Below are positions 1 through 64,000 of a stretch of DNA of 64,000 nucleotides, one piece after another. A program made the position numbers and the translations under genes. The first letter of the stretch is position 1. Each line of letters opens with the position of its first letter. Origin of the DNA: Andalucia godoyi And28 (taxonomy: Eukaryota > Protista > Jakobida); NCBI GenBank assembly GCA_009859145.1, contig VRVR01000011.1, positions 136,097-200,096 of the forward strand, given 5' to 3'. Below the pieces are notes generated by a model that was not told the DNA's origin, made no database searches, and worked only from the letters and a program-made list of their open reading frames with translations.

Positions 1-1779
1 GTGGTACATGAGAATCGCCTCATCGATGCTGCCCTTGAGATGCAGCGCGATCCCCAATGCGAAATACACATCGACTTCCAGGGGACGGACCTGAATGCAT
101 TGCCGATACAGCTCGATCGATTCATCAACCTTGGCAAGGCTCCGCAGAGCATGTGCTGCGTTCATTGCAAATTCGAAACTCCCATCGGTAATGCGATGAC
201 CAGGGGACTGGGCGAGGGCCAGTGCTAAGGCCTTTTGGAAGAACATGGATGCATCCGCCAACAAGCCTTGCCGATATTTCAGCACTCCCAGTTCGTTCCA
301 GACACATGGATCCGATGCACCGTGTTTGCAAGCCGTATCTAAATTCATTTCAGCGAACGGGAAATTATCGGCAGTCATGTACTCTTGCCCCAGGTACAGG
401 AGAGGTACATGCGATTCGGGACACAAACGCTGTGCTTGTCGGTAGGCCGCGATGGCTTGATCCGACTCGTCCTCCATGGTATAGGAATGACCAATCGCGA
501 TGTGTGCTTCGGGAAATCGCGAATGCTTGCTCACGGCTTTGATCAGCCACTTTCGAGCCTTGTCGCATTGCCGCTGCGCAAGACAGTACACTCCAGAGAT
601 GTAAAACCCCACAGCTTCCGCTAACGGTCCTTGCACTCCTGGTGGATTCTTCAGATTGTGTGATGCAAGAACGTACAGGTCCTGGATCCTCCCAAGAGAA
701 AAGAGAATCGAAACAAACAGCAGCTGTGCCTGGGGATTCGACACCTCCAAGAAAGCTTGGTACGGCGAAGGCTGCAGAATTGCGAAAGCGTCGGGGTTCA
801 CAAGTGGAACATCAAAAGCATCCACGGCTCCGAGTTCCTTCTTCCGTCTTCCATCCCTTCCCACGAAGGACGCTACGAACGAATGGGACAGCCCAGATCC
901 ATGGCGAGAAAACGACAGGAATGGCACGGAAGACGCAGATCGACACGAGTGAATGACTGCCAACGCTTCATTGAACTGCCGTTGCTCCTCCATTTGTCTG
1001 GTCTGCGCGAGTACAACACTCGAACTGAGCTGCAGCCCGTACACCTCTGTGCAGTCCTGAATTGCCGATGCCCTATGTTTCATGTTTTGAGATGAGAGTC
1101 CGTACACCGAACGCACAAAGGGAGGCAGTGACTCTAGCAGCGCAAACTCGTCGTCCGCGCTGGTCTGCGCCATCTCCTGCAGTCGACGGAACGCCTCATG
1201 CTGAAACGGGTCTGCCTCCAGCGCACTGGCATACCAATGTGCAGCTCTACTGAAGTTTTCAAGCGCCTCATAAATCCTCCCTCTGCAGAAGAAAAACGCA
1301 GCAAGCGCCGTGGGACTTGTCGTCAATGCACTTTCAGCAGCAGAATCTTCTCCAAGCAAGTCAAAGGCAGCATCCCAATCCTGGATTTCAATCATCGCTT
1401 GCACGCAAAGCAAACGAGCCTCTACATTGCGCTGCGCAAGGCGAAATTGTTGCCGCAGCAGAAATGACACTCTTGCAAACTCGCGACTGTGAAACAAACT
1501 GGTCGCAAGCATCAGCACAGCGTGGGTAAACTCGGCTTCGAAAAAATCTTCCTTCTTATCAAAACTAGCATTGATACTGGTTGTGGACCGCTCCGCGTGC
1601 TCAGCGTGACACCCTTCATGAATATGCGATGCAGAAGCCTGTAGTTGACGGTCGGATTCATGTTGCGCAAGCATCAACGACACCAGTTGATCTGCAAAAA
1701 ACGTCGCACTTTTGAACTGTCGCGAATCAATAAGCGACTGAACAGCTCGCCGCAGCTGATTCAACGACCCAGAATCCAT
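1..1779 (-). CDS. CDC16: Anaphase-promoting complex subunit 6 (APC6/Cdc16), TPR protein; 3' end runs off the window
   Basis: Not in the ORF track because there is no stop inside the window. Hand translation from ATG 1779 gives MDSGSLNQLRRAVQSLIDSRQFKSATFFADQLVSL...SLFHSREFARV...RGRIYEALENFSRAAHWYASALEADPFQHEAF and, at the edge, ALGIALHLKGSIDEAILMYH. These match the APC6 N-terminal, middle and last-TPR patterns. I spot-translated most but not every line; there is an in-frame stop upstream of the ATG. Confidence 0.85.
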   Translation of the reverse strand, partial: MDSGSLNQLRRAVQSLIDSRQFKSATFFADQLVSLMLAQHESDRQLQASASHIHEGCHAEHAERSTTSINASFDKKEDFFEAEFTHAVLMLATSLFHSREFARVSFLLRQQFRLAQRNVEARLLCVQAMIEIQDWDAAFDLLGEDSAAESALTTSPTALAAFFFCRGRIYEALENFSRAAHWYASALEADPFQHEAFRRLQEMAQTSADDEFALLESLPPFVRSVYGLSSQNMKHRASAIQDCTEVYGLQLSSSVVLAQTRQMEEQRQFNEALAVIHSCRSASSVPFLSFSRHGSGLSHSFVASFVGRDGRRKKELGAVDAFDVPLVNPDAFAILQPSPYQAFLEVSNPQAQLLFVSILFSLGRIQDLYVLASHNLKNPPGVQGPLAEAVGFYISGVYCLAQRQCDKARKWLIKAVSKHSRFPEAHIAIGHSYTMEDESDQAIAAYRQAQRLCPESHVPLLYLGQEYMTADNFPFAEMNLDTACKHGASDPCVWNELGVLKYRQGLLADASMFFQKALALALAQSPGHRITDGSFEFAMNAAHALRSLAKVDESIELYRQCIQVRPLEVDVYFALGIALHLKGSIDEAILMYH

Positions 1780-2141
1780 CTCCAGAAAGCCAAATCCCGC
1801 CACGCAACGTCCAAATCCCCGCACACCAACAAACCCAGCAACGAAATCACAAATGCTAAATTAAATGAATTCGTCCAAAAAGCAACCAGGATGCACACTG
1901 AAAGCTGGAAAAAAGCGTTTTGGGGGGGCGCCACAAACTACGGCAGTTTTCCGCGATTGAGTATATTCACCCACTTGAAATTTGAGTCGTGTTTCGCACA
2001 CATTCCGCGTATGCATTTCGTTTTTTCCACAAAGATGTGGTTGATTTATTATTATTATTATTATTTTTACGTAACAAACTTCAAGGTGTGTCTTTTAGAT
2101 GAATTAAACAGTGCATTCAAGATGGATATGATGCTAGCATA

Positions 2142-4127
2142 ATGGCGGATTTGGCGTTTAGGAATTCAGAGGTTTTGATGCGAGTGCTGTCTTTCACAGA
2201 ATCGACATGGTTGCAGAGATCCTTGCTTGCGCTTGTTTCGCGAGATTTTGCGCATGTTTGTTCATATTTGCCTGTTTCGGAAAGGCTTCACATTGCGCGG
2301 ATTCCGCATTTCTTGAAATCTCCGTTCTGGAACCCTTCTGCACTTTGCAAGATTCTGGTTTCATCATGCAGCTTGCATACGAGTAAGCACACTTGGCCGC
2401 AGTACACGGATACGCTTGTGGATTCGCTACGAGAATGCCGCAACTTGTCTGCAATTGAATTCCGGCGAATTTCGCTAGACCTTGGCCATCCCGGATTGTT
2501 GGAGCTGTTTGCTCGAATTGCAGGGAGTGCGTGCAATGCGATAAGTTCTCTGGAATTCAGGGACTGTGAGATTGTAGGAAATCCAGCAGATACGATTGAA
2601 TCGGGAAGATGGAGAAGCGATGCGTGTTCCACGCTGCCTTTTGTTCATCTATCGTTTGAACGCTGCCAGAGCCTGTCTTGCTCTCGTGGTTTGTTGTTTT
2701 ATACTCATTTGCTCCACTTCTATTCACGAGTTTCTGCAATTTATCTGTCGCTGGATTCTGTATCAATCTTTCCGAGGCATGATTCGCGCGATGCTCATGC
2801 TGCCGATATCGAGGAATTCGCTGGGATTGTTTCTCGATTGTGCTTACGATCTTTCAACTGTTTGAATCGAAAGGAAGTGTCGTATCTCGATTTGGAGGTC
2901 TGTGATGCAATATCCCGGCGAGCTGCTGTCTGCTTGGAATTGCGTGCATTTGCAAGTCTTTATACGTCGAGCGTGGGCGTCGATTCATTGGACACCATCT
3001 TGATGGAACTTCTTCAGTCTCAAGGAGCGCATCCGGTGCTGGAGACCTTCGCGTTGACTGCTCCGTATAATCTAAGTATCGACATATTGTCTTCCTTCCG
3101 CGGGCTGCTTCCTCGCCTGCAAAGCCTGTTCAAATTGACGCTGGACTGCTATTATGACGAATCACCCGAAAATGCCGTCGAAACAGACGGTTTGTTCAAG
3201 ATTCTGTGCCAAAAATGCAAGCAACTGCGCGAACTTTCCGTTGCAATGTCGGAAGACGTGGAGTTTTACTCAGAAGAGGTGCTGTCTTCCCTTGCTGTTG
3301 GCGAGCTGCCCAATCTCATGGGGTTTTCCGTTCAACAATTGACTGTGGAAAGATGGGATACCATCAGCGCAAGCTGGGCCTCCGGTCTTAGGCGCTTGGA
3401 TGTCACTGTTGCTACTGCAGGGTTTTTTGGACATCTCGCAACCGTCCTCCGCGCTTCAAAGTTGGAGGCTATTTCCGTCGTGAATTGCTCATTCGTGGAC
3501 GAGAAAGAGGCCAAGGTGTTCGGGCGTGCACTCTGTCACTCGCATGTTTCCCGCGTGTCGCTTCGTCTCAATGGCTTGGACGACGAGTTGTTTGAGTGTC
3601 TGTTTCTGCCGTTCGCGACCGAAGACGTGTCTGGCAAGTCTTTGCGGATGCTGGATATTGGCTCGCAGTTAATCACGGAGTCGTCGTTCCCTTTGCTTGC
3701 ACGCGTTCTCTCAGCAAATGCTGCTCTTGAAGTTTTTGAGATTTCGGACTGCGGTTTCGTGCACGGGCCGCATTGTTCTGTGCTTTTTGGTGTGCTTCCG
3801 CAGTCCATTTGCGAGGCCCGCATTGTAATCCCACAGCCCACAGAGGATCGGTTGGTATTGGACGCTTCTGTTGCCGCCGGGAAGCGTTGTCCACGACTTT
3901 ACCAACTTGGAATTGCGTTTGAGCATCCCGGGCCGCTGTTCCTTGATGATTTCACGCGTGATGTTGCGCGGCTGACTCGTATTTCTGAAATTGACATTGC
4001 CGTTGCGCAGGGCGGTCTCTCTTCCGACTCCATTTCTATCGCCAGCATTCCGCTGTTGCTTCCTCTGGAAAGCAACGGGAGGACCCTGACGTTTTCGAGT
4101 TTTTCACAACATCGAACCGTCATGTAA
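2142..4127 (+). CDS. F-box-like / RNI-type leucine-rich repeat protein
   Basis: 661-aa ORF. The N-terminus resembles an F-box (EVLMRVLSF...LALVSRDF), followed by LxxLxL repeats (LSAIEF, LETFAL, LFKLTL, LRELSV, LRMLDI, LEVFEI). Confidence 0.6.
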   Translation: MADLAFRNSEVLMRVLSFTESTWLQRSLLALVSRDFAHVCSYLPVSERLHIARIPHFLKSPFWNPSALCKILVSSCSLHTSKHTWPQYTDTLVDSLRECRNLSAIEFRRISLDLGHPGLLELFARIAGSACNAISSLEFRDCEIVGNPADTIESGRWRSDACSTLPFVHLSFERCQSLSCSRGLLFYTHLLHFYSRVSAIYLSLDSVSIFPRHDSRDAHAADIEEFAGIVSRLCLRSFNCLNRKEVSYLDLEVCDAISRRAAVCLELRAFASLYTSSVGVDSLDTILMELLQSQGAHPVLETFALTAPYNLSIDILSSFRGLLPRLQSLFKLTLDCYYDESPENAVETDGLFKILCQKCKQLRELSVAMSEDVEFYSEEVLSSLAVGELPNLMGFSVQQLTVERWDTISASWASGLRRLDVTVATAGFFGHLATVLRASKLEAISVVNCSFVDEKEAKVFGRALCHSHVSRVSLRLNGLDDELFECLFLPFATEDVSGKSLRMLDIGSQLITESSFPLLARVLSANAALEVFEISDCGFVHGPHCSVLFGVLPQSICEARIVIPQPTEDRLVLDASVAAGKRCPRLYQLGIAFEHPGPLFLDDFTRDVARLTRISEIDIAVAQGGLSSDSISIASIPLLLPLESNGRTLTFSSFSQHRTVM

Positions 4128-4620
4128 CAAAAGCCGTGTGCCGTACACATGTTTAACTATCCATTCTCTACGAATCCGATCGTTTGCAAGCAGCTGTGCC
4201 TTGACATCCATCGCACAGCACGCACAAACAAGTTGCACCTCGTTTTTTTGTGTTTGTTTTTTTCCCCACATACGTTTCAACTTGCTGTCCTTGTAGCCGC
4301 CCCCCCCCCCCCTTTCTCATTACCTTACTTTATCTCGCTCAACAAGAGATTTTCAGACGATGATATTCTTCTGTCCGCCGGTTTTTTTCATTCACGACAG
4401 TTCATCGTCATTCCCATGCCCGTCCTGCCCGGCGACCGGCAGATCTGGTTCAAGATTGGAATGGTGCGCACAACATCAACTGGAAGAACGATTCGGCGTG
4501 CTGGGGCCTGCCACCCATTTCCGAATTGAATTCACATTCAGTTCGGATGCAAGACTTCATACGGATGACCAACAATGCTTCGCCATGCTTCATGTACAAT
4601 GCAGGCGAACGCAGTAAACT

Positions 4621-6492
4621 TTATTCATCCATTTCATCAACAGAATTGTACATCCTGATGAGTTGCAACTCATCAGCGTCTTCCGGGGACATTGGCGCAC
4701 GCGCCGCAGCTTCATCCCCTGCCACACGACCATAACCGCGTTTCGACGAGCGCCATAACTTCCAATACGCAAGGCAAGTGAATATCAAGAATGTCAACAG
4801 CACGGCCGACGACGTCGCAAACAAAATAAGGAGAGAGTGCAGGAGACCAGCGGAGGAACCGTCAACGTACTGGCAAGACTCGACATCGAATTGGATCTGT
4901 CCGTACCGACTGCCATCCCAGCTCTCTGACGATTGAACTCCTTCTGAATTCAGGCACGGGCGATAAGAATCTGCAGGGACCCATTTGATGACACGGCGGA
5001 TGCCGTCGGACACGCATGCAGTGCGAAACACCTGTGTGTCCGAAACAACCTTGTTCCAGTCAATCGGTGGGCAAGGGAGGCATACCTCGGCCGATTCATA
5101 CATAGAATCATTGATCCTCAAGAATGGCACGCGAACCAAGCGAGGATTGCAAACAGCGACAACCCGCATGCCCGAATCGTGTTCGGCTGCATACCGACGT
5201 GAATGTTGCGTCGACTGCAGTAAACCGTGACTACGATTCGCAAATTCCAAGCTTGTTAGCGACACTCTGTGCACATCCAGCCACGTTGCAAGTGGTCTTT
5301 CCGATGCCATCCAGACCTTCCAGAAGGTGAGATTGCTCGGAAAGGCACACGCAGAGGATCCTTCGTCCGACACCAAACCATCTGGACACGGGCGGCAGCT
5401 ACTTGCGTCGTAGCCGAAAGAGTATGTATTCGCCTTACAGGGGACGCAACTGGGACGTTCAGGACTCGAAACAGCGGTGGATGCCGAATTGCTCGCCGCT
5501 ACAAAGCCCGGAGGACAGTCCGTCGACAAGGCCGCATTGTCGCGGATGCATTCACTGGCGTATGGCGCAACTCCGGACAACAGGACACGAAAGAGAAATG
5601 CTCGATCCAAACCCATTGTGCGCGATGCATCGCGCACGTAGGACCAGGAAAACAAGTGGCCTCCTGCAGAAACACGAGTCCACGGCGCCTGGAGAATCGA
5701 AATGTTCTTCCCGGAATACAAAAAAGCGCCGACTTTCTGAAACCCTGTGGCTGTGCTGGCAGTGATATAGTCCGAGGATGCAACCCGTGCGATTGCAAGT
5801 GCCCCGTCTACGGAGAACTCCAGGCCATCGTACACATAGGATCCATAGTGCTCCGCATCGACGGCAAACCAGAAGCTTATGAAACCATTGGAGGTAAACG
5901 ACAACGGTATCTCCAAATCCGAGCGCAGAGCGTCCTCGAGAATCTGCGTTCCCGAGTCCCAGAAATGAAGTTCTGCAGAGGACTCGTTGGAGAAGAAAGG
6001 AAAGCTCAAGCGACGATCCGTTGGCGTTGTTGATGCCACCGACGGCCAGGAAACATCATTCTCGAAAAGTGTGTACTGCGCAGTCTTGAACGGTCCATTC
6101 CACGCCACACAGCTTCCGGACCGCACATCAGGTATCTGTGCATGAGCTTCTCCTTGTGCTGGTGCTGTTTCTGGTGTTGACTGATGAAATCGCGATGGAT
6201 TCAGAAGGCCTTTCAGACAATACGAGCGAAGATTTGCAAACGTCCGAAAATCGAGAGCAGATAAAATTCGACTGTGTGGATTGCGAGATCGTGTGGTTGG
6301 TGGGCATTTGACACACTCCATGGCATTTCCTTCTGCAGAAATCTGTGCAGCATAGTTCGGAGGGCACGACAGCACCGGATACAGTGACTGCAGTGTCGCG
6401 CCCCATGAATCACTTGCACAGCCACAAGGAAGAAGAACACCGCACAGGAAAACCAAGGCGAAAATAAGGCGAACACTCCCGAGATGCATCAT
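4621..6492 (-). CDS. Type I membrane protein with Cys-rich (GCC2/GCC3, TNFR-like) repeats, ELAPOR/KIAA1324-like
   Basis: Signal peptide (MMHLGSVRLIFALVFLCG), then GFISFWFAVDAE...DGLEFSVDG, GGHLFSWSYVRD...DRAFL, CVPCKANTYS...CRPCPDG, a single C-terminal TM helix and a short tail. Start trimmed to the ATG pair at 6492/6489. Confidence 0.6.
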   Translation of the reverse strand: MMHLGSVRLIFALVFLCGVLLPCGCASDSWGATLQSLYPVLSCPPNYAAQISAEGNAMECVKCPPTTRSRNPHSRILSALDFRTFANLRSYCLKGLLNPSRFHQSTPETAPAQGEAHAQIPDVRSGSCVAWNGPFKTAQYTLFENDVSWPSVASTTPTDRRLSFPFFSNESSAELHFWDSGTQILEDALRSDLEIPLSFTSNGFISFWFAVDAEHYGSYVYDGLEFSVDGALAIARVASSDYITASTATGFQKVGAFLYSGKNISILQAPWTRVSAGGHLFSWSYVRDASRTMGLDRAFLFRVLLSGVAPYASECIRDNAALSTDCPPGFVAASNSASTAVSSPERPSCVPCKANTYSFGYDASSCRPCPDGLVSDEGSSACAFPSNLTFWKVWMASERPLATWLDVHRVSLTSLEFANRSHGLLQSTQHSRRYAAEHDSGMRVVAVCNPRLVRVPFLRINDSMYESAEVCLPCPPIDWNKVVSDTQVFRTACVSDGIRRVIKWVPADSYRPCLNSEGVQSSESWDGSRYGQIQFDVESCQYVDGSSAGLLHSLLILFATSSAVLLTFLIFTCLAYWKLWRSSKRGYGRVAGDEAAARAPMSPEDADELQLIRMYNSVDEMDE

Positions 6493-6890
6493 CACTCTAC
6501 AAACCCCTATGCAAAACCTGGAAATGCACAGCTCCGGTTTTGGCATGTGCTCACTGCTAAAAGCCGCATACATCACGCGACTCGGAAAAGAATTGGAAAT
6601 GGATGCGTTCTTTAAAAAAAAGCCATTCCACATTCGAAACAACACATACATAATATTTGGGTGCATTCGGGAAAATGAAGAGATTTTTCTCCGGTAAAAA
6701 ATAAATCGGGGATGCGAACAAGGGTTATTGAAAACCCTACTTCCTGCAGGAATTCTCTTATGCTGCAGGACTTCGTTTTGCGTTCGGTTTCTGGCTTTTT
6801 TTCTTATTCATGAAAGTGAGAATTGCTGTGGCTGCTTTTTTTTTTTGTTTGATTGTTTGATTGTTTGATTTTAGTTTGTAATAGAAGAAA

Positions 6891-6920
6891 TTGCAGTTGC
6901 AGTTGCAGTTGCAGTTGCAG
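6891..6920 (+). repeat. (TTGCAG)5 hexamer tandem repeat just upstream of the DLAT start
   Basis: ttgcag repeated five times directly in the sequence, after a T-rich tract; the first ATG follows at 6936. Confidence 0.9.
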
Positions 6921-6935
6921 TGGAGGACGTTACTG

Positions 6936-7313
6936 ATGATGCCGATGATGCCGATTATGATGCGAGCTGCACGAGTTCGGATCCCTTTGCGCAGCTTTGC
7001 GACCTCTGAGATTTGCATGCCTGCTCTTTCTCCGACGATGACCAAGGGAAACCTTGCCCGTTGGCGCAAGAAGGAAGGCGACAAGTTCAAGCCTGGTGAT
7101 ATCCTGTGTGAGATTGAGACCGACAAGGCAACTCTAGAGTTTGAAATGACAGAGTCCGGATACCTTGCAAAGATTCTTGCCGTCGAAGGCACCCAGGAAG
7201 TCTCTGTCGGCTCTGCAATTGCAGTTGCTGTCGACTCGGAAGCCGAAATCGCAGGTGCAAAGAACTATTCTTCAAATACAGCGTCGTCTGCTTCTGCCTC
7301 TGCCTCTGCCTCC

Positions 7314-7352
<39 letters not shown>

Positions 7353-8372
7353 TCGTCTGCCGCTGCCACAGCTGCTTCAACTCCTGCTTCTTCAATTCCT
7401 TCCACTGTTGCTGCATCCTCGAATGCGAGTGCCGGAGATCGCGTGTTTGCCTCTCCGTACGCAAAGAAGATTGCCGGTGAGAACAACGTGAACATTGCAG
7501 AGGTGAAGAAGCTGAATTCTGGACCTCGAATTGTCTCTGCTGATGTGAATGCACATCTTGCGAGTCGCTCGTCTGCTGCACAAGAAACGGCTGGCGCAGC
7601 CTCAACAACTGCGTCATCGATCTCTGCGGCTGCTGGTGCAGGAAATGTGTTCACAGACGTTTCGTTGAATGCGATCCGTAAGCGCATTGCACAGCGCCTG
7701 TTTGAGTCCAAGTCGACGATCCCGCACTACTATCTTACGGTAGAGATTGAGATGGATGCGCTCCTTGCGGTGCGATCTGCACTGAACGAGTCGCTTTCTA
7801 ACAATTCCCTGTTGAAAGACAAGAAGGCAAAGCTGTCCGTGAACGACTTTGTGATCAAGGCTGCATCGCTCGCAAACAAGCTTGTTCCTGAAGCAAACTC
7901 CTCTTGGCAGGGCTCCTTTATCCGCACGTTCCACAACGTCGACACAAACATTGCCATTGCAACTCCGAACGGCCTCGTTGCACCGCTTATCAAGGGCACG
8001 GATACGAAGGGACTCGTCGATATCTCGTCTGCGGTCCGTGAGCTTGCGGACAAGGCAAAGGACGGAAAGCTGTCTCCGGAAGAACTCCAGCCGGGTACAT
8101 TTACCATCTCCAACCTTGGAATGTTTGGTGTTTCTCAATTTGCAGCCATCATCAATCCGCCGCAGTCCTGCATCCTTGCAGTCGGTTCTGCAAAGAAGGC
8201 TGTTTTGGTGAACGAAGACGCGGCAAAGAACTCGGCCGAGCGATTCCGAGAGGCCACCGTCTTGAATGCAACCCTTTCATGCGACCACAGAGTCGTCGAC
8301 GGGGCTGTTGGTGCACAGTGGTTGCAGCACTTTAAGCGTCTCCTTGAGAACCCTTCCCAGATGCTTCTCTAA
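6936..8372 (+). CDS. DLAT: Mitochondrial pyruvate dehydrogenase E2 (dihydrolipoamide acetyltransferase)
   Basis: Targeting peptide, one lipoyl domain (MPALSPTM...EIETDKAT), an Ala/Pro hinge, an E3-binding domain (ASPYAKKIA) and the catalytic SCDHRVVDGA motif. Several closely spaced ATGs make the exact start uncertain. Confidence 0.95.
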
Positions 8373-8609
8373 CCAAACCCAAAATGCCCTTCTTCTTCTT
8401 CTTGTTGTTGTTGTTCCAGTTTTTGTTATGTTGTGTATGTCCGTTCGGGAGAGAAGCTTCAACCTTTGAGAGGATGGTTTTGAAAGAAACTATTGTTCCG
8501 GCTCCATAAAAGTTTTTCCTTTTTATACATGTACATGTACCATTCGTTGTCTTGTTTTCAATTTGCCTTCGGGGGGGGGGGGGGTTGTGCAACCGATAAT
8601 CGCAACCTG

Positions 8610-9081
8610 TCTTTCCAAGATGCCGAGAACCAAGAAACCCGTTGGTTCTCCCTCGTCGGAGACGGAAAGCAAGGACAAGAAGAAGATCGTCAGACGGCAA
8701 CTTGTTGCGCAAGCTGGTAATGATCAAAAATCACGAAGATGTGGTTGATTTGCGTTCGGAATGCGCTTTCTTTCAAGCCAGAGGACAAGAAGGGGCAATG
8801 GCAAAAGCGTCGTCAGGCCCGATGTGCAACGCCGCCGCCGACATTCTGTTTCTTCCAACGTTCATTTTTTTGAATGCTGAACCAATTGGGAAATGTGTTG
8901 GTTGCGATAGCTCTTTGATGCAGAGCAATCTGCATTGAAGAGTTGGTGCTCGCTCTAAATATTTAAATAAATAAATAAATAAATAAATGTGGGTTGGATC
9001 TGTCGCTTTGCCCGATGACCAATAATGATTCATGTTTTGGGCGAGCGGAAAAGTGATCAAAAATGTCAATAACCTCCGCTC
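8610..9081 (+). mobile_element. Dispersed repeat family 2, copy 1: decayed ORF start plus structured 3' module
   Basis: Two blocks (8610-8690 and 8904-9048) align to the reverse complement of 53750-53970, including 39 identical nt (8915-8953 = rc of 53848-53886). Mobile origin is inferred from dispersal and decay. Confidence 0.65.
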
Positions 9082-9648
9082 CAATCTCCCCGATTACAGG
9101 ATATCCAACGATGTGTTCAATAATTGAAAAACATCATAAAGAATTTAAAATGCTAGTCCTAAACACTGCTAGAAAAAACGCCAAGGCTTCTTTCTTGTAT
9201 GCAGATATACATATGAATATATTAGTATACAATATTAGTATTATTATCCTTCCGTTCTTTCTGTTTCTGTGTTTACGCGACTTCTTTAATTTTAAGAAAG
9301 ATACTCTTCTGTGTCGATCTTCTTTAACAGCAACCAACGACGGTACTTCTTCTTTTCTGGTGTTTCTTCGTGCATTCCCCCCTTTCTCTCTCTCTTCCCC
9401 CAACCTCTTCTGAACGTCGTACTTGCTGCGTATGCCGATTCAACGTAGACGGAGAAAAAGGAACCATACATAGGGAGCAGCAGGCTGTCTAGGGTTTTAT
9501 CTTGCAGCTTGCATAGTTACCGACTTTGTGCGAGTTTCCCATAGACAAGCCGTGTCATTTAACAGATTTTTTTTATTTTCAGCGTTTTCCCTCTTCTCGT
9601 TCTGCTTGTCTTTCACTTCCTGTCGGTTGTGCTTGTTGCTGGTGATCG

Positions 9649-11502
9649 ATGTTCAAGGCACCTCAGAATCCCGCTACTGACCCGGGTCTGCAGTGGGCCC
9701 TTGTAGTGCATCTTGGAGCTGGAAGCCACGCCGAAGAGCGTCGAGCGCTGTATCGAGAGTGTGTTGCTTCTGCACTGTCTGCTGCATCATCGATCTTGTC
9801 TGGGCTTAGTGGATCAGATGAAGGTGCGAACGCGTCGTCTGAAGAGAACGGACAGAGTATCGGAGATCGGACTTTTCAATATTCGGAAAGTCGGCTGTGG
9901 GATCTTGCCGTGTCGGCGGTGTGCGCTGCTGTTGAGCAGCTTGAGAACAACCCGAGTACGAACGCTGGTTGCGGATCGAACTTGTCGCTGAAAGGTACTG
10001 TCGAACTGGATGCTTCCTTGATGACGAGCGATGGGCTTTGGGCCGGTGTAGGCTGCGTGCCCAAGGTGTCGAACCCCGTCCGGATTGTGCAGGACATGCT
10101 GCAGGTTCAGCATCAGCAGAGAACGTTGTCGTGCGGGAGAGTTCCTCCAATGATGTTGTGTGGAGAGGGAGCACTGCTCTATGCCATTGAACGCGAAAAT
10201 TTAAAAAGGTATGTGTTGCCGTCGGATGCAAGCCTGAAATCGAGCTCTTCGATCGCGAATTTTGAGAGGTACCAGAAGATGCTCGAGGAGTCTGAGCTCT
10301 CTCAGCGCATAAAAAACGCTGCGCCATTGCAGTCCACAGGCATTCTATCTCCTCCGTGTTCTGCGGCGAGCTCGTTCCCGTCAGTGTCGTCGGCGTCGTC
10401 GAATTCATTGTCATCCCTGACCACAGTGTCCTCCACAAGGTCGCTGTCGGTTGCGTCTGCGCTGTCCTCAGCATCGTCTACATCTTCCCTGATTGCGCCG
10501 GATGGACAGCATTCCCGTGATGTGCAAAAGTCAGCGGCGGACAGCGGAGAACATTTGCATCTCAGCCCGACAATAGAGACTGCGGCCTCAGAAGGGCCGA
10601 ATTGTCCTCCAGATGTGATGATGGACACTGTTGGAGCGGTTCTTATGCTTTGGTCCCCCCTTCTCAGTATCCCTATTGCTGTTTCGGCGGTTTCTTCTGG
10701 AGGCATTGCGATGAAGATGCCAGGCCGAGTTGGTGAGGCCGCAGTATATGGCGCAGGATGCTTTGCCGCTTCGTTTCCAGAAGAACGGACGCAGCATCAC
10801 AAGAGCCGTGTCGAAGAAAAGACAGCAAGATCAAGGAAGCGCCCTCGGTTGTCGCCGAGTTCCACTCCCGTCGACCCATCGAAGGATCATGACCGACATG
10901 CAATTCCGGGCTTCAATGAGATCCGCGTGGATGGCGGCGCTGAAGTGGAATTTGATTTTCAGGAGCCGGTGAACAGCAGTTCGTCCTCGTCCTCGTCCTC
11001 GTCCTCCGTCTCCGGTTCCTCTTCTTCTTCTTCTTCTTCTTCTTCTTCTGGCTCCTGTTCCTCCTCGTCAGGATCTGCAATCGGATTTGTCTCTGGGATC
11101 AAATCCGCAAACGATCCATCGGAAGATGACGACAAGGATACGGAAGATGCGGTCCTCACTGCAGTCTCTTGCTCGGGCTGCGGGGAAGATATCATGCGAT
11201 ATCAACTTGCATTCCGCGTTGCCCGCCCTCATTCGGATCTTGGGCGCATTCTGCAGGCTATGCCACATGTAACAATGGAGCGTGCTGCTGGATGTGTTCG
11301 CCTTGAGTATCGATATGGCCCAAGTGAAAACATCCATCGAATGCTGATCTCGTGTGCCCACACGACAAGAAGCATGGTGTATGGCTGGTGTACGTCCTCT
11401 TCGCCAAAACACGTCCACTTTCGCTTTTCAAAACGTGGAGAGGCTCTTCTGCCTATCAGCGACTCCGCGTGCATCGTATCCGTTGACCGTGTGAAGTTCT
11501 GA
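9649..11502 (+). CDS. TASP1: Threonine aspartase (taspase-1 family Ntn-hydrolase) with Ser-rich insertions
   Basis: LVVHLGAG, LENNPSTNAGCGSNL, ELDASLM, GRVPPMMLCGEGA, the autocleavage/nucleophile site D-TVGAV, and SSGGIAMKMPGRVGEAAVYGAGC. Confidence 0.9.
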   Translation: MFKAPQNPATDPGLQWALVVHLGAGSHAEERRALYRECVASALSAASSILSGLSGSDEGANASSEENGQSIGDRTFQYSESRLWDLAVSAVCAAVEQLENNPSTNAGCGSNLSLKGTVELDASLMTSDGLWAGVGCVPKVSNPVRIVQDMLQVQHQQRTLSCGRVPPMMLCGEGALLYAIERENLKRYVLPSDASLKSSSSIANFERYQKMLEESELSQRIKNAAPLQSTGILSPPCSAASSFPSVSSASSNSLSSLTTVSSTRSLSVASALSSASSTSSLIAPDGQHSRDVQKSAADSGEHLHLSPTIETAASEGPNCPPDVMMDTVGAVLMLWSPLLSIPIAVSAVSSGGIAMKMPGRVGEAAVYGAGCFAASFPEERTQHHKSRVEEKTARSRKRPRLSPSSTPVDPSKDHDRHAIPGFNEIRVDGGAEVEFDFQEPVNSSSSSSSSSSSVSGSSSSSSSSSSSGSCSSSSGSAIGFVSGIKSANDPSEDDDKDTEDAVLTAVSCSGCGEDIMRYQLAFRVARPHSDLGRILQAMPHVTMERAAGCVRLEYRYGPSENIHRMLISCAHTTRSMVYGWCTSSSPKHVHFRFSKRGEALLPISDSACIVSVDRVKF

Positions 11503-12021
11503 GAAGACATGGTACGGTATCCTATTATTGTGCAGTCCGGGCTTTGTTAGTTTCATAGCAGCCGTTCGTCTAGTTATTCATTTTTATCTTGTCTCATATT
11601 CATCATCATCATCTTCTTCTTCATCTTCTTCTTCTTCTTCATCTTCTTTTTCTTTTTGCTCCTCCTCCTCTTGGAATCGGCGCAGCAAATGCGCACGAAT
11701 GCATGCTACAGACGTGAGCCCTCCTTTTCTTTTTTTCGGATATTGTAAACGTACATCATAATATACAAGCACACTGACCGTCAGTCCTCATCTGTCCACG
11801 GATTCTCTTTCTCTTCTCAAACCGCCCCGGTTAGTATTCATTCATCTTGTACCTTCCCTTTGTTTTCCACATTCTTGGCATTGTTGGTGGTGAACACACG
11901 ACAAAAAAAAAAAGAAAGAAAGAAAAAAGAAAAGAAGAGACAGAAGAGAAAGAAGAAAAAAACACACGTCCAGGTTCACAGTCTGACGTGGACAAACAGC
12001 TATCACCCCAACATGCACACG

Positions 12022-12873
12022 CTATGAAGGAAGAGATTGTCGCCCGTGGAATGAGCTTCCTCGTCGCATATTCCAAGACTTGCGCGCCTCGCCGGAAGAC
12101 CTGTTGAAATCATTCGAATAGCGATCATCCGTCATGGGCACGTAGCCGCCCTCTGGAGTGCAAAATTGCGGGAACTGCGCCACGAAATTCGCATATCCGC
12201 TCTTGAGCAGGACGACGTTAGGCCAGCACAGTCCTGGATACGCATTTCGGTTGATGGTTCGATCCAGGGATCTCAAATGGCCGAGCATTCGCGGACCTCT
12301 CTTCACCGAATGCTCACAGTGGAAAACGACCAAAGTATCCGGAGTGATGAGCGGTATCTGCTGGCCAATGTGTCCGAAAAAGAAGGACTCGACTGCGCTA
12401 GGATCAGGCAGGTTGACCGCGTTCGCAATATGCCCACCTTCAAACTCGTACCCGTATCGACAATCGATGATCAATACTCGTTGTTGCTGCTGCTGCACCG
12501 TGTGCGTCTGCGAGAGCAGACTTGCCAAAGCGTATGCGGATATTGTATTACATTGATCCTGCATCCCCTCAATCGAAATAGGACACGGAAACGCCTCGGG
12601 AAGCACAGAAAAACGAGAAAAATGTGAATGTGTCTCGACCAGCGCACTTGGAATCACAGAGCTCGTGGATCGCCGAGAAAGCCCTGAAACAGGAGGACGT
12701 CTGCACTCGCGATCCGGTGAAGCACGGCGATAAGGCGAAGTACTGGAAAGCAGCGGTGGAAGATTCTCCGACATTTCTCCATTTGGACTCGAAGGAAAAT
12801 CACTAAACAGCGGCTTCCGAGGAGACGGCGAAGCTCTGTTTACAGATCGGATGGAAAGAGGAGAGTCAAACAT
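12022..12873 (-). CDS. CDC25: Cdc25-family dual-specificity phosphatase (rhodanese fold)
   Basis: IIDCRYGYEFEGGHIANAVN and the catalytic VFHCEHSVKRGPRM (HCX5R) motif, then LDRTINRNAYPGLCWP. First ATG at 12873. Confidence 0.92.
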   Translation of the reverse strand: MFDSPLSIRSVNRASPSPRKPLFSDFPSSPNGEMSENLPPLLSSTSPYRRASPDRECRRPPVSGLSRRSTSSVIPSALVETHSHFSRFSVLPEAFPCPISIEGMQDQCNTISAYALASLLSQTHTVQQQQQRVLIIDCRYGYEFEGGHIANAVNLPDPSAVESFFFGHIGQQIPLITPDTLVVFHCEHSVKRGPRMLGHLRSLDRTINRNAYPGLCWPNVVLLKSGYANFVAQFPQFCTPEGGYVPMTDDRYSNDFNRSSGEARKSWNMRRGSSFHGRQSLPS

Positions 12874-13433
12874 CTTGCACGGCCAAAACAAACAAAGCTG
12901 ATGATGACGATGATGACGATGATGATGATGATGAATACAAAAGTACTTTTTTTAATCAAATAGTAAAAAATAATAATAAAAAAGAACAAAGCAATAATGA
13001 TCGAATGATCGAATGAAACACAGAGAAATGTTTGGTTTTCAAAATGGTGAAAAACCGGTAAACATTATAAAGCTGCGTTGAGAGCGGGTAAGGTTTCCCG
13101 ACTTTTCTGAACTCCGAAACACTTGCTGCTTAGTCTGCTCGTGCTACCGTGCAATTTTCGAGTTTCCATCTGCCTGAAACCACAAAACCCTGAATATCAT
13201 CGGATAGTACGGATGAGTTGACAGCCGTCGACATTGCCGTCCCCCTGCAGATTGCTGAAACTCATTGGACGGGACGTCTGCTTGAGGCGCAGCATGCGAG
13301 CTAAATGTTTGGGAGAGATTTGGGTTGGAGAGTAGTGGTGCTGTTACGTTCTCAGCTTCGACTTTATTATTATTATTTATTTATTATTATTATTATTTAT
13401 TTTTTTTGATTTGCTTTGCGGCTGTAGGACAGT

Positions 13434-14579
13434 ATGGAATTGGAAGAAGACGAGACGGGGCTTCTTGTCCGGCCATCGGACGCTGGAAGCGAATCGCAGA
13501 GCAGCGATGTTGTTGCTGTGAGCGTGGATGGCGCGATTGCTGCGCCGAATGCCCATTCTGAGAATGAGGAGACCGGCGCTGCTTCTGATTCGACGTCTTC
13601 CTTGACTCCGGCGCAGAGACGAAGGCGTTTGTTATCGAAGCCTGAGCAGTGGTCAAAGTCGGTTCTGTCCGTTGCGAGACCGGTTCTGATCACCATGATT
13701 CTCACGCTGGTGATGATCAGGCTCCTGGCTTCAGACTCTTCGACGGGTAGCTCGTACGGAAATGCAGAAGACGGCGATGATGCGGGCTCTGGAAGCGATG
13801 ATCAGAGCGACTCTGAGAAGATTGGAGTTGCACTGTTGTCTGCACTGTTTGTGATTGCAATCATGTTTGTTGCGCTGGTGGTAATGGCTTTCTTGTACAA
13901 GAGAGGATACATCAAGGCGATCATTGGATACATGATGGTGTCTACGTTTATCCTGTACGCAATGCTCGGCTCTATGTGGTTTTACGGTATTTGCTTTGCT
14001 CTTCGAATTCGTCTGGACTGGTTTACATTCGCCTTTTGCATATCCAATTTTGCCGTTGGTGGAAGCGTGTGCTTGTTCTACTACGCTCGTCATGAGCTCT
14101 CCCAGTGCTATCTGATCGTATCCTCGGCAATGGTCGCTTGGTGGCTCTCGTTTCTGCCTGTGTGGACCACCTGGGCCTTGCTCATTCTTCTAGTCTTGTT
14201 TGACATTGCCGTGGTTCTCGCGCCCAAGGGACCGCTGAAAACCATTGTCGAAACTGCCCAGGAGCGCAACGAACCAATTCCGGCTCCCGTGTACGAAGGA
14301 GATGGGCTGAAACTTGGACTCGGCGATTTCATCTTTTACACTCTGCTGGTTGCCCGCGCCGCACTGGCTCCCTCTGGCGGGTTTTTGCTCTCTGCGTTTG
14401 TTTGTGCCGTTTCCATATTCGCCGGCCTCGGCTTGACTCTCGTTGTCCTCGGCCTGTATGGGAAAGCTCTGCCAGCGCTCCCAATTTCTATTGTGCTCGG
14501 CCTCATCTGGTACGCTGCTGCCGTCTACCTTGTTTCTCCGTTTGCAGTTGAACTTGCCCTCTATCGAATTGCAGCGTAG
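13434..14579 (+). CDS. PSEN: Presenilin (gamma-secretase catalytic subunit)
   Basis: Multi-pass TM protein with the first catalytic Asp in LFDIAVVL, then KLGLGDFIFY and PALP. Confidence 0.93.
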   Translation: MELEEDETGLLVRPSDAGSESQSSDVVAVSVDGAIAAPNAHSENEETGAASDSTSSLTPAQRRRRLLSKPEQWSKSVLSVARPVLITMILTLVMIRLLASDSSTGSSYGNAEDGDDAGSGSDDQSDSEKIGVALLSALFVIAIMFVALVVMAFLYKRGYIKAIIGYMMVSTFILYAMLGSMWFYGICFALRIRLDWFTFAFCISNFAVGGSVCLFYYARHELSQCYLIVSSAMVAWWLSFLPVWTTWALLILLVLFDIAVVLAPKGPLKTIVETAQERNEPIPAPVYEGDGLKLGLGDFIFYTLLVARAALAPSGGFLLSAFVCAVSIFAGLGLTLVVLGLYGKALPALPISIVLGLIWYAAAVYLVSPFAVELALYRIAA

Positions 14580-14854
14580 CCTTGGACTGCTCCCTGGGCG
14601 TTGCACTCTCTCGCGCCCGTTATTTATTGTTCTTATCCAATTTATTATCATGTCGACGGCTTGGCCGTTGCGTGTTTTGTTTTGCGAGCTGGGTGGTTCA
14701 GATATGAATGAAAATTCATAAACTGCACAAGAAGATCTGCAGTAACAGTACATATTTACCACTATACATCGTTCGTTCGTCCATCGAAACAGAAAACAAA
14801 AGAAAGAAAGGAAAGCACGCCCGGTTGCTGTCCCAGCTCTCTTTCCTGCTGGGC

Positions 14855-15813
14855 TCAGGAAGCAAATCTCTTCACAAACTTGTGCAAAAGCGTCCCTTCC
14901 TGATTCATTTCATGCGAGGGATCCTCTTGCAGCAGACTGGATGGTGGAAGAACAGGCTCTTGCAGCTCCTCTGATTCTCTCGACAGTGCAAAGTTGTGGT
15001 ACGTAGCCCCTCGTTCTTCAAGCATCTCACGCTCAGGAGACGCGATCTGCTCCTTGCGTACATTTTCATAAGCTTTCAGGTTCGTCTCTACAGTCTGGAA
15101 CAGCTGGGTCCACTCCGAGGCCGTCTGTTCGCAATCTGCCGCCACTTTGCGAACCCGTCTGCCAACATCGTCCCAATCACACGTTCGCTGCAGTTCCAAA
15201 AACTCTTTTTCAGAAATCGGAATGTCCACTTTTTCTTGAGATGCCTTGCTGAGCAACGCCACTCGAGCGCTCTTCTGCTGCTCAAACAACACGGAAAGTC
15301 TCTCAGATTCCTCGGTCCGCAATCGCGCAACATTCCTCTTCAGCTCTGAAACCTTCATTCGCAATTCTGCCAATTCTTGACCTGTTCAACAATGGAAAGC
15401 GGGCGGACCAAAAAAGAGTTTTTTAATTTTAAAAAAAACTCATCGATTCCAGAAGAGATAGAGAAAACAAGTCAGTTCTGACGGTCTCTTGTGAAGAAAC
15501 TATAAGAAAAAGGGAAGACAAACAGAGGAACACGTATGCACCCCAAGAAGAAGAAGAAATAGAACATACGAGAAATGGAAAGATCTTGAGCATTTCCTCC
15601 AAGAACAGCTTCATCTTCTTCCACAAGAGTATTGAGCTGCAAAATAGACGAAATTGTGGATTGCAGACGCGGAATATAGTTCATCATTGCTTTTCGTTGC
15701 GAAGAGTCCAGGCGACGTTGTGTCTGAGCCGATTCAAGATGCGCTCTCGCAGCAACTCGGAACACGTCTTCCAACGTATTCAGATGCGCTCGTTTCTGAA
15801 GTCTGACTTTCAT
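14855..15813 (-). CDS. Two-exon coiled-coil protein (exons 15813-15570 and 15381-14855; 256 aa), possibly kinetochore Nsl1/Mis14-like
   Basis: A GTATGT donor at 15569 and an AACAG acceptor ending at 15382 join two ORF-track fragments in frame (LSIS-R-QELAELRMKV); 244+527 = 771 nt. The Nsl1 resemblance is weak and recalled from memory. Confidence 0.7.
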
Positions 15814-16636
15814 AGCATCCACCCCCTCCCCCGGTCTGATGGCCACAGCACTGTATCTATGTGCAACAAGCAAGCAAAAACTTGATGATTTAAATTTCTT
15901 TTGTTTTTGTTGTTTCTGTTTGGGTTTTTTTAAATTTATTAATAAAAGAAATGCGTGTGAATATACGAAAAATCAACCAAGAAGAAGGAAGCGTGAGCGC
16001 AGGGAATCGGCAGAAAAGAAGAACGTTACTGCATCTGTTTTGTTTAGAGTTCATCCGTAGATCCAAGTGAAAGGAATGCCCTTTGTATCAATTGAGGATA
16101 GACCAGGCAAAGGCGAGTTTTTTTTTCCTTTCTGTGTTCCCCCGCCAATGCAAAGCCTTTTGCAGCTGCTCATGATTGTGACTGACAGCTAACGAAAGTG
16201 ACAATTAAAACTTTAAAACAGGAATGACAAAAAGTCAATAAACCCTGTGCAGATAAATATTAACAAAACGATCTGTCTCGTTCTTTGAAGTTTCTTCTTT
16301 GCTTCGCTTTTTTCTTCACTTTTTGGATATTTTTTATTTATTTATCATAGCGGGTGTTGAATCCGTCGTGATTTGACGTGTCTGTGCTGTACCTGCAAGT
16401 TTTGTTGTGGTGTTGGTGTTTGTTTTTGTTTTTTTTAAATCATCAAATCTTTTGATTTGTTCTTTTTGTTTGGGTTATTGTGTGTGTGGGTGTGTGTGTG
16501 TGTGTGTGGGCTAGAATATAGAATTAGTGGGGGGGAAAGCTTCTTTGCTTTCTTTTTGAGTTTTTGTTTGGAAACTGAAAAGAGTCACAGCAAGAAAAAA
16601 GAAGAGTGCGTGCAAAGCAAGTGAAGAATCACGAAA

Positions 16637-18133
16637 ATGTCGATCAAAGCCACAATGGTTCGGTTTGCAGACCGGGTGTTCCGTCCGCTTGTATTGCTCA
16701 TTTTCTTGACGTTCATCAACTTGCTCAACTACTTTGACCGAGGTGCCATGGGCGCGGTGCTGTCAGATGTAAAGGAGGTCTATAGTATTAGTGAGACACA
16801 GGCAGGAGCAATTGCGTCTGCGTTCATGCTTGGGTACATGGTCTTCGCCCCGATCTTTGCACAACTGTCGTTCAAGATTCTCCCGACTCGAATCATGTTT
16901 TTTGGGCTGATGGTGTGGTGTGGCGCTGCGTTTCTGACCGCCTCCGCTCCGGATTTCTATCTCTTCATCATTGGACGATCCATCGTGGGTGTTGGAGAAG
17001 CTGGTTTTTGCGGGCTTGCACCGACAATCATCGATAATGTGGCACCTGTCAAGCAGCGGACTACATGGCTGTCCATTTTTTTCGCGGCCATTCCTTGCGG
17101 ATATGCACTCGGATACGTCGGCGGCGGAGTGTTCTCGTCGTATTCGAACTGGAGACTTGTCTTTGTGATGGAGTCGTTCTTGATGCTTCCGTTTGCAATT
17201 ATGTGTGTATTTATTCCAAAGAATAGGTCGGAGCGGAAGAAAAAGACCGCATCCGTTGAGCATACGACCTCAGAAAGCGCACCATTGGTTGCGGATAGCA
17301 ATCGAGCTGGTGCAGTCGCAAAGCCGCAGTCGGCTGACGAGGAAGAGAACCACAGTGTCAAGGAAAAGAGGTTTGAGGATTACACATTATGGACCGCACT
17401 CAAGACGCTGTTCACGAACCCCGTATTTATGTATAATTCTTTTGGGTATGCTGCTTTGACTGGCTGTTTGGGGGCATATGCGTTCTGGCTCCCGTACTTT
17501 ATCCACACGTATTATGGTCTCGACGTAGCGCAGGCTTCTATCTATCTGGGCTCTGTCGCATTGGTAACAGGTCTGGGTGGAACAGGTCTCGGGGGATACA
17601 TCCTTGACAGGATGGGCGGTTCGTTCGGAATGATTGGAACTTCCCGATCCCTGCGTCTGTGTTGGATTTTCTGCACTCTTGGTTTCCCTTTTGCTGTTCT
17701 AGCGTTCTTGATAGACAACCTTGTCATCTTCATCATCTTCCTGCTGATTGCAGAGTTCTTCCTGTTCGGCACAACCTCCCCCATCAATGCATCTGCGCTC
17801 AGTTGTGTACCGGAAGCGCTGCGCTCACATGCAATTGCTGTTCAGATCTTCTTTATCCATCTGCTTGGGGATTTTCCCTCTCCTGTCGTTACGGGTGTGA
17901 TTGCGGACAAGACAGACTTGTTCTTTGCTTTACTCGTCCTGTCTTTGCTGCTTGTAGTAAGCACAATTCTGTTTTTGATTGCTTGGGTGTACGCAAAGAA
18001 GGCTCTTTCGCAGATGAAGGCTGCAGGCATTGTCGAATCACCAGGACAAGAAATTACGATTTCCCACAAGCCGATTGGACAATCCGCGACAGAGTCTTAT
18101 CATTCAAGCGATCCCGTGAACGACCAACTCTAA
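16637..18133 (+). CDS. Spinster-like major facilitator superfamily transporter
   Basis: INLLNYFDRG, GRSIVGVGEA, PTIIDNVAPVKQRTTWLSIFFAAIPCGYALGY and IHLLGDFPSP; 12-TM pattern. Confidence 0.9.
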   Translation: MSIKATMVRFADRVFRPLVLLIFLTFINLLNYFDRGAMGAVLSDVKEVYSISETQAGAIASAFMLGYMVFAPIFAQLSFKILPTRIMFFGLMVWCGAAFLTASAPDFYLFIIGRSIVGVGEAGFCGLAPTIIDNVAPVKQRTTWLSIFFAAIPCGYALGYVGGGVFSSYSNWRLVFVMESFLMLPFAIMCVFIPKNRSERKKKTASVEHTTSESAPLVADSNRAGAVAKPQSADEEENHSVKEKRFEDYTLWTALKTLFTNPVFMYNSFGYAALTGCLGAYAFWLPYFIHTYYGLDVAQASIYLGSVALVTGLGGTGLGGYILDRMGGSFGMIGTSRSLRLCWIFCTLGFPFAVLAFLIDNLVIFIIFLLIAEFFLFGTTSPINASALSCVPEALRSHAIAVQIFFIHLLGDFPSPVVTGVIADKTDLFFALLVLSLLLVVSTILFLIAWVYAKKALSQMKAAGIVESPGQEITISHKPIGQSATESYHSSDPVNDQL

Positions 18134-18935
18134 TTATTTTCTTCTTTTTGTGGGGGGTTCTTTTTCGTTTTATCGTCTTCTGTGGCTTGTCTTTCCTATT
18201 CGTATTCTTTGTTGAACTTCGTGTATTGTATGCTTCAGTTTTGGGAGGATTCCTGACAGATTAAAATGTTTGATTAGATTCCATGCAATGGCAAATAGTG
18301 TGACGACACTGCAAAATGTCGCTTCTTTCTTGTCATCCCATGCATGCAAGCGCTGCATTCTCTGGGCCGATGCATTCATCCAAATCGCAACACCCACAAA
18401 CTACTGCTTTGACCAGCACACAACAACAACAACAACAACAAGGTCTTTGAGGGTGTGTACAAGAACTTGGATTAAAAGTTGGGCTTTGATGAAACCTTAA
18501 AAAGAACTTAATTTTAAAATATAGGGACGGAAATGATAAAGAACGTGCAATTAATTTCAAGATTTCTGAATTGGCATGCACATTAATTACGAGTCCTCGG
18601 CGACAACCAACCGACATCTGGGTTATCTCGCTCCAAAAATCACAAGAGACGATCCTCCAGCGTGGTGCGAACCGGATGCTGCTGTCCGAAAGAGAAAGCA
18701 ATCGGTAACAAATACTATTCTAAAGATTTTAAGAACACAATTGTTGATCCTGAAAAACATTCAAAACAAAACCAATTACAGAAGACATCCACGGACGCAA
18801 CACAAACAAACCAGCTCAGGGAGGAAACTGGCATTGTACAGAAACATCCAACAAATGGCGAAGCAACATGTGCTCGCCACGAGAAAGATGGGCATATGTA
18901 TAAAAGCTCCACAGCGAAAGAGTACTGCGTGGTAC

Positions 18936-20291
18936 TTAGGACTTGTTGTGCAGTCCATCACGGAAAAATGCAACAACAGCCTCTCGCTGCGCTCTTGCAA
19001 CAGCGTCCTTAACGTTCATTCTTTGCTTCACATACTCGAATGCTTGCAGACCGACATCCGGATGGCAGCAGACCAGCAGCCAGTCCTTTTCCTTGATCAG
19101 GTCCATCATCTCGGCATTCAAAACTCGCTTCTCGCGGTCCGAGCTTTGCCCGTTGAACCCATCTGCCTTTTCACCGTCGTCATCTTGGGAATCCAGGCTT
19201 TCCATGGATTCAAAGGCAGCTGCCTCCGATGCCGAAACATTTGCCTCAAACTCAGGAGAAAATGGCTCTTCATAGCAATCCGGCAAATTGTTCTTGTCTG
19301 CCATATCACGTCGGATGGCTTGCACCAACAGCGAATGGTTCATTCTCTTCCAGAATCCCGGAAGGCGGCCGTCGCGGACCGCAAAGTGAAAAACAAGAAC
19401 AAGGACGAGTCTGCAAAAGCGGGCCAAGGACATCCTTCGAGTCGATGATTGCAGCACAAGACTCTGAAACTCGGGTCTCGAGCGAATTACGCTCATTTGA
19501 TCGCTTGTCATCTTTGCATTCTCGAGAAGAGATCGTCTGCAGTCTCGGAATCTGCAGTTCATATTCAGCTGCTGTGCCAGTTCTAACAGGGTAAACTCGT
19601 TACGAGAAGCAGACTGGGTACTGCTGTTGTTGCCATTTGAGGATGATGGAGATGTCTCATCGTCAGCAACCACTGATTCCGTGGCAGTGGGGGTTGTGGA
19701 AAAAGACGCAGAAGTGCGCCTGGGGGTTTTGGGAGTGGATGCTGTCGGCGAAAGAAGATCCTCCGATGAGCCCCGCTTCCTCGAGGTGAGCGTCATCTTT
19801 CGGCCCTCCTTCAGTGAAGGAGAAGACGCAGCAGAGGATGACACCGAAGACATGGCAGACGTGGTGGAGAGAGATTCAAATTTCGGAGAGATCAAAGTCG
19901 GACTTGTGGTCAATGTTCGAAACGGAATCTTCTGGGAATCCACAGCGACAAACTCAGCAGGATACTCCGCAGATGTCAGGTAGTCCGACACGTGCTTTTC
20001 ATCCTCCTCATTATCGCTGTGTGGGAACGGAGACTGGGAGGAGTTGTCGAAGGCCCAGCGAGCAAACTGCGCATTCTCAAGATCGTCGTCGGTTTGGTCG
20101 ACAAACAGAGCAGAGCACAGATCTCCCAAGATCGTGGAAGAGTCAAATGCAACAGGTTCGGACGACTCCTCAAACGAGTCGAACGAGTCGCAGACGCTTT
20201 GAAGAACAGACGAGCTCATTCTGTCTTCGTGAACTGGAGAAGCGCACGGCGAGTTGAGAAGCGCAAACACAGGAATGTCAATGTGATCCAT
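18936..20291 (-). CDS. Hypothetical protein (451 aa): Ser/Thr-rich disordered N-half and a helical C-domain
   Basis: Long ORF. The first ATG after the T-rich leader is at 20291 (MDHIDIP); the ORF-track extension upstream is low-complexity. No family recognised. Confidence 0.7.
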   Translation of the reverse strand: MDHIDIPVFALLNSPCASPVHEDRMSSSVLQSVCDSFDSFEESSEPVAFDSSTILGDLCSALFVDQTDDDLENAQFARWAFDNSSQSPFPHSDNEEDEKHVSDYLTSAEYPAEFVAVDSQKIPFRTLTTSPTLISPKFESLSTTSAMSSVSSSAASSPSLKEGRKMTLTSRKRGSSEDLLSPTASTPKTPRRTSASFSTTPTATESVVADDETSPSSSNGNNSSTQSASRNEFTLLELAQQLNMNCRFRDCRRSLLENAKMTSDQMSVIRSRPEFQSLVLQSSTRRMSLARFCRLVLVLVFHFAVRDGRLPGFWKRMNHSLLVQAIRRDMADKNNLPDCYEEPFSPEFEANVSASEAAAFESMESLDSQDDDGEKADGFNGQSSDREKRVLNAEMMDLIKEKDWLLVCCHPDVGLQAFEYVKQRMNVKDAVARAQREAVVAFFRDGLHNKS

Positions 20292-21014
20292 GGTTATTTC
20301 TTTTTTGGTTTGCGGTGATGTAAACAAAAGGGTACAAGAGCTGACTAAACAAAAAAGCAAATCAAGAAGGAAGAAAGGAAAAGAAAAGAAAGAGAGAAAG
20401 AACAGAGAAGTAAGAAGAAAATAACAGGAGAAACCGAAGAGAAAAGCTTGGATCCGCAACGACGAAGAGGGTATTAGGGGGAGTTTGAACAAACCTGAAC
20501 ATTTTCGTGTGTTTTTTTCTCTCGCGTTGTCAGTGAAACGCGACTGACCCGCGACTGACTCGCGACTGACCCACTGAGCGTGTGAGGCGGACAGATGAGA
20601 AAAAGCAGACAAAAGTCCCCGGTTACGACCTGATTGCTGCACACTATGGGTGGTTAGGGCGAAAGAGAAAAAAATAAAAGACATCCTCTTCCGTGTCACT
20701 TTCCTCATTCAACCTGTCAGAGTGACATGTCACATGTTGTGTTGCTTGACCTGTCGAATTATTGTCACTCCGATCATCGCCGGACCTTTATGATAATGCT
20801 AATTGATCGAGTTGAAACAGCAGTTTCACAAACCGTGTTTCTTTTTTTTCCTCTGCGAGTTCATTAGAGTAGATTTTTTTTGCTGCCTTCTCATTTTTTA
20901 TATTGTTATTATTTGCAATTATCATTTCCTTCCTTCCTCGATATCGGTAGTAAGTTGGTATTTTATTTTGTTGAAGGAGATTCCTCGGGTCGGGGTGGTT
21001 TTGAAAGAGAAGGG

Positions 21015-22619
21015 ATGGCGTCAAAAGACTCTGGGAAGGTGGAAATGACGCCGGACGAGATGGATCGCTTTGAAAAGGCAATGAAAGATCCTGAATTTCT
21101 CAAGCTGTTTGCAGAGTTTGCAAAAGAGTTGGAGAATCCCGAAACAGCTCGGGAGTATAAACAGTATCTCGATCAAGTGGAAGCGGAAAGTGGTGAGCGA
21201 CCGAAAGCACCGAATGGCGGCGAGGTGATCTTTCCGGAACCTGGATTTTGCTTCAAGGTAAGCTCGACGGAACTTGGAGGAACAAAGGTGTTTGTGAATG
21301 TGTGTTCCTGCGACAAGATCGATCCTCCGCAAGAAGGTTCGAAGGGCGAGTGGAGAGTGCCACTCTCTTTGGGAGCTGTTCGCAATCTGAAAGATGAAGA
21401 GAAGAAAGACACGTATCAAGTGACGGACATTGTGTTCAGTCCGGTTGCGCTCACGAAAGGGAATGCAGATGCGCACTTCAAGAGGTTTTTAATTGATTTA
21501 TGTATGGACTACGTCGAACAGAAGCATGGTATCAAGCTGAAGAGAGAAAGCTTCAAGATCATGAAGCGGAAGAGCAAAGGCGATCCGCAGTGGCAAACGA
21601 TTCGATCCAAGAATGCTCCGGAACTGTCCACCACGTCTTCTCCTCCTACTCAGAAGAAGAGACAACAACCAGCCCACGAGCCCACCGCTTCTGTGAGCAA
21701 ACCTGCTCAGAATAAGAAGATTGTGGAAATTGCATCAAAGAGATTGAGCAAGATTCCGCATTACGAAATTGTGCATGTTGGGAATTTTGAGATCCAGGAC
21801 TTCTTGATCAGCGGCCCGTCTTCTGTGGCGCCGAAACGTTACCCGAAGCAGCTTTCTGTCCGCGTCCAACTTCCAGATTGTGAATCTGCTGCGTCTGTGG
21901 ACTTGGAGATCGAATCTCAGAAAATGGTGCTTGCGTTTGCCAACGAAGAGTACGACAATTTCGAGATTGCACTGCCGTTTGAAGTGGATTCAGATTCTGG
22001 ATCTGCAAAATTCGACAAGGCAAAGAAAATCCTCAGCATCGAGCTGCCCGTTATCCCTCCAAAGGCTGAGCACAGACCACCGGTCACTGCACCGGCAGAA
22101 GAGACAGCCGCAGCAGTTGCCACTTCAAAGCACGAGGCCGCGCCTGCCGCTCAGGACCGTGTGAATTCTGCTGGCCACGACCAATCCACGACGCATTCTG
22201 CAGTCGCCGAAGTTCCACAAGCGCCTTCTGTCCACCCGGAAGGAGTGAAGCCGAGCGAGGAGCATAGATCTGTTCCGGCTCTGAAAGAGCAGCCAAAAGC
22301 TGCAGTAGAACGGAATCAGGCCCCTGATCCAGTTCCTGAACCTGCGAAACCGCTCCCCGCGGTCGAATCCAAGAAGAAGGAGGAGATCAAGACGACTGGT
22401 AAAGACGCCATGGTGCACACCAAGGAGTCTGCCCAGGAGTCTGCTGCTGCCCAGCACACACCGATGCAAGAACGAGGACCCCAGCGTGTCGTTGCGGCGC
22501 AGCCGACAAGCAAAGACGGGAACTTGGCTTCGCAGCGAGCTTCTGTTGGGGATGTGACACTGTCGGAATTCATCTCATCTTTCAAGTTGCGAAACACCTT
22601 GGTTTATGATTTAGATTAG
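21015..22619 (+). CDS. DNAAF2: Kintoun / dynein axonemal assembly factor 2 (PIH1 + CS domains)
   Basis: EMDRFEKAMKDPEFLKLFAE...YLDQVE, the PIH1 motifs FPEPGFCFK, KVFVNVCS and WRVPLSLG, a CS domain with AKFDKAKKILSIELPV, and C-terminal RNTLVYDLD. Confidence 0.88.
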   Translation: MASKDSGKVEMTPDEMDRFEKAMKDPEFLKLFAEFAKELENPETAREYKQYLDQVEAESGERPKAPNGGEVIFPEPGFCFKVSSTELGGTKVFVNVCSCDKIDPPQEGSKGEWRVPLSLGAVRNLKDEEKKDTYQVTDIVFSPVALTKGNADAHFKRFLIDLCMDYVEQKHGIKLKRESFKIMKRKSKGDPQWQTIRSKNAPELSTTSSPPTQKKRQQPAHEPTASVSKPAQNKKIVEIASKRLSKIPHYEIVHVGNFEIQDFLISGPSSVAPKRYPKQLSVRVQLPDCESAASVDLEIESQKMVLAFANEEYDNFEIALPFEVDSDSGSAKFDKAKKILSIELPVIPPKAEHRPPVTAPAEETAAAVATSKHEAAPAAQDRVNSAGHDQSTTHSAVAEVPQAPSVHPEGVKPSEEHRSVPALKEQPKAAVERNQAPDPVPEPAKPLPAVESKKKEEIKTTGKDAMVHTKESAQESAAAQHTPMQERGPQRVVAAQPTSKDGNLASQRASVGDVTLSEFISSFKLRNTLVYDLD

Positions 22620-22723
22620 AAGCTCTCTCTCTCTCTCTCTCACTCTCTCACTCTCTGTGTAAAAAACAAAAATCAGCACCGACTGCCAAAAAGCATCTTG
22701 GCAAGTTTGAATGAAAATGTTGC

Positions 22724-25153
22724 TCAAGCAGCACGGTGCTTGCGAACCAGCTCCTCCTTGACAGAAGCAGCGGATTGCGGCACGACATCTTCATCCCAAG
22801 TCCGCTTCACGTTCTTCAATTCATAGCAAATGACTTCGTCATCGCGCTGCGGTTCAATTCCAGATCCGTCGAGTTCCAACAACAAGCCACATTCGTTTCC
22901 TTTTGCGACCTTATCGACATCGTCCTGAAACCGCTTCAATTGCGTAACGCGCAAACCCTCGGCAAGAAGAGACCCCTTTCTATATATCCTGTACAAAGCA
23001 TCGGCTTTTCCTTTTCCCCACAACATGCCATCTACAACCTTGCATCCGACTACAAGGACGCGGCCCTGCACATTTGCATTTGCAGCAGCCGCATTTGTTC
23101 GCTTCTTTGAAATGTTGAAGATTTCGAGTACTGCAGCCTTTCCGAGAATGCTCTCTTCCGTGCGCGGATCCAAGAAATCAGCAAGATGCTGCTTCATATC
23201 GTCAACAAGATGATAAATGACTCGATAGGGACGAACAACAACACCCGGAGACCGAGCGAGCACACGCACATTAAACGCGATGACAACCGCCGGGAGGTCC
23301 GCCATACACGCCTCTGACAGCGCAATATCCGATGCAGACACAGGTCCAACGCCTGCATGAACAACTTTCAAGGTGATTTCAGGATGATTCAACTTTGCCA
23401 ACGCACCAACAACAGCTTCAACAGAGCCAGAAACGTCCGCCTTCACAATGCACGGAATCTCTTTCTTCTGCATGGATTCAGAAGCTCCGTCAGCAACGCT
23501 CGAAAGCTTGGACAAATCAAATTGGTACTGTTTCCGTTGCTCGATTGCACCTTTGGAACGTTCCGCAATTTCGCGAGCCTCTTGCTCCGACTCTACAACC
23601 ATGACAATGTCTCCGGCATTCGGCAACTCCTTGAAACCGGAAATGACGCAGGGAACAGAGGGAGAGCATTCCGCCAGATCCTGGTGCTGGGCACCGTGTG
23701 CATGCGAGACCAGCAGCTCAGAAGCTGAAGGATCCCGCATCGCACGGACTTTACCGAACGCAGACCCTGCAACGACAACATCCCCGACCTTGAGAGTTCC
23801 CATGCGAACCAAAACGGTTGCAATCGGGCCCATCGACTTGTGCAAACGAGCTTCCAACACAACACCTCTGGCGCGTCCTTGAACTGGCGCTTTGAGATTC
23901 AAAATCTCTGCCTGGAAATCGATTGCTTCGAGCAGCTTATCCAAATTCAAGCGCTTCAACGCAGAGACAAGAACGGTCGTTGTATCTCCGCCATAGGGCT
24001 CGGGAACCAGTCCATGCTCCATCAGCTCCTGGTAAACCCTCGACAAGTTCTTTTCTGCACCTGACTTATCAATCTTGTTGACGGCAACGATGATTGGAAC
24101 CTTTGCGGCCTTTGCATGACTGATTGCTTCCACAGTCTGTGGCATTACTCCGTCGTCCGCCGCGACAACAAGAATGACAATATCAGTGCATTGAGCTCCC
24201 TTGGCACGCATCGCAGAAAACGCTGCGTGACCAGGGGTATCAATGAATGTGATGTATTTGGTACCGCCAGCCGAGTCCGGAAACGAACAACGAAACGCAC
24301 CAATGTGCTGTGTGATTCCCCCCGCTTCATGCGAAACGATGTTTGTGTTTCTCAAGGCATCGAGGAGTGAAGTCTTTCCATGGTCCACGTGTCCCATCAC
24401 AGTCACAACTGGCGCCCTGAGTGGAAACTGCGATACTTGTTCCGACGTGAACACCGGATTGTACTTTTGGAGCAGCTCCCCGTAGGAAAGAGCAGAGGAA
24501 CCGTGCGATGATTGATTGTGTGTGGCTGCAGGAGCACCGCTTGTGCCGTTAGCGACATTGTGTGCATTTGAAAAAGGTGACTCTTTTGTTGTGAACGACG
24601 ATGACACGCCTTGCAGCGTTTCCGCTGCGGTTGCTGCGAATGCCCGAATCGGCATGACATCCATATCCATTGCAATTTCTTCTGCTTCGTAAGGGTTCAT
24701 GATGTCCTCCTCCTTCACTTTCTGATTATAATACTGTGACTTGGCATTCGAAGTCAAATTCTTGAGAAGAATCTTTGGACGGATTCCCAACGCGACGGCA
24801 AACTCGCGGATGCTCATAGAATCGACGATTCGCACCGTCTTTTCTGGAGCCACTTCTTCTCGCTTTGACGAATGCCCATGTCGAGGAGCCGATCGACTGG
24901 ACTTGGAAGTTGCTGCTGATTTCATCTTCTGCACTCGATTGGACTTCGACCCAAACGAATAGTGCGGCCCATCATACCCGTCATCATCATTGTTGTTGTT
25001 TTTGGAAGCAGCAGGCCCGCCTCTGCGACTCGCGAATCCACCGGTCGACGCAAAGAATCGCGCCGCTCCACCGACTCGGAGCAATGGCTTAGAAATTCCA
25101 ACAACATCTCCAATGAACCGACTGCATACCAAAGCTGAAGAAAGTCGAAACAT
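22724..25153 (-). CDS. MTIF2: Mitochondrial translation initiation factor IF-2
   Basis: RAPVVTVMGHVDHGKTSLLD, GGITQHIGAF, DTPGHAAF and NKID; targeting-peptide-like start MFRLSS at 25153. Confidence 0.95.
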   Translation of the reverse strand: MFRLSSALVCSRFIGDVVGISKPLLRVGGAARFFASTGGFASRRGGPAASKNNNNDDDGYDGPHYSFGSKSNRVQKMKSAATSKSSRSAPRHGHSSKREEVAPEKTVRIVDSMSIREFAVALGIRPKILLKNLTSNAKSQYYNQKVKEEDIMNPYEAEEIAMDMDVMPIRAFAATAAETLQGVSSSFTTKESPFSNAHNVANGTSGAPAATHNQSSHGSSALSYGELLQKYNPVFTSEQVSQFPLRAPVVTVMGHVDHGKTSLLDALRNTNIVSHEAGGITQHIGAFRCSFPDSAGGTKYITFIDTPGHAAFSAMRAKGAQCTDIVILVVAADDGVMPQTVEAISHAKAAKVPIIVAVNKIDKSGAEKNLSRVYQELMEHGLVPEPYGGDTTTVLVSALKRLNLDKLLEAIDFQAEILNLKAPVQGRARGVVLEARLHKSMGPIATVLVRMGTLKVGDVVVAGSAFGKVRAMRDPSASELLVSHAHGAQHQDLAECSPSVPCVISGFKELPNAGDIVMVVESEQEAREIAERSKGAIEQRKQYQFDLSKLSSVADGASESMQKKEIPCIVKADVSGSVEAVVGALAKLNHPEITLKVVHAGVGPVSASDIALSEACMADLPAVVIAFNVRVLARSPGVVVRPYRVIYHLVDDMKQHLADFLDPRTEESILGKAAVLEIFNISKKRTNAAAANANVQGRVLVVGCKVVDGMLWGKGKADALYRIYRKGSLLAEGLRVTQLKRFQDDVDKVAKGNECGLLLELDGSGIEPQRDDEVICYELKNVKRTWDEDVVPQSAASVKEELVRKHRAA

Positions 25154-25791
25154 CTTTTCCCCCCCAACCAAACCAAACCAAAAAATTAATTTAAATTAAA
25201 ATTAAATTAAAAAAATGCGAGAGAAGACGATCCCAACTCAACCTCCCTGCCCCACGTCTTTTTGCTCTGCTGTTTTCAAAATAGCTGGAAACAAAGCAAG
25301 CAAATAGAATCCCAAGTTATTCTTGCGCTTTCTTGACGAATTGGTTTATGCTTCCTGAAGAAAACAGCAAAAAATAAATCCAAAAATTTAGTCGGAGAGA
25401 CAGCTGGGACAAAGACGAGCTCTCGCAGCGATTTGCGAAACTGTGAAGCAAATTGGGCGATTGATTTGTCTGGGTTTTGGTCGGCATTCTTCGACGACAT
25501 GAGCAAGCATCAACCACTACGATGTTTGACGCAAACGAGGTCCAAAAGGGTGCTGCAGGGGAACAACAATTACCTCGTACAGCACCGCAGCCAAACACGT
25601 AATTCGCTCTTGTATTATATTTAATTTAAACAACAACAAAAAATTCGCAAAAAAAAATTTGAGAAATACGCACAAGAATTTTCTTCTCTCGTAAACTTAT
25701 TCTTGTCAAGTCTTTTCCTCAATTGTTTTTTTATTTTTAAAATTAAAAAAACAAAAAGAAACAGAAAGAAACCACAAATCCCCTGTCAAAG

Positions 25792-26430
25792 ATGAAGAAG
25801 ACGACAGCTAGTTCCGCGCCAGATGTGATTCCTATTGAGAATGCAGCCATGCAGCCGTCTTCTGTTATCTACATTGGAAGACTGCCATCTGCATTCAGTG
25901 AAGAACCGCTGAAGAAGTTTCTTTCGCAGTTTGGAGATATTTCGCGCTTGCGAGTGTCGCGGAATAGGCACACGGGTAAAAGCAAGCACTATGCATTTGT
26001 GGAATTTGCAGATGCAGAGGTTGCGTCGATTGTTGCGGAGACGATGAATAACTATTTGCTAGAGAATCACATTCTGCAATGCTCCGTTCTGTTGCGGAAG
26101 GACGTTCACACTGAGCTCTTCAAAGGATCAGGAAAGCCATTTGCTGCTTTGCCGACGACAGAGCTGCATGCAAATCGAGTGAATCGAAAGAGATCGCGAG
26201 AGGAAGAAAATGATCACGTCGAAAAGCTGCTCAAGAGCGAGTCCGCGAAACGGTCTCGCATTCAAAAGGCTGGAATCGAGTATGACTTTCCTGGGTATGC
26301 AAATGCCAAGAAATCTGAAAAGCCGTCCGCGTCAAGGACCGCCGATAAGAGCGTGACGAAGCATGCCAAGAAGACGGAAAGCAAGCCGAAAGCCTCGGCC
26401 ATGCCTGATAGATTGTCAAGAAAAAAATAA
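25792..26430 (+). CDS. NOP15: Nucleolar RRM protein NOP15/NIFK
   Basis: VIYIGRLP...SQFGDISRLRVSRNRHTGKSKHYAFVEF...MNNYLL and a YDFPGY tail. Confidence 0.9.
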   Translation: MKKTTASSAPDVIPIENAAMQPSSVIYIGRLPSAFSEEPLKKFLSQFGDISRLRVSRNRHTGKSKHYAFVEFADAEVASIVAETMNNYLLENHILQCSVLLRKDVHTELFKGSGKPFAALPTTELHANRVNRKRSREEENDHVEKLLKSESAKRSRIQKAGIEYDFPGYANAKKSEKPSASRTADKSVTKHAKKTESKPKASAMPDRLSRKK

Positions 26431-26650
26431 AGGCATGTCGAAAGCTCATGGTCACCTGTCAATGCGCGCTTGGGAATTAGCGTTCCGTTGAGGTAAATAA
26501 CACACACGCGTGCACACAGAAAGTTACAGTGCGCGTTTTCAGGAAGGAGGGATCAGCGGATTTTGTGGCTTGCGACGTATAGAGAACTGCTGTCAAACAC
26601 CAGTGCACAGTGCATTGTGCACATAGGCTGTTTTTTTAATTGTTTTTTAT

Positions 26651-27469
26651 TTATTGCTTCTGGAAGTCGACAAAACCTCGTTCGCTGAAGATGAGTTGCA
26701 TCTTTTCCAGAAATGGCTGCGGATCAATGCACGTATTCGTCTCTGCGGTGACTGGCATTTCTCGGAGTTGGACCTCCCGGTAGACAAAATGATCCTCCAG
26801 TCGTCCAAAGAACCTTGTGTCGTGACATCTCAGCAAGAGGCCATCGACGCGCAAAAAGTAACGCAGAAGAATTAGAAAGCACGACGGCATGACGCGCATC
26901 CGAGCTTTCAGATATGCAATACCGCAGTCTTCAAGGTCCGACTCAAACAGCACAACTTCATGATAGAACAAGATTGGATCCGGTCGTGTAAGCAGCGAAA
27001 CATCAAACCCTTCTGGAGGTGCAGGTCGGAACCCAAGTTTCGCATACTGTTCATCTCCTGGTGCCACAATCGATGGATCGTCCTCGACTCCATTGCATAT
27101 GAACTCTCCAGAGTATCGGACAGGAGTAAACGTCCAGTCAATTGGACTGAACTTTTTGAGTGTCGTCAGCTCATCCTTGTGTGCATTCTTCCAAACTCTC
27201 GCCGAGGGCACCTCCAACGTCGACTCCTTTGCACAGGTGCACAGCGACCCGGCAGCGGTAAGTGCAATGCCAAGCCCCGAAGCGCGGTGAACGAGGCGAA
27301 CGTGGTTTTCCGAGAAGAGCATCTCTGGCAAGCATGGCGACTTCACCAAATGCTCGATTGCTTCGCGTTGTGGAATCGACGCAATTGGGGAATGCCGGCG
27401 TGTCAGAACCGACCAATTCCCAATGTCAATACGATCATCATCTTTGTATTCTGGAGCATACGTCTTCAT
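26651..27469 (-). CDS. TIPRL: TIP41-like PP2A regulator
   Basis: LPEMLFSENHV, DWTFTP, ILFYHEVVLFESDLEDCG, RVMPSCFLILLRYFLRVDG. Confidence 0.92.
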   Translation of the reverse strand: MKTYAPEYKDDDRIDIGNWSVLTRRHSPIASIPQREAIEHLVKSPCLPEMLFSENHVRLVHRASGLGIALTAAGSLCTCAKESTLEVPSARVWKNAHKDELTTLKKFSPIDWTFTPVRYSGEFICNGVEDDPSIVAPGDEQYAKLGFRPAPPEGFDVSLLTRPDPILFYHEVVLFESDLEDCGIAYLKARMRVMPSCFLILLRYFLRVDGLLLRCHDTRFFGRLEDHFVYREVQLREMPVTAETNTCIDPQPFLEKMQLIFSERGFVDFQKQ

Positions 27470-27860
27470 CGTCCCTCCTTTCCTCCTGTTTTTCGTTGAT
27501 TCTCTTCTTCTGCTTTTTTTTTTTTTTTGTCTTTTTCTTTTTGCTTTCTCGATCTTTTTCTTCTTCTTTCAATCGACACAAGCCGTTCACTATCCCGAAA
27601 AAGCAATGTACTGCTAGTGCTCAGTGCTCAGAGCCAAGTGAATCTTTGGCCCACAAGGAGCTCAGGAAGTAGGGGAACTCCTCCGGATCATTGCAAGTGA
27701 ACAGCATTCTCTTTTTATTTTTACAACCGCGAAGTTCACACATAGTCTTACAGAAAGACACATGCCTTTTTGGTTTGTTTTTTGAATAGAAAACTCACTC
27801 TTCATGTTCTTCTTCTTTTTTTAACAGATGACATTGAGCAATGGTGGTGATTTTCTTTGT

Positions 27861-28028
27861 TCAAATGTTTTTGGATGATTTAGCATCAAGGTTGTCTCTT
27901 GAGACGCGAACGGGGACGCCAGACTGTTCTACAGACAATTTGTAAATGTAGAATGCGAGTGCAAAGAGATGCAGTGCCACCAAGACAGCAACGAGCAGCG
28001 CCGCATTGCTTGAAATCGAAATATCCAT
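27861..28028 (-). CDS. Small single-TM protein (55 aa)
   Basis: MDISISSNAALLVAVLVALHLFALAFYIYKLSVEQSGVPVRVSRDNLDAKSSKNI; clean hydrophobic helix; sits in a GC-normal island between T-rich spacers. Confidence 0.5.
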   Translation of the reverse strand: MDISISSNAALLVAVLVALHLFALAFYIYKLSVEQSGVPVRVSRDNLDAKSSKNI

Positions 28029-28286
28029 TGAGGAAGGCTGCACTATGTCTACGCTTCTTGCCTCTGAACTCCGAGATATGCAAGGCAGCAAACTGGCAAA
28101 GCAGAGAAGAGAGACCCAGTGACAGGCAGACAGACGCACCCAGATGCTCAAGTTCTGGAGGGCCGGCCTCAAGCCCCTGCCGGAAAAAACATTGAAAAGA
28201 GCCCAAGTAGCCAGAGAAGGTGGAAGGCGCGTGTGCGGGTGCAGGAGACTGGACAAGGAGTTGAAAAGCATCGGTGAGGGGGGAAA

Positions 28287-28550
28287 ATGTCGTTATCAGA
28301 ACGAGTGCAGCAGAAGCTGACGACTGTATTACAAGCATCGATTGTCCAAGTGGAGGAAATGCCAGGCAGTTCGTGTGGAGACAAGCTGCGCGTGCTTGTC
28401 GTGTCAAGTGCGTTTGATGGAAAGGGACTGTTGGACAGACAGAGATTGGTGAACGACACACTGAAAGAAGAGTTTAATGAAATACACGCACTCACGTTCA
28501 AGAAGACGTGGACACCTGCTGAATATGAGGCCAAGAAACACACCTTGTAG
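28287..28550 (+). CDS. BOLA2: BolA-family protein (BolA2-like)
   Basis: SCGDKLRVLVVSSAFDGKGLLDRQRLVNDTLKEEFNEIHALTFKKTWTP. Confidence 0.9.
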   Translation: MSLSERVQQKLTTVLQASIVQVEEMPGSSCGDKLRVLVVSSAFDGKGLLDRQRLVNDTLKEEFNEIHALTFKKTWTPAEYEAKKHTL

Positions 28551-28731
28551 TTTTAAAAAACCCTAATAAAACCGACGACAGGACTGGATGGCAGGCATCC
28601 CCCCTTTCGCTCCTCGTCCTCGTCCTCTTCTTCTTCTTCTTCTTCTTCTTCCTTTTATGTTGTTGCCTTTCCCCCCTCGGAGCGTAAAAGGTAACTGTAA
28701 TAATAATAAATGAAAGAAAGAAAAACAGAAT

Positions 28732-30069
28732 TCAGGACTGGTACACCCGCAGTGAGTTATCAGAAAGTCCGCAAAGAACATTGCCGGTTGCAGGACACAC
28801 ACCGGATGAGACGAACGCAGGGGCGACATCCTGGAAATCCTGAGATGACAATGCAGAGCCAATCACGCTGACAATCGCATATTCATCGAGCGAGAACGCG
28901 GAGAGTCCATACTCAGTCGAAGCAGTGCCCAGGATAACCATGTTTCGAAACGGATCGTAGCTTATTTGCGGAGCACGGACATGTGCATTATTAAATTTCA
29001 AGGAAATGTCGGCTGCTGAACAAGACCGTTCTCTCATCAGAAGCACGGATTGGACACGCCCATTCGAACAAAAAACAGTCCGTGTCAATCCTCCGTTCGC
29101 ATGGGAAAAGATCAGATCGGAGCCATCATTCGAAACGCGAACCACTGACTCCACAGGCTGTTCTTGAAGATACTGGTTCTGAACTGTACGCACAACCTTG
29201 GATTGAAAACGCAGATCCCACACAGTATGGAGACCGTTCGTTCGGAGAGTCAGCAGTTGGTATTCTGAAATCGGTATCACATCCAAAATGGCAGACGATG
29301 AAGAGGAAGAAGGCACATCTCCGAAAGCCTTTCTTTCGGAGGGCCCATGTCTTCCCGCGCCCAAAAATACGCTCTTTTGAAACCGAAGGTCAAAAAGACG
29401 CACTTTTCCATCCCGGCCGCCTGCAGCCAACGCGTTCATGACCGGAAGAAACGACACGGAAAAGTGCCCACCGCCTGTTGTCGACGTGTACGTATGCACA
29501 GTCTTGCCACCGGAGCCCGCATCAATCAGCAGCACATCACGAGATGTCCCAAATCCAACTGCGAGGTACTTTGAAGAGCTGTCGGACCATGCAACCGACT
29601 CAATCCGGTCATGCGCGGAAAAGTTTGCGATCCACAGTGGCGATTCCAAGGCCGTTTTCAAAAGTGTTAGTTTTCCATCCGTCGACGCAACAGCAGCAAT
29701 TCGACAGTGTGATTGCGAAGGATGGAAGGCAATCCGAGAAATGTAAGGTTGAGTTCGAGCAGCTGCAATGGAAACGGGAGTAGGAGCACCACCACGAGTA
29801 TGCTGGCCAGGATAATCTGCTGTTAGCCGGACTTTGCGAATCAGTTTTGCGTTCCGAAACGAAAATATGTTCCGACGGCCACCAGACGGATCTCGGACAG
29901 CGCAACTCGAGCGAAATGCACGGAAACGCTCGACAATGTTGATCCCAAAGCGACGGGTTGCAGAATCCGCACTGAGATCACTCGATGAAAAAAAGAACCT
30001 TTCTGCCTCTGCCGGAGCACTTGGTGTCCGTTCCACGTCGACTGGTTTAAAAAACTGAAGTATAGACAT
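28732..30069 (-). CDS. WD40-repeat protein with DxR motifs (candidate DDB1-CUL4 substrate receptor)
   Basis: ISRIAFHPS, AHDRIESVAWS, GGRDGKVRLFDLR and HTVWDLR; first ATG at 30069 (MSILQFFK). Confidence 0.75.
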   Translation of the reverse strand: MSILQFFKPVDVERTPSAPAEAERFFFSSSDLSADSATRRFGINIVERFRAFRSSCAVRDPSGGRRNIFSFRNAKLIRKVRLTADYPGQHTRGGAPTPVSIAAARTQPYISRIAFHPSQSHCRIAAVASTDGKLTLLKTALESPLWIANFSAHDRIESVAWSDSSSKYLAVGFGTSRDVLLIDAGSGGKTVHTYTSTTGGGHFSVSFLPVMNALAAGGRDGKVRLFDLRFQKSVFLGAGRHGPSERKAFGDVPSSSSSSAILDVIPISEYQLLTLRTNGLHTVWDLRFQSKVVRTVQNQYLQEQPVESVVRVSNDGSDLIFSHANGGLTRTVFCSNGRVQSVLLMRERSCSAADISLKFNNAHVRAPQISYDPFRNMVILGTASTEYGLSAFSLDEYAIVSVIGSALSSQDFQDVAPAFVSSGVCPATGNVLCGLSDNSLRVYQS

Positions 30070-30439
30070 CCATCTGCCAATGCTTCCGAAACCGTCAAAA
30101 AACAGAAACACGCACACACAAAAAAAAAACCACATCAGCGGGAAAGCTGGAGAAAGAATTCCATTGAAGACACGATAAACAGCTGGCGGGAAAAAGGAAA
30201 TGGAAAAGGAAAAGGAAAAAAAGAAAGGACTTGTAAACCTACAACAGTTTTGCTTGGAAGCTGAAAACCCGTTTCCAAGCAGCATCAGGGATCGGGGAAA
30301 CTGGAGAGAGCACATTCAACTCACTTTTCAAACTTATTACAAACCTGTTACAAACCTACTGACTTACTGGTTTACTTAGCTGGGGGCTGGATCAACATAG
30401 TCTCCTTCTTGTTTTTGTAAATACGCTCGGCAGAAAAGC

Positions 30440-32620
30440 ATGGATATGAATTTTGAAGGGCTTCTTCCGTCGGAGCCGTCCGCTGACTATGATCCAGCTG
30501 ACTCGGTACAGGCACCAAGCCAGCTGCAACCGGCAAATGAGCGCTCTGTGCATCCGTTTTCTTTTGATTTCCACCAGAATAAGACCATGGATGCGCGGTC
30601 AAATGACGAGTATGTGAAACTCCGCCAGGCATTCGAACGGGAACAGAAAATCAACCAGGACCAGTTTGAGCAGATGTGCAAAATGACGCAGCAGCTCAAC
30701 GCAATGCACCAACAGATGTCGCAGGATCAAACCAAATCGATACGCCAAAAGAACGAAATGACAGAAATGCAAAGGAAAAGCAGGATACTGTCTAAAATTG
30801 TGGCGTCCGAAGAGATGCTCGCCGAAAAGATACACCTCAAGCAAGAGGAAAGCAATTCGAAGATCAGAGAACTGTACGCTCGGAATTCTGAGCTCAGAGG
30901 GCAAATCGTTGTTCTGTCAAGACAAATGAAGGAAGTCGATACCGAAAAGGAAAGGAAGGCGAAGCACATGGAAGTTATGTCCAAAGACCTGCAGGCCGTG
31001 CAATCGGAAAAAGAAGAACTGCAGCTTCGGCTGCACGAATGGTCTAGAAAATGGACAGCAAGAGAAGAAAACATGAAAAAAGTGGCGGTGCTTGTCCAGA
31101 CATTACAATCCAAACTGGATATGATGACACAAAATCAGCTCGTTCTCGCAAAGCAAGTCAACGAGCTCAGAGAGTGGATTTCGCAAGCCAAGAATCCGTA
31201 CGAGCTTGACAAGGAACTCATCGATGAAACGGAAAAGCGAAAGTGGAATGAAACAACTGTGAAGCAGCTGCAACAAGACGTGGATAGACTGCGAGCTGCG
31301 CTGGAGATTGCACACACCACAATCGGAGACAACAAGAAGGTGATCTATGATCTGCAGCACGAGACAGAACGAAAATCGGAAGTCATCGCGTCTCTGGAGG
31401 CTCTGCCAAGTCGTAGTGTCGCTGGTGGAGAAATCAGGTCTCCTTCGAAACTGGCCAGGACCTCCTCCGGGAGAGACGGAAAGTATCTCAATCCTGATCA
31501 AAAGAAGAGTGAATCGATTGGAAGAGAATCGGGGGACAGGAGTGAAAATGACGTTTTTGACAAGGTTAAAGACCACGAGGACGGGGACGAGGACGGGGAC
31601 GAGGACGGGGACGAGGACGAGGATGAGGATGAGCGAGAGGTAGTGGTGCTCACTTTGGGCAAGGAGCTATTTGATGCACAGAAGAGACTGGAAACACTGG
31701 AGAGGCAGCACAGAGACAAAGTCGACGATGCTAAAATCTTGTCCAGGAAGCTGGACGCCGCAGACTCTTTGAAGGAGAAGTACGAATTCGAAAGAAATCA
31801 AGCCGTGGAGGAGGTGAAGAGTCTCAAAGCACTCTACGAGAAAACAGCGCGTTCTGAAGAGGCCTATTTTCGCAAAATTCAAGAGCTGGAGGAGAAGCTA
31901 AGGAAGGTCAAGCAGCTGCCAAAGGAGAACAAAGAACTTGAAGGACAAAGAGAAAAGGTTATGAAGGAGAATCGATCTCTGATCAACGTGAATGAAAAGC
32001 TGTCTAACGCTGCAAGGCGGGAACAAGCGAGAGCACAGGATCTTGCCAGTCATCTGGAGAATGCAAAAAGGCACATCGAGGATCTCGAAGGAGAGTGTGC
32101 CGTTCTCCGGAAAGCATCTTTGGATGCCGGTTCGCGAAATGAGCAACTTTCAGCTGATTTCAGGGCGCACGTTCGATCTGCGGACAAGAAAGAGGAGGAG
32201 TTGGTCCAGAGGTCTTCCTCTCTGCAGAAAGAACTGGAAGTGGTTCGGGATGTGAACAGAAAGCTATCCTCTCAAGCTGACCTTTTAGTTGCCGAAAAAA
32301 TCAACTTGCAAGATGCTCTTGATGCCGAACGAGCCGCACGGTTGGAAGCAGAGCTGAAGGGATATGTGAATCCTGAAGTGGAGGACGACAGTCCAGGAAA
32401 TGCACAGCAGGTCAAGGATTTGCGAGACAGAATGCGGCGTCTCGAAGAACTGCTGGAAACAGAAAGACGGAAATCCGAGGACCAGTCTGCTGAAATCGCG
32501 CAACTCCGTCGGCAGGCCGGTTTGTTTCAGACGCGACTGTCCGCTTTACAAGAGGAAAAGAGAGCATCGGAAGAAGAGTTATTCAACATTAAGGCGGCTG
32601 CATCTGGCAAAGAATCATAA
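30440..32620 (+). CDS. Long coiled-coil protein (726 aa)
   Basis: E/K/Q/L heptad-rich sequence throughout with an acidic DEDGDEDG insert; no specific family recognised. Confidence 0.8.
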   Translation: MDMNFEGLLPSEPSADYDPADSVQAPSQLQPANERSVHPFSFDFHQNKTMDARSNDEYVKLRQAFEREQKINQDQFEQMCKMTQQLNAMHQQMSQDQTKSIRQKNEMTEMQRKSRILSKIVASEEMLAEKIHLKQEESNSKIRELYARNSELRGQIVVLSRQMKEVDTEKERKAKHMEVMSKDLQAVQSEKEELQLRLHEWSRKWTAREENMKKVAVLVQTLQSKLDMMTQNQLVLAKQVNELREWISQAKNPYELDKELIDETEKRKWNETTVKQLQQDVDRLRAALEIAHTTIGDNKKVIYDLQHETERKSEVIASLEALPSRSVAGGEIRSPSKLARTSSGRDGKYLNPDQKKSESIGRESGDRSENDVFDKVKDHEDGDEDGDEDGDEDEDEDEREVVVLTLGKELFDAQKRLETLERQHRDKVDDAKILSRKLDAADSLKEKYEFERNQAVEEVKSLKALYEKTARSEEAYFRKIQELEEKLRKVKQLPKENKELEGQREKVMKENRSLINVNEKLSNAARREQARAQDLASHLENAKRHIEDLEGECAVLRKASLDAGSRNEQLSADFRAHVRSADKKEEELVQRSSSLQKELEVVRDVNRKLSSQADLLVAEKINLQDALDAERAARLEAELKGYVNPEVEDDSPGNAQQVKDLRDRMRRLEELLETERRKSEDQSAEIAQLRRQAGLFQTRLSALQEEKRASEEELFNIKAAASGKES

Positions 32621-33166
32621 CTGCATTCTTCTGAGTGCCGGGTTTTTTATTTTAAATACTAAATAAACAAATAACTTGCAAACTTCTTTTCTTCACCACC
32701 TGTCGCCCGCCCCGTCCCCGCCCCCGCCACTACCCCAATGCAATCATGATGCTTTATCCGTCCGTTCGACCTCCCGCCTGGAAAGTGAAAGAACAAGGAA
32801 CAAAAACACGCGTGGTGGAGACACGCCTCGAATAGTATGCTTCTACGGCGACTCAAGCATCCCACTTGAACACGTGGCCGTCAGATCAGAACTCGGGGCA
32901 GAAGTGATGCTTGATTCTAGAACAGACTTTCCTTTGCAGTGTTGTGCGCACCATATTCGATCCTACCAATCTCACACTCGCCAATTTTTCCATTTTTTCT
33001 TTTCTTTCGACTTTTCCTGTTGTTACTTGAACTTGCTTGCTCAACAAAAATAATAATATTATTATTAATAACAACAAAGAACAAAGAACAAAAAACGAAA
33101 AACACACATCTTACCTTCCCAAGTTTCTCTCGCATCCTTCAACTTTGTGCACTATTCTAGGAAAAT

Positions 33167-36100
33167 ATGGTGCGCATCAAAACACGCTTGAATGTTTCGA
33201 ACCCTGCTACTGAATTGCAGAAAGCCATTTCGCGGCTTGCGACTTGCAAGTCGAAGCAGGACTGGATCGCTGCGTGGAGCGATACCTCTGTGCTCCTTCA
33301 CGTGAAGTATAGCACGAGATCTCGACATGACTTGCTGTATTGGGTGCCTGTATTAAACGCACTTGATGCGTCTCTTGCGGACGCAGATCCGGAAGATGAG
33401 GAGTTCGTTGCTGTGCTTTTGCGCATTTTCCGCTACTTGCTTGTGAATGCTTCTCATTCCCACTATTTCTCGTCGTATGATACGTTGAGAAAGCTGTTGT
33501 TTTCGCCGAGCCTTCCTGTGCTGAACATGGCGCTGGATCTGCTACTTGTTCTTATTCGTCCGCCTTTTCGTGTTAAGGACCAAGAGTTTGCTCGCTTCAG
33601 TCCTCTTATCGCGGTTCTATCATATTCCCTTCCCAAGGATCCCATCGAGAAATATAGAGTCGGATCTATTGCGTTTTCGTCTTCCGAGGTTGTGCAAGTT
33701 CAGTCGTATGCGCAATTGGAGTCGTGGTTTTCTACAATTGGGGCCAAGGAGGCTGGGGAAGACCGGGAAGAATTCAAATTTGCTGTCTGGATTCGCATTC
33801 TTCAGATTAGATGCGAGACAATCTCTTCTGATCGGTTGCATGACTATTGGAGCCAAATTCGTTTTCGCGCTTGTTCCATCCTGTCCTTTGATCGCAGCAA
33901 CCTCACTTCGGTAATTACCGTGTTCCATTTTCATCCGAATTTGTTAGATGAAATTTGCGATATCCTACTGTCCCCGTCGGCTCTTTTTACTGTCAAGACT
34001 GCTGCCGTCGAGTGCCTCTCCGGTTTGTTCATCGATATGGATCGGTCGGAAGTGGAAAGCGCATTGCAGCAGACACAACTCGGCGAGTTTTCTGGAGTGT
34101 TCCCGACATTTCTGCGAAACAAGGCGTATTTGGTTGTGGACAATCTTCCTTTTTTGGAATCTCTCCTGGAATGTTTCATCCTCCTTTCTCAGTCTAGCAC
34201 AGGCCTGAAAGCTCTGCAATCTTCAAAGCTGATCGATTTCTATGCCAATTATTTCTTGTCCTTGTCGGGAGACGACATCATATCTTTTGCAAAGATTTGT
34301 TCCCCAGTACTCGATCTCCTGGAAACGTTTCTGAGTCCGGGGCTTAATATTCCTTTCCCCTTCATTGATCTTGAACTGAAGTTTCTTCACACATGCGTTG
34401 AGTGGCTGAAGTTACGCCACTTTGATCAGCAGTCTCAGTTCAGCGATGTATCCTTTGCGTGTATGCAGTCGTGTTTAATACCGGCTCTAACAGCTGTTTG
34501 TGTCGCGCTGCAGAGTTCGCAAGGAAATTCTTTTCGCGCAGCGGTCATTGCATCGCATTTCGTTGCTGATTTGGATTTTCTGCTTTCAAATTTCACGGCC
34601 TTCGATGGAATTGTCGTTTCGTTTGTTGTGAGTGCACTTTCAGCCTTTCTGCAACAATCTCCTACATCCATCCCAAATCTCCTTCCGACTGGAATTTTAC
34701 AAAGGGTCTTTGATATCTTTTCTCTTCCGGCCGACCAGCTGCTGATGGAAACCGTAGTGGTGTCCATGCGTTTTGTGAGCTCTGTGTGTCTGATGGAGGA
34801 AGGCCGGGCTCTTTTCCGGCAAAACGGGCAGCTGTCTGCTTTGTCCAAGTTCTTTACGGATCCATCATATTCTCTCATCGCAAGTGGGAAGTGCGCTGTG
34901 ACTCTTGGAATACATATCGAAGAGTTTATTCGCCACAATCCGGAATTTGTGATGGATGCAGCAGGTCAGTTGCATGGGATTTTGATGTCGTTGGTTTCCC
35001 TTATCACGGACGTCTGCGGTCCCAAGACAGCGGCAGCAGATCTGGAGACGGTGAAACTGATGGCGTACAATGTTGTTCGCGTTCTTGACCCGGTATTCTC
35101 CTCTCGAACTTCAATTACTCTGACTCTCGTTGAAAAGGGCTCGCTGTCCGCGATTGCAAATTTGCTGACGAACGAAACGGTGCTGACCGTTTTCGGAGAC
35201 ACCTTGAGCCAACTTGTCAAGCTTTTTGCTGGCCCTGTGGGGACTCGCACAGCCTCGTCGGTCTCCATCTTGAACGAGCTCTGTAAATCCGTTTTGTCCT
35301 CTCCGCATCCCACAAATGTCAAGCTACTCATTGTCGAAAAGTGTCTTTCCATTCTGCTGATCGCTGTACAGGATGCGCGCTCGCATGATCCGCAACTGCT
35401 GGAGTCCATTTACCGCGTCCTTCCTTTGCTAAAAGTTCCTGTTTCTGTGTTTACACCGAATGCGAAGCCCGTTGTCGATCGCGAAGTGTTCAGGTTTTTC
35501 CGAACAGTGCGCTCGTTTGTTTTGCATGTTGTGGGCAGAACGTCTCGCCTCGCGGACAGTGAGTCTCTTCGGTTTGTGCAGCCAACTTGCTTGCTTTTTG
35601 CAGATCTAGATCCATCTTGCATTAAGCTCGCATCATCGTTATTCGATGAGAGCGGCAGGTTCCCGAAGCTTGAGGTGTTGTTTGACGCGTTTTTCTCTGC
35701 GTTGAACGCGCGTCTTTCAGTGCAGACCGAGGCGACACATCGGAAGGAAATTGCGGCAGCAATACTCCCGTTTGTGGAGAAGGCATTTCGTTATCGTGCT
35801 GTTGCGTCATCCGCAGTGTTGGTTTCAAACAAGGAATTTTTAGGGAAGTGGCGAAATTACTGTGCACGGTTGGTGTTGATATTCAGAGATCATCAGCTGT
35901 GGGACGCATCGCTATGTGCAGTTTTGTCAGAAATTGCATTTACATTCGGAAAGCAGTGGGATTCGCTGGTGTCACCGTCGACGGACGCCGAACCGACGTC
36001 CATTTCAGCGCCAGATGCGCCAGCGATTCCTCGACGGTCACAAACCGAGCGTCGCGCAGCCAGGAGTGCGCAACGCGAAGGACAGGTACAGTCGTTTGTG

Positions 36101-39100
36101 CAGCAATTGACTGGGATGGGTTTCACGGAAGTGCAAGCGCGCAATGGTCTCCGCAATGTCGAATACGGAGATGTTGTGGAAGCCATGGAGTGGATTCTTT
36201 CACATCCGTATCAATCTTTGGAGGAATCTTCCGAATCAACCCGTCCAGAAAGTGCGCTGGAAGCCAGCGCGATTTCAGAAACATCCGCAAATTTGTCTGC
36301 GGACGTTGTGGTCCCAGAGGGCGCTTCTGCGCTGCCATTGGTTGTGGATACACAAGGGACAGCGACAGGTTCTTCTGCCCCCTTTGTTGACGAACTTGTG
36401 CAAACGTTGAATGCTACGATAATGTCCGTGTTGACGCGAGAAGACTCCGTTCACGAGTCGCGGACCGCATGTCTCTTGCACCTTGCAAACTTCGTTTCGG
36501 GAGCAATGAATAAGGAGAGCTTGCGATCCTCAATTGACGTGGCCTCGTTTTACAGGAACATTCAGTTTTGTTCCGTGCTTGCTAACAAGTCTGCTGTATT
36601 CAGAGCGACGCTTGGTGAAGAGTTTTTCAGTGCCATGCATCACAGTTTCGTGAATATGCTGACTCAAGCAAAGTATTCTGATGACCTTGCCCACGATGTT
36701 GCTTCAATTCTTCTGCTCCTCCGCTGGGATCCGTCGGGAGCTCATCAATTAGCCGTTTTTGCGAAGACTGCGTTTTCGGTGTTTTGTTCGTCGATGATCG
36801 TTGTCTATGCATTCCTCCAAAGTGCTGTGCATGTCTGCCGACAGAGCTTTTCTGACGCAAATCTTATTGGAGAGGCGATCAGCCTGGATGCTATCTTTTC
36901 AGTCCCCCAGATCGCAAAATTTGACCGGTTCCCAGTTCTATTAAGCGCATTGCTTCGATTGACATCCGAAGATGAGGTAACTCTGCAGCAATCCATGGAA
37001 TTTGAAATTCGACGAATTGTCACCGCCTCCAAAGCAAAGGTGTTTGCGGACCTGGCCACGTTTTCTTCGCTTGCATCCCGTTCTTCCGTGATTTTTGAGA
37101 AGGCTCTTCTGCGGACGTGCATTGCGGTCGAAGGAGGAATCCGACTGAAGACTCGAGATGAAGTAGAAGGTCCATATTCAAATCTTTCATGTAGTAGACG
37201 GTTGAGAGTTGTCGTCGAAAGGTTGATTTCCTTCCTCGTGGATTCAGTGGCTGCTCAAAACAGCACTGTGGTCTTGCAGCCGGAGGAGGTATGTGTGTTG
37301 TTGTCGGATTTCGTTGCAGCTTATCCTGTTGCAGGCCCTTTGGTTGTGTCTGACGAACGAATATTTTCGACATTATTTTCTCTCAATTTGACGGATCGTC
37401 ACGTTGGCAATCTGTTGGTTCTGCTTTGCGGTCGCACTCCCAGCGTTACACTTTCCCATCTGTTGCTTTTCCTGAAGAGTGCGACAGACGTTGATTCGAT
37501 TTCCAAAGTCTTATCATTTCTTGTAACATTGATCAATCCGAAGCGGTCTTCCAGTTTCCGGTCCAAGGATTTGCTGTATTTGATGATTTTCCTCGGTTTT
37601 CCATCGGTGCTGATTTCGCTGCCGCAAAAATGCAATTTTTCGGTGCCAATTGTGAACACGTTGACTCGATGCTTATCTGTGCTGACCAAACCAGAGAATG
37701 TTCAAGTATCTCTTGTTAAGAACCGTGAAAAGTACGAGGCGTTGCTTGTTCAGGGAAGGAGGAGGGAGAAGGTGCATTTCTCGAATGAGGAGGGCGAATT
37801 TTCTTTTGTGCACGAGCCCGGCGAGGATTCCGATTTTTCGGCCATCAATGACAGAAGACTGGACAGCCCGGTGGAAGCAGGGTCTGCAGAAGAAGACTCC
37901 GGCAACGACGAGGAGGGCGAGGATACAGACGGGAACGGTGGAGTAGAAGAAATTACAATTCTTGACCAGGACGGAAACCCTATAGACATCTTGGACGAAT
38001 CCAGTGATGATGATTCGAACACTGATTCGAACGATTCTGTTTCCGATGGAGAGAATTCCGACGAGGATCTTGATGGAGATGGAGAAGGAATGGACACGAG
38101 TCAGGATATCATTCTGCAAGAAGTCGACCGCGGAGCCCATTTCCCGGGAGACGACATTGGAATTCAGTCAGATGATGATCTCAATGGAGATGACGACGAC
38201 GACGATGATGATGATGACGACGACGATGACGAAGAAGAAGATGGAGATCGAAACAGAAATGAGCATGGCTCTGCGGATGTCGATAACATGGACCGTGCCA
38301 TGGAGGACGTTCTTGCAGATCTGGGTGAGAATGGGGATCCTACGCAAAGTGGCGATGCTGCGTATGTTTCGGAGGGTGCATATGATGACGTGCATATGGA
38401 GTTCGTCCTTGAAGACGACGATTTGTTTGACTTCGCGATTGAAAGTCCTGCGGACATTTTAGATTTGTGGGATAGCGAAATCGGTTTCCAGCGCCGTCGA
38501 TCGCAGCCCGATCAAGAGTTTGCGCCTGCCATCAACGTTGCAGAACAGGAGATTGGGTTTCCACGGTCTTATGATCCTGCGTTAGCGTCTATTTTGCTTG
38601 ATGAGGATGTTGATCCAACGCCAGTGAGAGTCGATGTGATTGGAAACAGCGACATCCGAAGATCGCAATCAATGGATGTTGATGACATTTTGGAGCCACC
38701 CACTCCTGCTGTTGCGGCTGGTGCTTCCGCGTCCACGATAGAGGCTGATGGAAATTCTGCGCTGCCCTATGAGCGATCTGCCGTTGTGCATCCTTTCCTT
38801 ACTCGATTGTCGGCAGTAGAGAATGAACGCGCACGCCGCGCTTCGCAACCTCAAAGTGGCCGTGCTGCTCCGGCAATATTTTTCGAAGACGTCCTCTTGG
38901 ATCTACACAGCCGTCGTCCGATTGCGGGTCGAAGCAATCGACCTCACACGCACGTGGATGCGTCTTCTGTTCGCTGGTCGTATGGTTTGGAGGACGATGC
39001 AGAAACCTCTTCCTCTCCAGACGTTATGCCCTTGCTGGAGCGAGTCTTTTCGCAGATGTCTCATGAGCATCCACACCCACCTTCTCAGCCCCAACCGTCT

Positions 39101-42100
39101 ACCGAACTTCCTCCTGCCGTCATTTCCTCGGCCTCCACAGGTTCTGTTGCTGCCGCCAGTGCTGTGCCGGATGCTTTCACAGGCGTCGCCGCGGCTGCGG
39201 AAGTGATTGCGCCGGATGTGAGCAATTCGCAGCCTGTCAATCCAGCTACATCAAGTGTTGCAGACGAGCAAAGTGAATTGCAGAGCTTGAGGACACAAGC
39301 AGTGTCTCTGGGGATTGACCAGGATTTTGTAGATGCGCTTCCGCTCGAGCTTTTGCGAGATGTTGTTATGGAGAGGAATCGCGATCGCGATCGCGCTGCA
39401 GCTGCAGCAGCCACGGCAGCTCCAGTGGCGTCTTCAGTCGCTGAATCCTCTGCCGCTGCGTTGAATGTGTCGGATGTTTCTGCAAGAGCGGCGGACGACG
39501 GTTCCCATGTTCATAACGAGATTCAGTCGCAACGAGAGGCAGTAATTTCTGGAGACATTGATGCAGAATTTCTTGCAGCTCTTCCACCCGAACTGCAGGC
39601 GGAGGTTTTAGAACAACAGCGTTTGTTGCAACAACGTGCAGCCGAGCCCAGTTCTCCTCCAGCACGAGGGCCTGAAGATATGGACACCGCGTCGTTTATT
39701 GTTTCTCTGCCTCCAGAATTGCGAGAAGATATTTTGCTCACCACGGATCCTGCAGTTATCCTCCAGTTACCGCCACATATCCAAGCTGAAGCTCGCGCAC
39801 TGCGAGAGCGTGGTGCTCGAAGTCTTCACTCGGGGCATGGTCTTCCTCGTGTTGTCGCCTCTCATGCGGGCTCTTTCAGCATTGTTAGGGACGGCAACAA
39901 CGACGACGACGATGACGACGACGACGACGATGATGATGACGATGATAACGACGACAACGATGAGGTCGAAGACGATGATCGACATCTCGCACCCTTCCAA
40001 ATTGATGATATTGGAATGGAAGAGGATGAAGATGATACGCTGGTCAGTCCTGCAGGGGGTTCACGTCGACATGGCAGGACGCTTGCGGATAAGAAATCTG
40101 CGGCATCAAACTCGTCCGCTGCTGCTTCTCCCGAGTTCGCGTCTCTGCTCACAAAACTGTTGGCAGACGCGGATGTGATCGCCTGCTTGCAGTTGGAGCG
40201 GATTCCGAGTGATTCCGACTCCACGAAGTTTTGCCTCGGAGATGTGGCGGATTCCTTCTTGTCAAAGCCTGATATTTACTCTCTTGTCCGCATCTTGTTC
40301 ATTGCAGATCCTTTGCAATCCCAAGACCTTGAAGTTATTTTCGTGAACCTCATGACAATTCCCGAGACATCGGCGCTCATCGTTTCTGCCTTGATCTCTG
40401 TGATATCTCCGTCGTTTTCGGAAGGACCGCTGCTAATCCAGAGCAATGATCGCCATCTATTGGATCTTAAGCCATTTGTGGCTGCATTCGACAAAGGAGA
40501 TGTGTCTGTAGCTGTTCGTCGCGCAACCGCAGTTTTGTTCAGTGCTCTGCAGTCCAAGTCGCTGAACGTTCCGTCATTTTTGCTACGATCGGCCCATCCC
40601 ATTTCGGATGGTGATTTTCGCGAATTTCTGAGATTGATTGCAGACGGCTGTTTCTCTGGCCCCCAGTTGGTGGATGATCCCCGTGCGCACAATCTGTCAT
40701 TCAACGGATTCGTTCTCCCTCTTACGTACTTGTTTGACGTGATTCGCGATATTCCGCACGAGTCTTTGATCAATTGTGTCAAGCTGGTTTCTTCTTGCAT
40801 CCGATTTATCGAAAAGAAGTCGTCGGCGTTATTGAAAACCTTTCTGCGGGGCTTGGAGTTGCACAAAGGAGTTGCGGATGAAGTCGTGAAGGACAGGCTG
40901 GCTACCACGCTTCGACACGCGTTGTTGTTTTCAGTGTCGCAGAGCATCCGCAAGGAATCCGTACGTGCTTTGGTGGATCTTCTTTGTACACATCGGAATT
41001 CGGAAGCGCTGATGGGCGTCTCAAGACCTATCTTGCGGTGCATTGGAAGTTCTCCGGTATTGTGCCGGTTATTGTGTGAATGCGTTTGCGGGTTTGTGGA
41101 CCGATATGCGTCACAGATCGTGGCCGACACGTCCAACATTTCTGCAATTCGAGCCTTGCTGCGCGTCCTCAAGCTGTCGTCCTTGCTTCCGACGTCTTTG
41201 ATGCCTTTGCTGGAGGGGTCGGTGATTCTCAACGATCTCTGGAAGCGTATGGAGGACATTCCAGATCCTGCTTCGCGAGATGCATTAGTGGAAGCATATC
41301 TGACGCTTTGCACGATGGACGTGAAGCTACCCATGGCACCTCCCGAGTTCATTACGTCTGCAACACATCCGGTTGCAGGGGCGTCCCCCGAGTGGCATCG
41401 CCAAATGCACGCTTTCCTCGAAAAACATCGCCAAGCCGTGAATGATATTGTTTCTCGCAATCCCTCATTGTTGTCAAAGAAACCATTTGGAGTTTTGCTG
41501 AGCTTTCCCCGACAGCTTGATTTTGAGAACAAAGCCAATTGGTTCCGTGCGCAACTACGAAGGGCACTCAGACATTCCCCAGTGGATTCAGTTCGCATTA
41601 CTGTGCGTCGTCAGCACATTTTCGAAGATTCATTCTTTTCTTTACGTATCAAGACTCCTGAGGAGCTGCGCGGGCCTCTGACAGTGCGCTTTGACGGTGA
41701 GCAGGGCATCGACGCCGGTGGTGTGAGTCGTGAATGGTTCCTCGTTTTATCGCGAGAGATGTTCAATCCTAATTATGCTTTGTTCTGCGAATCGCACGAA
41801 TCTGCGACATTCCAGCCGAATCCGGCGTCGTACGTCAATCCGGATCACCTTGAGTATCTGCGGTTTGTCGGTAGGGTCGTTGGCCTTGCCATATTGAATG
41901 GCCATTTGTTGGACGCTTACTTTACACGGTCGTTCTTCAAGCACATGCTGGGAATACCGGTAACATATCACGATATTGCTTCGATTGATCCCGATTTTTA
42001 TAATTCGTTGAAGTGGACACTGGAAAACGATATTACGGGCGTCTTGGACTTGACGTTCACAAACGAAGTTGAAGAGTTTGGTGCGAAGAAGGTGACGGAG

Positions 42101-42661
42101 CTTATCCCGGGAGGTTCTCAAGTCGCCGTCACAGAGGAGAATAAGAAGGAGTACGTGCAGTTATTAACTGCGTCTCGCATGACATCATCCATTGAAAAGC
42201 AAATCGAGGCTTTTGTTCGAGGATTCCGAGAAGTAGTTCCAATGGATTTGATTTCAATTTTCAACGAAGCCGAACTAGAACTCCTTCTCAACGGAATGCC
42301 GGATATTGACATTGCTGATTTGCGAACCAATACGTTGTATTCTGGATATAGTGCTTCCGATACTGCGATCACATGGTTCTGGCGCATCGTTGAATCGTTC
42401 GAGAAGGAAGACAAGGCCCGTCTCGTGCAGTTTGTGACGGGTACGTCGAAAGTCCCGTTGGGCGGTTTCAAGGAGTCGATGGGAATGAGCGGCCCGCAAA
42501 AGTTTTCCATTCACAGAATTCGAGGTCGTGAGGATGCGCTGCCGACTGCGCACACTTGCTTCAATCAGTTGGACCTGCCCGAATACTCTTCTGAAGAACT
42601 ACTGAGAGAACGTCTGTTGGTTGCGATTCGAGAAGGGGCGGAGGGTTTTGCGTTCGCCTAG
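33167..42661 (+). CDS. HUWE1: HUWE1/Tom1/UPL1-type HECT E3 ubiquitin ligase (3164 aa)
   Basis: N-terminal ARM-like region (LLYWVPVLNALD), a UBA domain (LTGMGFTEVQARNGL...EAMEWILSH), an acidic region, UBM repeats (IDAEFLAALPPELQAEVL) and a HECT domain ending LPTAHTCFNQLDLPEY...EGFAFA. Confidence 0.96.
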   Translation: MVRIKTRLNVSNPATELQKAISRLATCKSKQDWIAAWSDTSVLLHVKYSTRSRHDLLYWVPVLNALDASLADADPEDEEFVAVLLRIFRYLLVNASHSHYFSSYDTLRKLLFSPSLPVLNMALDLLLVLIRPPFRVKDQEFARFSPLIAVLSYSLPKDPIEKYRVGSIAFSSSEVVQVQSYAQLESWFSTIGAKEAGEDREEFKFAVWIRILQIRCETISSDRLHDYWSQIRFRACSILSFDRSNLTSVITVFHFHPNLLDEICDILLSPSALFTVKTAAVECLSGLFIDMDRSEVESALQQTQLGEFSGVFPTFLRNKAYLVVDNLPFLESLLECFILLSQSSTGLKALQSSKLIDFYANYFLSLSGDDIISFAKICSPVLDLLETFLSPGLNIPFPFIDLELKFLHTCVEWLKLRHFDQQSQFSDVSFACMQSCLIPALTAVCVALQSSQGNSFRAAVIASHFVADLDFLLSNFTAFDGIVVSFVVSALSAFLQQSPTSIPNLLPTGILQRVFDIFSLPADQLLMETVVVSMRFVSSVCLMEEGRALFRQNGQLSALSKFFTDPSYSLIASGKCAVTLGIHIEEFIRHNPEFVMDAAGQLHGILMSLVSLITDVCGPKTAAADLETVKLMAYNVVRVLDPVFSSRTSITLTLVEKGSLSAIANLLTNETVLTVFGDTLSQLVKLFAGPVGTRTASSVSILNELCKSVLSSPHPTNVKLLIVEKCLSILLIAVQDARSHDPQLLESIYRVLPLLKVPVSVFTPNAKPVVDREVFRFFRTVRSFVLHVVGRTSRLADSESLRFVQPTCLLFADLDPSCIKLASSLFDESGRFPKLEVLFDAFFSALNARLSVQTEATHRKEIAAAILPFVEKAFRYRAVASSAVLVSNKEFLGKWRNYCARLVLIFRDHQLWDASLCAVLSEIAFTFGKQWDSLVSPSTDAEPTSISAPDAPAIPRRSQTERRAARSAQREGQVQSFVQQLTGMGFTEVQARNGLRNVEYGDVVEAMEWILSHPYQSLEESSESTRPESALEASAISETSANLSADVVVPEGASALPLVVDTQGTATGSSAPFVDELVQTLNATIMSVLTREDSVHESRTACLLHLANFVSGAMNKESLRSSIDVASFYRNIQFCSVLANKSAVFRATLGEEFFSAMHHSFVNMLTQAKYSDDLAHDVASILLLLRWDPSGAHQLAVFAKTAFSVFCSSMIVVYAFLQSAVHVCRQSFSDANLIGEAISLDAIFSVPQIAKFDRFPVLLSALLRLTSEDEVTLQQSMEFEIRRIVTASKAKVFADLATFSSLASRSSVIFEKALLRTCIAVEGGIRLKTRDEVEGPYSNLSCSRRLRVVVERLISFLVDSVAAQNSTVVLQPEEVCVLLSDFVAAYPVAGPLVVSDERIFSTLFSLNLTDRHVGNLLVLLCGRTPSVTLSHLLLFLKSATDVDSISKVLSFLVTLINPKRSSSFRSKDLLYLMIFLGFPSVLISLPQKCNFSVPIVNTLTRCLSVLTKPENVQVSLVKNREKYEALLVQGRRREKVHFSNEEGEFSFVHEPGEDSDFSAINDRRLDSPVEAGSAEEDSGNDEEGEDTDGNGGVEEITILDQDGNPIDILDESSDDDSNTDSNDSVSDGENSDEDLDGDGEGMDTSQDIILQEVDRGAHFPGDDIGIQSDDDLNGDDDDDDDDDDDDDDEEEDGDRNRNEHGSADVDNMDRAMEDVLADLGENGDPTQSGDAAYVSEGAYDDVHMEFVLEDDDLFDFAIESPADILDLWDSEIGFQRRRSQPDQEFAPAINVAEQEIGFPRSYDPALASILLDEDVDPTPVRVDVIGNSDIRRSQSMDVDDILEPPTPAVAAGASASTIEADGNSALPYERSAVVHPFLTRLSAVENERARRASQPQSGRAAPAIFFEDVLLDLHSRRPIAGRSNRPHTHVDASSVRWSYGLEDDAETSSSPDVMPLLERVFSQMSHEHPHPPSQPQPSTELPPAVISSASTGSVAAASAVPDAFTGVAAAAEVIAPDVSNSQPVNPATSSVADEQSELQSLRTQAVSLGIDQDFVDALPLELLRDVVMERNRDRDRAAAAAATAAPVASSVAESSAAALNVSDVSARAADDGSHVHNEIQSQREAVISGDIDAEFLAALPPELQAEVLEQQRLLQQRAAEPSSPPARGPEDMDTASFIVSLPPELREDILLTTDPAVILQLPPHIQAEARALRERGARSLHSGHGLPRVVASHAGSFSIVRDGNNDDDDDDDDDDDDDDDNDDNDEVEDDDRHLAPFQIDDIGMEEDEDDTLVSPAGGSRRHGRTLADKKSAASNSSAAASPEFASLLTKLLADADVIACLQLERIPSDSDSTKFCLGDVADSFLSKPDIYSLVRILFIADPLQSQDLEVIFVNLMTIPETSALIVSALISVISPSFSEGPLLIQSNDRHLLDLKPFVAAFDKGDVSVAVRRATAVLFSALQSKSLNVPSFLLRSAHPISDGDFREFLRLIADGCFSGPQLVDDPRAHNLSFNGFVLPLTYLFDVIRDIPHESLINCVKLVSSCIRFIEKKSSALLKTFLRGLELHKGVADEVVKDRLATTLRHALLFSVSQSIRKESVRALVDLLCTHRNSEALMGVSRPILRCIGSSPVLCRLLCECVCGFVDRYASQIVADTSNISAIRALLRVLKLSSLLPTSLMPLLEGSVILNDLWKRMEDIPDPASRDALVEAYLTLCTMDVKLPMAPPEFITSATHPVAGASPEWHRQMHAFLEKHRQAVNDIVSRNPSLLSKKPFGVLLSFPRQLDFENKANWFRAQLRRALRHSPVDSVRITVRRQHIFEDSFFSLRIKTPEELRGPLTVRFDGEQGIDAGGVSREWFLVLSREMFNPNYALFCESHESATFQPNPASYVNPDHLEYLRFVGRVVGLAILNGHLLDAYFTRSFFKHMLGIPVTYHDIASIDPDFYNSLKWTLENDITGVLDLTFTNEVEEFGAKKVTELIPGGSQVAVTEENKKEYVQLLTASRMTSSIEKQIEAFVRGFREVVPMDLISIFNEAELELLLNGMPDIDIADLRTNTLYSGYSASDTAITWFWRIVESFEKEDKARLVQFVTGTSKVPLGGFKESMGMSGPQKFSIHRIRGREDALPTAHTCFNQLDLPEYSSEELLRERLLVAIREGAEGFAFA

Positions 42662-42871
42662 TGTTTACACTGTCTGCCCGTTTGTCTGGTTTTTTCCCCC
42701 ATGCATTCTTTCGCGCAGATCTGGTACGTCTTCTCCGTATTGCTCCATCTTTACTCGTGTACAAGTAATTTACATGTTTGCAGTAAAACGAATGTATGTT
42801 TCGTGTATCCCATTTTAATTTTGATCATTATTGCCATCGCTACCATTGCCATCACCACCACCACCAGCTCA

Positions 42872-43216
42872 TCAGCCTTTGCCATCGCGAGCCCCAATGC
42901 TTTCGGCCTCCTTCTTGAGCTTTCCCATTTGCGACCGTTGTTCCACATCCATCGTTTCCAATTCCTCAGTCGATAAATGACGTCCAATGTCGTCTAAATT
43001 GCTAGTTCTTCTCAGTTGATCCAGGTATTGTTGCCATTGACTCACAAATGGAACCGCATGTTGCTTCCCTGCTGTCTTGTGCAATTTGAATTCTTCGCGG
43101 ACATACTTGTCTCCAAGAATCCGCAGTGTCCGAGGCAGTGTTGTTCTGTGAGTTCGAAGGATGTCCCGATACAAATGAAGAACAGACTCCCTCCACGCAC
43201 CTGTCCCAAACGACAT
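42872..43216 (-). CDS. SDHAF3: Succinate dehydrogenase assembly factor 3 (Sdh7/ACN9, LYR family)
   Basis: LYRDILRTHRTTLP...LGDKYVREEFKLHK...FVSQWQQY; first ATG at 43216. Confidence 0.9.
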   Translation of the reverse strand: MSFGTGAWRESVLHLYRDILRTHRTTLPRTLRILGDKYVREEFKLHKTAGKQHAVPFVSQWQQYLDQLRRTSNLDDIGRHLSTEELETMDVEQRSQMGKLKKEAESIGARDGKG

Positions 43217-43500
43217 TCTCCCCAGCACCTAAAAGATATATGTGTATATATACTCCTCTCAATCGACCCGGTTTGTTGTTGTTTTGACTCGGCGAGTGTT
43301 TGAGCGTTGCACGCTTCATTCCTGCAGTCCTCATCAAACAAAAGCAGCATGAAGTGCAGTTGCTTACCGTAGTAGTCCGCGCAGCAATCTTTTCCGTCCA
43401 TTCCGGATATCCGGATTCCAGTTGACAGTTGGCGACTTGCCGTAGTCGTGCGTGCACGGAAGACAATGAGTTTTCCTCGCCTGCAGCCGCACGGAGTCGG

Positions 43501-43640
43501 CGTACATTTGGTCCACTAACCACGGATAAGTATCACTGATTACCCATAATCAATGCTGCAACCCAACAACATGCATAACATGACTGGGAAGGGGTAGGCC
43601 CCAACACGCCCCTCGGCATGAGAGACGTTCTTACGAGAGA
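43501..43640 (-). ncRNA. Candidate omegaRNA scaffold, subtype 1, of relic A
   Basis: Lies between the RuvC-III remnant and the right end. Predicted hairpins are GGGG-CCTA-CCCC, CCCAG/TTGGG enclosing CATGT/GCATG, and CATTGATTA/TAATCAGTG. Expression is not shown. Confidence 0.6.
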
Positions 43641-44182
43641 TGCAGATGTTGCGCGTGCCGTTCCAATCGCGGTCGATCGTGCAATTGCATGATGGGCAAC
43701 AAAACACCTTGGCGATCGTCGAAGACAGTTTGTCGGCAGCTGCTCTGCGGAGCGCATCGTCATGCACGTCGCGGGCAACGAAGCAGGTGGTGATGGCTCG
43801 TTCGACGTCGGCGAGGCAGTGTAGTGGTTTGATATTTATCCGCTGTAGTGGGTACATATCGCCAAATGTCGACACATAACGTTTGCAGCTTGGTTGCGCC
43901 CATGCAACCGTTGAGGTGAATCTGTGCCTTTCCTGTCTTTTGTGTTTCAATAAATTGGAGACCTTTTTCTTTATTGGTTATTGCCGTTACAGCAGTACAT
44001 GCGATGGGAGCCGGCGTGGATGCTGCGGATCGTTCCTGGCGGCGGTGGAGATGTCATGGGTCTTGCGCGGCGTTGCGGGCGTGACGTACATGGTGCGCTG
44101 CACGGACAGTAAAATAAAGATATGAAATGAGCGTCGCTGTGCGAGAATGCAACGCGGCTGTGTGTTTAGAGGGATTTCATGA
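43501..44182 (-). mobile_element. Fanzor2/IS607-TnpB-like relic A (internally deleted, non-autonomous)
   Basis: The minus strand encodes KVFCCPSCNCTIDRDWNGTRNI (43710-43645), a zinc-finger half plus the RuvC-III DRDxN motif. Both ends are shared with 57531-57762: 4 substitutions + 1 indel in ~84 nt on the left, 6 substitutions + 1 indel in ~116 nt on the right. Confidence 0.85.
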
Positions 44183-44509
44183 ATCCGCATCAGCACCCAT
44201 CAAATGTGCTATTTGAGTTGCACATTTGCGAGAGGAACTTGAGAATGCGTCCCCTACTTGAGTACCGAACTGCCGGGCTTGGACAAAGACGCCTCAAGTG
44301 GACATGGAAAACGAAAAAACTGGAAAAAAAGATCCGGCAGAGCGATTTACTTGGAGCAACATGGAAACTTTTTTAGGTTGCGGGGTAGTATCGCGAGAAG
44401 TGACAGCGGTGTTTTGTTTAATATTTTTTGTGTGTTTTAATTAATTTTGGTTTGACAAGGAGGCGTTACGAGAAGGAAGAAAACTGCACTCATCTGATTT
44501 ACTGTATGC

Positions 44510-45250
44510 ATGTTCCGATTGCCAAGACCGTTAACGATCCCAACTGTTTTTCTTGTGCGCCGTGTTGTTTCGAGGAGTACCTGTGTTGCAAGATCCATGA
44601 CTGATGATAGTGCTGCGCCGACTGCTGCGCAGGATGTGAAGAAATCAAAGATCTACACTCGGACGGGTGATCGTGGCACGTCGGGTCTGTTCAATGGCAC
44701 CCGAGCATCCAAGGACAATATGTTCTTTGAAGCACTTGGCACAACCGACGAGGTGAATGCGGTCCTTGGCGTTGCTCGCGAATACCTCCAATCACCAATA
44801 TCCAGTCTGCCGACCTCTGCTGTGCTTGCGACTCTCGACGAGCAACTTTCAGTGATTCAGTCGCGGCTTTTGGATCTCGGATCAGCCATCGCGACACCCA
44901 TTCCAACCTCGGATAGCGATCTTTTGAAAAGAGTGCAGTTTCCCCATGCCCACGTCGCGGATATTGAGAGCTGGATCGATGTGTGGGACTCGCAGTTACC
45001 ACCTCTCACCAACTTTATTCTTCCATCCGGCGGTCTTGCATCCGCTCATTTGCACCATGGTCGCACTGTTTGCCGACGAGCAGAGCGAAGTGTCGTCCAG
45101 CTTGTCCGCGAAGACCAGATTCCTGCAGTCGTTCAAATCTACCTAAACAGACTCTCCGATTACCTCTTTGTCGTGGCCCGCATCGCCGCAAAGGAACACG
45201 GTCGACCAGAACACGTATACAAGAAGCAAATCGCCGATACTTCACAATAA
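44510..45250 (+). CDS. MMAB: Mitochondrial ATP:cob(I)alamin adenosyltransferase (PduO type)
   Basis: KIYTRTGDRGTSGL, EALGTTDEVN, FILPSGG...AHLHHGRTVCRRAER and YLNRLSDYLF. Confidence 0.95.
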   Translation: MFRLPRPLTIPTVFLVRRVVSRSTCVARSMTDDSAAPTAAQDVKKSKIYTRTGDRGTSGLFNGTRASKDNMFFEALGTTDEVNAVLGVAREYLQSPISSLPTSAVLATLDEQLSVIQSRLLDLGSAIATPIPTSDSDLLKRVQFPHAHVADIESWIDVWDSQLPPLTNFILPSGGLASAHLHHGRTVCRRAERSVVQLVREDQIPAVVQIYLNRLSDYLFVVARIAAKEHGRPEHVYKKQIADTSQ

Positions 45251-45314
45251 ATGCACTTCTCGCACGATCCACCGTTGAGCACACATGATGTTGTTCCCAA
45301 GCTGAACTGTCGTA

Positions 45315-45803
45315 TCAGACTTCACCAGCAGCAGACGACGCAGACACAAAAGTTTGCCGCGCTGCCCTTCGTCTTGCACATTCTGCCTTTTCCAAAGCAT
45401 CATCGATGGATCGCAAATCGCAGTCCAAGATGTGCTTCCAAAGCAAAGCCGAATGTCGTAAAAGAGACACGGATGCGTTGAATAGCGCTTGCGGATCCGC
45501 GAAGCAGACGCTAGATGACCGGACAGTCGAGAGTGTGGTGGAGAGCACGAGAACCAAGGTTGAATCAAGAGACCCGATACGCTCGAGCGTTGCATCGAGA
45601 TCGCGGTCGCATGGACCCAGAGCCATCGCACGCGACTCCGCCTGCCGTAGCTCGGATAGCTCCGAGACAGACTCCATCGACGATGCAGCAACTGCAGACG
45701 ATACCGCAGGAACAAGATGCGAAAGACTCGCCAAGTGATTATGAATGTCCATACATTGCGTCCGGTACTGCACAATCCATTTTCGCAAACTCGACTCGGT
45801 CAT
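45315..45803 (-). CDS. Hypothetical protein (162 aa)
   Basis: ATG 45803 (MTESSLRKW) follows a T-rich leader; coding-like composition; convergent with MMAB; no family recognised. Confidence 0.5.
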   Translation of the reverse strand: MTESSLRKWIVQYRTQCMDIHNHLASLSHLVPAVSSAVAASSMESVSELSELRQAESRAMALGPCDRDLDATLERIGSLDSTLVLVLSTTLSTVRSSSVCFADPQALFNASVSLLRHSALLWKHILDCDLRSIDDALEKAECARRRAARQTFVSASSAAGEV

Positions 45804-46262
45804 CTGTACGCAAAGGCCTATGTCATTGATCGAGCACGTGACTCCTGTGTTTCCTTGGTTTCCTTGGTTTTTTGTTTTTTTTTTGTTTTTGTTTTGTAGT
45901 AGTAGTAGTAGTAGTAGTTGTTGTTGTTGTTCATCAATTTGCATCCTTTCCCCGGAGCAAAAGATTGCGATTTCGAAAAAAAATGAACTCAAGTGGACTC
46001 ACTTATTGTAGTGCCACGGTTTCTTAAGGGTTTTGCAGCGTTGGACGTCTTTGGTGAGCTCACATTGAGGTCGATTGTTCCCGATTCCCCAATAGCATTT
46101 CCGTTCTTATTTTATTTATTTTATTTGTTTTGTTTCGCAGGTTTTCTGCAAAGATTGACGATCTTTTTCTCGGTTTTTTTGGGGGGGTTTTTTTCTCCTG
46201 CGTCTTCCTTCTTTCCCATCCACATTGTTGCTTGTGCGACCGAGAGAGTTGGTGTTCCTACT

Positions 46263-48785
46263 ATGGCGGCTCGAGCTCTGCGAAAACAGCGTGAAATTGC
46301 AGAAGGCGCAACTACATATACATCAAACAAGAAGCGATCAAAAGACGCAGATGTTCCAAATGTGCCTGTTGCAGAGGAAGAAACATTGTCCATTTCACCG
46401 GAAGAAGATGATATGGTTACTGCACGCGGAAGCACGTCGTTGTTTTCGCTGTTGAGAAATCAGGAGGATGAACTAGTGGACGTCAGCGAAGACGAAAGCG
46501 AGAATGACGCAGAAGGAAGCAGGACGGAGTCATTAACTGCAAAGTCAAAGAAGAGCGATGGTCACAGGAAGAATAAGAAGGGTAGCGAAAAGGGAAAGGA
46601 CAGGGGCAGGGGCAGGGGCACAGGGGTGAAGCAGGAGCCAGGAAAGAGAAAACAAGGATCTGCACGTCCTTCTGTCGAGGAAGCCTCTCAATGGAGCGCT
46701 GGGAATCGAAGTACTGCAAAGGATGCCGATGACACGGATGACGCCCTGCAATTGGGGGAAGACGGTTCCGACGATGAGGAATTCGACAGGGTGCTGAGCT
46801 CGATGAACATGCATGCTGTTGGCGGGGCACCAGGTCTGGGGCAAGCTGGTGGGGAGATCGGTGTTGTCAAGTTGGCGACATCGGTGTCGATCGATTCGAG
46901 ATATCTGTATCCCGAGAAGGAATTGAAATCCAAGTTTGGTGATGCAAGTATCGGTTTTCGAGAAACATCGGAAGCTGCGAATGAACACCTCCCTTCGGCG
47001 ATTTTGTATGGATCGACACTGGAGGAAACCATCGCAATGCGTAGGATCCTCAATGATGCGCATGCGCCCCAGAAGCGACGGGGCGTCATGGTGCGGAACC
47101 CAAAGTTTGTGAGGCCCAACATGTCTTGGCCGGCGCTGCTTGAGCACGGATTCCGATTTGTGAATTTGAGTAGGTTGTCTGGCTCGCGGAAGGACGCTTC
47201 TGCATCCTTTGACATCTCGGACACAGAAATGACAGAAATGAAGGCTCGGTGGGATCGTGACGAGCTTCTGCGGTCTTTGATTGAGAAGGACAAATCGTGT
47301 GGGTCCATGGACCAGCTGCAAGTGTGGACCATGATTCCATCTGCAGAGACGAAGCGGCTGCAGCCGGCGTTGGATGAGTGCATTGCGAGTGGAGATCCCA
47401 ATGCTCTTGTTACGTTTGTCTCCATGCACCAGCCGTACAATGTGGATGCGAATCTACGCATTGCTTCGTTCTTGTCCACCGTTGCGGCGCAAGCATCGGA
47501 TGCCATTCCATTCATGGACAGGGCCCTTTTGGCACTGGAGTCAGCTGCGTCCGCGTCAAGATTTGATGTCTGCTCTCGACCGCTACGATCTGTGCTTCCC
47601 TATGACTGCTTCCCCAATAGCAGATCGTTTCACATTGCGCTCTGTCGCCACGCGCAATCTCTTGCGAAGCGAGCTTGTGTGAAAACCGCGCTCGAGGTTT
47701 CAAAGTATCTTTATATGCTGGATCCGTCGGACCCCACGTACGCACTGCTTTCGATGGATTGGTATGCAATGCGTGCTTCGGCGTTTGATTTTATTGTCGA
47801 TTTTGAGCGAGATGTGTTGCGTGCCAGATATGCCCCTCTGTCGTATCTTCCCAACTGGGTATATGCAGTTCCATATGCGACTTTCAAGCTGCTTTATGCG
47901 CAAAGGAAACCGCAAGGGGCTGCAGTGGACAGCGACAGCAGCAGCTCCAACGCCAACGACCTGACGTTTGCGGGTGCCAGATCTGCACTTCGTCGGGCAT
48001 TGATATTGTATCCCTACGTATTTCACGTGTTTCTGCAATCCTGCGTGCCATCGCTGTTCACACGTGAGGCAGATCGCGAGGCGTTCAAAAAGCTTCTTTC
48101 TTCCGTTCTCTTTGATCGTGTTGTGTCTCGCGAATGGATGCTGTTCCAGCGTATTGTATCTTCATTTTCTTCTCGAATTCTCGATGCTTGGAAGCGGGAT
48201 GAAGAGTGGCTTTCTTTCCTCGTGCAAGAGGCGCTGTCCGTGTCTGTCGAATTCGACAGCTATCAGCACACTCGCCGCCAGGGCTCTCGTCATTCCGGGA
48301 CCTCAGTACTCGATCAGTATCTGGAGGAGCGCACTGTACTCGAGAAAGACATCGAGGCCTGCTCCGTCCTCTTCCTCCGTTATGCGACGGTCACGTCCGA
48401 CTCGGTGCAGGCTCATTTCGAGCCAGTTCCAGAAGATCGATCCGTCCTCTCTCTCTTAGAACGCGGCCGCAACTCCGCGTCTCTCTTCTCCCCGTCATCC
48501 TCTGGGAATCCGACCGATACGGGGTCGTCTTCTGCAGCGCACGACGTCAGGATGGCCGGCTCCACTTCCACGGAAACCGACAGAATTGCGTCCGAATGGA
48601 TCCACTCGGAGCTGCACGGAACAGGGACCGGCGGAGTGCGAGAGTCCGTTCGACGGGGCATCTCGTTGATTCGCGCGTTTGCTTCGTCCATGATGCCATG
48701 GAACACCATGGACGAGCGAGCGGTGCACGCCTTGGCTCTGTTTCACGAGTTCCAACGGCAGTTCCATACTCGACTGTATGAGTAA
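46263..48785 (+). CDS. TCF25: TCF25/Rqc1 ribosome quality control factor
   Basis: Starts MAARALRKQRE; contains HQPYNVDANL and CVKTALEVSKYLYMLDPSDPTYALLSMDWYAMRA and PNWVYAVPYA. Confidence 0.88.
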   Translation: MAARALRKQREIAEGATTYTSNKKRSKDADVPNVPVAEEETLSISPEEDDMVTARGSTSLFSLLRNQEDELVDVSEDESENDAEGSRTESLTAKSKKSDGHRKNKKGSEKGKDRGRGRGTGVKQEPGKRKQGSARPSVEEASQWSAGNRSTAKDADDTDDALQLGEDGSDDEEFDRVLSSMNMHAVGGAPGLGQAGGEIGVVKLATSVSIDSRYLYPEKELKSKFGDASIGFRETSEAANEHLPSAILYGSTLEETIAMRRILNDAHAPQKRRGVMVRNPKFVRPNMSWPALLEHGFRFVNLSRLSGSRKDASASFDISDTEMTEMKARWDRDELLRSLIEKDKSCGSMDQLQVWTMIPSAETKRLQPALDECIASGDPNALVTFVSMHQPYNVDANLRIASFLSTVAAQASDAIPFMDRALLALESAASASRFDVCSRPLRSVLPYDCFPNSRSFHIALCRHAQSLAKRACVKTALEVSKYLYMLDPSDPTYALLSMDWYAMRASAFDFIVDFERDVLRARYAPLSYLPNWVYAVPYATFKLLYAQRKPQGAAVDSDSSSSNANDLTFAGARSALRRALILYPYVFHVFLQSCVPSLFTREADREAFKKLLSSVLFDRVVSREWMLFQRIVSSFSSRILDAWKRDEEWLSFLVQEALSVSVEFDSYQHTRRQGSRHSGTSVLDQYLEERTVLEKDIEACSVLFLRYATVTSDSVQAHFEPVPEDRSVLSLLERGRNSASLFSPSSSGNPTDTGSSSAAHDVRMAGSTSTETDRIASEWIHSELHGTGTGGVRESVRRGISLIRAFASSMMPWNTMDERAVHALALFHEFQRQFHTRLYE

Positions 48786-50096
48786 ACGAAAAGAAAACAA
48801 GACCATTCAGCATGTTCAGTGTGTATGAGCAATCTGAGCGAGCAGATGGGAACCCGAAGAAAAAAAGGGGGAGGGAAGAAGCAAAGTCCGAGGGGGCCGC
48901 GTGCTTCTTTTTTTGGTATGTTGAACCTCGGCACTCGCACGAATTGGCAATCGAAGACAGCAAAAGAAGAAAAGACAGTCGAAGAGAACCAGAAGAGCCA
49001 GAATCAAAAAAAAGTGCGTGGCTGGGAAAAGATGTCGCTTTCCTCTCCTCTCCATGATTCATCGAATCTTCCCATAATTTTTTTGTTTGCTTGGGGGAGG
49101 GGGGCCAAGTGGGCAGCGAGGGGAACATCGCCCAAAACCGGAACGGAGTGTGTTTTGCTCCGACAGCAGTTCAACATGGAAGCCGACATGTCGACCGAAA
49201 AAAGTGTTGTTCCGACACCAGCTGATTTTGACAGATTTCCCGCAAATCAACGAAAACAAAAAAAGAAGGAGAAGAGAGAAGTTGATGCCCATCGCTCGAG
49301 ACTCGAGACTCGAGACTGGACCTCTTTTGAGTCGGACATAAGTATTTGGACACTATTTTTTCGTTTTGGCCAGCTTCTGTTCACATCTTCGTTTATGGTT
49401 TTCTCCTTATTTTCTATTTCTTTCTGCATTGCTTCCTTTCATACTTCAGTTTCAGTCTCTGTTGCTAGATGCCTTTGGTCCTTTCCCTCTGCTCTTGTTT
49501 CTTCATCATCTCATAAGCACTTTTTGTTTTAAGTATAGTTTTTTTTCATTCAAAAAGAAAAGAAGAAGAAAAATACTTTGATTACCAGTCGTGTAGAGAA
49601 TCCATCAAGACGGGAACCGAATCTTCTTTCCTCTTCTTCTTGTCAAAAAGAGAAAAAAGAACAACAGCAACAAAATACACTTCACCAAAAACAAACAGGT
49701 TTGGGTGAGGGGAAAACTCGCGGATCTGTGTGTTTTCCTCGGTTTTTTCCCCAATATTTTTGTTCGATTTGGCTTTTGCTAGTTTTTGTCAGGTTTTTCA
49801 TCTTCATTTTTGTATTGCGTGCTTTATTTTCTTTTTTGTTTGGTTTTCTTTGGTGTCAAAATATCAACAACCGGTGTTCGAAGTTTTTGTCCTTTGTGTG
49901 CGTGCGTGTGTTTGTTTTTGTTTGTCTGCAGGTTGGTTGGTAGAGTATACATAGTTTTTTGGGCGTATTTTTTGTGATTTTGATTTGAATTTTGGTGTTT
50001 AGCATCGTTTGCTCTGTACCTAATATTGTCTGTGGGTTTCGTTTGATTGTTGTAGTATTTTTTAATTGTTTGTGTGTGTGGGTGAGACAGAAGAGA

Positions 50097-50121
50097 AGAG
50101 AGAGAGAGAGAGAGAGAGAGA
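50097..50121 (+). repeat. (GA)n microsatellite 10 nt upstream of the Mei2-like ATG
   Basis: Seen directly in the sequence. Confidence 0.9.
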
Positions 50122-50131
50122 TATTTGAATC

Positions 50132-53062
50132 ATGAGTGATCGACCACAGAACGATTCTTTATTCTCAGTAGCATTTCCATCGTCATCATCGTCGTCGGCG
50201 TCGGCGTCGTCGCTGCAAATGCATCTGCCTGGAGTCTCGAGGTCATCGGACGGCGGTCTTTCTGCGAACGCCGCCGCTCCTTTTGATGCTTTCGGACACC
50301 CTGTTCCGATGCCTGGCGTGTACTCGCCATTCGGATCACGCAATCCGTCGCCAACTGTTGCGTCTCCATCGTCTGTGTCTTCAAGCTCCAACTCTTATCG
50401 GAACAACATTAACAACCGCCACTCTGCGCCGGCTTCGTCTGTGGCTCCAATTTCAGACGAGATTGCAGTGTCGTTGGAATATCTTAATTTGCGAAACCCG
50501 CGCTATTCGCTCCAGCAGCAACATGAGGCATCGACGGCTTCTGCGCTTTCACAAATGTTTCAAGGCAGTGGTGCTGGTCAACAAACTTTCAGAAGCAGCA
50601 ACAGTCGCCGCTCGGGTGTGTTCAATTCGCTGGCCGAGCACGAATTGGACAGTGGAAAGTTTCATCCTCAGTCCCTGCAGTTCCATATTCCTCAGCAACA
50701 GTCGCTTCCACAACAACAACAACAACAACAACAGTATTCACACATTTCGAACAATGGTGGATCGTTCCACTTGCCACAAATGCATGCGCAGTCTCACGGT
50801 CCAGGAAATGGAAATGGATATAATGGCACGGGCTTGTCCTTGTCGTCCTCATCCTCTCCTACAATGACTGTGGCAACGTCCTCGGGTTCTTCCACGACCA
50901 ACCTATCATCGCTGATGACCACGGCCTCGGCTATTCTGGCGTCAGCCACGGCTGCTTCTTCATCCCAAGTGTTCGCAACTTCTATGGCGACAAGCGGTAA
51001 CGGAAGTAATAATAGTAACAGTGTCAATACCCACCACAATAGTAGCAGTAGTATCAGTAGTCACAATAGTGGTAACAGTAATAGCGGCGGCGGCGGCGGC
51101 GGAAATACTTCAAATGCTTCGGCGGTCTTCCCGTCGCGCACACTGTTTATCAGATTGCCGGATCCGCCAAGTCGGATTCCTAGTGACTCAGAGTATGCTT
51201 CATTGTTCGCATCTTTTGGTTCCTTGCGGGGGTTGTACACGGAATGGAGGCAGCACGGATTTTTGCTAGTGTCATATTTCGACATTCGATCGTCCGAGCG
51301 CGCCTTGTCTGCGGTAATGGAGCGACTGGATCTTGCTGCTGAAGTTAGGTTCTCGCTTCCTGTAACGTTGTTCGACGAGGAGAGGCAGCAGGGGACGCTC
51401 GTTGTGTTCAACTTGGACCCTCAGATTCCAGCTGATGATCTGATGCGATTATTTACGCAATTTGGACCGGTTCGCGAGGTGCGGAGCACTCCAAACAAGT
51501 CGCACCAGCGATTTGTAGAATATTTTGACACACGGAATGCGGATCGAGCCATGCAAGAGCTCAACAAGAGAGAGGTATGTGGAAGGAAATTGAAAATTGA
51601 GCCTTCGCACCCCGGTGGATCCAGAAAGGAACACATGGAACAGTTTAACAGGATGCTCCTGGGACTACGGCAAAGCCGTTCGGCGCCGTCGTCGCCTCGG
51701 AACAGTATTGTTTCATCTGACGTAGCCCCTGGTACATCTGGGCTGTGCAATAGTACTGGCAATGGAGGTGGTAATCTACAACAGCAACAGCAACAGCATC
51801 AACAGATTCAGGCTCTCGCAGCTCATTTTTCGAGTTTGCTTGCTGTGTCGTCGGCAGCTCAAACATCCAGCCAGTACTCTTCTCTTCCAGCTTCTCAATC
51901 TCAGTTCCAACAGTATCCCCAGTTCCACCATCATCATCATCATCAACAACAACAACAACAACAACAACAACAGCAGCAGCAGCAGCAGCAACTTCATACC
52001 CAACACGTTCATCCCAGTTTGGTTTATCCAAATCGACATTCGAACCCGAATACTCGAACAGCATTTCCATATGGAGTTTCGTGGGGTCTTTCAGTGGACG
52101 TCGCTCCTACTCTTCTTTCTCCATCTTCTTCCAACGGCTCGTTGCCGCTGGGAAACTTTGGAAGTGGAAGCTCTTTGTCTGCAGCTGGCGGATTGCTTTC
52201 GAACTCCGGTCCTAGCGACATTTCAAAGTTGCTTGCGACAGGTATAATGATCCCCAGTGCTTCGAGTACTCGGTCTGCTTCGCCCTCTGGCGATGATCAG
52301 CAAATGTATGCTCCAAATACGACGATCAATCCGGTTTTTGGTGCCAATCTGCCTTCTGCTGTTGGACAGCAGGTGCAGCAGCTTCAAAATTCTTCTAGCC
52401 ACATGTTGAATTCCTCAAATCCGTTGTATTTACAATCTCCTTCTCACTATCAACAGCACCATGTGTCGATGCAGGGTGGCCAGCAGCATCATCACCATCA
52501 CCACAGCCACCATCAACCACAGGTGCATCATCATTTCCAGCAGCAGCAACAGCACGGAAGTCTTGCGCTATCGTCTGGCGGAATGATGCACTCCAGCCAG
52601 CCACGAACTCCATCGCCGCAGTTCCAAATACAGATGGACCAAGTGTTGTGCGGGAACGACATTCGCACGACGGTTATGCTTCGTAACATCCCGAACAAGT
52701 ACACGCGAGACATGTTGTTGGAAGACTTGGATATGCAATTCCGATGCACGTTCGATTTTCTTTATCTTCCCATGGATTTCCAGAATGATTGTAACATGGG
52801 TTATGCGTTTCTCAACTTCATTGCACCGACAACCATTGTGCCATTCTTCCAAGCGTTCCACGGCCGTCGCTGGAATCGATTCAATTCTGAAAAGATTGCA
52901 GAAGTGACGTACGCGAAAATTCAGGGAAAGCAAGCGCTTATCGAGCACTTCAAAAAGTCCAATGTTATGCTCCAGAACACCACCTACCGCCCATTACTAT
53001 TCCATTCCACTGGTCCTCAACAAGGTTTTCCTGAGCAGTTCCCCGGGAATCTTCTGAAATAG
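50132..53062 (+). CDS. MEI2: Mei2-like RNA-binding protein (three RRMs, Q/H/S-rich linkers)
   Basis: RRM1 (PSRTLFIR), RRM2 (QGTLVVFNLD...RFVEYFDTRNADRA) and the diagnostic RRM3 (RTTVMLRNIPNKYT...FDFLYLPMDFQNDCNMGYAFLNF...SEKIAEVTYAKIQGK). Confidence 0.93.
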   Translation: MSDRPQNDSLFSVAFPSSSSSSASASSLQMHLPGVSRSSDGGLSANAAAPFDAFGHPVPMPGVYSPFGSRNPSPTVASPSSVSSSSNSYRNNINNRHSAPASSVAPISDEIAVSLEYLNLRNPRYSLQQQHEASTASALSQMFQGSGAGQQTFRSSNSRRSGVFNSLAEHELDSGKFHPQSLQFHIPQQQSLPQQQQQQQQYSHISNNGGSFHLPQMHAQSHGPGNGNGYNGTGLSLSSSSSPTMTVATSSGSSTTNLSSLMTTASAILASATAASSSQVFATSMATSGNGSNNSNSVNTHHNSSSSISSHNSGNSNSGGGGGGNTSNASAVFPSRTLFIRLPDPPSRIPSDSEYASLFASFGSLRGLYTEWRQHGFLLVSYFDIRSSERALSAVMERLDLAAEVRFSLPVTLFDEERQQGTLVVFNLDPQIPADDLMRLFTQFGPVREVRSTPNKSHQRFVEYFDTRNADRAMQELNKREVCGRKLKIEPSHPGGSRKEHMEQFNRMLLGLRQSRSAPSSPRNSIVSSDVAPGTSGLCNSTGNGGGNLQQQQQQHQQIQALAAHFSSLLAVSSAAQTSSQYSSLPASQSQFQQYPQFHHHHHHQQQQQQQQQQQQQQQQLHTQHVHPSLVYPNRHSNPNTRTAFPYGVSWGLSVDVAPTLLSPSSSNGSLPLGNFGSGSSLSAAGGLLSNSGPSDISKLLATGIMIPSASSTRSASPSGDDQQMYAPNTTINPVFGANLPSAVGQQVQQLQNSSSHMLNSSNPLYLQSPSHYQQHHVSMQGGQQHHHHHHSHHQPQVHHHFQQQQQHGSLALSSGGMMHSSQPRTPSPQFQIQMDQVLCGNDIRTTVMLRNIPNKYTRDMLLEDLDMQFRCTFDFLYLPMDFQNDCNMGYAFLNFIAPTTIVPFFQAFHGRRWNRFNSEKIAEVTYAKIQGKQALIEHFKKSNVMLQNTTYRPLLFHSTGPQQGFPEQFPGNLLK

Positions 53063-53699
53063 GTTTTTGTTTTTGTTTTTTGCTTTCGTTTTCATTTTTG
53101 CGAGTTTTGTTTGTTTATTGGAGACAGGTCAATTGCACGTCATTTATCATTATTGCCAACATGTAGTTCTATCCATTTCTATCACTTATTTCATCATGTG
53201 TTTTTTGTTTGTTGTTTTTGCTTTTTGTGGCTTTGTGCGTATGCTCCCGACACTTCTCCTTGTTTCGCCTACATTGTCCGTTAAACATGAGCTACTCATT
53301 GCTGACAACCCATACATGCACTCTTGCAATCCGAACAGAATGTGAATTCAATTCAGTAGGCGGCGGGCCCCGGTACGCCGAGGCGCTCCTCAAATGGATT
53401 TTTTTAATTAAATTTATTGTTTGTACGCACCACCATTCCAGTCTCGGTCCAGGCGGGCTGATGTGAATGGGAAAAAAGACGAACGGAAGAATAGCATTGT
53501 CTGAAATTTGTGGGTGAGTGGGGGTAAGAGTGGGTTGTGAAAGCGTAAGAAGTTTGGGGGACATATCTTGAAAAAGAGATGGAGTGTGGTTTGCTTACAT
53601 CAAGGCAAGAGAATGTCATTGCCTGAATGATGACCCATTCTTTCATTCTGCTGTTAAAAAAACACTAATTGTGTCTTTTACATGTTTAATATAATGCTG

Positions 53700-53990
53700 C
53701 TTTGCGAGCGACGGCTATCGAGCCTGTGACTGTTGCATTACGAAGCCGCTTTCTTGCCGCTCGCCAAAAACATGGATCATTACTGATCATCGGCTAAGCT
53801 GTCACGGCAGACAGATCCAAGTCACATGTTTTGTGTTTATTGGAGGGGCGAGCACCAACTCTTCAATGCAGATTGCTCTGCATCAAGGGGTCATCGCTTC
53901 TTCTTCTTGCTCTCGGCCTCCGACGAGAGGGGATCAACGGTTTTCTTGGTTCTCAGTGTTTGTTGGAGAGATCCCTCTTTGGAGCCATGA
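53700..53990 (-). mobile_element. Dispersed repeat family 2, copy 2 (shorter)
   Basis: Reverse complement aligns to 8610-8690 and 8904-9048 and lacks the ~210-nt middle of copy 1. Its decayed ORF LRTKKTVDPLSSEAESKKKKR corresponds to PRTKKPVGSPSSETESKDKKK in copy 1. Confidence 0.65.
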
Positions 53991-54224
53991 TATGCTTTGT
54001 CTTTGATGAAAGATGCTGTTTGAGGGCTCGATTATAATAATGAGAGACAAACAGAAGATGGTAGAGAGAAGGGAAAATGTGAAAGAATGAAAGAAATTTA
54101 TAGACTAGACTACGATAGGAAAATCGCGTCTCCATAGGGTTAGATGAACCAGCTCCTGGTATGAGGTTGCTTGTTCAATGTTTCATACAACAAAAAAAAA
54201 CCGTCAACCATCAATCTTTCGACG

Positions 54225-54330
54225 CCTACATTATGCACTGAACATGCATATCTTTTCGTAGATATGCATACTCAGTCTTGCATCCCGTTGCCGGGAAGGG
54301 GGTAGGCCCCAACACGCCTCACGGCATTCT
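54225..54330 (-). ncRNA. Candidate omegaRNA scaffold, subtype 2, of relic B
   Basis: GGGG-CCTA-CCCC, then TCCCG-GCAA-CGGGA (GNRA loop), then a 17-bp stem ACTGAGTATGCATATCT/AGATATGCATGTTCAGT with two G-U pairs. Expression is not shown. Confidence 0.6.
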
Positions 54331-54595
54331 TCAGATAGATGTTCCGCGCTCCGTTCCCAATCTCGATCAATCGGTGAGCCACTTTCTCAGCGTGGCACGT
54401 TGCTCCTGAGAAGGGTGCATTTTGATGCTGACGGCCCTAGCAGCAGGCGCTTTCGTGTCCTCAGTTGCAGCGATTGATGTACCTGGAGATACGAGAGGAA
54501 GAGGCGGCAGGCGTAGTGACACGTGGTCTCTTAGGAGGTCTGCGGGACCTAGGAGGCCCTGTATCGGGCGGCGTAGGCGTAGGCGAATGCGTCAT
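54225..54595 (-). mobile_element. Fanzor2/IS607-TnpB-like relic B (second subfamily; left boundary undetermined)
   Basis: Minus strand: Pro/basic leader from ATG 54595, then RAVSIKMHPSQEQRATLRKW (54438-54379, TnpB N-terminal HTH-like) joined almost directly to IDRDW/NGARNIYLKN (54371-54326, one-base frameshift). It then shares GGCGTGTTGGGGCCTACCCCCTTCCC and terminal AATGTAGG with relic C. Confidence 0.8.
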
Positions 54596-54881
54596 CCCAG
54601 CGCGCTCACGCCCATATTTGAATTAATAAAGTGGAACCAACGAATGATAGAATAGATGGCTACGGATGTTGCGTTAAAGAGTGTCAGGGCCTGTGTCACC
54701 GGCTGAATTTTGGCCGAGCGTGTGTAAGCACGAATTCCCCTGTGAAGCAAACGTGCTGGTGTCGGCCAGTATTGACCGTGTCTGTTTATGTACACTTTCC
54801 TTCTGTATGCATGACAATAACGTGTTTTTATTTGACGGTCCTTTCTCATACCCAAGTACATACAGACCTCCACAGCTGCAA

Positions 54882-57377
54882 ATGGGAGTTGAATCTGCGG
54901 CGTTGTTTGATGATGCAGTGCTGGACTCGGATTTGAAGCAGTCTCTGTCTCAATTCACAGAACAGACTCGGAAAGCTGTACTGCTCGAAAGAACCCTTGA
55001 AGAATGGGTTGCGCAGAACGAGACGCACGCATGGCCGTGCATTGCTGTTCGGATTGCGAGCGCGCTGAAAGGGAGATTCCTCGTCACGTTGAAATCGGCA
55101 TCTGCGAATCAGTCGAATTCACCATTGTTCAGCTCACGACGAAATGGTGCGTCGCGGTTTGGCGTTGGTGAGATGGTGAAGCTGACGCTGTCTCTAGGTT
55201 CAGTGTCGAGCTCTGTAGGAAGTGCGAACGATAACGAACAGGAGTGGAAAGGTGTTGTTTCGGCGTGTCATGAAAAGTTTATCCAGGTGCTGCTGGACGA
55301 CGTCTCGGACGCTCTCTTTGCGATCACGAATATTGATGCGTTTTCTTCTTCGTCGTCCGGTGGTGCAACCAACAGCATGTTGTCTATGGGTTCTTCCGGA
55401 GCAGGAACTTCCTCTTCCTTAACTTCCTCTTCGTCTGGAGACAATGGTGGTCATGGAGACTTTTCTTCTGCTGGAAAACAAGGCGAAGCGGTCTTGAAGC
55501 TTTCAAAGATTCCTAATGACACGACGTACAAGCGAATTTCGCGGACCGTTGACAAGCTCGGCGAACCGGGCATGTTTGGATCAGATCATCCTGTCGTGGA
55601 CTGCTTGTATGGCGATCGGGTTCCTTCCGAGTACTCGCCGCTGGACGGTTCGCAGTCAGAGCACATGACAACTGTCAGTGAATGGTTCAACACGAATCTG
55701 AACTACTCGCAGAAGCAGGCTGTTGAATACGCGTTACGCCAAAAGGACATTGGGGTTATCCTAGGACCTCCAGGAACAGGGAAAACAACAACACTTGTCG
55801 AAGTCATTCGCCAGTTGCTGTCGAGAGGCAAGCGCGTGTTGGTCTGTGCTGCATCGAATGTTGCTGTTGACAATATTGTGGAACGTCTTGCAGCATCAAG
55901 GTCTCTCATCCGAATGGTCCGACTTGGACATCCTGCTCGACTGCTGCCCAGCGTCGTTCCATACGCACTGGATGCTGTGTTGGACCGTTCCTCCGGCGGA
56001 GATGTTGTGGCGGATGTGCGAAAAGACATGGAGGAGAACATTTCAAAAATGAAGAAAGCAAAATCGTACTCAGACCGAAGGCAGTTGCGGCAAGAGTACA
56101 GACAACTTCAGAAGGAACTCAGAGTGAGAGAGAGAAAGGCGCTGGTGGATGTGGTAATGGCTGCCCAGGTCGTTTTGGCGACCAATACTGGATCTGACGA
56201 AAAGCTTGTTCGAATGCTGGAACAGGTCGTTGCCAAAGAGCGAAACACTTCCGGACTTCTGACGCACCCATTTGACTATTGCATTTTGGATGAAGCTGCA
56301 CAATCGTTTGAGATTTCCTCCTGGATTCCCATTCTAAAGGCACGGTCCGTGATTCTTGCTGGGGATCACCACCAGCTCCCACCCACCGTGTTGTGCGCGA
56401 ATCACACGCTTCCGAATGCCGAAAGCTTCAAGTTACTCATGCGTAAGAATTTTGAAGGACGGTTGTTGGCAAGTGCCGAGGTCGTGGAGTACGGTCGGAG
56501 ATTGTCCCAGACATTATTCGCAAAGCTGTACAAGAAATTCGGCGGCCACATGCTTGAAGTGCAGTACCGAATGCACGAGGATATCATGAGATTCTCAAGC
56601 CGAGAATTCTACGGCAACAAGCTTGTAGCAGATCCCTCTGTTGCCGGTCACCGTATCAGCGAGGACTTGCCTTCTATCGTGTTTGTTGACACGTCAGATG
56701 CGGGGTATCAGGAAGGGGCCGATCAGTACGACTCGAAGTACAATCTTGGGGAAGTGCAGATCGTCGCGAAGTACTGCGCCGAACTCATCGAACTGCACGG
56801 CATACCGGAACAAGACATTGGGATCATTTCTCCGTACAATGCCCAGATTGATTTGATTCGTGACGCGGTTCGGAATTACTATGCAGGCGGTATCAAAAAG
56901 CCAGCCTCCGCGATCGCTTCATCGTCCGCGAAACCATCGTCCGCGAAGGGGTCCGGTCCCCCCAGTTCCAAAACGGGTGGAAAGGCCAAAGCCAGCAAAG
57001 GTTCCAAAGGGCGGGGCTCCAGCAAATCCTCTGAAGCTGCTGGAGGGCTGGTCAAAAAATCAGTCGATGCTGACTTGGAAATCGACGATGAGGATCTCGG
57101 TTCTGGGTTTTTGGATGTGGAGATTTCTACTGTGGATGGGGTGCAGGGGCGCGAAAAGGATGTGATTCTGATGTCACTTGTTCGATGCAATAGTGTTGGA
57201 GATGTCGGGTTCTTGGCTGACAAGCGTCGCTTGAACGTTGCCATAACTCGCGCCCGCAGGCATCTTTTCGTCGTTGGTGATGCTAATACCTGCGTCCAAA
57301 ATGAATTCCTGAAACGATTGATACAGTACTGGGAGGAAGTCTCGGAATACAGAACTGCCGGAGAGTTTGATTTGTAA
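54882..57377 (+). CDS. IGHMBP2: IGHMBP2/SMUBP-2 (Hcs1) Upf1-like SF1 helicase
   Basis: LNYSQKQAV, GPPGTGKTTT, ASNVAVDN, DEAAQ, LAGDHHQLPP, QYRM, TVDGVQGREK and RRLNVAITRARR. Start chosen at 54882 because a probable UTR intron lies upstream; an in-frame ATG also exists at 54807. Confidence 0.93.
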   Translation: MGVESAALFDDAVLDSDLKQSLSQFTEQTRKAVLLERTLEEWVAQNETHAWPCIAVRIASALKGRFLVTLKSASANQSNSPLFSSRRNGASRFGVGEMVKLTLSLGSVSSSVGSANDNEQEWKGVVSACHEKFIQVLLDDVSDALFAITNIDAFSSSSSGGATNSMLSMGSSGAGTSSSLTSSSSGDNGGHGDFSSAGKQGEAVLKLSKIPNDTTYKRISRTVDKLGEPGMFGSDHPVVDCLYGDRVPSEYSPLDGSQSEHMTTVSEWFNTNLNYSQKQAVEYALRQKDIGVILGPPGTGKTTTLVEVIRQLLSRGKRVLVCAASNVAVDNIVERLAASRSLIRMVRLGHPARLLPSVVPYALDAVLDRSSGGDVVADVRKDMEENISKMKKAKSYSDRRQLRQEYRQLQKELRVRERKALVDVVMAAQVVLATNTGSDEKLVRMLEQVVAKERNTSGLLTHPFDYCILDEAAQSFEISSWIPILKARSVILAGDHHQLPPTVLCANHTLPNAESFKLLMRKNFEGRLLASAEVVEYGRRLSQTLFAKLYKKFGGHMLEVQYRMHEDIMRFSSREFYGNKLVADPSVAGHRISEDLPSIVFVDTSDAGYQEGADQYDSKYNLGEVQIVAKYCAELIELHGIPEQDIGIISPYNAQIDLIRDAVRNYYAGGIKKPASAIASSSAKPSSAKGSGPPSSKTGGKAKASKGSKGRGSSKSSEAAGGLVKKSVDADLEIDDEDLGSGFLDVEISTVDGVQGREKDVILMSLVRCNSVGDVGFLADKRRLNVAITRARRHLFVVGDANTCVQNEFLKRLIQYWEEVSEYRTAGEFDL

Positions 57378-57530
57378 ACGCCGCCGTCGCCACTTATTGC
57401 GATATGATGAAGCAATCTAAAGCGCACGTTTAAACAAAAACACTGCCACGCGCCATGCGAATGCGCATGCGTTTGCTATGTTAACAACTCCGTTCACACG
57501 ATGTCCCGATTTCGTTTCGCTCCATTTTGA

Positions 57531-57762
57531 TCATGAAATCCCTATAAACACGCCGCCGCGTTGCATTCTCGCACAGCGACGCTCATTTCATATCTTTATT
57601 TTTACTGTCCATGCAACGCGACATCTATCTTAAGAACGTCTCTCATGCCGAGGGGCGTGTTGGGGCCTACCCCCTTCCCAATCATGCTATGCATGTTGTT
57701 GGGTTGCAACATTGGTTATGGGTGATCAGTGATGCTTATCCGTGGTTATTGTACAATGTAGG
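57531..57762 (+). mobile_element. Fanzor2-derived minimal non-autonomous element C (232 bp: left end + omegaRNA right end)
   Basis: The left ~85 nt match rc(44182-44100) and the remainder matches rc(43640-43501). Only RDIYLKNV survives of the ORF. Confidence 0.85.
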
Positions 57763-57841
57763 CACCGTCGCCACCCACTCCGACACCTATTTCATTTTCA
57801 TCTTCCGTTTTTCTCCCTCCAACTGACGAAAACTCTTGCGC

Positions 57842-60691
57842 TCATTCTCCACTGCGATAAAACATATTAAAGTTGATTCGCATCAGAAACGGTGACAAAA
57901 ACGTTGCGTTTCCCGTGGCAACCATTTTGGTGATAATGGTAATCAGCACATCCACAGCAGCAGAGAATCGATCACGAATGACAGGGACCGTTTGCAAACC
58001 AAATGAGAATTCTCGAATCAACTGCAATATTTTTGATACCTGATTCCACACAACACGCATCTGAGGAGTCACCAGGCAGCGATTGGCAGCGCCGCGAACA
58101 TAGGTGCGGTGAATTTCTACGAGTTGCTGCAAGTCTCTTGCCTTGTCAATCTTATCGGATAAATCTGCCCACGTTATTCCAATTGCCTCGCTCATCAAAT
58201 AATAAAGAAGCGCGTCCAGGAATTGGATCATGGAGAATCGCAGCATGAGTGCTCCAAATGATCCAGAAACACTCTCCATGCTTTTCTCTCTGCACAGGTG
58301 TCGCGCATGATGGATTTGAAGAAGAAATCGGAAGACGGATTGATAGTGCGAAACACAGTCGCGATCTAACAGGGAGGATATCGGATACGGAACATCGTAC
58401 GAAAAGGACAGACAATCAATCGCATCAAGAGTGGAGAAGCCATTCTTGTGTCTGCGCGTGTCCGAAATGCCAAGACTTGTTGCTGTCGTGGAGGCGGTGA
58501 TCGAAGACTGGTCGTTCTCCATCGAAATGTTCACCCGAAAACGATCAAGATACTCTCTGTGAAGATAACCGCAAGTGTCTACCGATTCGACAAAGAAGCC
58601 AGTAATGGTGGAAGAAAGGAGCATTCCGGATGTGGAAAACAGCCGAGAATAGAATTCGTAGCAAAGGTCCCCCTGCTCCATAAAATACACGGCGCGAAGT
58701 GTCGCCAAATGAATCAAGACATGGCAGCGATCCTTGATGAGCGTTGAGAAGGAGCTGGATAAGAAAGATACTTGGAGGTTCACACGATCGGCCAAGTCCT
58801 CATGGAGGTGGTCTACCAATCTGGATGTGCGAGCCGCCACACCGTAAGAAGGCGATTTCGGAGACGCCGCTGAGACCGGAGAATAGACTATTCGAGGTTG
58901 TGAATTTTGTCGCTTCGCAGTGGAACGCAATGACGTTAGTGAGGACTCTGCAAAGTTCTTCTTCCACAGTGGACGGGGAGGCGTTTGCATCGAAGACACG
59001 GCATGCTTGCTTGGCGGGGCGCCAGAAGATGTTTCCGTGTCAGTAGCGTCCGCGTCTGCGTCTCCATCCTCCTCTCCGCTTTCTTTCCACGATGTGCGAA
59101 TGTGCTGCAGCAGTAGAACATTCAAACCCGCCTCGTAGATTGAACCCGCCATCTTCGACGGAATGAATATTGGAACCTTGTCAGGCGCCAGAACGAACCC
59201 GCTGGACTCGTCATTCCGAACAAAAAACTCTTCAAAAGGATCGTGCAGGAATCCCTCGAACACCCAAGTCTCAACAAGCTGCACAAATGGCGCAAACGCC
59301 AGATTCAACATTCCATACATGTCCCCACGATACAAAAGATCGGCTGCGCCTTGACGCTCGAGATCTTGTACGTGATCAAAGATGGAAGACAGGATGTCGG
59401 CCGATCTTGATCCAGCTGTGACATGGCGCTGGCAGATTGAATGGTAAACGGACCATTCCAGAGAAATCTCTTCCGCAAACGTCCTGAGACGCAAAATAGA
59501 AGGCAACTTCACCATGAAGTCTTTCTCAAAATCCGACAGAGCTGCGAACAATTCATGTCTTCGGCTTTCGACATGATATGCGAATCCTGCTGCGGACCAC
59601 CCCGCCAACTGAGAAACAGTCTGCAAAGACGATCGCAGGAAGGATGCCGCCCTTAAAACCTCGGCAATAAACGATCCTGTTATACCCGGAGTTGCATTGG
59701 CCACCACAATGCGGTGAGGAACATATCTGTAAATTCCCAGATCCGCGTGCCATTCCGCAAACTCAACGTCTGCACCACGCAGCACTCCGCAACATTCCCG
59801 AATGAGCTCCTTGGGCTGCACGACTCGCACATGCTCATATACACGGGAATCCGATGCGTTTGTGAACAGTTGTTCGGTGGGTACCGACGATGTTGATACA
59901 ACTTCACGAAGCATCAGGTCATCCAAGGGCTGTGAAAAGAACGATGGTCTCTCTTGACCGAAAGTTCCAAGAAACGACGCAAACAACGTGTCTTGATTCG
60001 ATTCCTGAATTGCACTTTTCTCGGCTGGAAAGTTGCGAATAGGCTCTGTGGTCGAGACGCTCTCGCCGTCTGAAGCCGTGTCCGTGGAACCCATCTCGTT
60101 CGATTCAAAGTCACCCTCTTCACCTTCCTGGGAATCATGGTCAAAATCCAGGGCCCATTCACCAAGATCGCCATCCTTAGCTGACAGTTCATCCCGAATG
60201 AAAGCCGGAAGCTCGTGAATTGGAACGACTGCAGCATTCTCGAAGCGATCCAAGGACGCAACTGAATCCAGATACCGCTGCTTCAGCATATCATCAAAAG
60301 ACTCGAAAAACTCTGACATTTCCTCTGCTGATTTTTCCAAAGGCTTATAAGACACCTCCAGGAGAACAAGCAGTATAGACGCATTCACTCCATCCATTGG
60401 ATTTCCAATGTCTGTTCGCAATACGTGATTCATGGCACGTTGGAGTCGGCTTGCGATTTCCAATTTCGAGTCCAATTCAAATCGATCTATCATCCCCACA
60501 TATCTCTTTTCAACACTCGCTCGAGATGGGGTGAGAAAAGTATGCTCCGTAATAGATTTGTACGCATAATCAAACAACGTGGCAATTTGCCCATCGTCTT
60601 GGACTCCCATTCCAAGTATAAGTGATTCCAGCAATGCCCGCAATTTCAAGTCTCGCTGCGAAGCGTATCGCGACAACATAGGTCTAGCCAT
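57842..60691 (-). CDS. TUBGCP5: Gamma-tubulin complex component, most like GCP5
   Basis: The N-terminus FDYAYKSITEHTFLTP...RFELDSK...SILLVLLEVS follows the GCP5 pattern. GRIP motifs include LHDPFEEFFV, LRAVYFMEQGD and YQSVFRFLLQI. Confidence 0.85.
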   Translation of the reverse strand: MARPMLSRYASQRDLKLRALLESLILGMGVQDDGQIATLFDYAYKSITEHTFLTPSRASVEKRYVGMIDRFELDSKLEIASRLQRAMNHVLRTDIGNPMDGVNASILLVLLEVSYKPLEKSAEEMSEFFESFDDMLKQRYLDSVASLDRFENAAVVPIHELPAFIRDELSAKDGDLGEWALDFDHDSQEGEEGDFESNEMGSTDTASDGESVSTTEPIRNFPAEKSAIQESNQDTLFASFLGTFGQERPSFFSQPLDDLMLREVVSTSSVPTEQLFTNASDSRVYEHVRVVQPKELIRECCGVLRGADVEFAEWHADLGIYRYVPHRIVVANATPGITGSFIAEVLRAASFLRSSLQTVSQLAGWSAAGFAYHVESRRHELFAALSDFEKDFMVKLPSILRLRTFAEEISLEWSVYHSICQRHVTAGSRSADILSSIFDHVQDLERQGAADLLYRGDMYGMLNLAFAPFVQLVETWVFEGFLHDPFEEFFVRNDESSGFVLAPDKVPIFIPSKMAGSIYEAGLNVLLLQHIRTSWKESGEEDGDADADATDTETSSGAPPSKHAVSSMQTPPRPLWKKNFAESSLTSLRSTAKRQNSQPRIVYSPVSAASPKSPSYGVAARTSRLVDHLHEDLADRVNLQVSFLSSSFSTLIKDRCHVLIHLATLRAVYFMEQGDLCYEFYSRLFSTSGMLLSSTITGFFVESVDTCGYLHREYLDRFRVNISMENDQSSITASTTATSLGISDTRRHKNGFSTLDAIDCLSFSYDVPYPISSLLDRDCVSHYQSVFRFLLQIHHARHLCREKSMESVSGSFGALMLRFSMIQFLDALLYYLMSEAIGITWADLSDKIDKARDLQQLVEIHRTYVRGAANRCLVTPQMRVVWNQVSKILQLIREFSFGLQTVPVIRDRFSAAVDVLITIITKMVATGNATFLSPFLMRINFNMFYRSGE

Positions 60692-61163
60692 GACATTCAG
60701 CGATGCTTATTTTCTCTCCGCTACCCAAGTGCTGTTTTTGAAGCCTTTTCGCCTCTTTATCCGTTTCAATAAACAATTCCTTATTGATTGATTCTTTGTT
60801 TATAATTTCATTTTGGAGTTTTGTCTTTGGATGAAGAAAACGGAAGAAATGGAAATGGCGGGAGACTTTTCCAATTTCGTGAGGTGCGTCTACGGTACTG
60901 ACGTTTCTTGTCTCGCGCGACTTGTCTTCCGAGAGTTTACTGTATTTTTTTCTCCACTTGATTCATCATTATTGGCTTTACTCAACCAAGGATCGTTGTG
61001 AGATGGTGATGCGGTGAGATGCGGTCCGCGGGAAATCGAACAGCATGCGGTGCCAGAAGAAGATGTCGGGCAGCACGAACGGAGGAAGAAGAGGAGGGGG
61101 GCGGGAATATATACCAAAACGACACCTTTCAAAAAAACCCTCCCCCCGACAAGACCGCTCGGC

Positions 61164-62301
<1,138 letters not shown>

Positions 62302-62615
62302 TTTTCTTCTTTCAGTGCCCTGACTTTTCCCCCCAGCCCCGCAGACAAGAATGAAGAAACACTCGTGGGAACTTGGAAAACGTGTCGTGCACCAGCGCTG
62401 CAAGTGGGTTTTCACACATACACACTCTCTCACACAGTCAAGCACTGTATCAGCTTGATGCTTACCAGTCCCGAAATGGGTCACGTTTTGGAGAAAACAC
62501 TATGCACGTGGAAATTCGTTTCCCTTTTCTTTTCTTTTCTTTTCTTTCTATTCTATTCAGAGAGACAGAGAGAAAGAAAGAAAGAAAGAAAGAAGGAGAA
62601 AAGGTGGTATTGGAA

Positions 62616-63257
62616 ATGTCTCTTAAATCCGAACTGCATGCATCCTTGGAAAAGCTAGAGGCGAATGCATTGACGCTGTTCGCTGCGATTTCTCAATACG
62701 AAGGAGCCTCTGCGAAAGTTCCCGAGAAGTTGGTGCGTGTGTTTGAAGAGAATGATCGACTGCAGGAATTGCTGAGCAAATTAAAGCAGCACCAAGAGCG
62801 GCAGTCGCATTTGGAAAAGCTGCAGAAGGAATCACAACAACTGGAAAAGCAGACTCGAAAGACGATTCACACGCTGCTGGAGGCACAGACCGAGCTACTC
62901 AACGCTCAAGATCTTTGCTCTGCAGTACTCCGAAGACAGCCTCAAAAGATCCCGGTGGATACTCTTGTCGAGTATGCTCGACAGATTAGGTTCACATCCA
63001 TGGCTCCATCGTGGTGGCAGCCCGGTCTTGAACTCGGACTGTACAAGCCACCCGCACCCCGAAAGAACGTGGAAGTGCAGCAGAGTTGTTTGTGGCCACA
63101 CTTGCAAGACGCTGGCCAGACCTTGTCGGGCACTGCTTTGGGTCATCCAGAAAAGGTAGAACACGAAGAGATCCACGTTTCGGATGAAATGTTCGCTGCA
63201 AGTCGGAGATCACGAAAGCGTGATCGACAAGAAGAGTTTGAAGACGAGTTCATTTAG
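62616..63257 (+). CDS. MED4: Mediator subunit 4
   Basis: Coiled-coil N-half, then VDTLVEYARQIRFTSMAPSWWQPG...YKPPAP; ATG 62616 follows a purine-rich leader. Confidence 0.8.
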   Translation: MSLKSELHASLEKLEANALTLFAAISQYEGASAKVPEKLVRVFEENDRLQELLSKLKQHQERQSHLEKLQKESQQLEKQTRKTIHTLLEAQTELLNAQDLCSAVLRRQPQKIPVDTLVEYARQIRFTSMAPSWWQPGLELGLYKPPAPRKNVEVQQSCLWPHLQDAGQTLSGTALGHPEKVEHEEIHVSDEMFAASRRSRKRDRQEEFEDEFI

Positions 63258-63497
63258 AGATCCTGCACTTGTCAACTGCGACGCGCACACGCGTGTATAC
63301 TATGCCGAAGAGCACAATATCAAAGGAGCTGAAGAAACTTTTCAGTTTTATATACATTGATTTCGAGGATATGCTGCTGTGTTTTCTGTTGCTCTTGTTC
63401 TGGTTGTTGACAATTTTCTTTCTTGCTTCCATTCCGCGGTGCTCGCTTTTGCGGTCTTTTGGGCCTGTGAAAAAGAAAAATGCTGCCGTAATCATGT

Positions 63498-64000
63498 CTA
63501 TGGGATTACATTCGCAATCACGCATGGGATTGCATCTTCCAACGGCACTTCCAGAGTGAATGAGATCCCGATGTACTTGATAGTGACGGATCCGAGGAAG
63601 GACATTCCGGTCACCCTCTCATTGACGCACTGTGTGTACACCGCAGAATATTCCGGGCCCGTCTTTGTATCCTTCTGCTTGACGACGTACTTTGTTGTTT
63701 TCTTCGCTGGCAATGATTCAGATCCTTTCTCAATTTCAAAGAGGACGAGCCCCGAGGGTGAATGAGTGGCCTTCAGAAGCAGCTTTTGAATCTCCACTTT
63801 GAAGTAGTTGTCATTTTGAATATTCAAAAACATATCCAAATCGTATTGAATGACGAAGTTGTTTCCCTCTTGTCGCAGCGTGAATACAGACTCCGACACG
63901 TTCTTCTCCTTGATTTTGGGAATACGGGGAAAGATAAAGAACAAAATTAAGGCCACGGTTGCAATCGACAGAATGAATCCTAAAAAGCACGAGAGAAACA
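63498..64000 (-). CDS. TMEM106/LEA_2-like single-pass membrane protein; 5' end outside the window
   Basis: The frame is open to the right edge: TM helix FLSCFLGFILSIATVALILFFIF, then PRIP and LNIQNDNYFKVEIQKL, a typical TMEM106/LEA_2 layout. Confidence 0.6.
   Translation of the reverse strand, partial: FLSCFLGFILSIATVALILFFIFPRIPKIKEKNVSESVFTLRQEGNNFVIQYDLDMFLNIQNDNYFKVEIQKLLLKATHSPSGLVLFEIEKGSESLPAKKTTKYVVKQKDTKTGPEYSAVYTQCVNERVTGMSFLGSVTIKYIGISFTLEVPLEDAIPCVIANVIP

Follow-up and report, generated by a model that had tools for sequence, protein, structure and literature searches.

A two-copy repeat with an exceptionally stable hairpin in Andalucia godoyi: possibly the relic of a low-copy mobile element

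INTRODUCTION

TnpB and Fanzor elements encode a guide (omega) RNA at their right end. In our literature search we found no paper linking Fanzor/TnpB-type systems to jakobids or Discoba. The genome of the jakobid Andalucia godoyi is ~20 Mb in size and tightly packed; introns occur in only 12% of 864 characterised genes (candidate mitochondrial proteins) and range from 55 to 756 nt, and subtelomeric transposon- and virus-like scaffolds were omitted from the main assembly (PMC7050145). Here we analyse a repeat found twice in a 64,000-nt stretch of this genome (assembly GCA_009859145.1), on scaffold VRVR01000011.1, which we refer to as the window. It holds ordinary housekeeping genes on both strands, separated by spacers with a median length of ~520 nt, together with five TnpB/Fanzor-like relics. 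The two copies of the repeat (hereafter the element) occupy two of the six longest spacers (1276 and 1618 nt), one bordered by PDH-E2 and asparaginase-like genes and the other by RRM-protein and helicase genes.

In its architecture, the element resembles TnpB/Fanzor2 (IS607-type) systems. As in their right-end omega/reRNA scaffolds, a module of ~150 nt starts at the end of an open frame. As in the relics of this window, there is a long hairpin together with a helix that has its 3' strand at the boundary of the element, the copies are short deletion derivatives joining a 5' start to a ~150-nt 3' end, terminal inverted repeats are absent, and the copies reside in the same over-long spacers. Unlike the relics, however, the element shows neither sequence nor covariance-model similarity to relic 3' ends, and its hairpin and closing helix come in a different order; nor can a TnpB/RuvC or zinc-finger remnant be detected in it by alignment. 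Alignable similarity between the copies ends at ~9051-9056 in copy 1 and 53754-53749 in copy 2, though short islands complementary to the conserved end recur further 3'.

Three other kinds of hairpin-bearing sequence invite comparison. Like MITE- or PATE-like elements, the repeat is short (~200 bp in copy 2), non-coding and intergenic, with a strong palindrome and an apparent origin by internal deletion; unlike them, it has no terminal inverted repeats and no visible target-site duplication, and only two copies are known. Helitrons also lack terminal inverted repeats and have a stable hairpin near the 3' end, but theirs lies ~10-20 nt from a CTRR terminus, whereas similarity in the element runs ~105 nt past the hairpin, and in copy 2 no CTRR follows it. 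Finally, an imperfect stem of ~20 bp with G·U pairs and with a 3' arm better conserved than the lower 5' arm is reminiscent of miRNA-like hairpin precursors; however, the only Rfam matches are at chance level (mir-2059 with 17.6 bits, where the gathering score is 90, and E = 3.2).

RESULTS

A discrete repeat present in two copies

Copy 1 is on the forward strand and copy 2 on the reverse strand. Their features are as follows.

Copy 1
8620-8622 (+), ATG just outside the 5' shared block, not common to copy 2
8623-8685 (+), 5' shared block, 63 nt (58 nt aligned at 83%)
8625-8633/8642-8650 (+), 9-bp perfect inverted repeat, copy 1 only
8686-8903 (+), copy-1-only block of ~217 nt, an internal indel relative to copy 2, open in the frame of 8687
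8908-8945 (+), hairpin P1, 17 contiguous pairs, GCAA loop at 8925-8928
8915-8953 (+), 39-nt core identical to 53886-53848 (-), from pattern scan and alignment
8947-8954 (+), box a (TGCTCGCT; TGCTCGCY), just 3' of the hairpin, complement of box b (9040-9047) in both copies
8955-8987 (+), A/T-rich linker, (TAAA)n in copy 1, 13 nt shorter in copy 2, with AATAAA in both
8995-9000/9027-9032 (+), stem 2 (TGGATC/GATTCA) with the well-conserved loop CCGATGAYCARTAAT
9033-9056 (+), 3' end of the shared sequence, CATGTTTT(G/T)GGCGAGCGG
9040-9047 (+), box b (GGCGAGCG), at the end of the shared sequence
9075-9081 and 9127-9133 (+), flank islands TCCGCTC (stem 3) and AAAACAT, complementary to the conserved end

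Copy 2
53897-53956 (-), 5' shared block, with no ATG at the homologous place
53749-53897 (-), 3' module, containing P1, core, box a, stem 2 and box b
53893-53856 (-), P1, with two C·A mismatches
53854-53847 (-), box a
53765-53758 (-), box b
53710-53704 (CGCTCGC) and 53687-53681 (AAACATG) (-), counterparts of the flank islands

Local alignment pairs 8623-8685 with 53956-53897 and 8904-9051 with 53897-53754, with 156 matches in 179 ungapped columns (~87% identity). The two blocks are contiguous in copy 2 and are held apart in copy 1 by the ~217 extra bases of 8686-8903. Outside them, the flanks (60-140 nt on each side) are no more similar than shuffled sequence; therefore, the repeat stands by itself and does not belong to some larger duplicated segment. 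Each copy is flanked by TATAAA-like and AATAAA motifs. When one end of a copy was compared with the other in inverted orientation, neither copy exceeded shuffled sequence, and no duplicated flank that would indicate a target-site duplication was seen on reading the junctions.

The first-pass annotation of this DNA, made from the sequence alone, had drawn attention to a 39-nt core identical in the two copies and embedded in clearly more diverged sequence. Both observations proved correct, the surrounding divergence amounting to 23 mismatches in the 179 columns plus indels. The core spans the upper 5' arm, the loop and the entire 3' arm of P1, as well as GGTGCTCGC. An identical run of at least 39 nt has a chance of 1.5% if the differences are placed at random while respecting indels, or 5.4% if indels are ignored, making the run modestly unusual for this divergence (p = 0.015-0.054). 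When a 37-mer from the core was searched for in the window with up to three mismatches, only 8917-8953 (+) and 53848-53884 (-) were found, against an expectation of zero.

No third copy emerged in the window from blastn with word size 7, from all-against-all blastn of the spacers or from a covariance model of the module (R2) run with filters off, and exact-pattern scans of viral and metagenome collections returned no match for the hairpin core or the conserved 3' island. What had been called a dispersed repeat family is indeed a discrete repeat, but one with exactly two copies in the window searches; within the data reached, there are only two copies and no covariation between them, both among the outcomes that the annotation had named as counting against its reading.

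Runs of ten or more G or C residues occur in the window only twice, as C13 (4300-4312) and G14 (8571-8584). Each lies ~30-40 nt upstream of a repeat 5' limit, that of the 4.5-kb relic for C13 and that of copy 1 for G14. Their placement may be a coincidence, or the tracts may be part of the elements or of their target.

The hairpin and its strand

The RNA fold of 8904-8953 has an energy of -26.8 kcal/mol (z = -5.1 against dinucleotide shuffles). Once 8904-8906/8947-8949 are added to the contiguous helix, P1 of copy 1 comprises 20 pairs, five of them G·U, in agreement with the GCAA-capped stem of ~20 bp that had been proposed at 8904-8949. Among all 50-nt segments of the 64 kb, folded on both strands, P1 ranks second of 42,634 in stability, even though the G+C content of the region is only ~44%. 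The loop is of the GNRA type and the G·U pairs are confined to one strand. The sense fold is better than the antisense fold in both copies (-26.8 vs -17.1 kcal/mol in copy 1, -19.7 vs -17.6 kcal/mol in copy 2), which upholds the strand assigned earlier on the basis of the G-U pairs. The 'decayed ORF start' noted on this same strand is the ATG at 8620, which falls immediately before the shared sequence and has no equivalent in copy 2.

Four differences distinguish the 5' arm of P1 in copy 2. Two of them preserve a pair (A-U to G·U in one case, G·U to A-U in the other), and the remaining two are uncompensated C·A mismatches in the lower stem, with the energy at the -19.7 kcal/mol given above. 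Among the 31 proposed pairs, none is changed on both sides, four are changed on one side and two are broken, in a comparison of two sequences that has almost no power. All six stem substitutions are transitions and, since by our reasoning roughly half of transitions keep pairing by chance, the preservation of pairing in four of the six is uninformative.

Is the module a structured RNA?

Downstream of P1, the case for structure is mixed. The region of stems 2 and 3 folds like shuffles (z ~ -0.2), extended versions of it reach z = -2.5 in copy 1 and -0.6 in copy 2, and the module of copy 2 is no better than shuffles (z = -0.6 to -1.5). Thus, for the second and third stems described previously, the complementary hexamers and heptamers are present (8995-9000/9027-9032, 9043-9049/9075-9081 and 53764-53758/53710-53704), but they do not fold better than shuffled sequence. 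RNAalifold predicts that box a and box b form a long-range helix around stem 2, with this helix and stem 2 kept in each copy. Helix a:b has eight pairs, seven of them invariant and one with a U·G to C-G change; by our estimate ~0.7 matches of 7-8 bp are expected by chance within 150 nt. Stem 2 has six pairs, one with a G·U to G-C change, and is not favoured thermodynamically. Moreover, the conserved end (CATGTTTT..GCGAGCGG) has nested complements in the otherwise unalignable flanks of both copies: a single 7-mer pairing at the same place in both copies is reached by 3.9% of flank shuffles, and the actual flanks contain two that are nested. We regard the flank complements, helix a:b and the sense-strand preference as hints, not proof, of a structured RNA.

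Rfam, to which the first-pass annotation had pointed as a check, yielded no known family: release 15 gave no match at gathering thresholds in the whole window, and a relaxed search around both copies (E up to 10) gave chance-level matches only. ARAGORN detected no tRNA-like sequence in the window, and we dropped a tRNA-derived SINE as a candidate, there being no tRNA-like head with A and B boxes. H/ACA or C/D snoRNA boxes are not present in the element sequence on reading. With no compensatory pairs, four one-sided changes, two broken pairs and no Rfam family at any threshold, the earlier structured-RNA reading is not borne out. Its options were a guide-RNA scaffold, a retroelement 3' end and an ncRNA, and two sequences cannot separate these.

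Coding potential of copy 1

We scored codon usage with a model trained on 22 window genes, for which the in-frame gene mean is 0.16 and the intergenic mean -0.19. By this measure, the frame from the ATG at 8620 resembles that of a gene across the 5' block (+0.20 for copy 1, where it covers 23 codons, and +0.09 for copy 2), and the frame of 8687 is gene-like over the copy-1-only block (+0.128, a value reached by 3.2% of intergenic windows). The GT..AG interval 8717-8777 (61 nt) would join both frames into an 85-aa product with its stop codon at 8936-8938, inside the 3' arm of the hairpin. By our count, the differences in the 5' block are distributed 4/2/4 over codon positions 1/2/3.

Neither the spliced 85-aa model nor any of the single-exon ATG ORFs of at least 45 aa that we tested from both spacers is present in the public proteome, which does contain the flanking genes. 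No protein relative of the open frames was found in Pfam, NCBIfam or PDB sequences, with phmmer against 1.84 billion representatives or in a word-indexed search. Likewise, no frame of the element has similarity to a transposase, TnpB or reverse transcriptase, and BLASTP of the element frames against a TnpB/Fanzor relic protein encoded outside the window (P0121, described below) detected nothing. We read the gene-like interior of copy 1 as the remains of an element ORF. Two short peptide strings attracted attention and were dropped. One was the histone-H3-tail-like 'MPRTKKP...RRQLVAQAG', which is unsupported, the 42-aa frame having no family in a Pfam scan. The other was 'NAAADIL', whose resemblance to the DxNAAxNI motif made it look like RuvC-III; no model supports it.

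The TnpB/Fanzor-like relics

Five relics are present in the window.

4340-4612 (+), relic R4k
44182-43490 (-), relic R43k
53520-53262 (-), relic R53k
54600-54222 (-), relic R54k
57531-57770 (+), relic R57k

They constitute one TnpB/Fanzor2-like (IS607-type) family. The longest relic encodes '...CCPSCNCTIDRDWNGTRNI...', matches Pfam Cas12f1-like_TNB at 25.7 bits against a cut-off of 26.3, and has IS607_TnpB as its best NCBIfam match (E = 0.0035). The relic 3' ends share a fold, in which a closing helix (GCCUAC:GUAGGC, or GCCUGC:GCAGGC by compensatory change in the 4.5-kb relic) is accompanied by a long hairpin of differing sequence and by the common terminus AATGTAGGCG; in the consensus fold, 7 of 26 pairs have double changes. 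Since these ends are demonstrably structured, right-end RNA scaffolds exist in this genome. The relics at 57531-57770 and 54600-54222 have the deletion-derivative form that is also seen in the element.

The element is distinct from this family, as the first-pass annotation had maintained. An nhmmer profile of the relic 3' ends recovered all five relics and nothing in the element. The covariance model built from the same five ends (R1) scored the relics at 100-128 bits and gave nothing at 8.9-9.1 kb or 53.7-53.9 kb with E up to 10. The element 5' block has no similarity to relic 5' ends. Two weak similarities to R4k were noticed. One pairs 9014-9031 with 4564-4581 and is borderline after multiple-test correction. 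The other, in the copy-1-only block, pairs 8898-8871 (-) with 4513-4540 (+), where the relic has its first hairpin, and agrees at 24 of 28 positions with one gap; it lies above all 300 shuffles and is also borderline after the same correction. The two are in mutually opposite orientations and out of register. The frames that precede the hairpin match no TnpB model of Pfam or NCBIfam even at E = 1-10, although strong decay could conceal such similarity, and the window contains no intact partner protein. An 18-mer taken from the relics had three matches in the viral collection, which by our estimate is about what chance would give.

Two further observations concern the relics themselves. In the 54-kb relic, an unrelated A/T-rich hairpin of 17 bp (54232-54281, -) replaces the usual 3' hairpin at the same position, starting at the stop codon of the relic ORF, and the 124-nt 3'-end fold (54222-54345) has z = -4.3; it looks like a case of structure being kept while sequence was replaced. 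P0121 corresponds to EukProt ANDGO_08534, which the A. godoyi proteome lists as a 'hypothetical protein' and which is 126 aa long. It shares 78% identity with the 43-kb relic, shows the same domain-match behaviour as the longest relic and is a deletion-derivative TnpB/Fanzor relic, with RuvC-I-like 'LDPGVRTFATGY' fused to the zinc-finger/RuvC-III end.

DISCUSSION

Which kind of sequence would leave two copies with sharp limits, a large internal difference and a hairpin of such stability? The reading we favour, tentatively, is that the copies are two decaying deletion derivatives of a low-copy, non-autonomous mobile element, the hairpin module of which may have been a 3' cis-acting or RNA-scaffold part. 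Each copy would join a 5' block of ~60 nt to a 3' module of ~150 nt. Their internal breakpoints would differ: ~217 nt of an interior that once encoded protein would survive in copy 1, and nothing of it in copy 2. The 3' module would begin with the long hairpin at the stop codon and end in a G/C box that could base-pair with the bases directly following the hairpin. Such a module might have served as a cis-acting part, either the transposon end that is recognised or the scaffold for an RNA that the element encoded, like omega RNA.

Several lines of evidence point to this reading. Similarity is confined to discrete blocks, and a large internal indel has left both ends in place, as in the relics at 57531-57770 and 54600-54222. 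The over-long spacers fit a mobile-element remnant, as does the setting of copy 2, which lies between two TnpB/Fanzor-like relics and on the same strand as both. Gene-like codon usage in the copy-1-only block is what would be expected of a remnant ORF, and the absence of the candidate ORFs from a proteome that includes their neighbours also counts in its favour. The extreme stability of the hairpin, better on the sense strand, argues for a relic that contains a hairpin module, while the two uncompensated breaks in copy 2 point to decay rather than constraint; the present copies are probably non-functional. On the other side stand the two known copies, the failure to find terminal inverted repeats or target-site duplications, the lack of transposase, TnpB or reverse-transcriptase similarity, and the relic models, which do not match. 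Pure decay, moreover, does not predict the 39-nt identity and the recurring flank complementarity, both of which hint at some constraint.

The copies might also be an old duplicated fragment without function, in which the hairpin is an imperfect palindrome that arose by accident and the core is identical by chance or through a short tract of gene conversion. We consider this rather unlikely. Two copies with ~87% identity are all that it requires, the length of the identical run reaches just p = 0.015-0.054, stems 2 and 3 are not significant, and a long-range match of 7-8 bp is expected by chance within 150 nt on our estimate. However, it does not account for a hairpin that ranks second among 42,634 segments, for the sharp limits of similarity with an internal indel that preserves the ends, or for nested complements to the conserved end that recur in both flanks. 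Two paralogues of a small cellular gene for a structured ncRNA, folded into P1, helix a:b, stem 2 and a flank stem, have these points in their favour: the hairpin is exceptionally stable, with a GNRA loop and G·U pairs on one strand only, the core is longer than expected (p = 0.015-0.05), the RNAalifold helices are kept in both copies with four one-sided, pair-preserving changes, and the complements of the conserved 3' end lie in flanks that cannot be aligned. Nevertheless, this too is unlikely, given the zero compensatory changes, the two broken P1 pairs and the shuffle-level fold of the module in copy 2 (z = -0.6 to -1.5), an Rfam search empty to E 10, and no tRNA-like part. Such a gene also leaves the shared 5' block and the 217-nt indel unexplained, and copy 2 runs against both flanking genes amid a cluster of transposon debris. 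Also unlikely, in our view, is that the module serves as scaffold for a guide or regulatory RNA of a kind not described so far, encoded by the element and belonging to a second RNA-guided or RNA-dependent mobile system in this jakobid, unrelated in sequence to the relics. The hairpin and the boundary helix would then still be under some constraint, at which the identical 39-mer and the recurring complements in both flanks hint.

The remaining alternatives start from the open frames and from the A-rich tract. Copy 1 could be a small protein-coding gene (ATG at 8620, intron 8717-8777, stop at 8936-8938, 85 aa) and copy 2 its internally deleted pseudogene, the hairpin then being a stop-codon or 3'-UTR element upstream of AATAAA. 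Codon usage in the frames of 8620 (5' block) and 8687 (interior) is compatible with such a gene, the possible 61-nt intron that would join them is within the size range of the species (55-756 nt; PMC7050145), and both copies have TATAAA-like and AATAAA motifs at their flanks. Yet neither the product nor the single-exon ORFs tested appear in the public proteome beside their neighbours, no homologue was found in ~1.8 billion representative proteins or in the word-indexed search, Pfam and NCBIfam are negative, the 4/2/4 distribution of differences in the 5' block speaks against it, the ATG lies outside the shared sequence, and copy 2 has neither ATG nor interior; we consider the idea improbable. 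Still harder to credit is a retroposon 3' end, in which a stem-loop recognised by a reverse transcriptase would be followed by an A-rich (TAAA)n tail and the shared sequence downstream would represent a preferred target. An A-rich tract does begin no more than 10 nt after the hairpin in both copies, (TAAA)n in copy 1 and AATAAACACAAAACA in copy 2. However, the copies remain similar for another ~65 nt beyond the tract (83-88% identity), their difference is an internal one, with a common 5' block, and not a 5' truncation, and no reverse-transcriptase remnant was found in the window.

If the favoured reading of a decaying mobile-element relic is right, the element is of purely local interest, as a further decayed family among the repeats of a very compact genome from a deep branch of the eukaryotes. 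If, on the other hand, longer copies with a partner protein exist, the module would mark a new type of RNA scaffold in Discoba. Within this window, the TnpB/Fanzor-like relics with their covarying 3' ends are a better-supported lead than the element.

Other features of the window

Spacers longer than 1.2 kb also occur at 14580-16636, 27470-28731 and 48786-50131. No dispersed repeat is detectable in them within the window, and they may hold unannotated genes or unique element debris. An opposite-strand (CT)n microsatellite of ~160 nt (62141-62302) lies inside the long ORF of a ubiquitin C-terminal hydrolase gene, where it would read as (ER)n upstream of the likely start MSWCTIESDPG. The window also contains an uninterrupted ORF of 3,164 codons at 33167-42661 (+).
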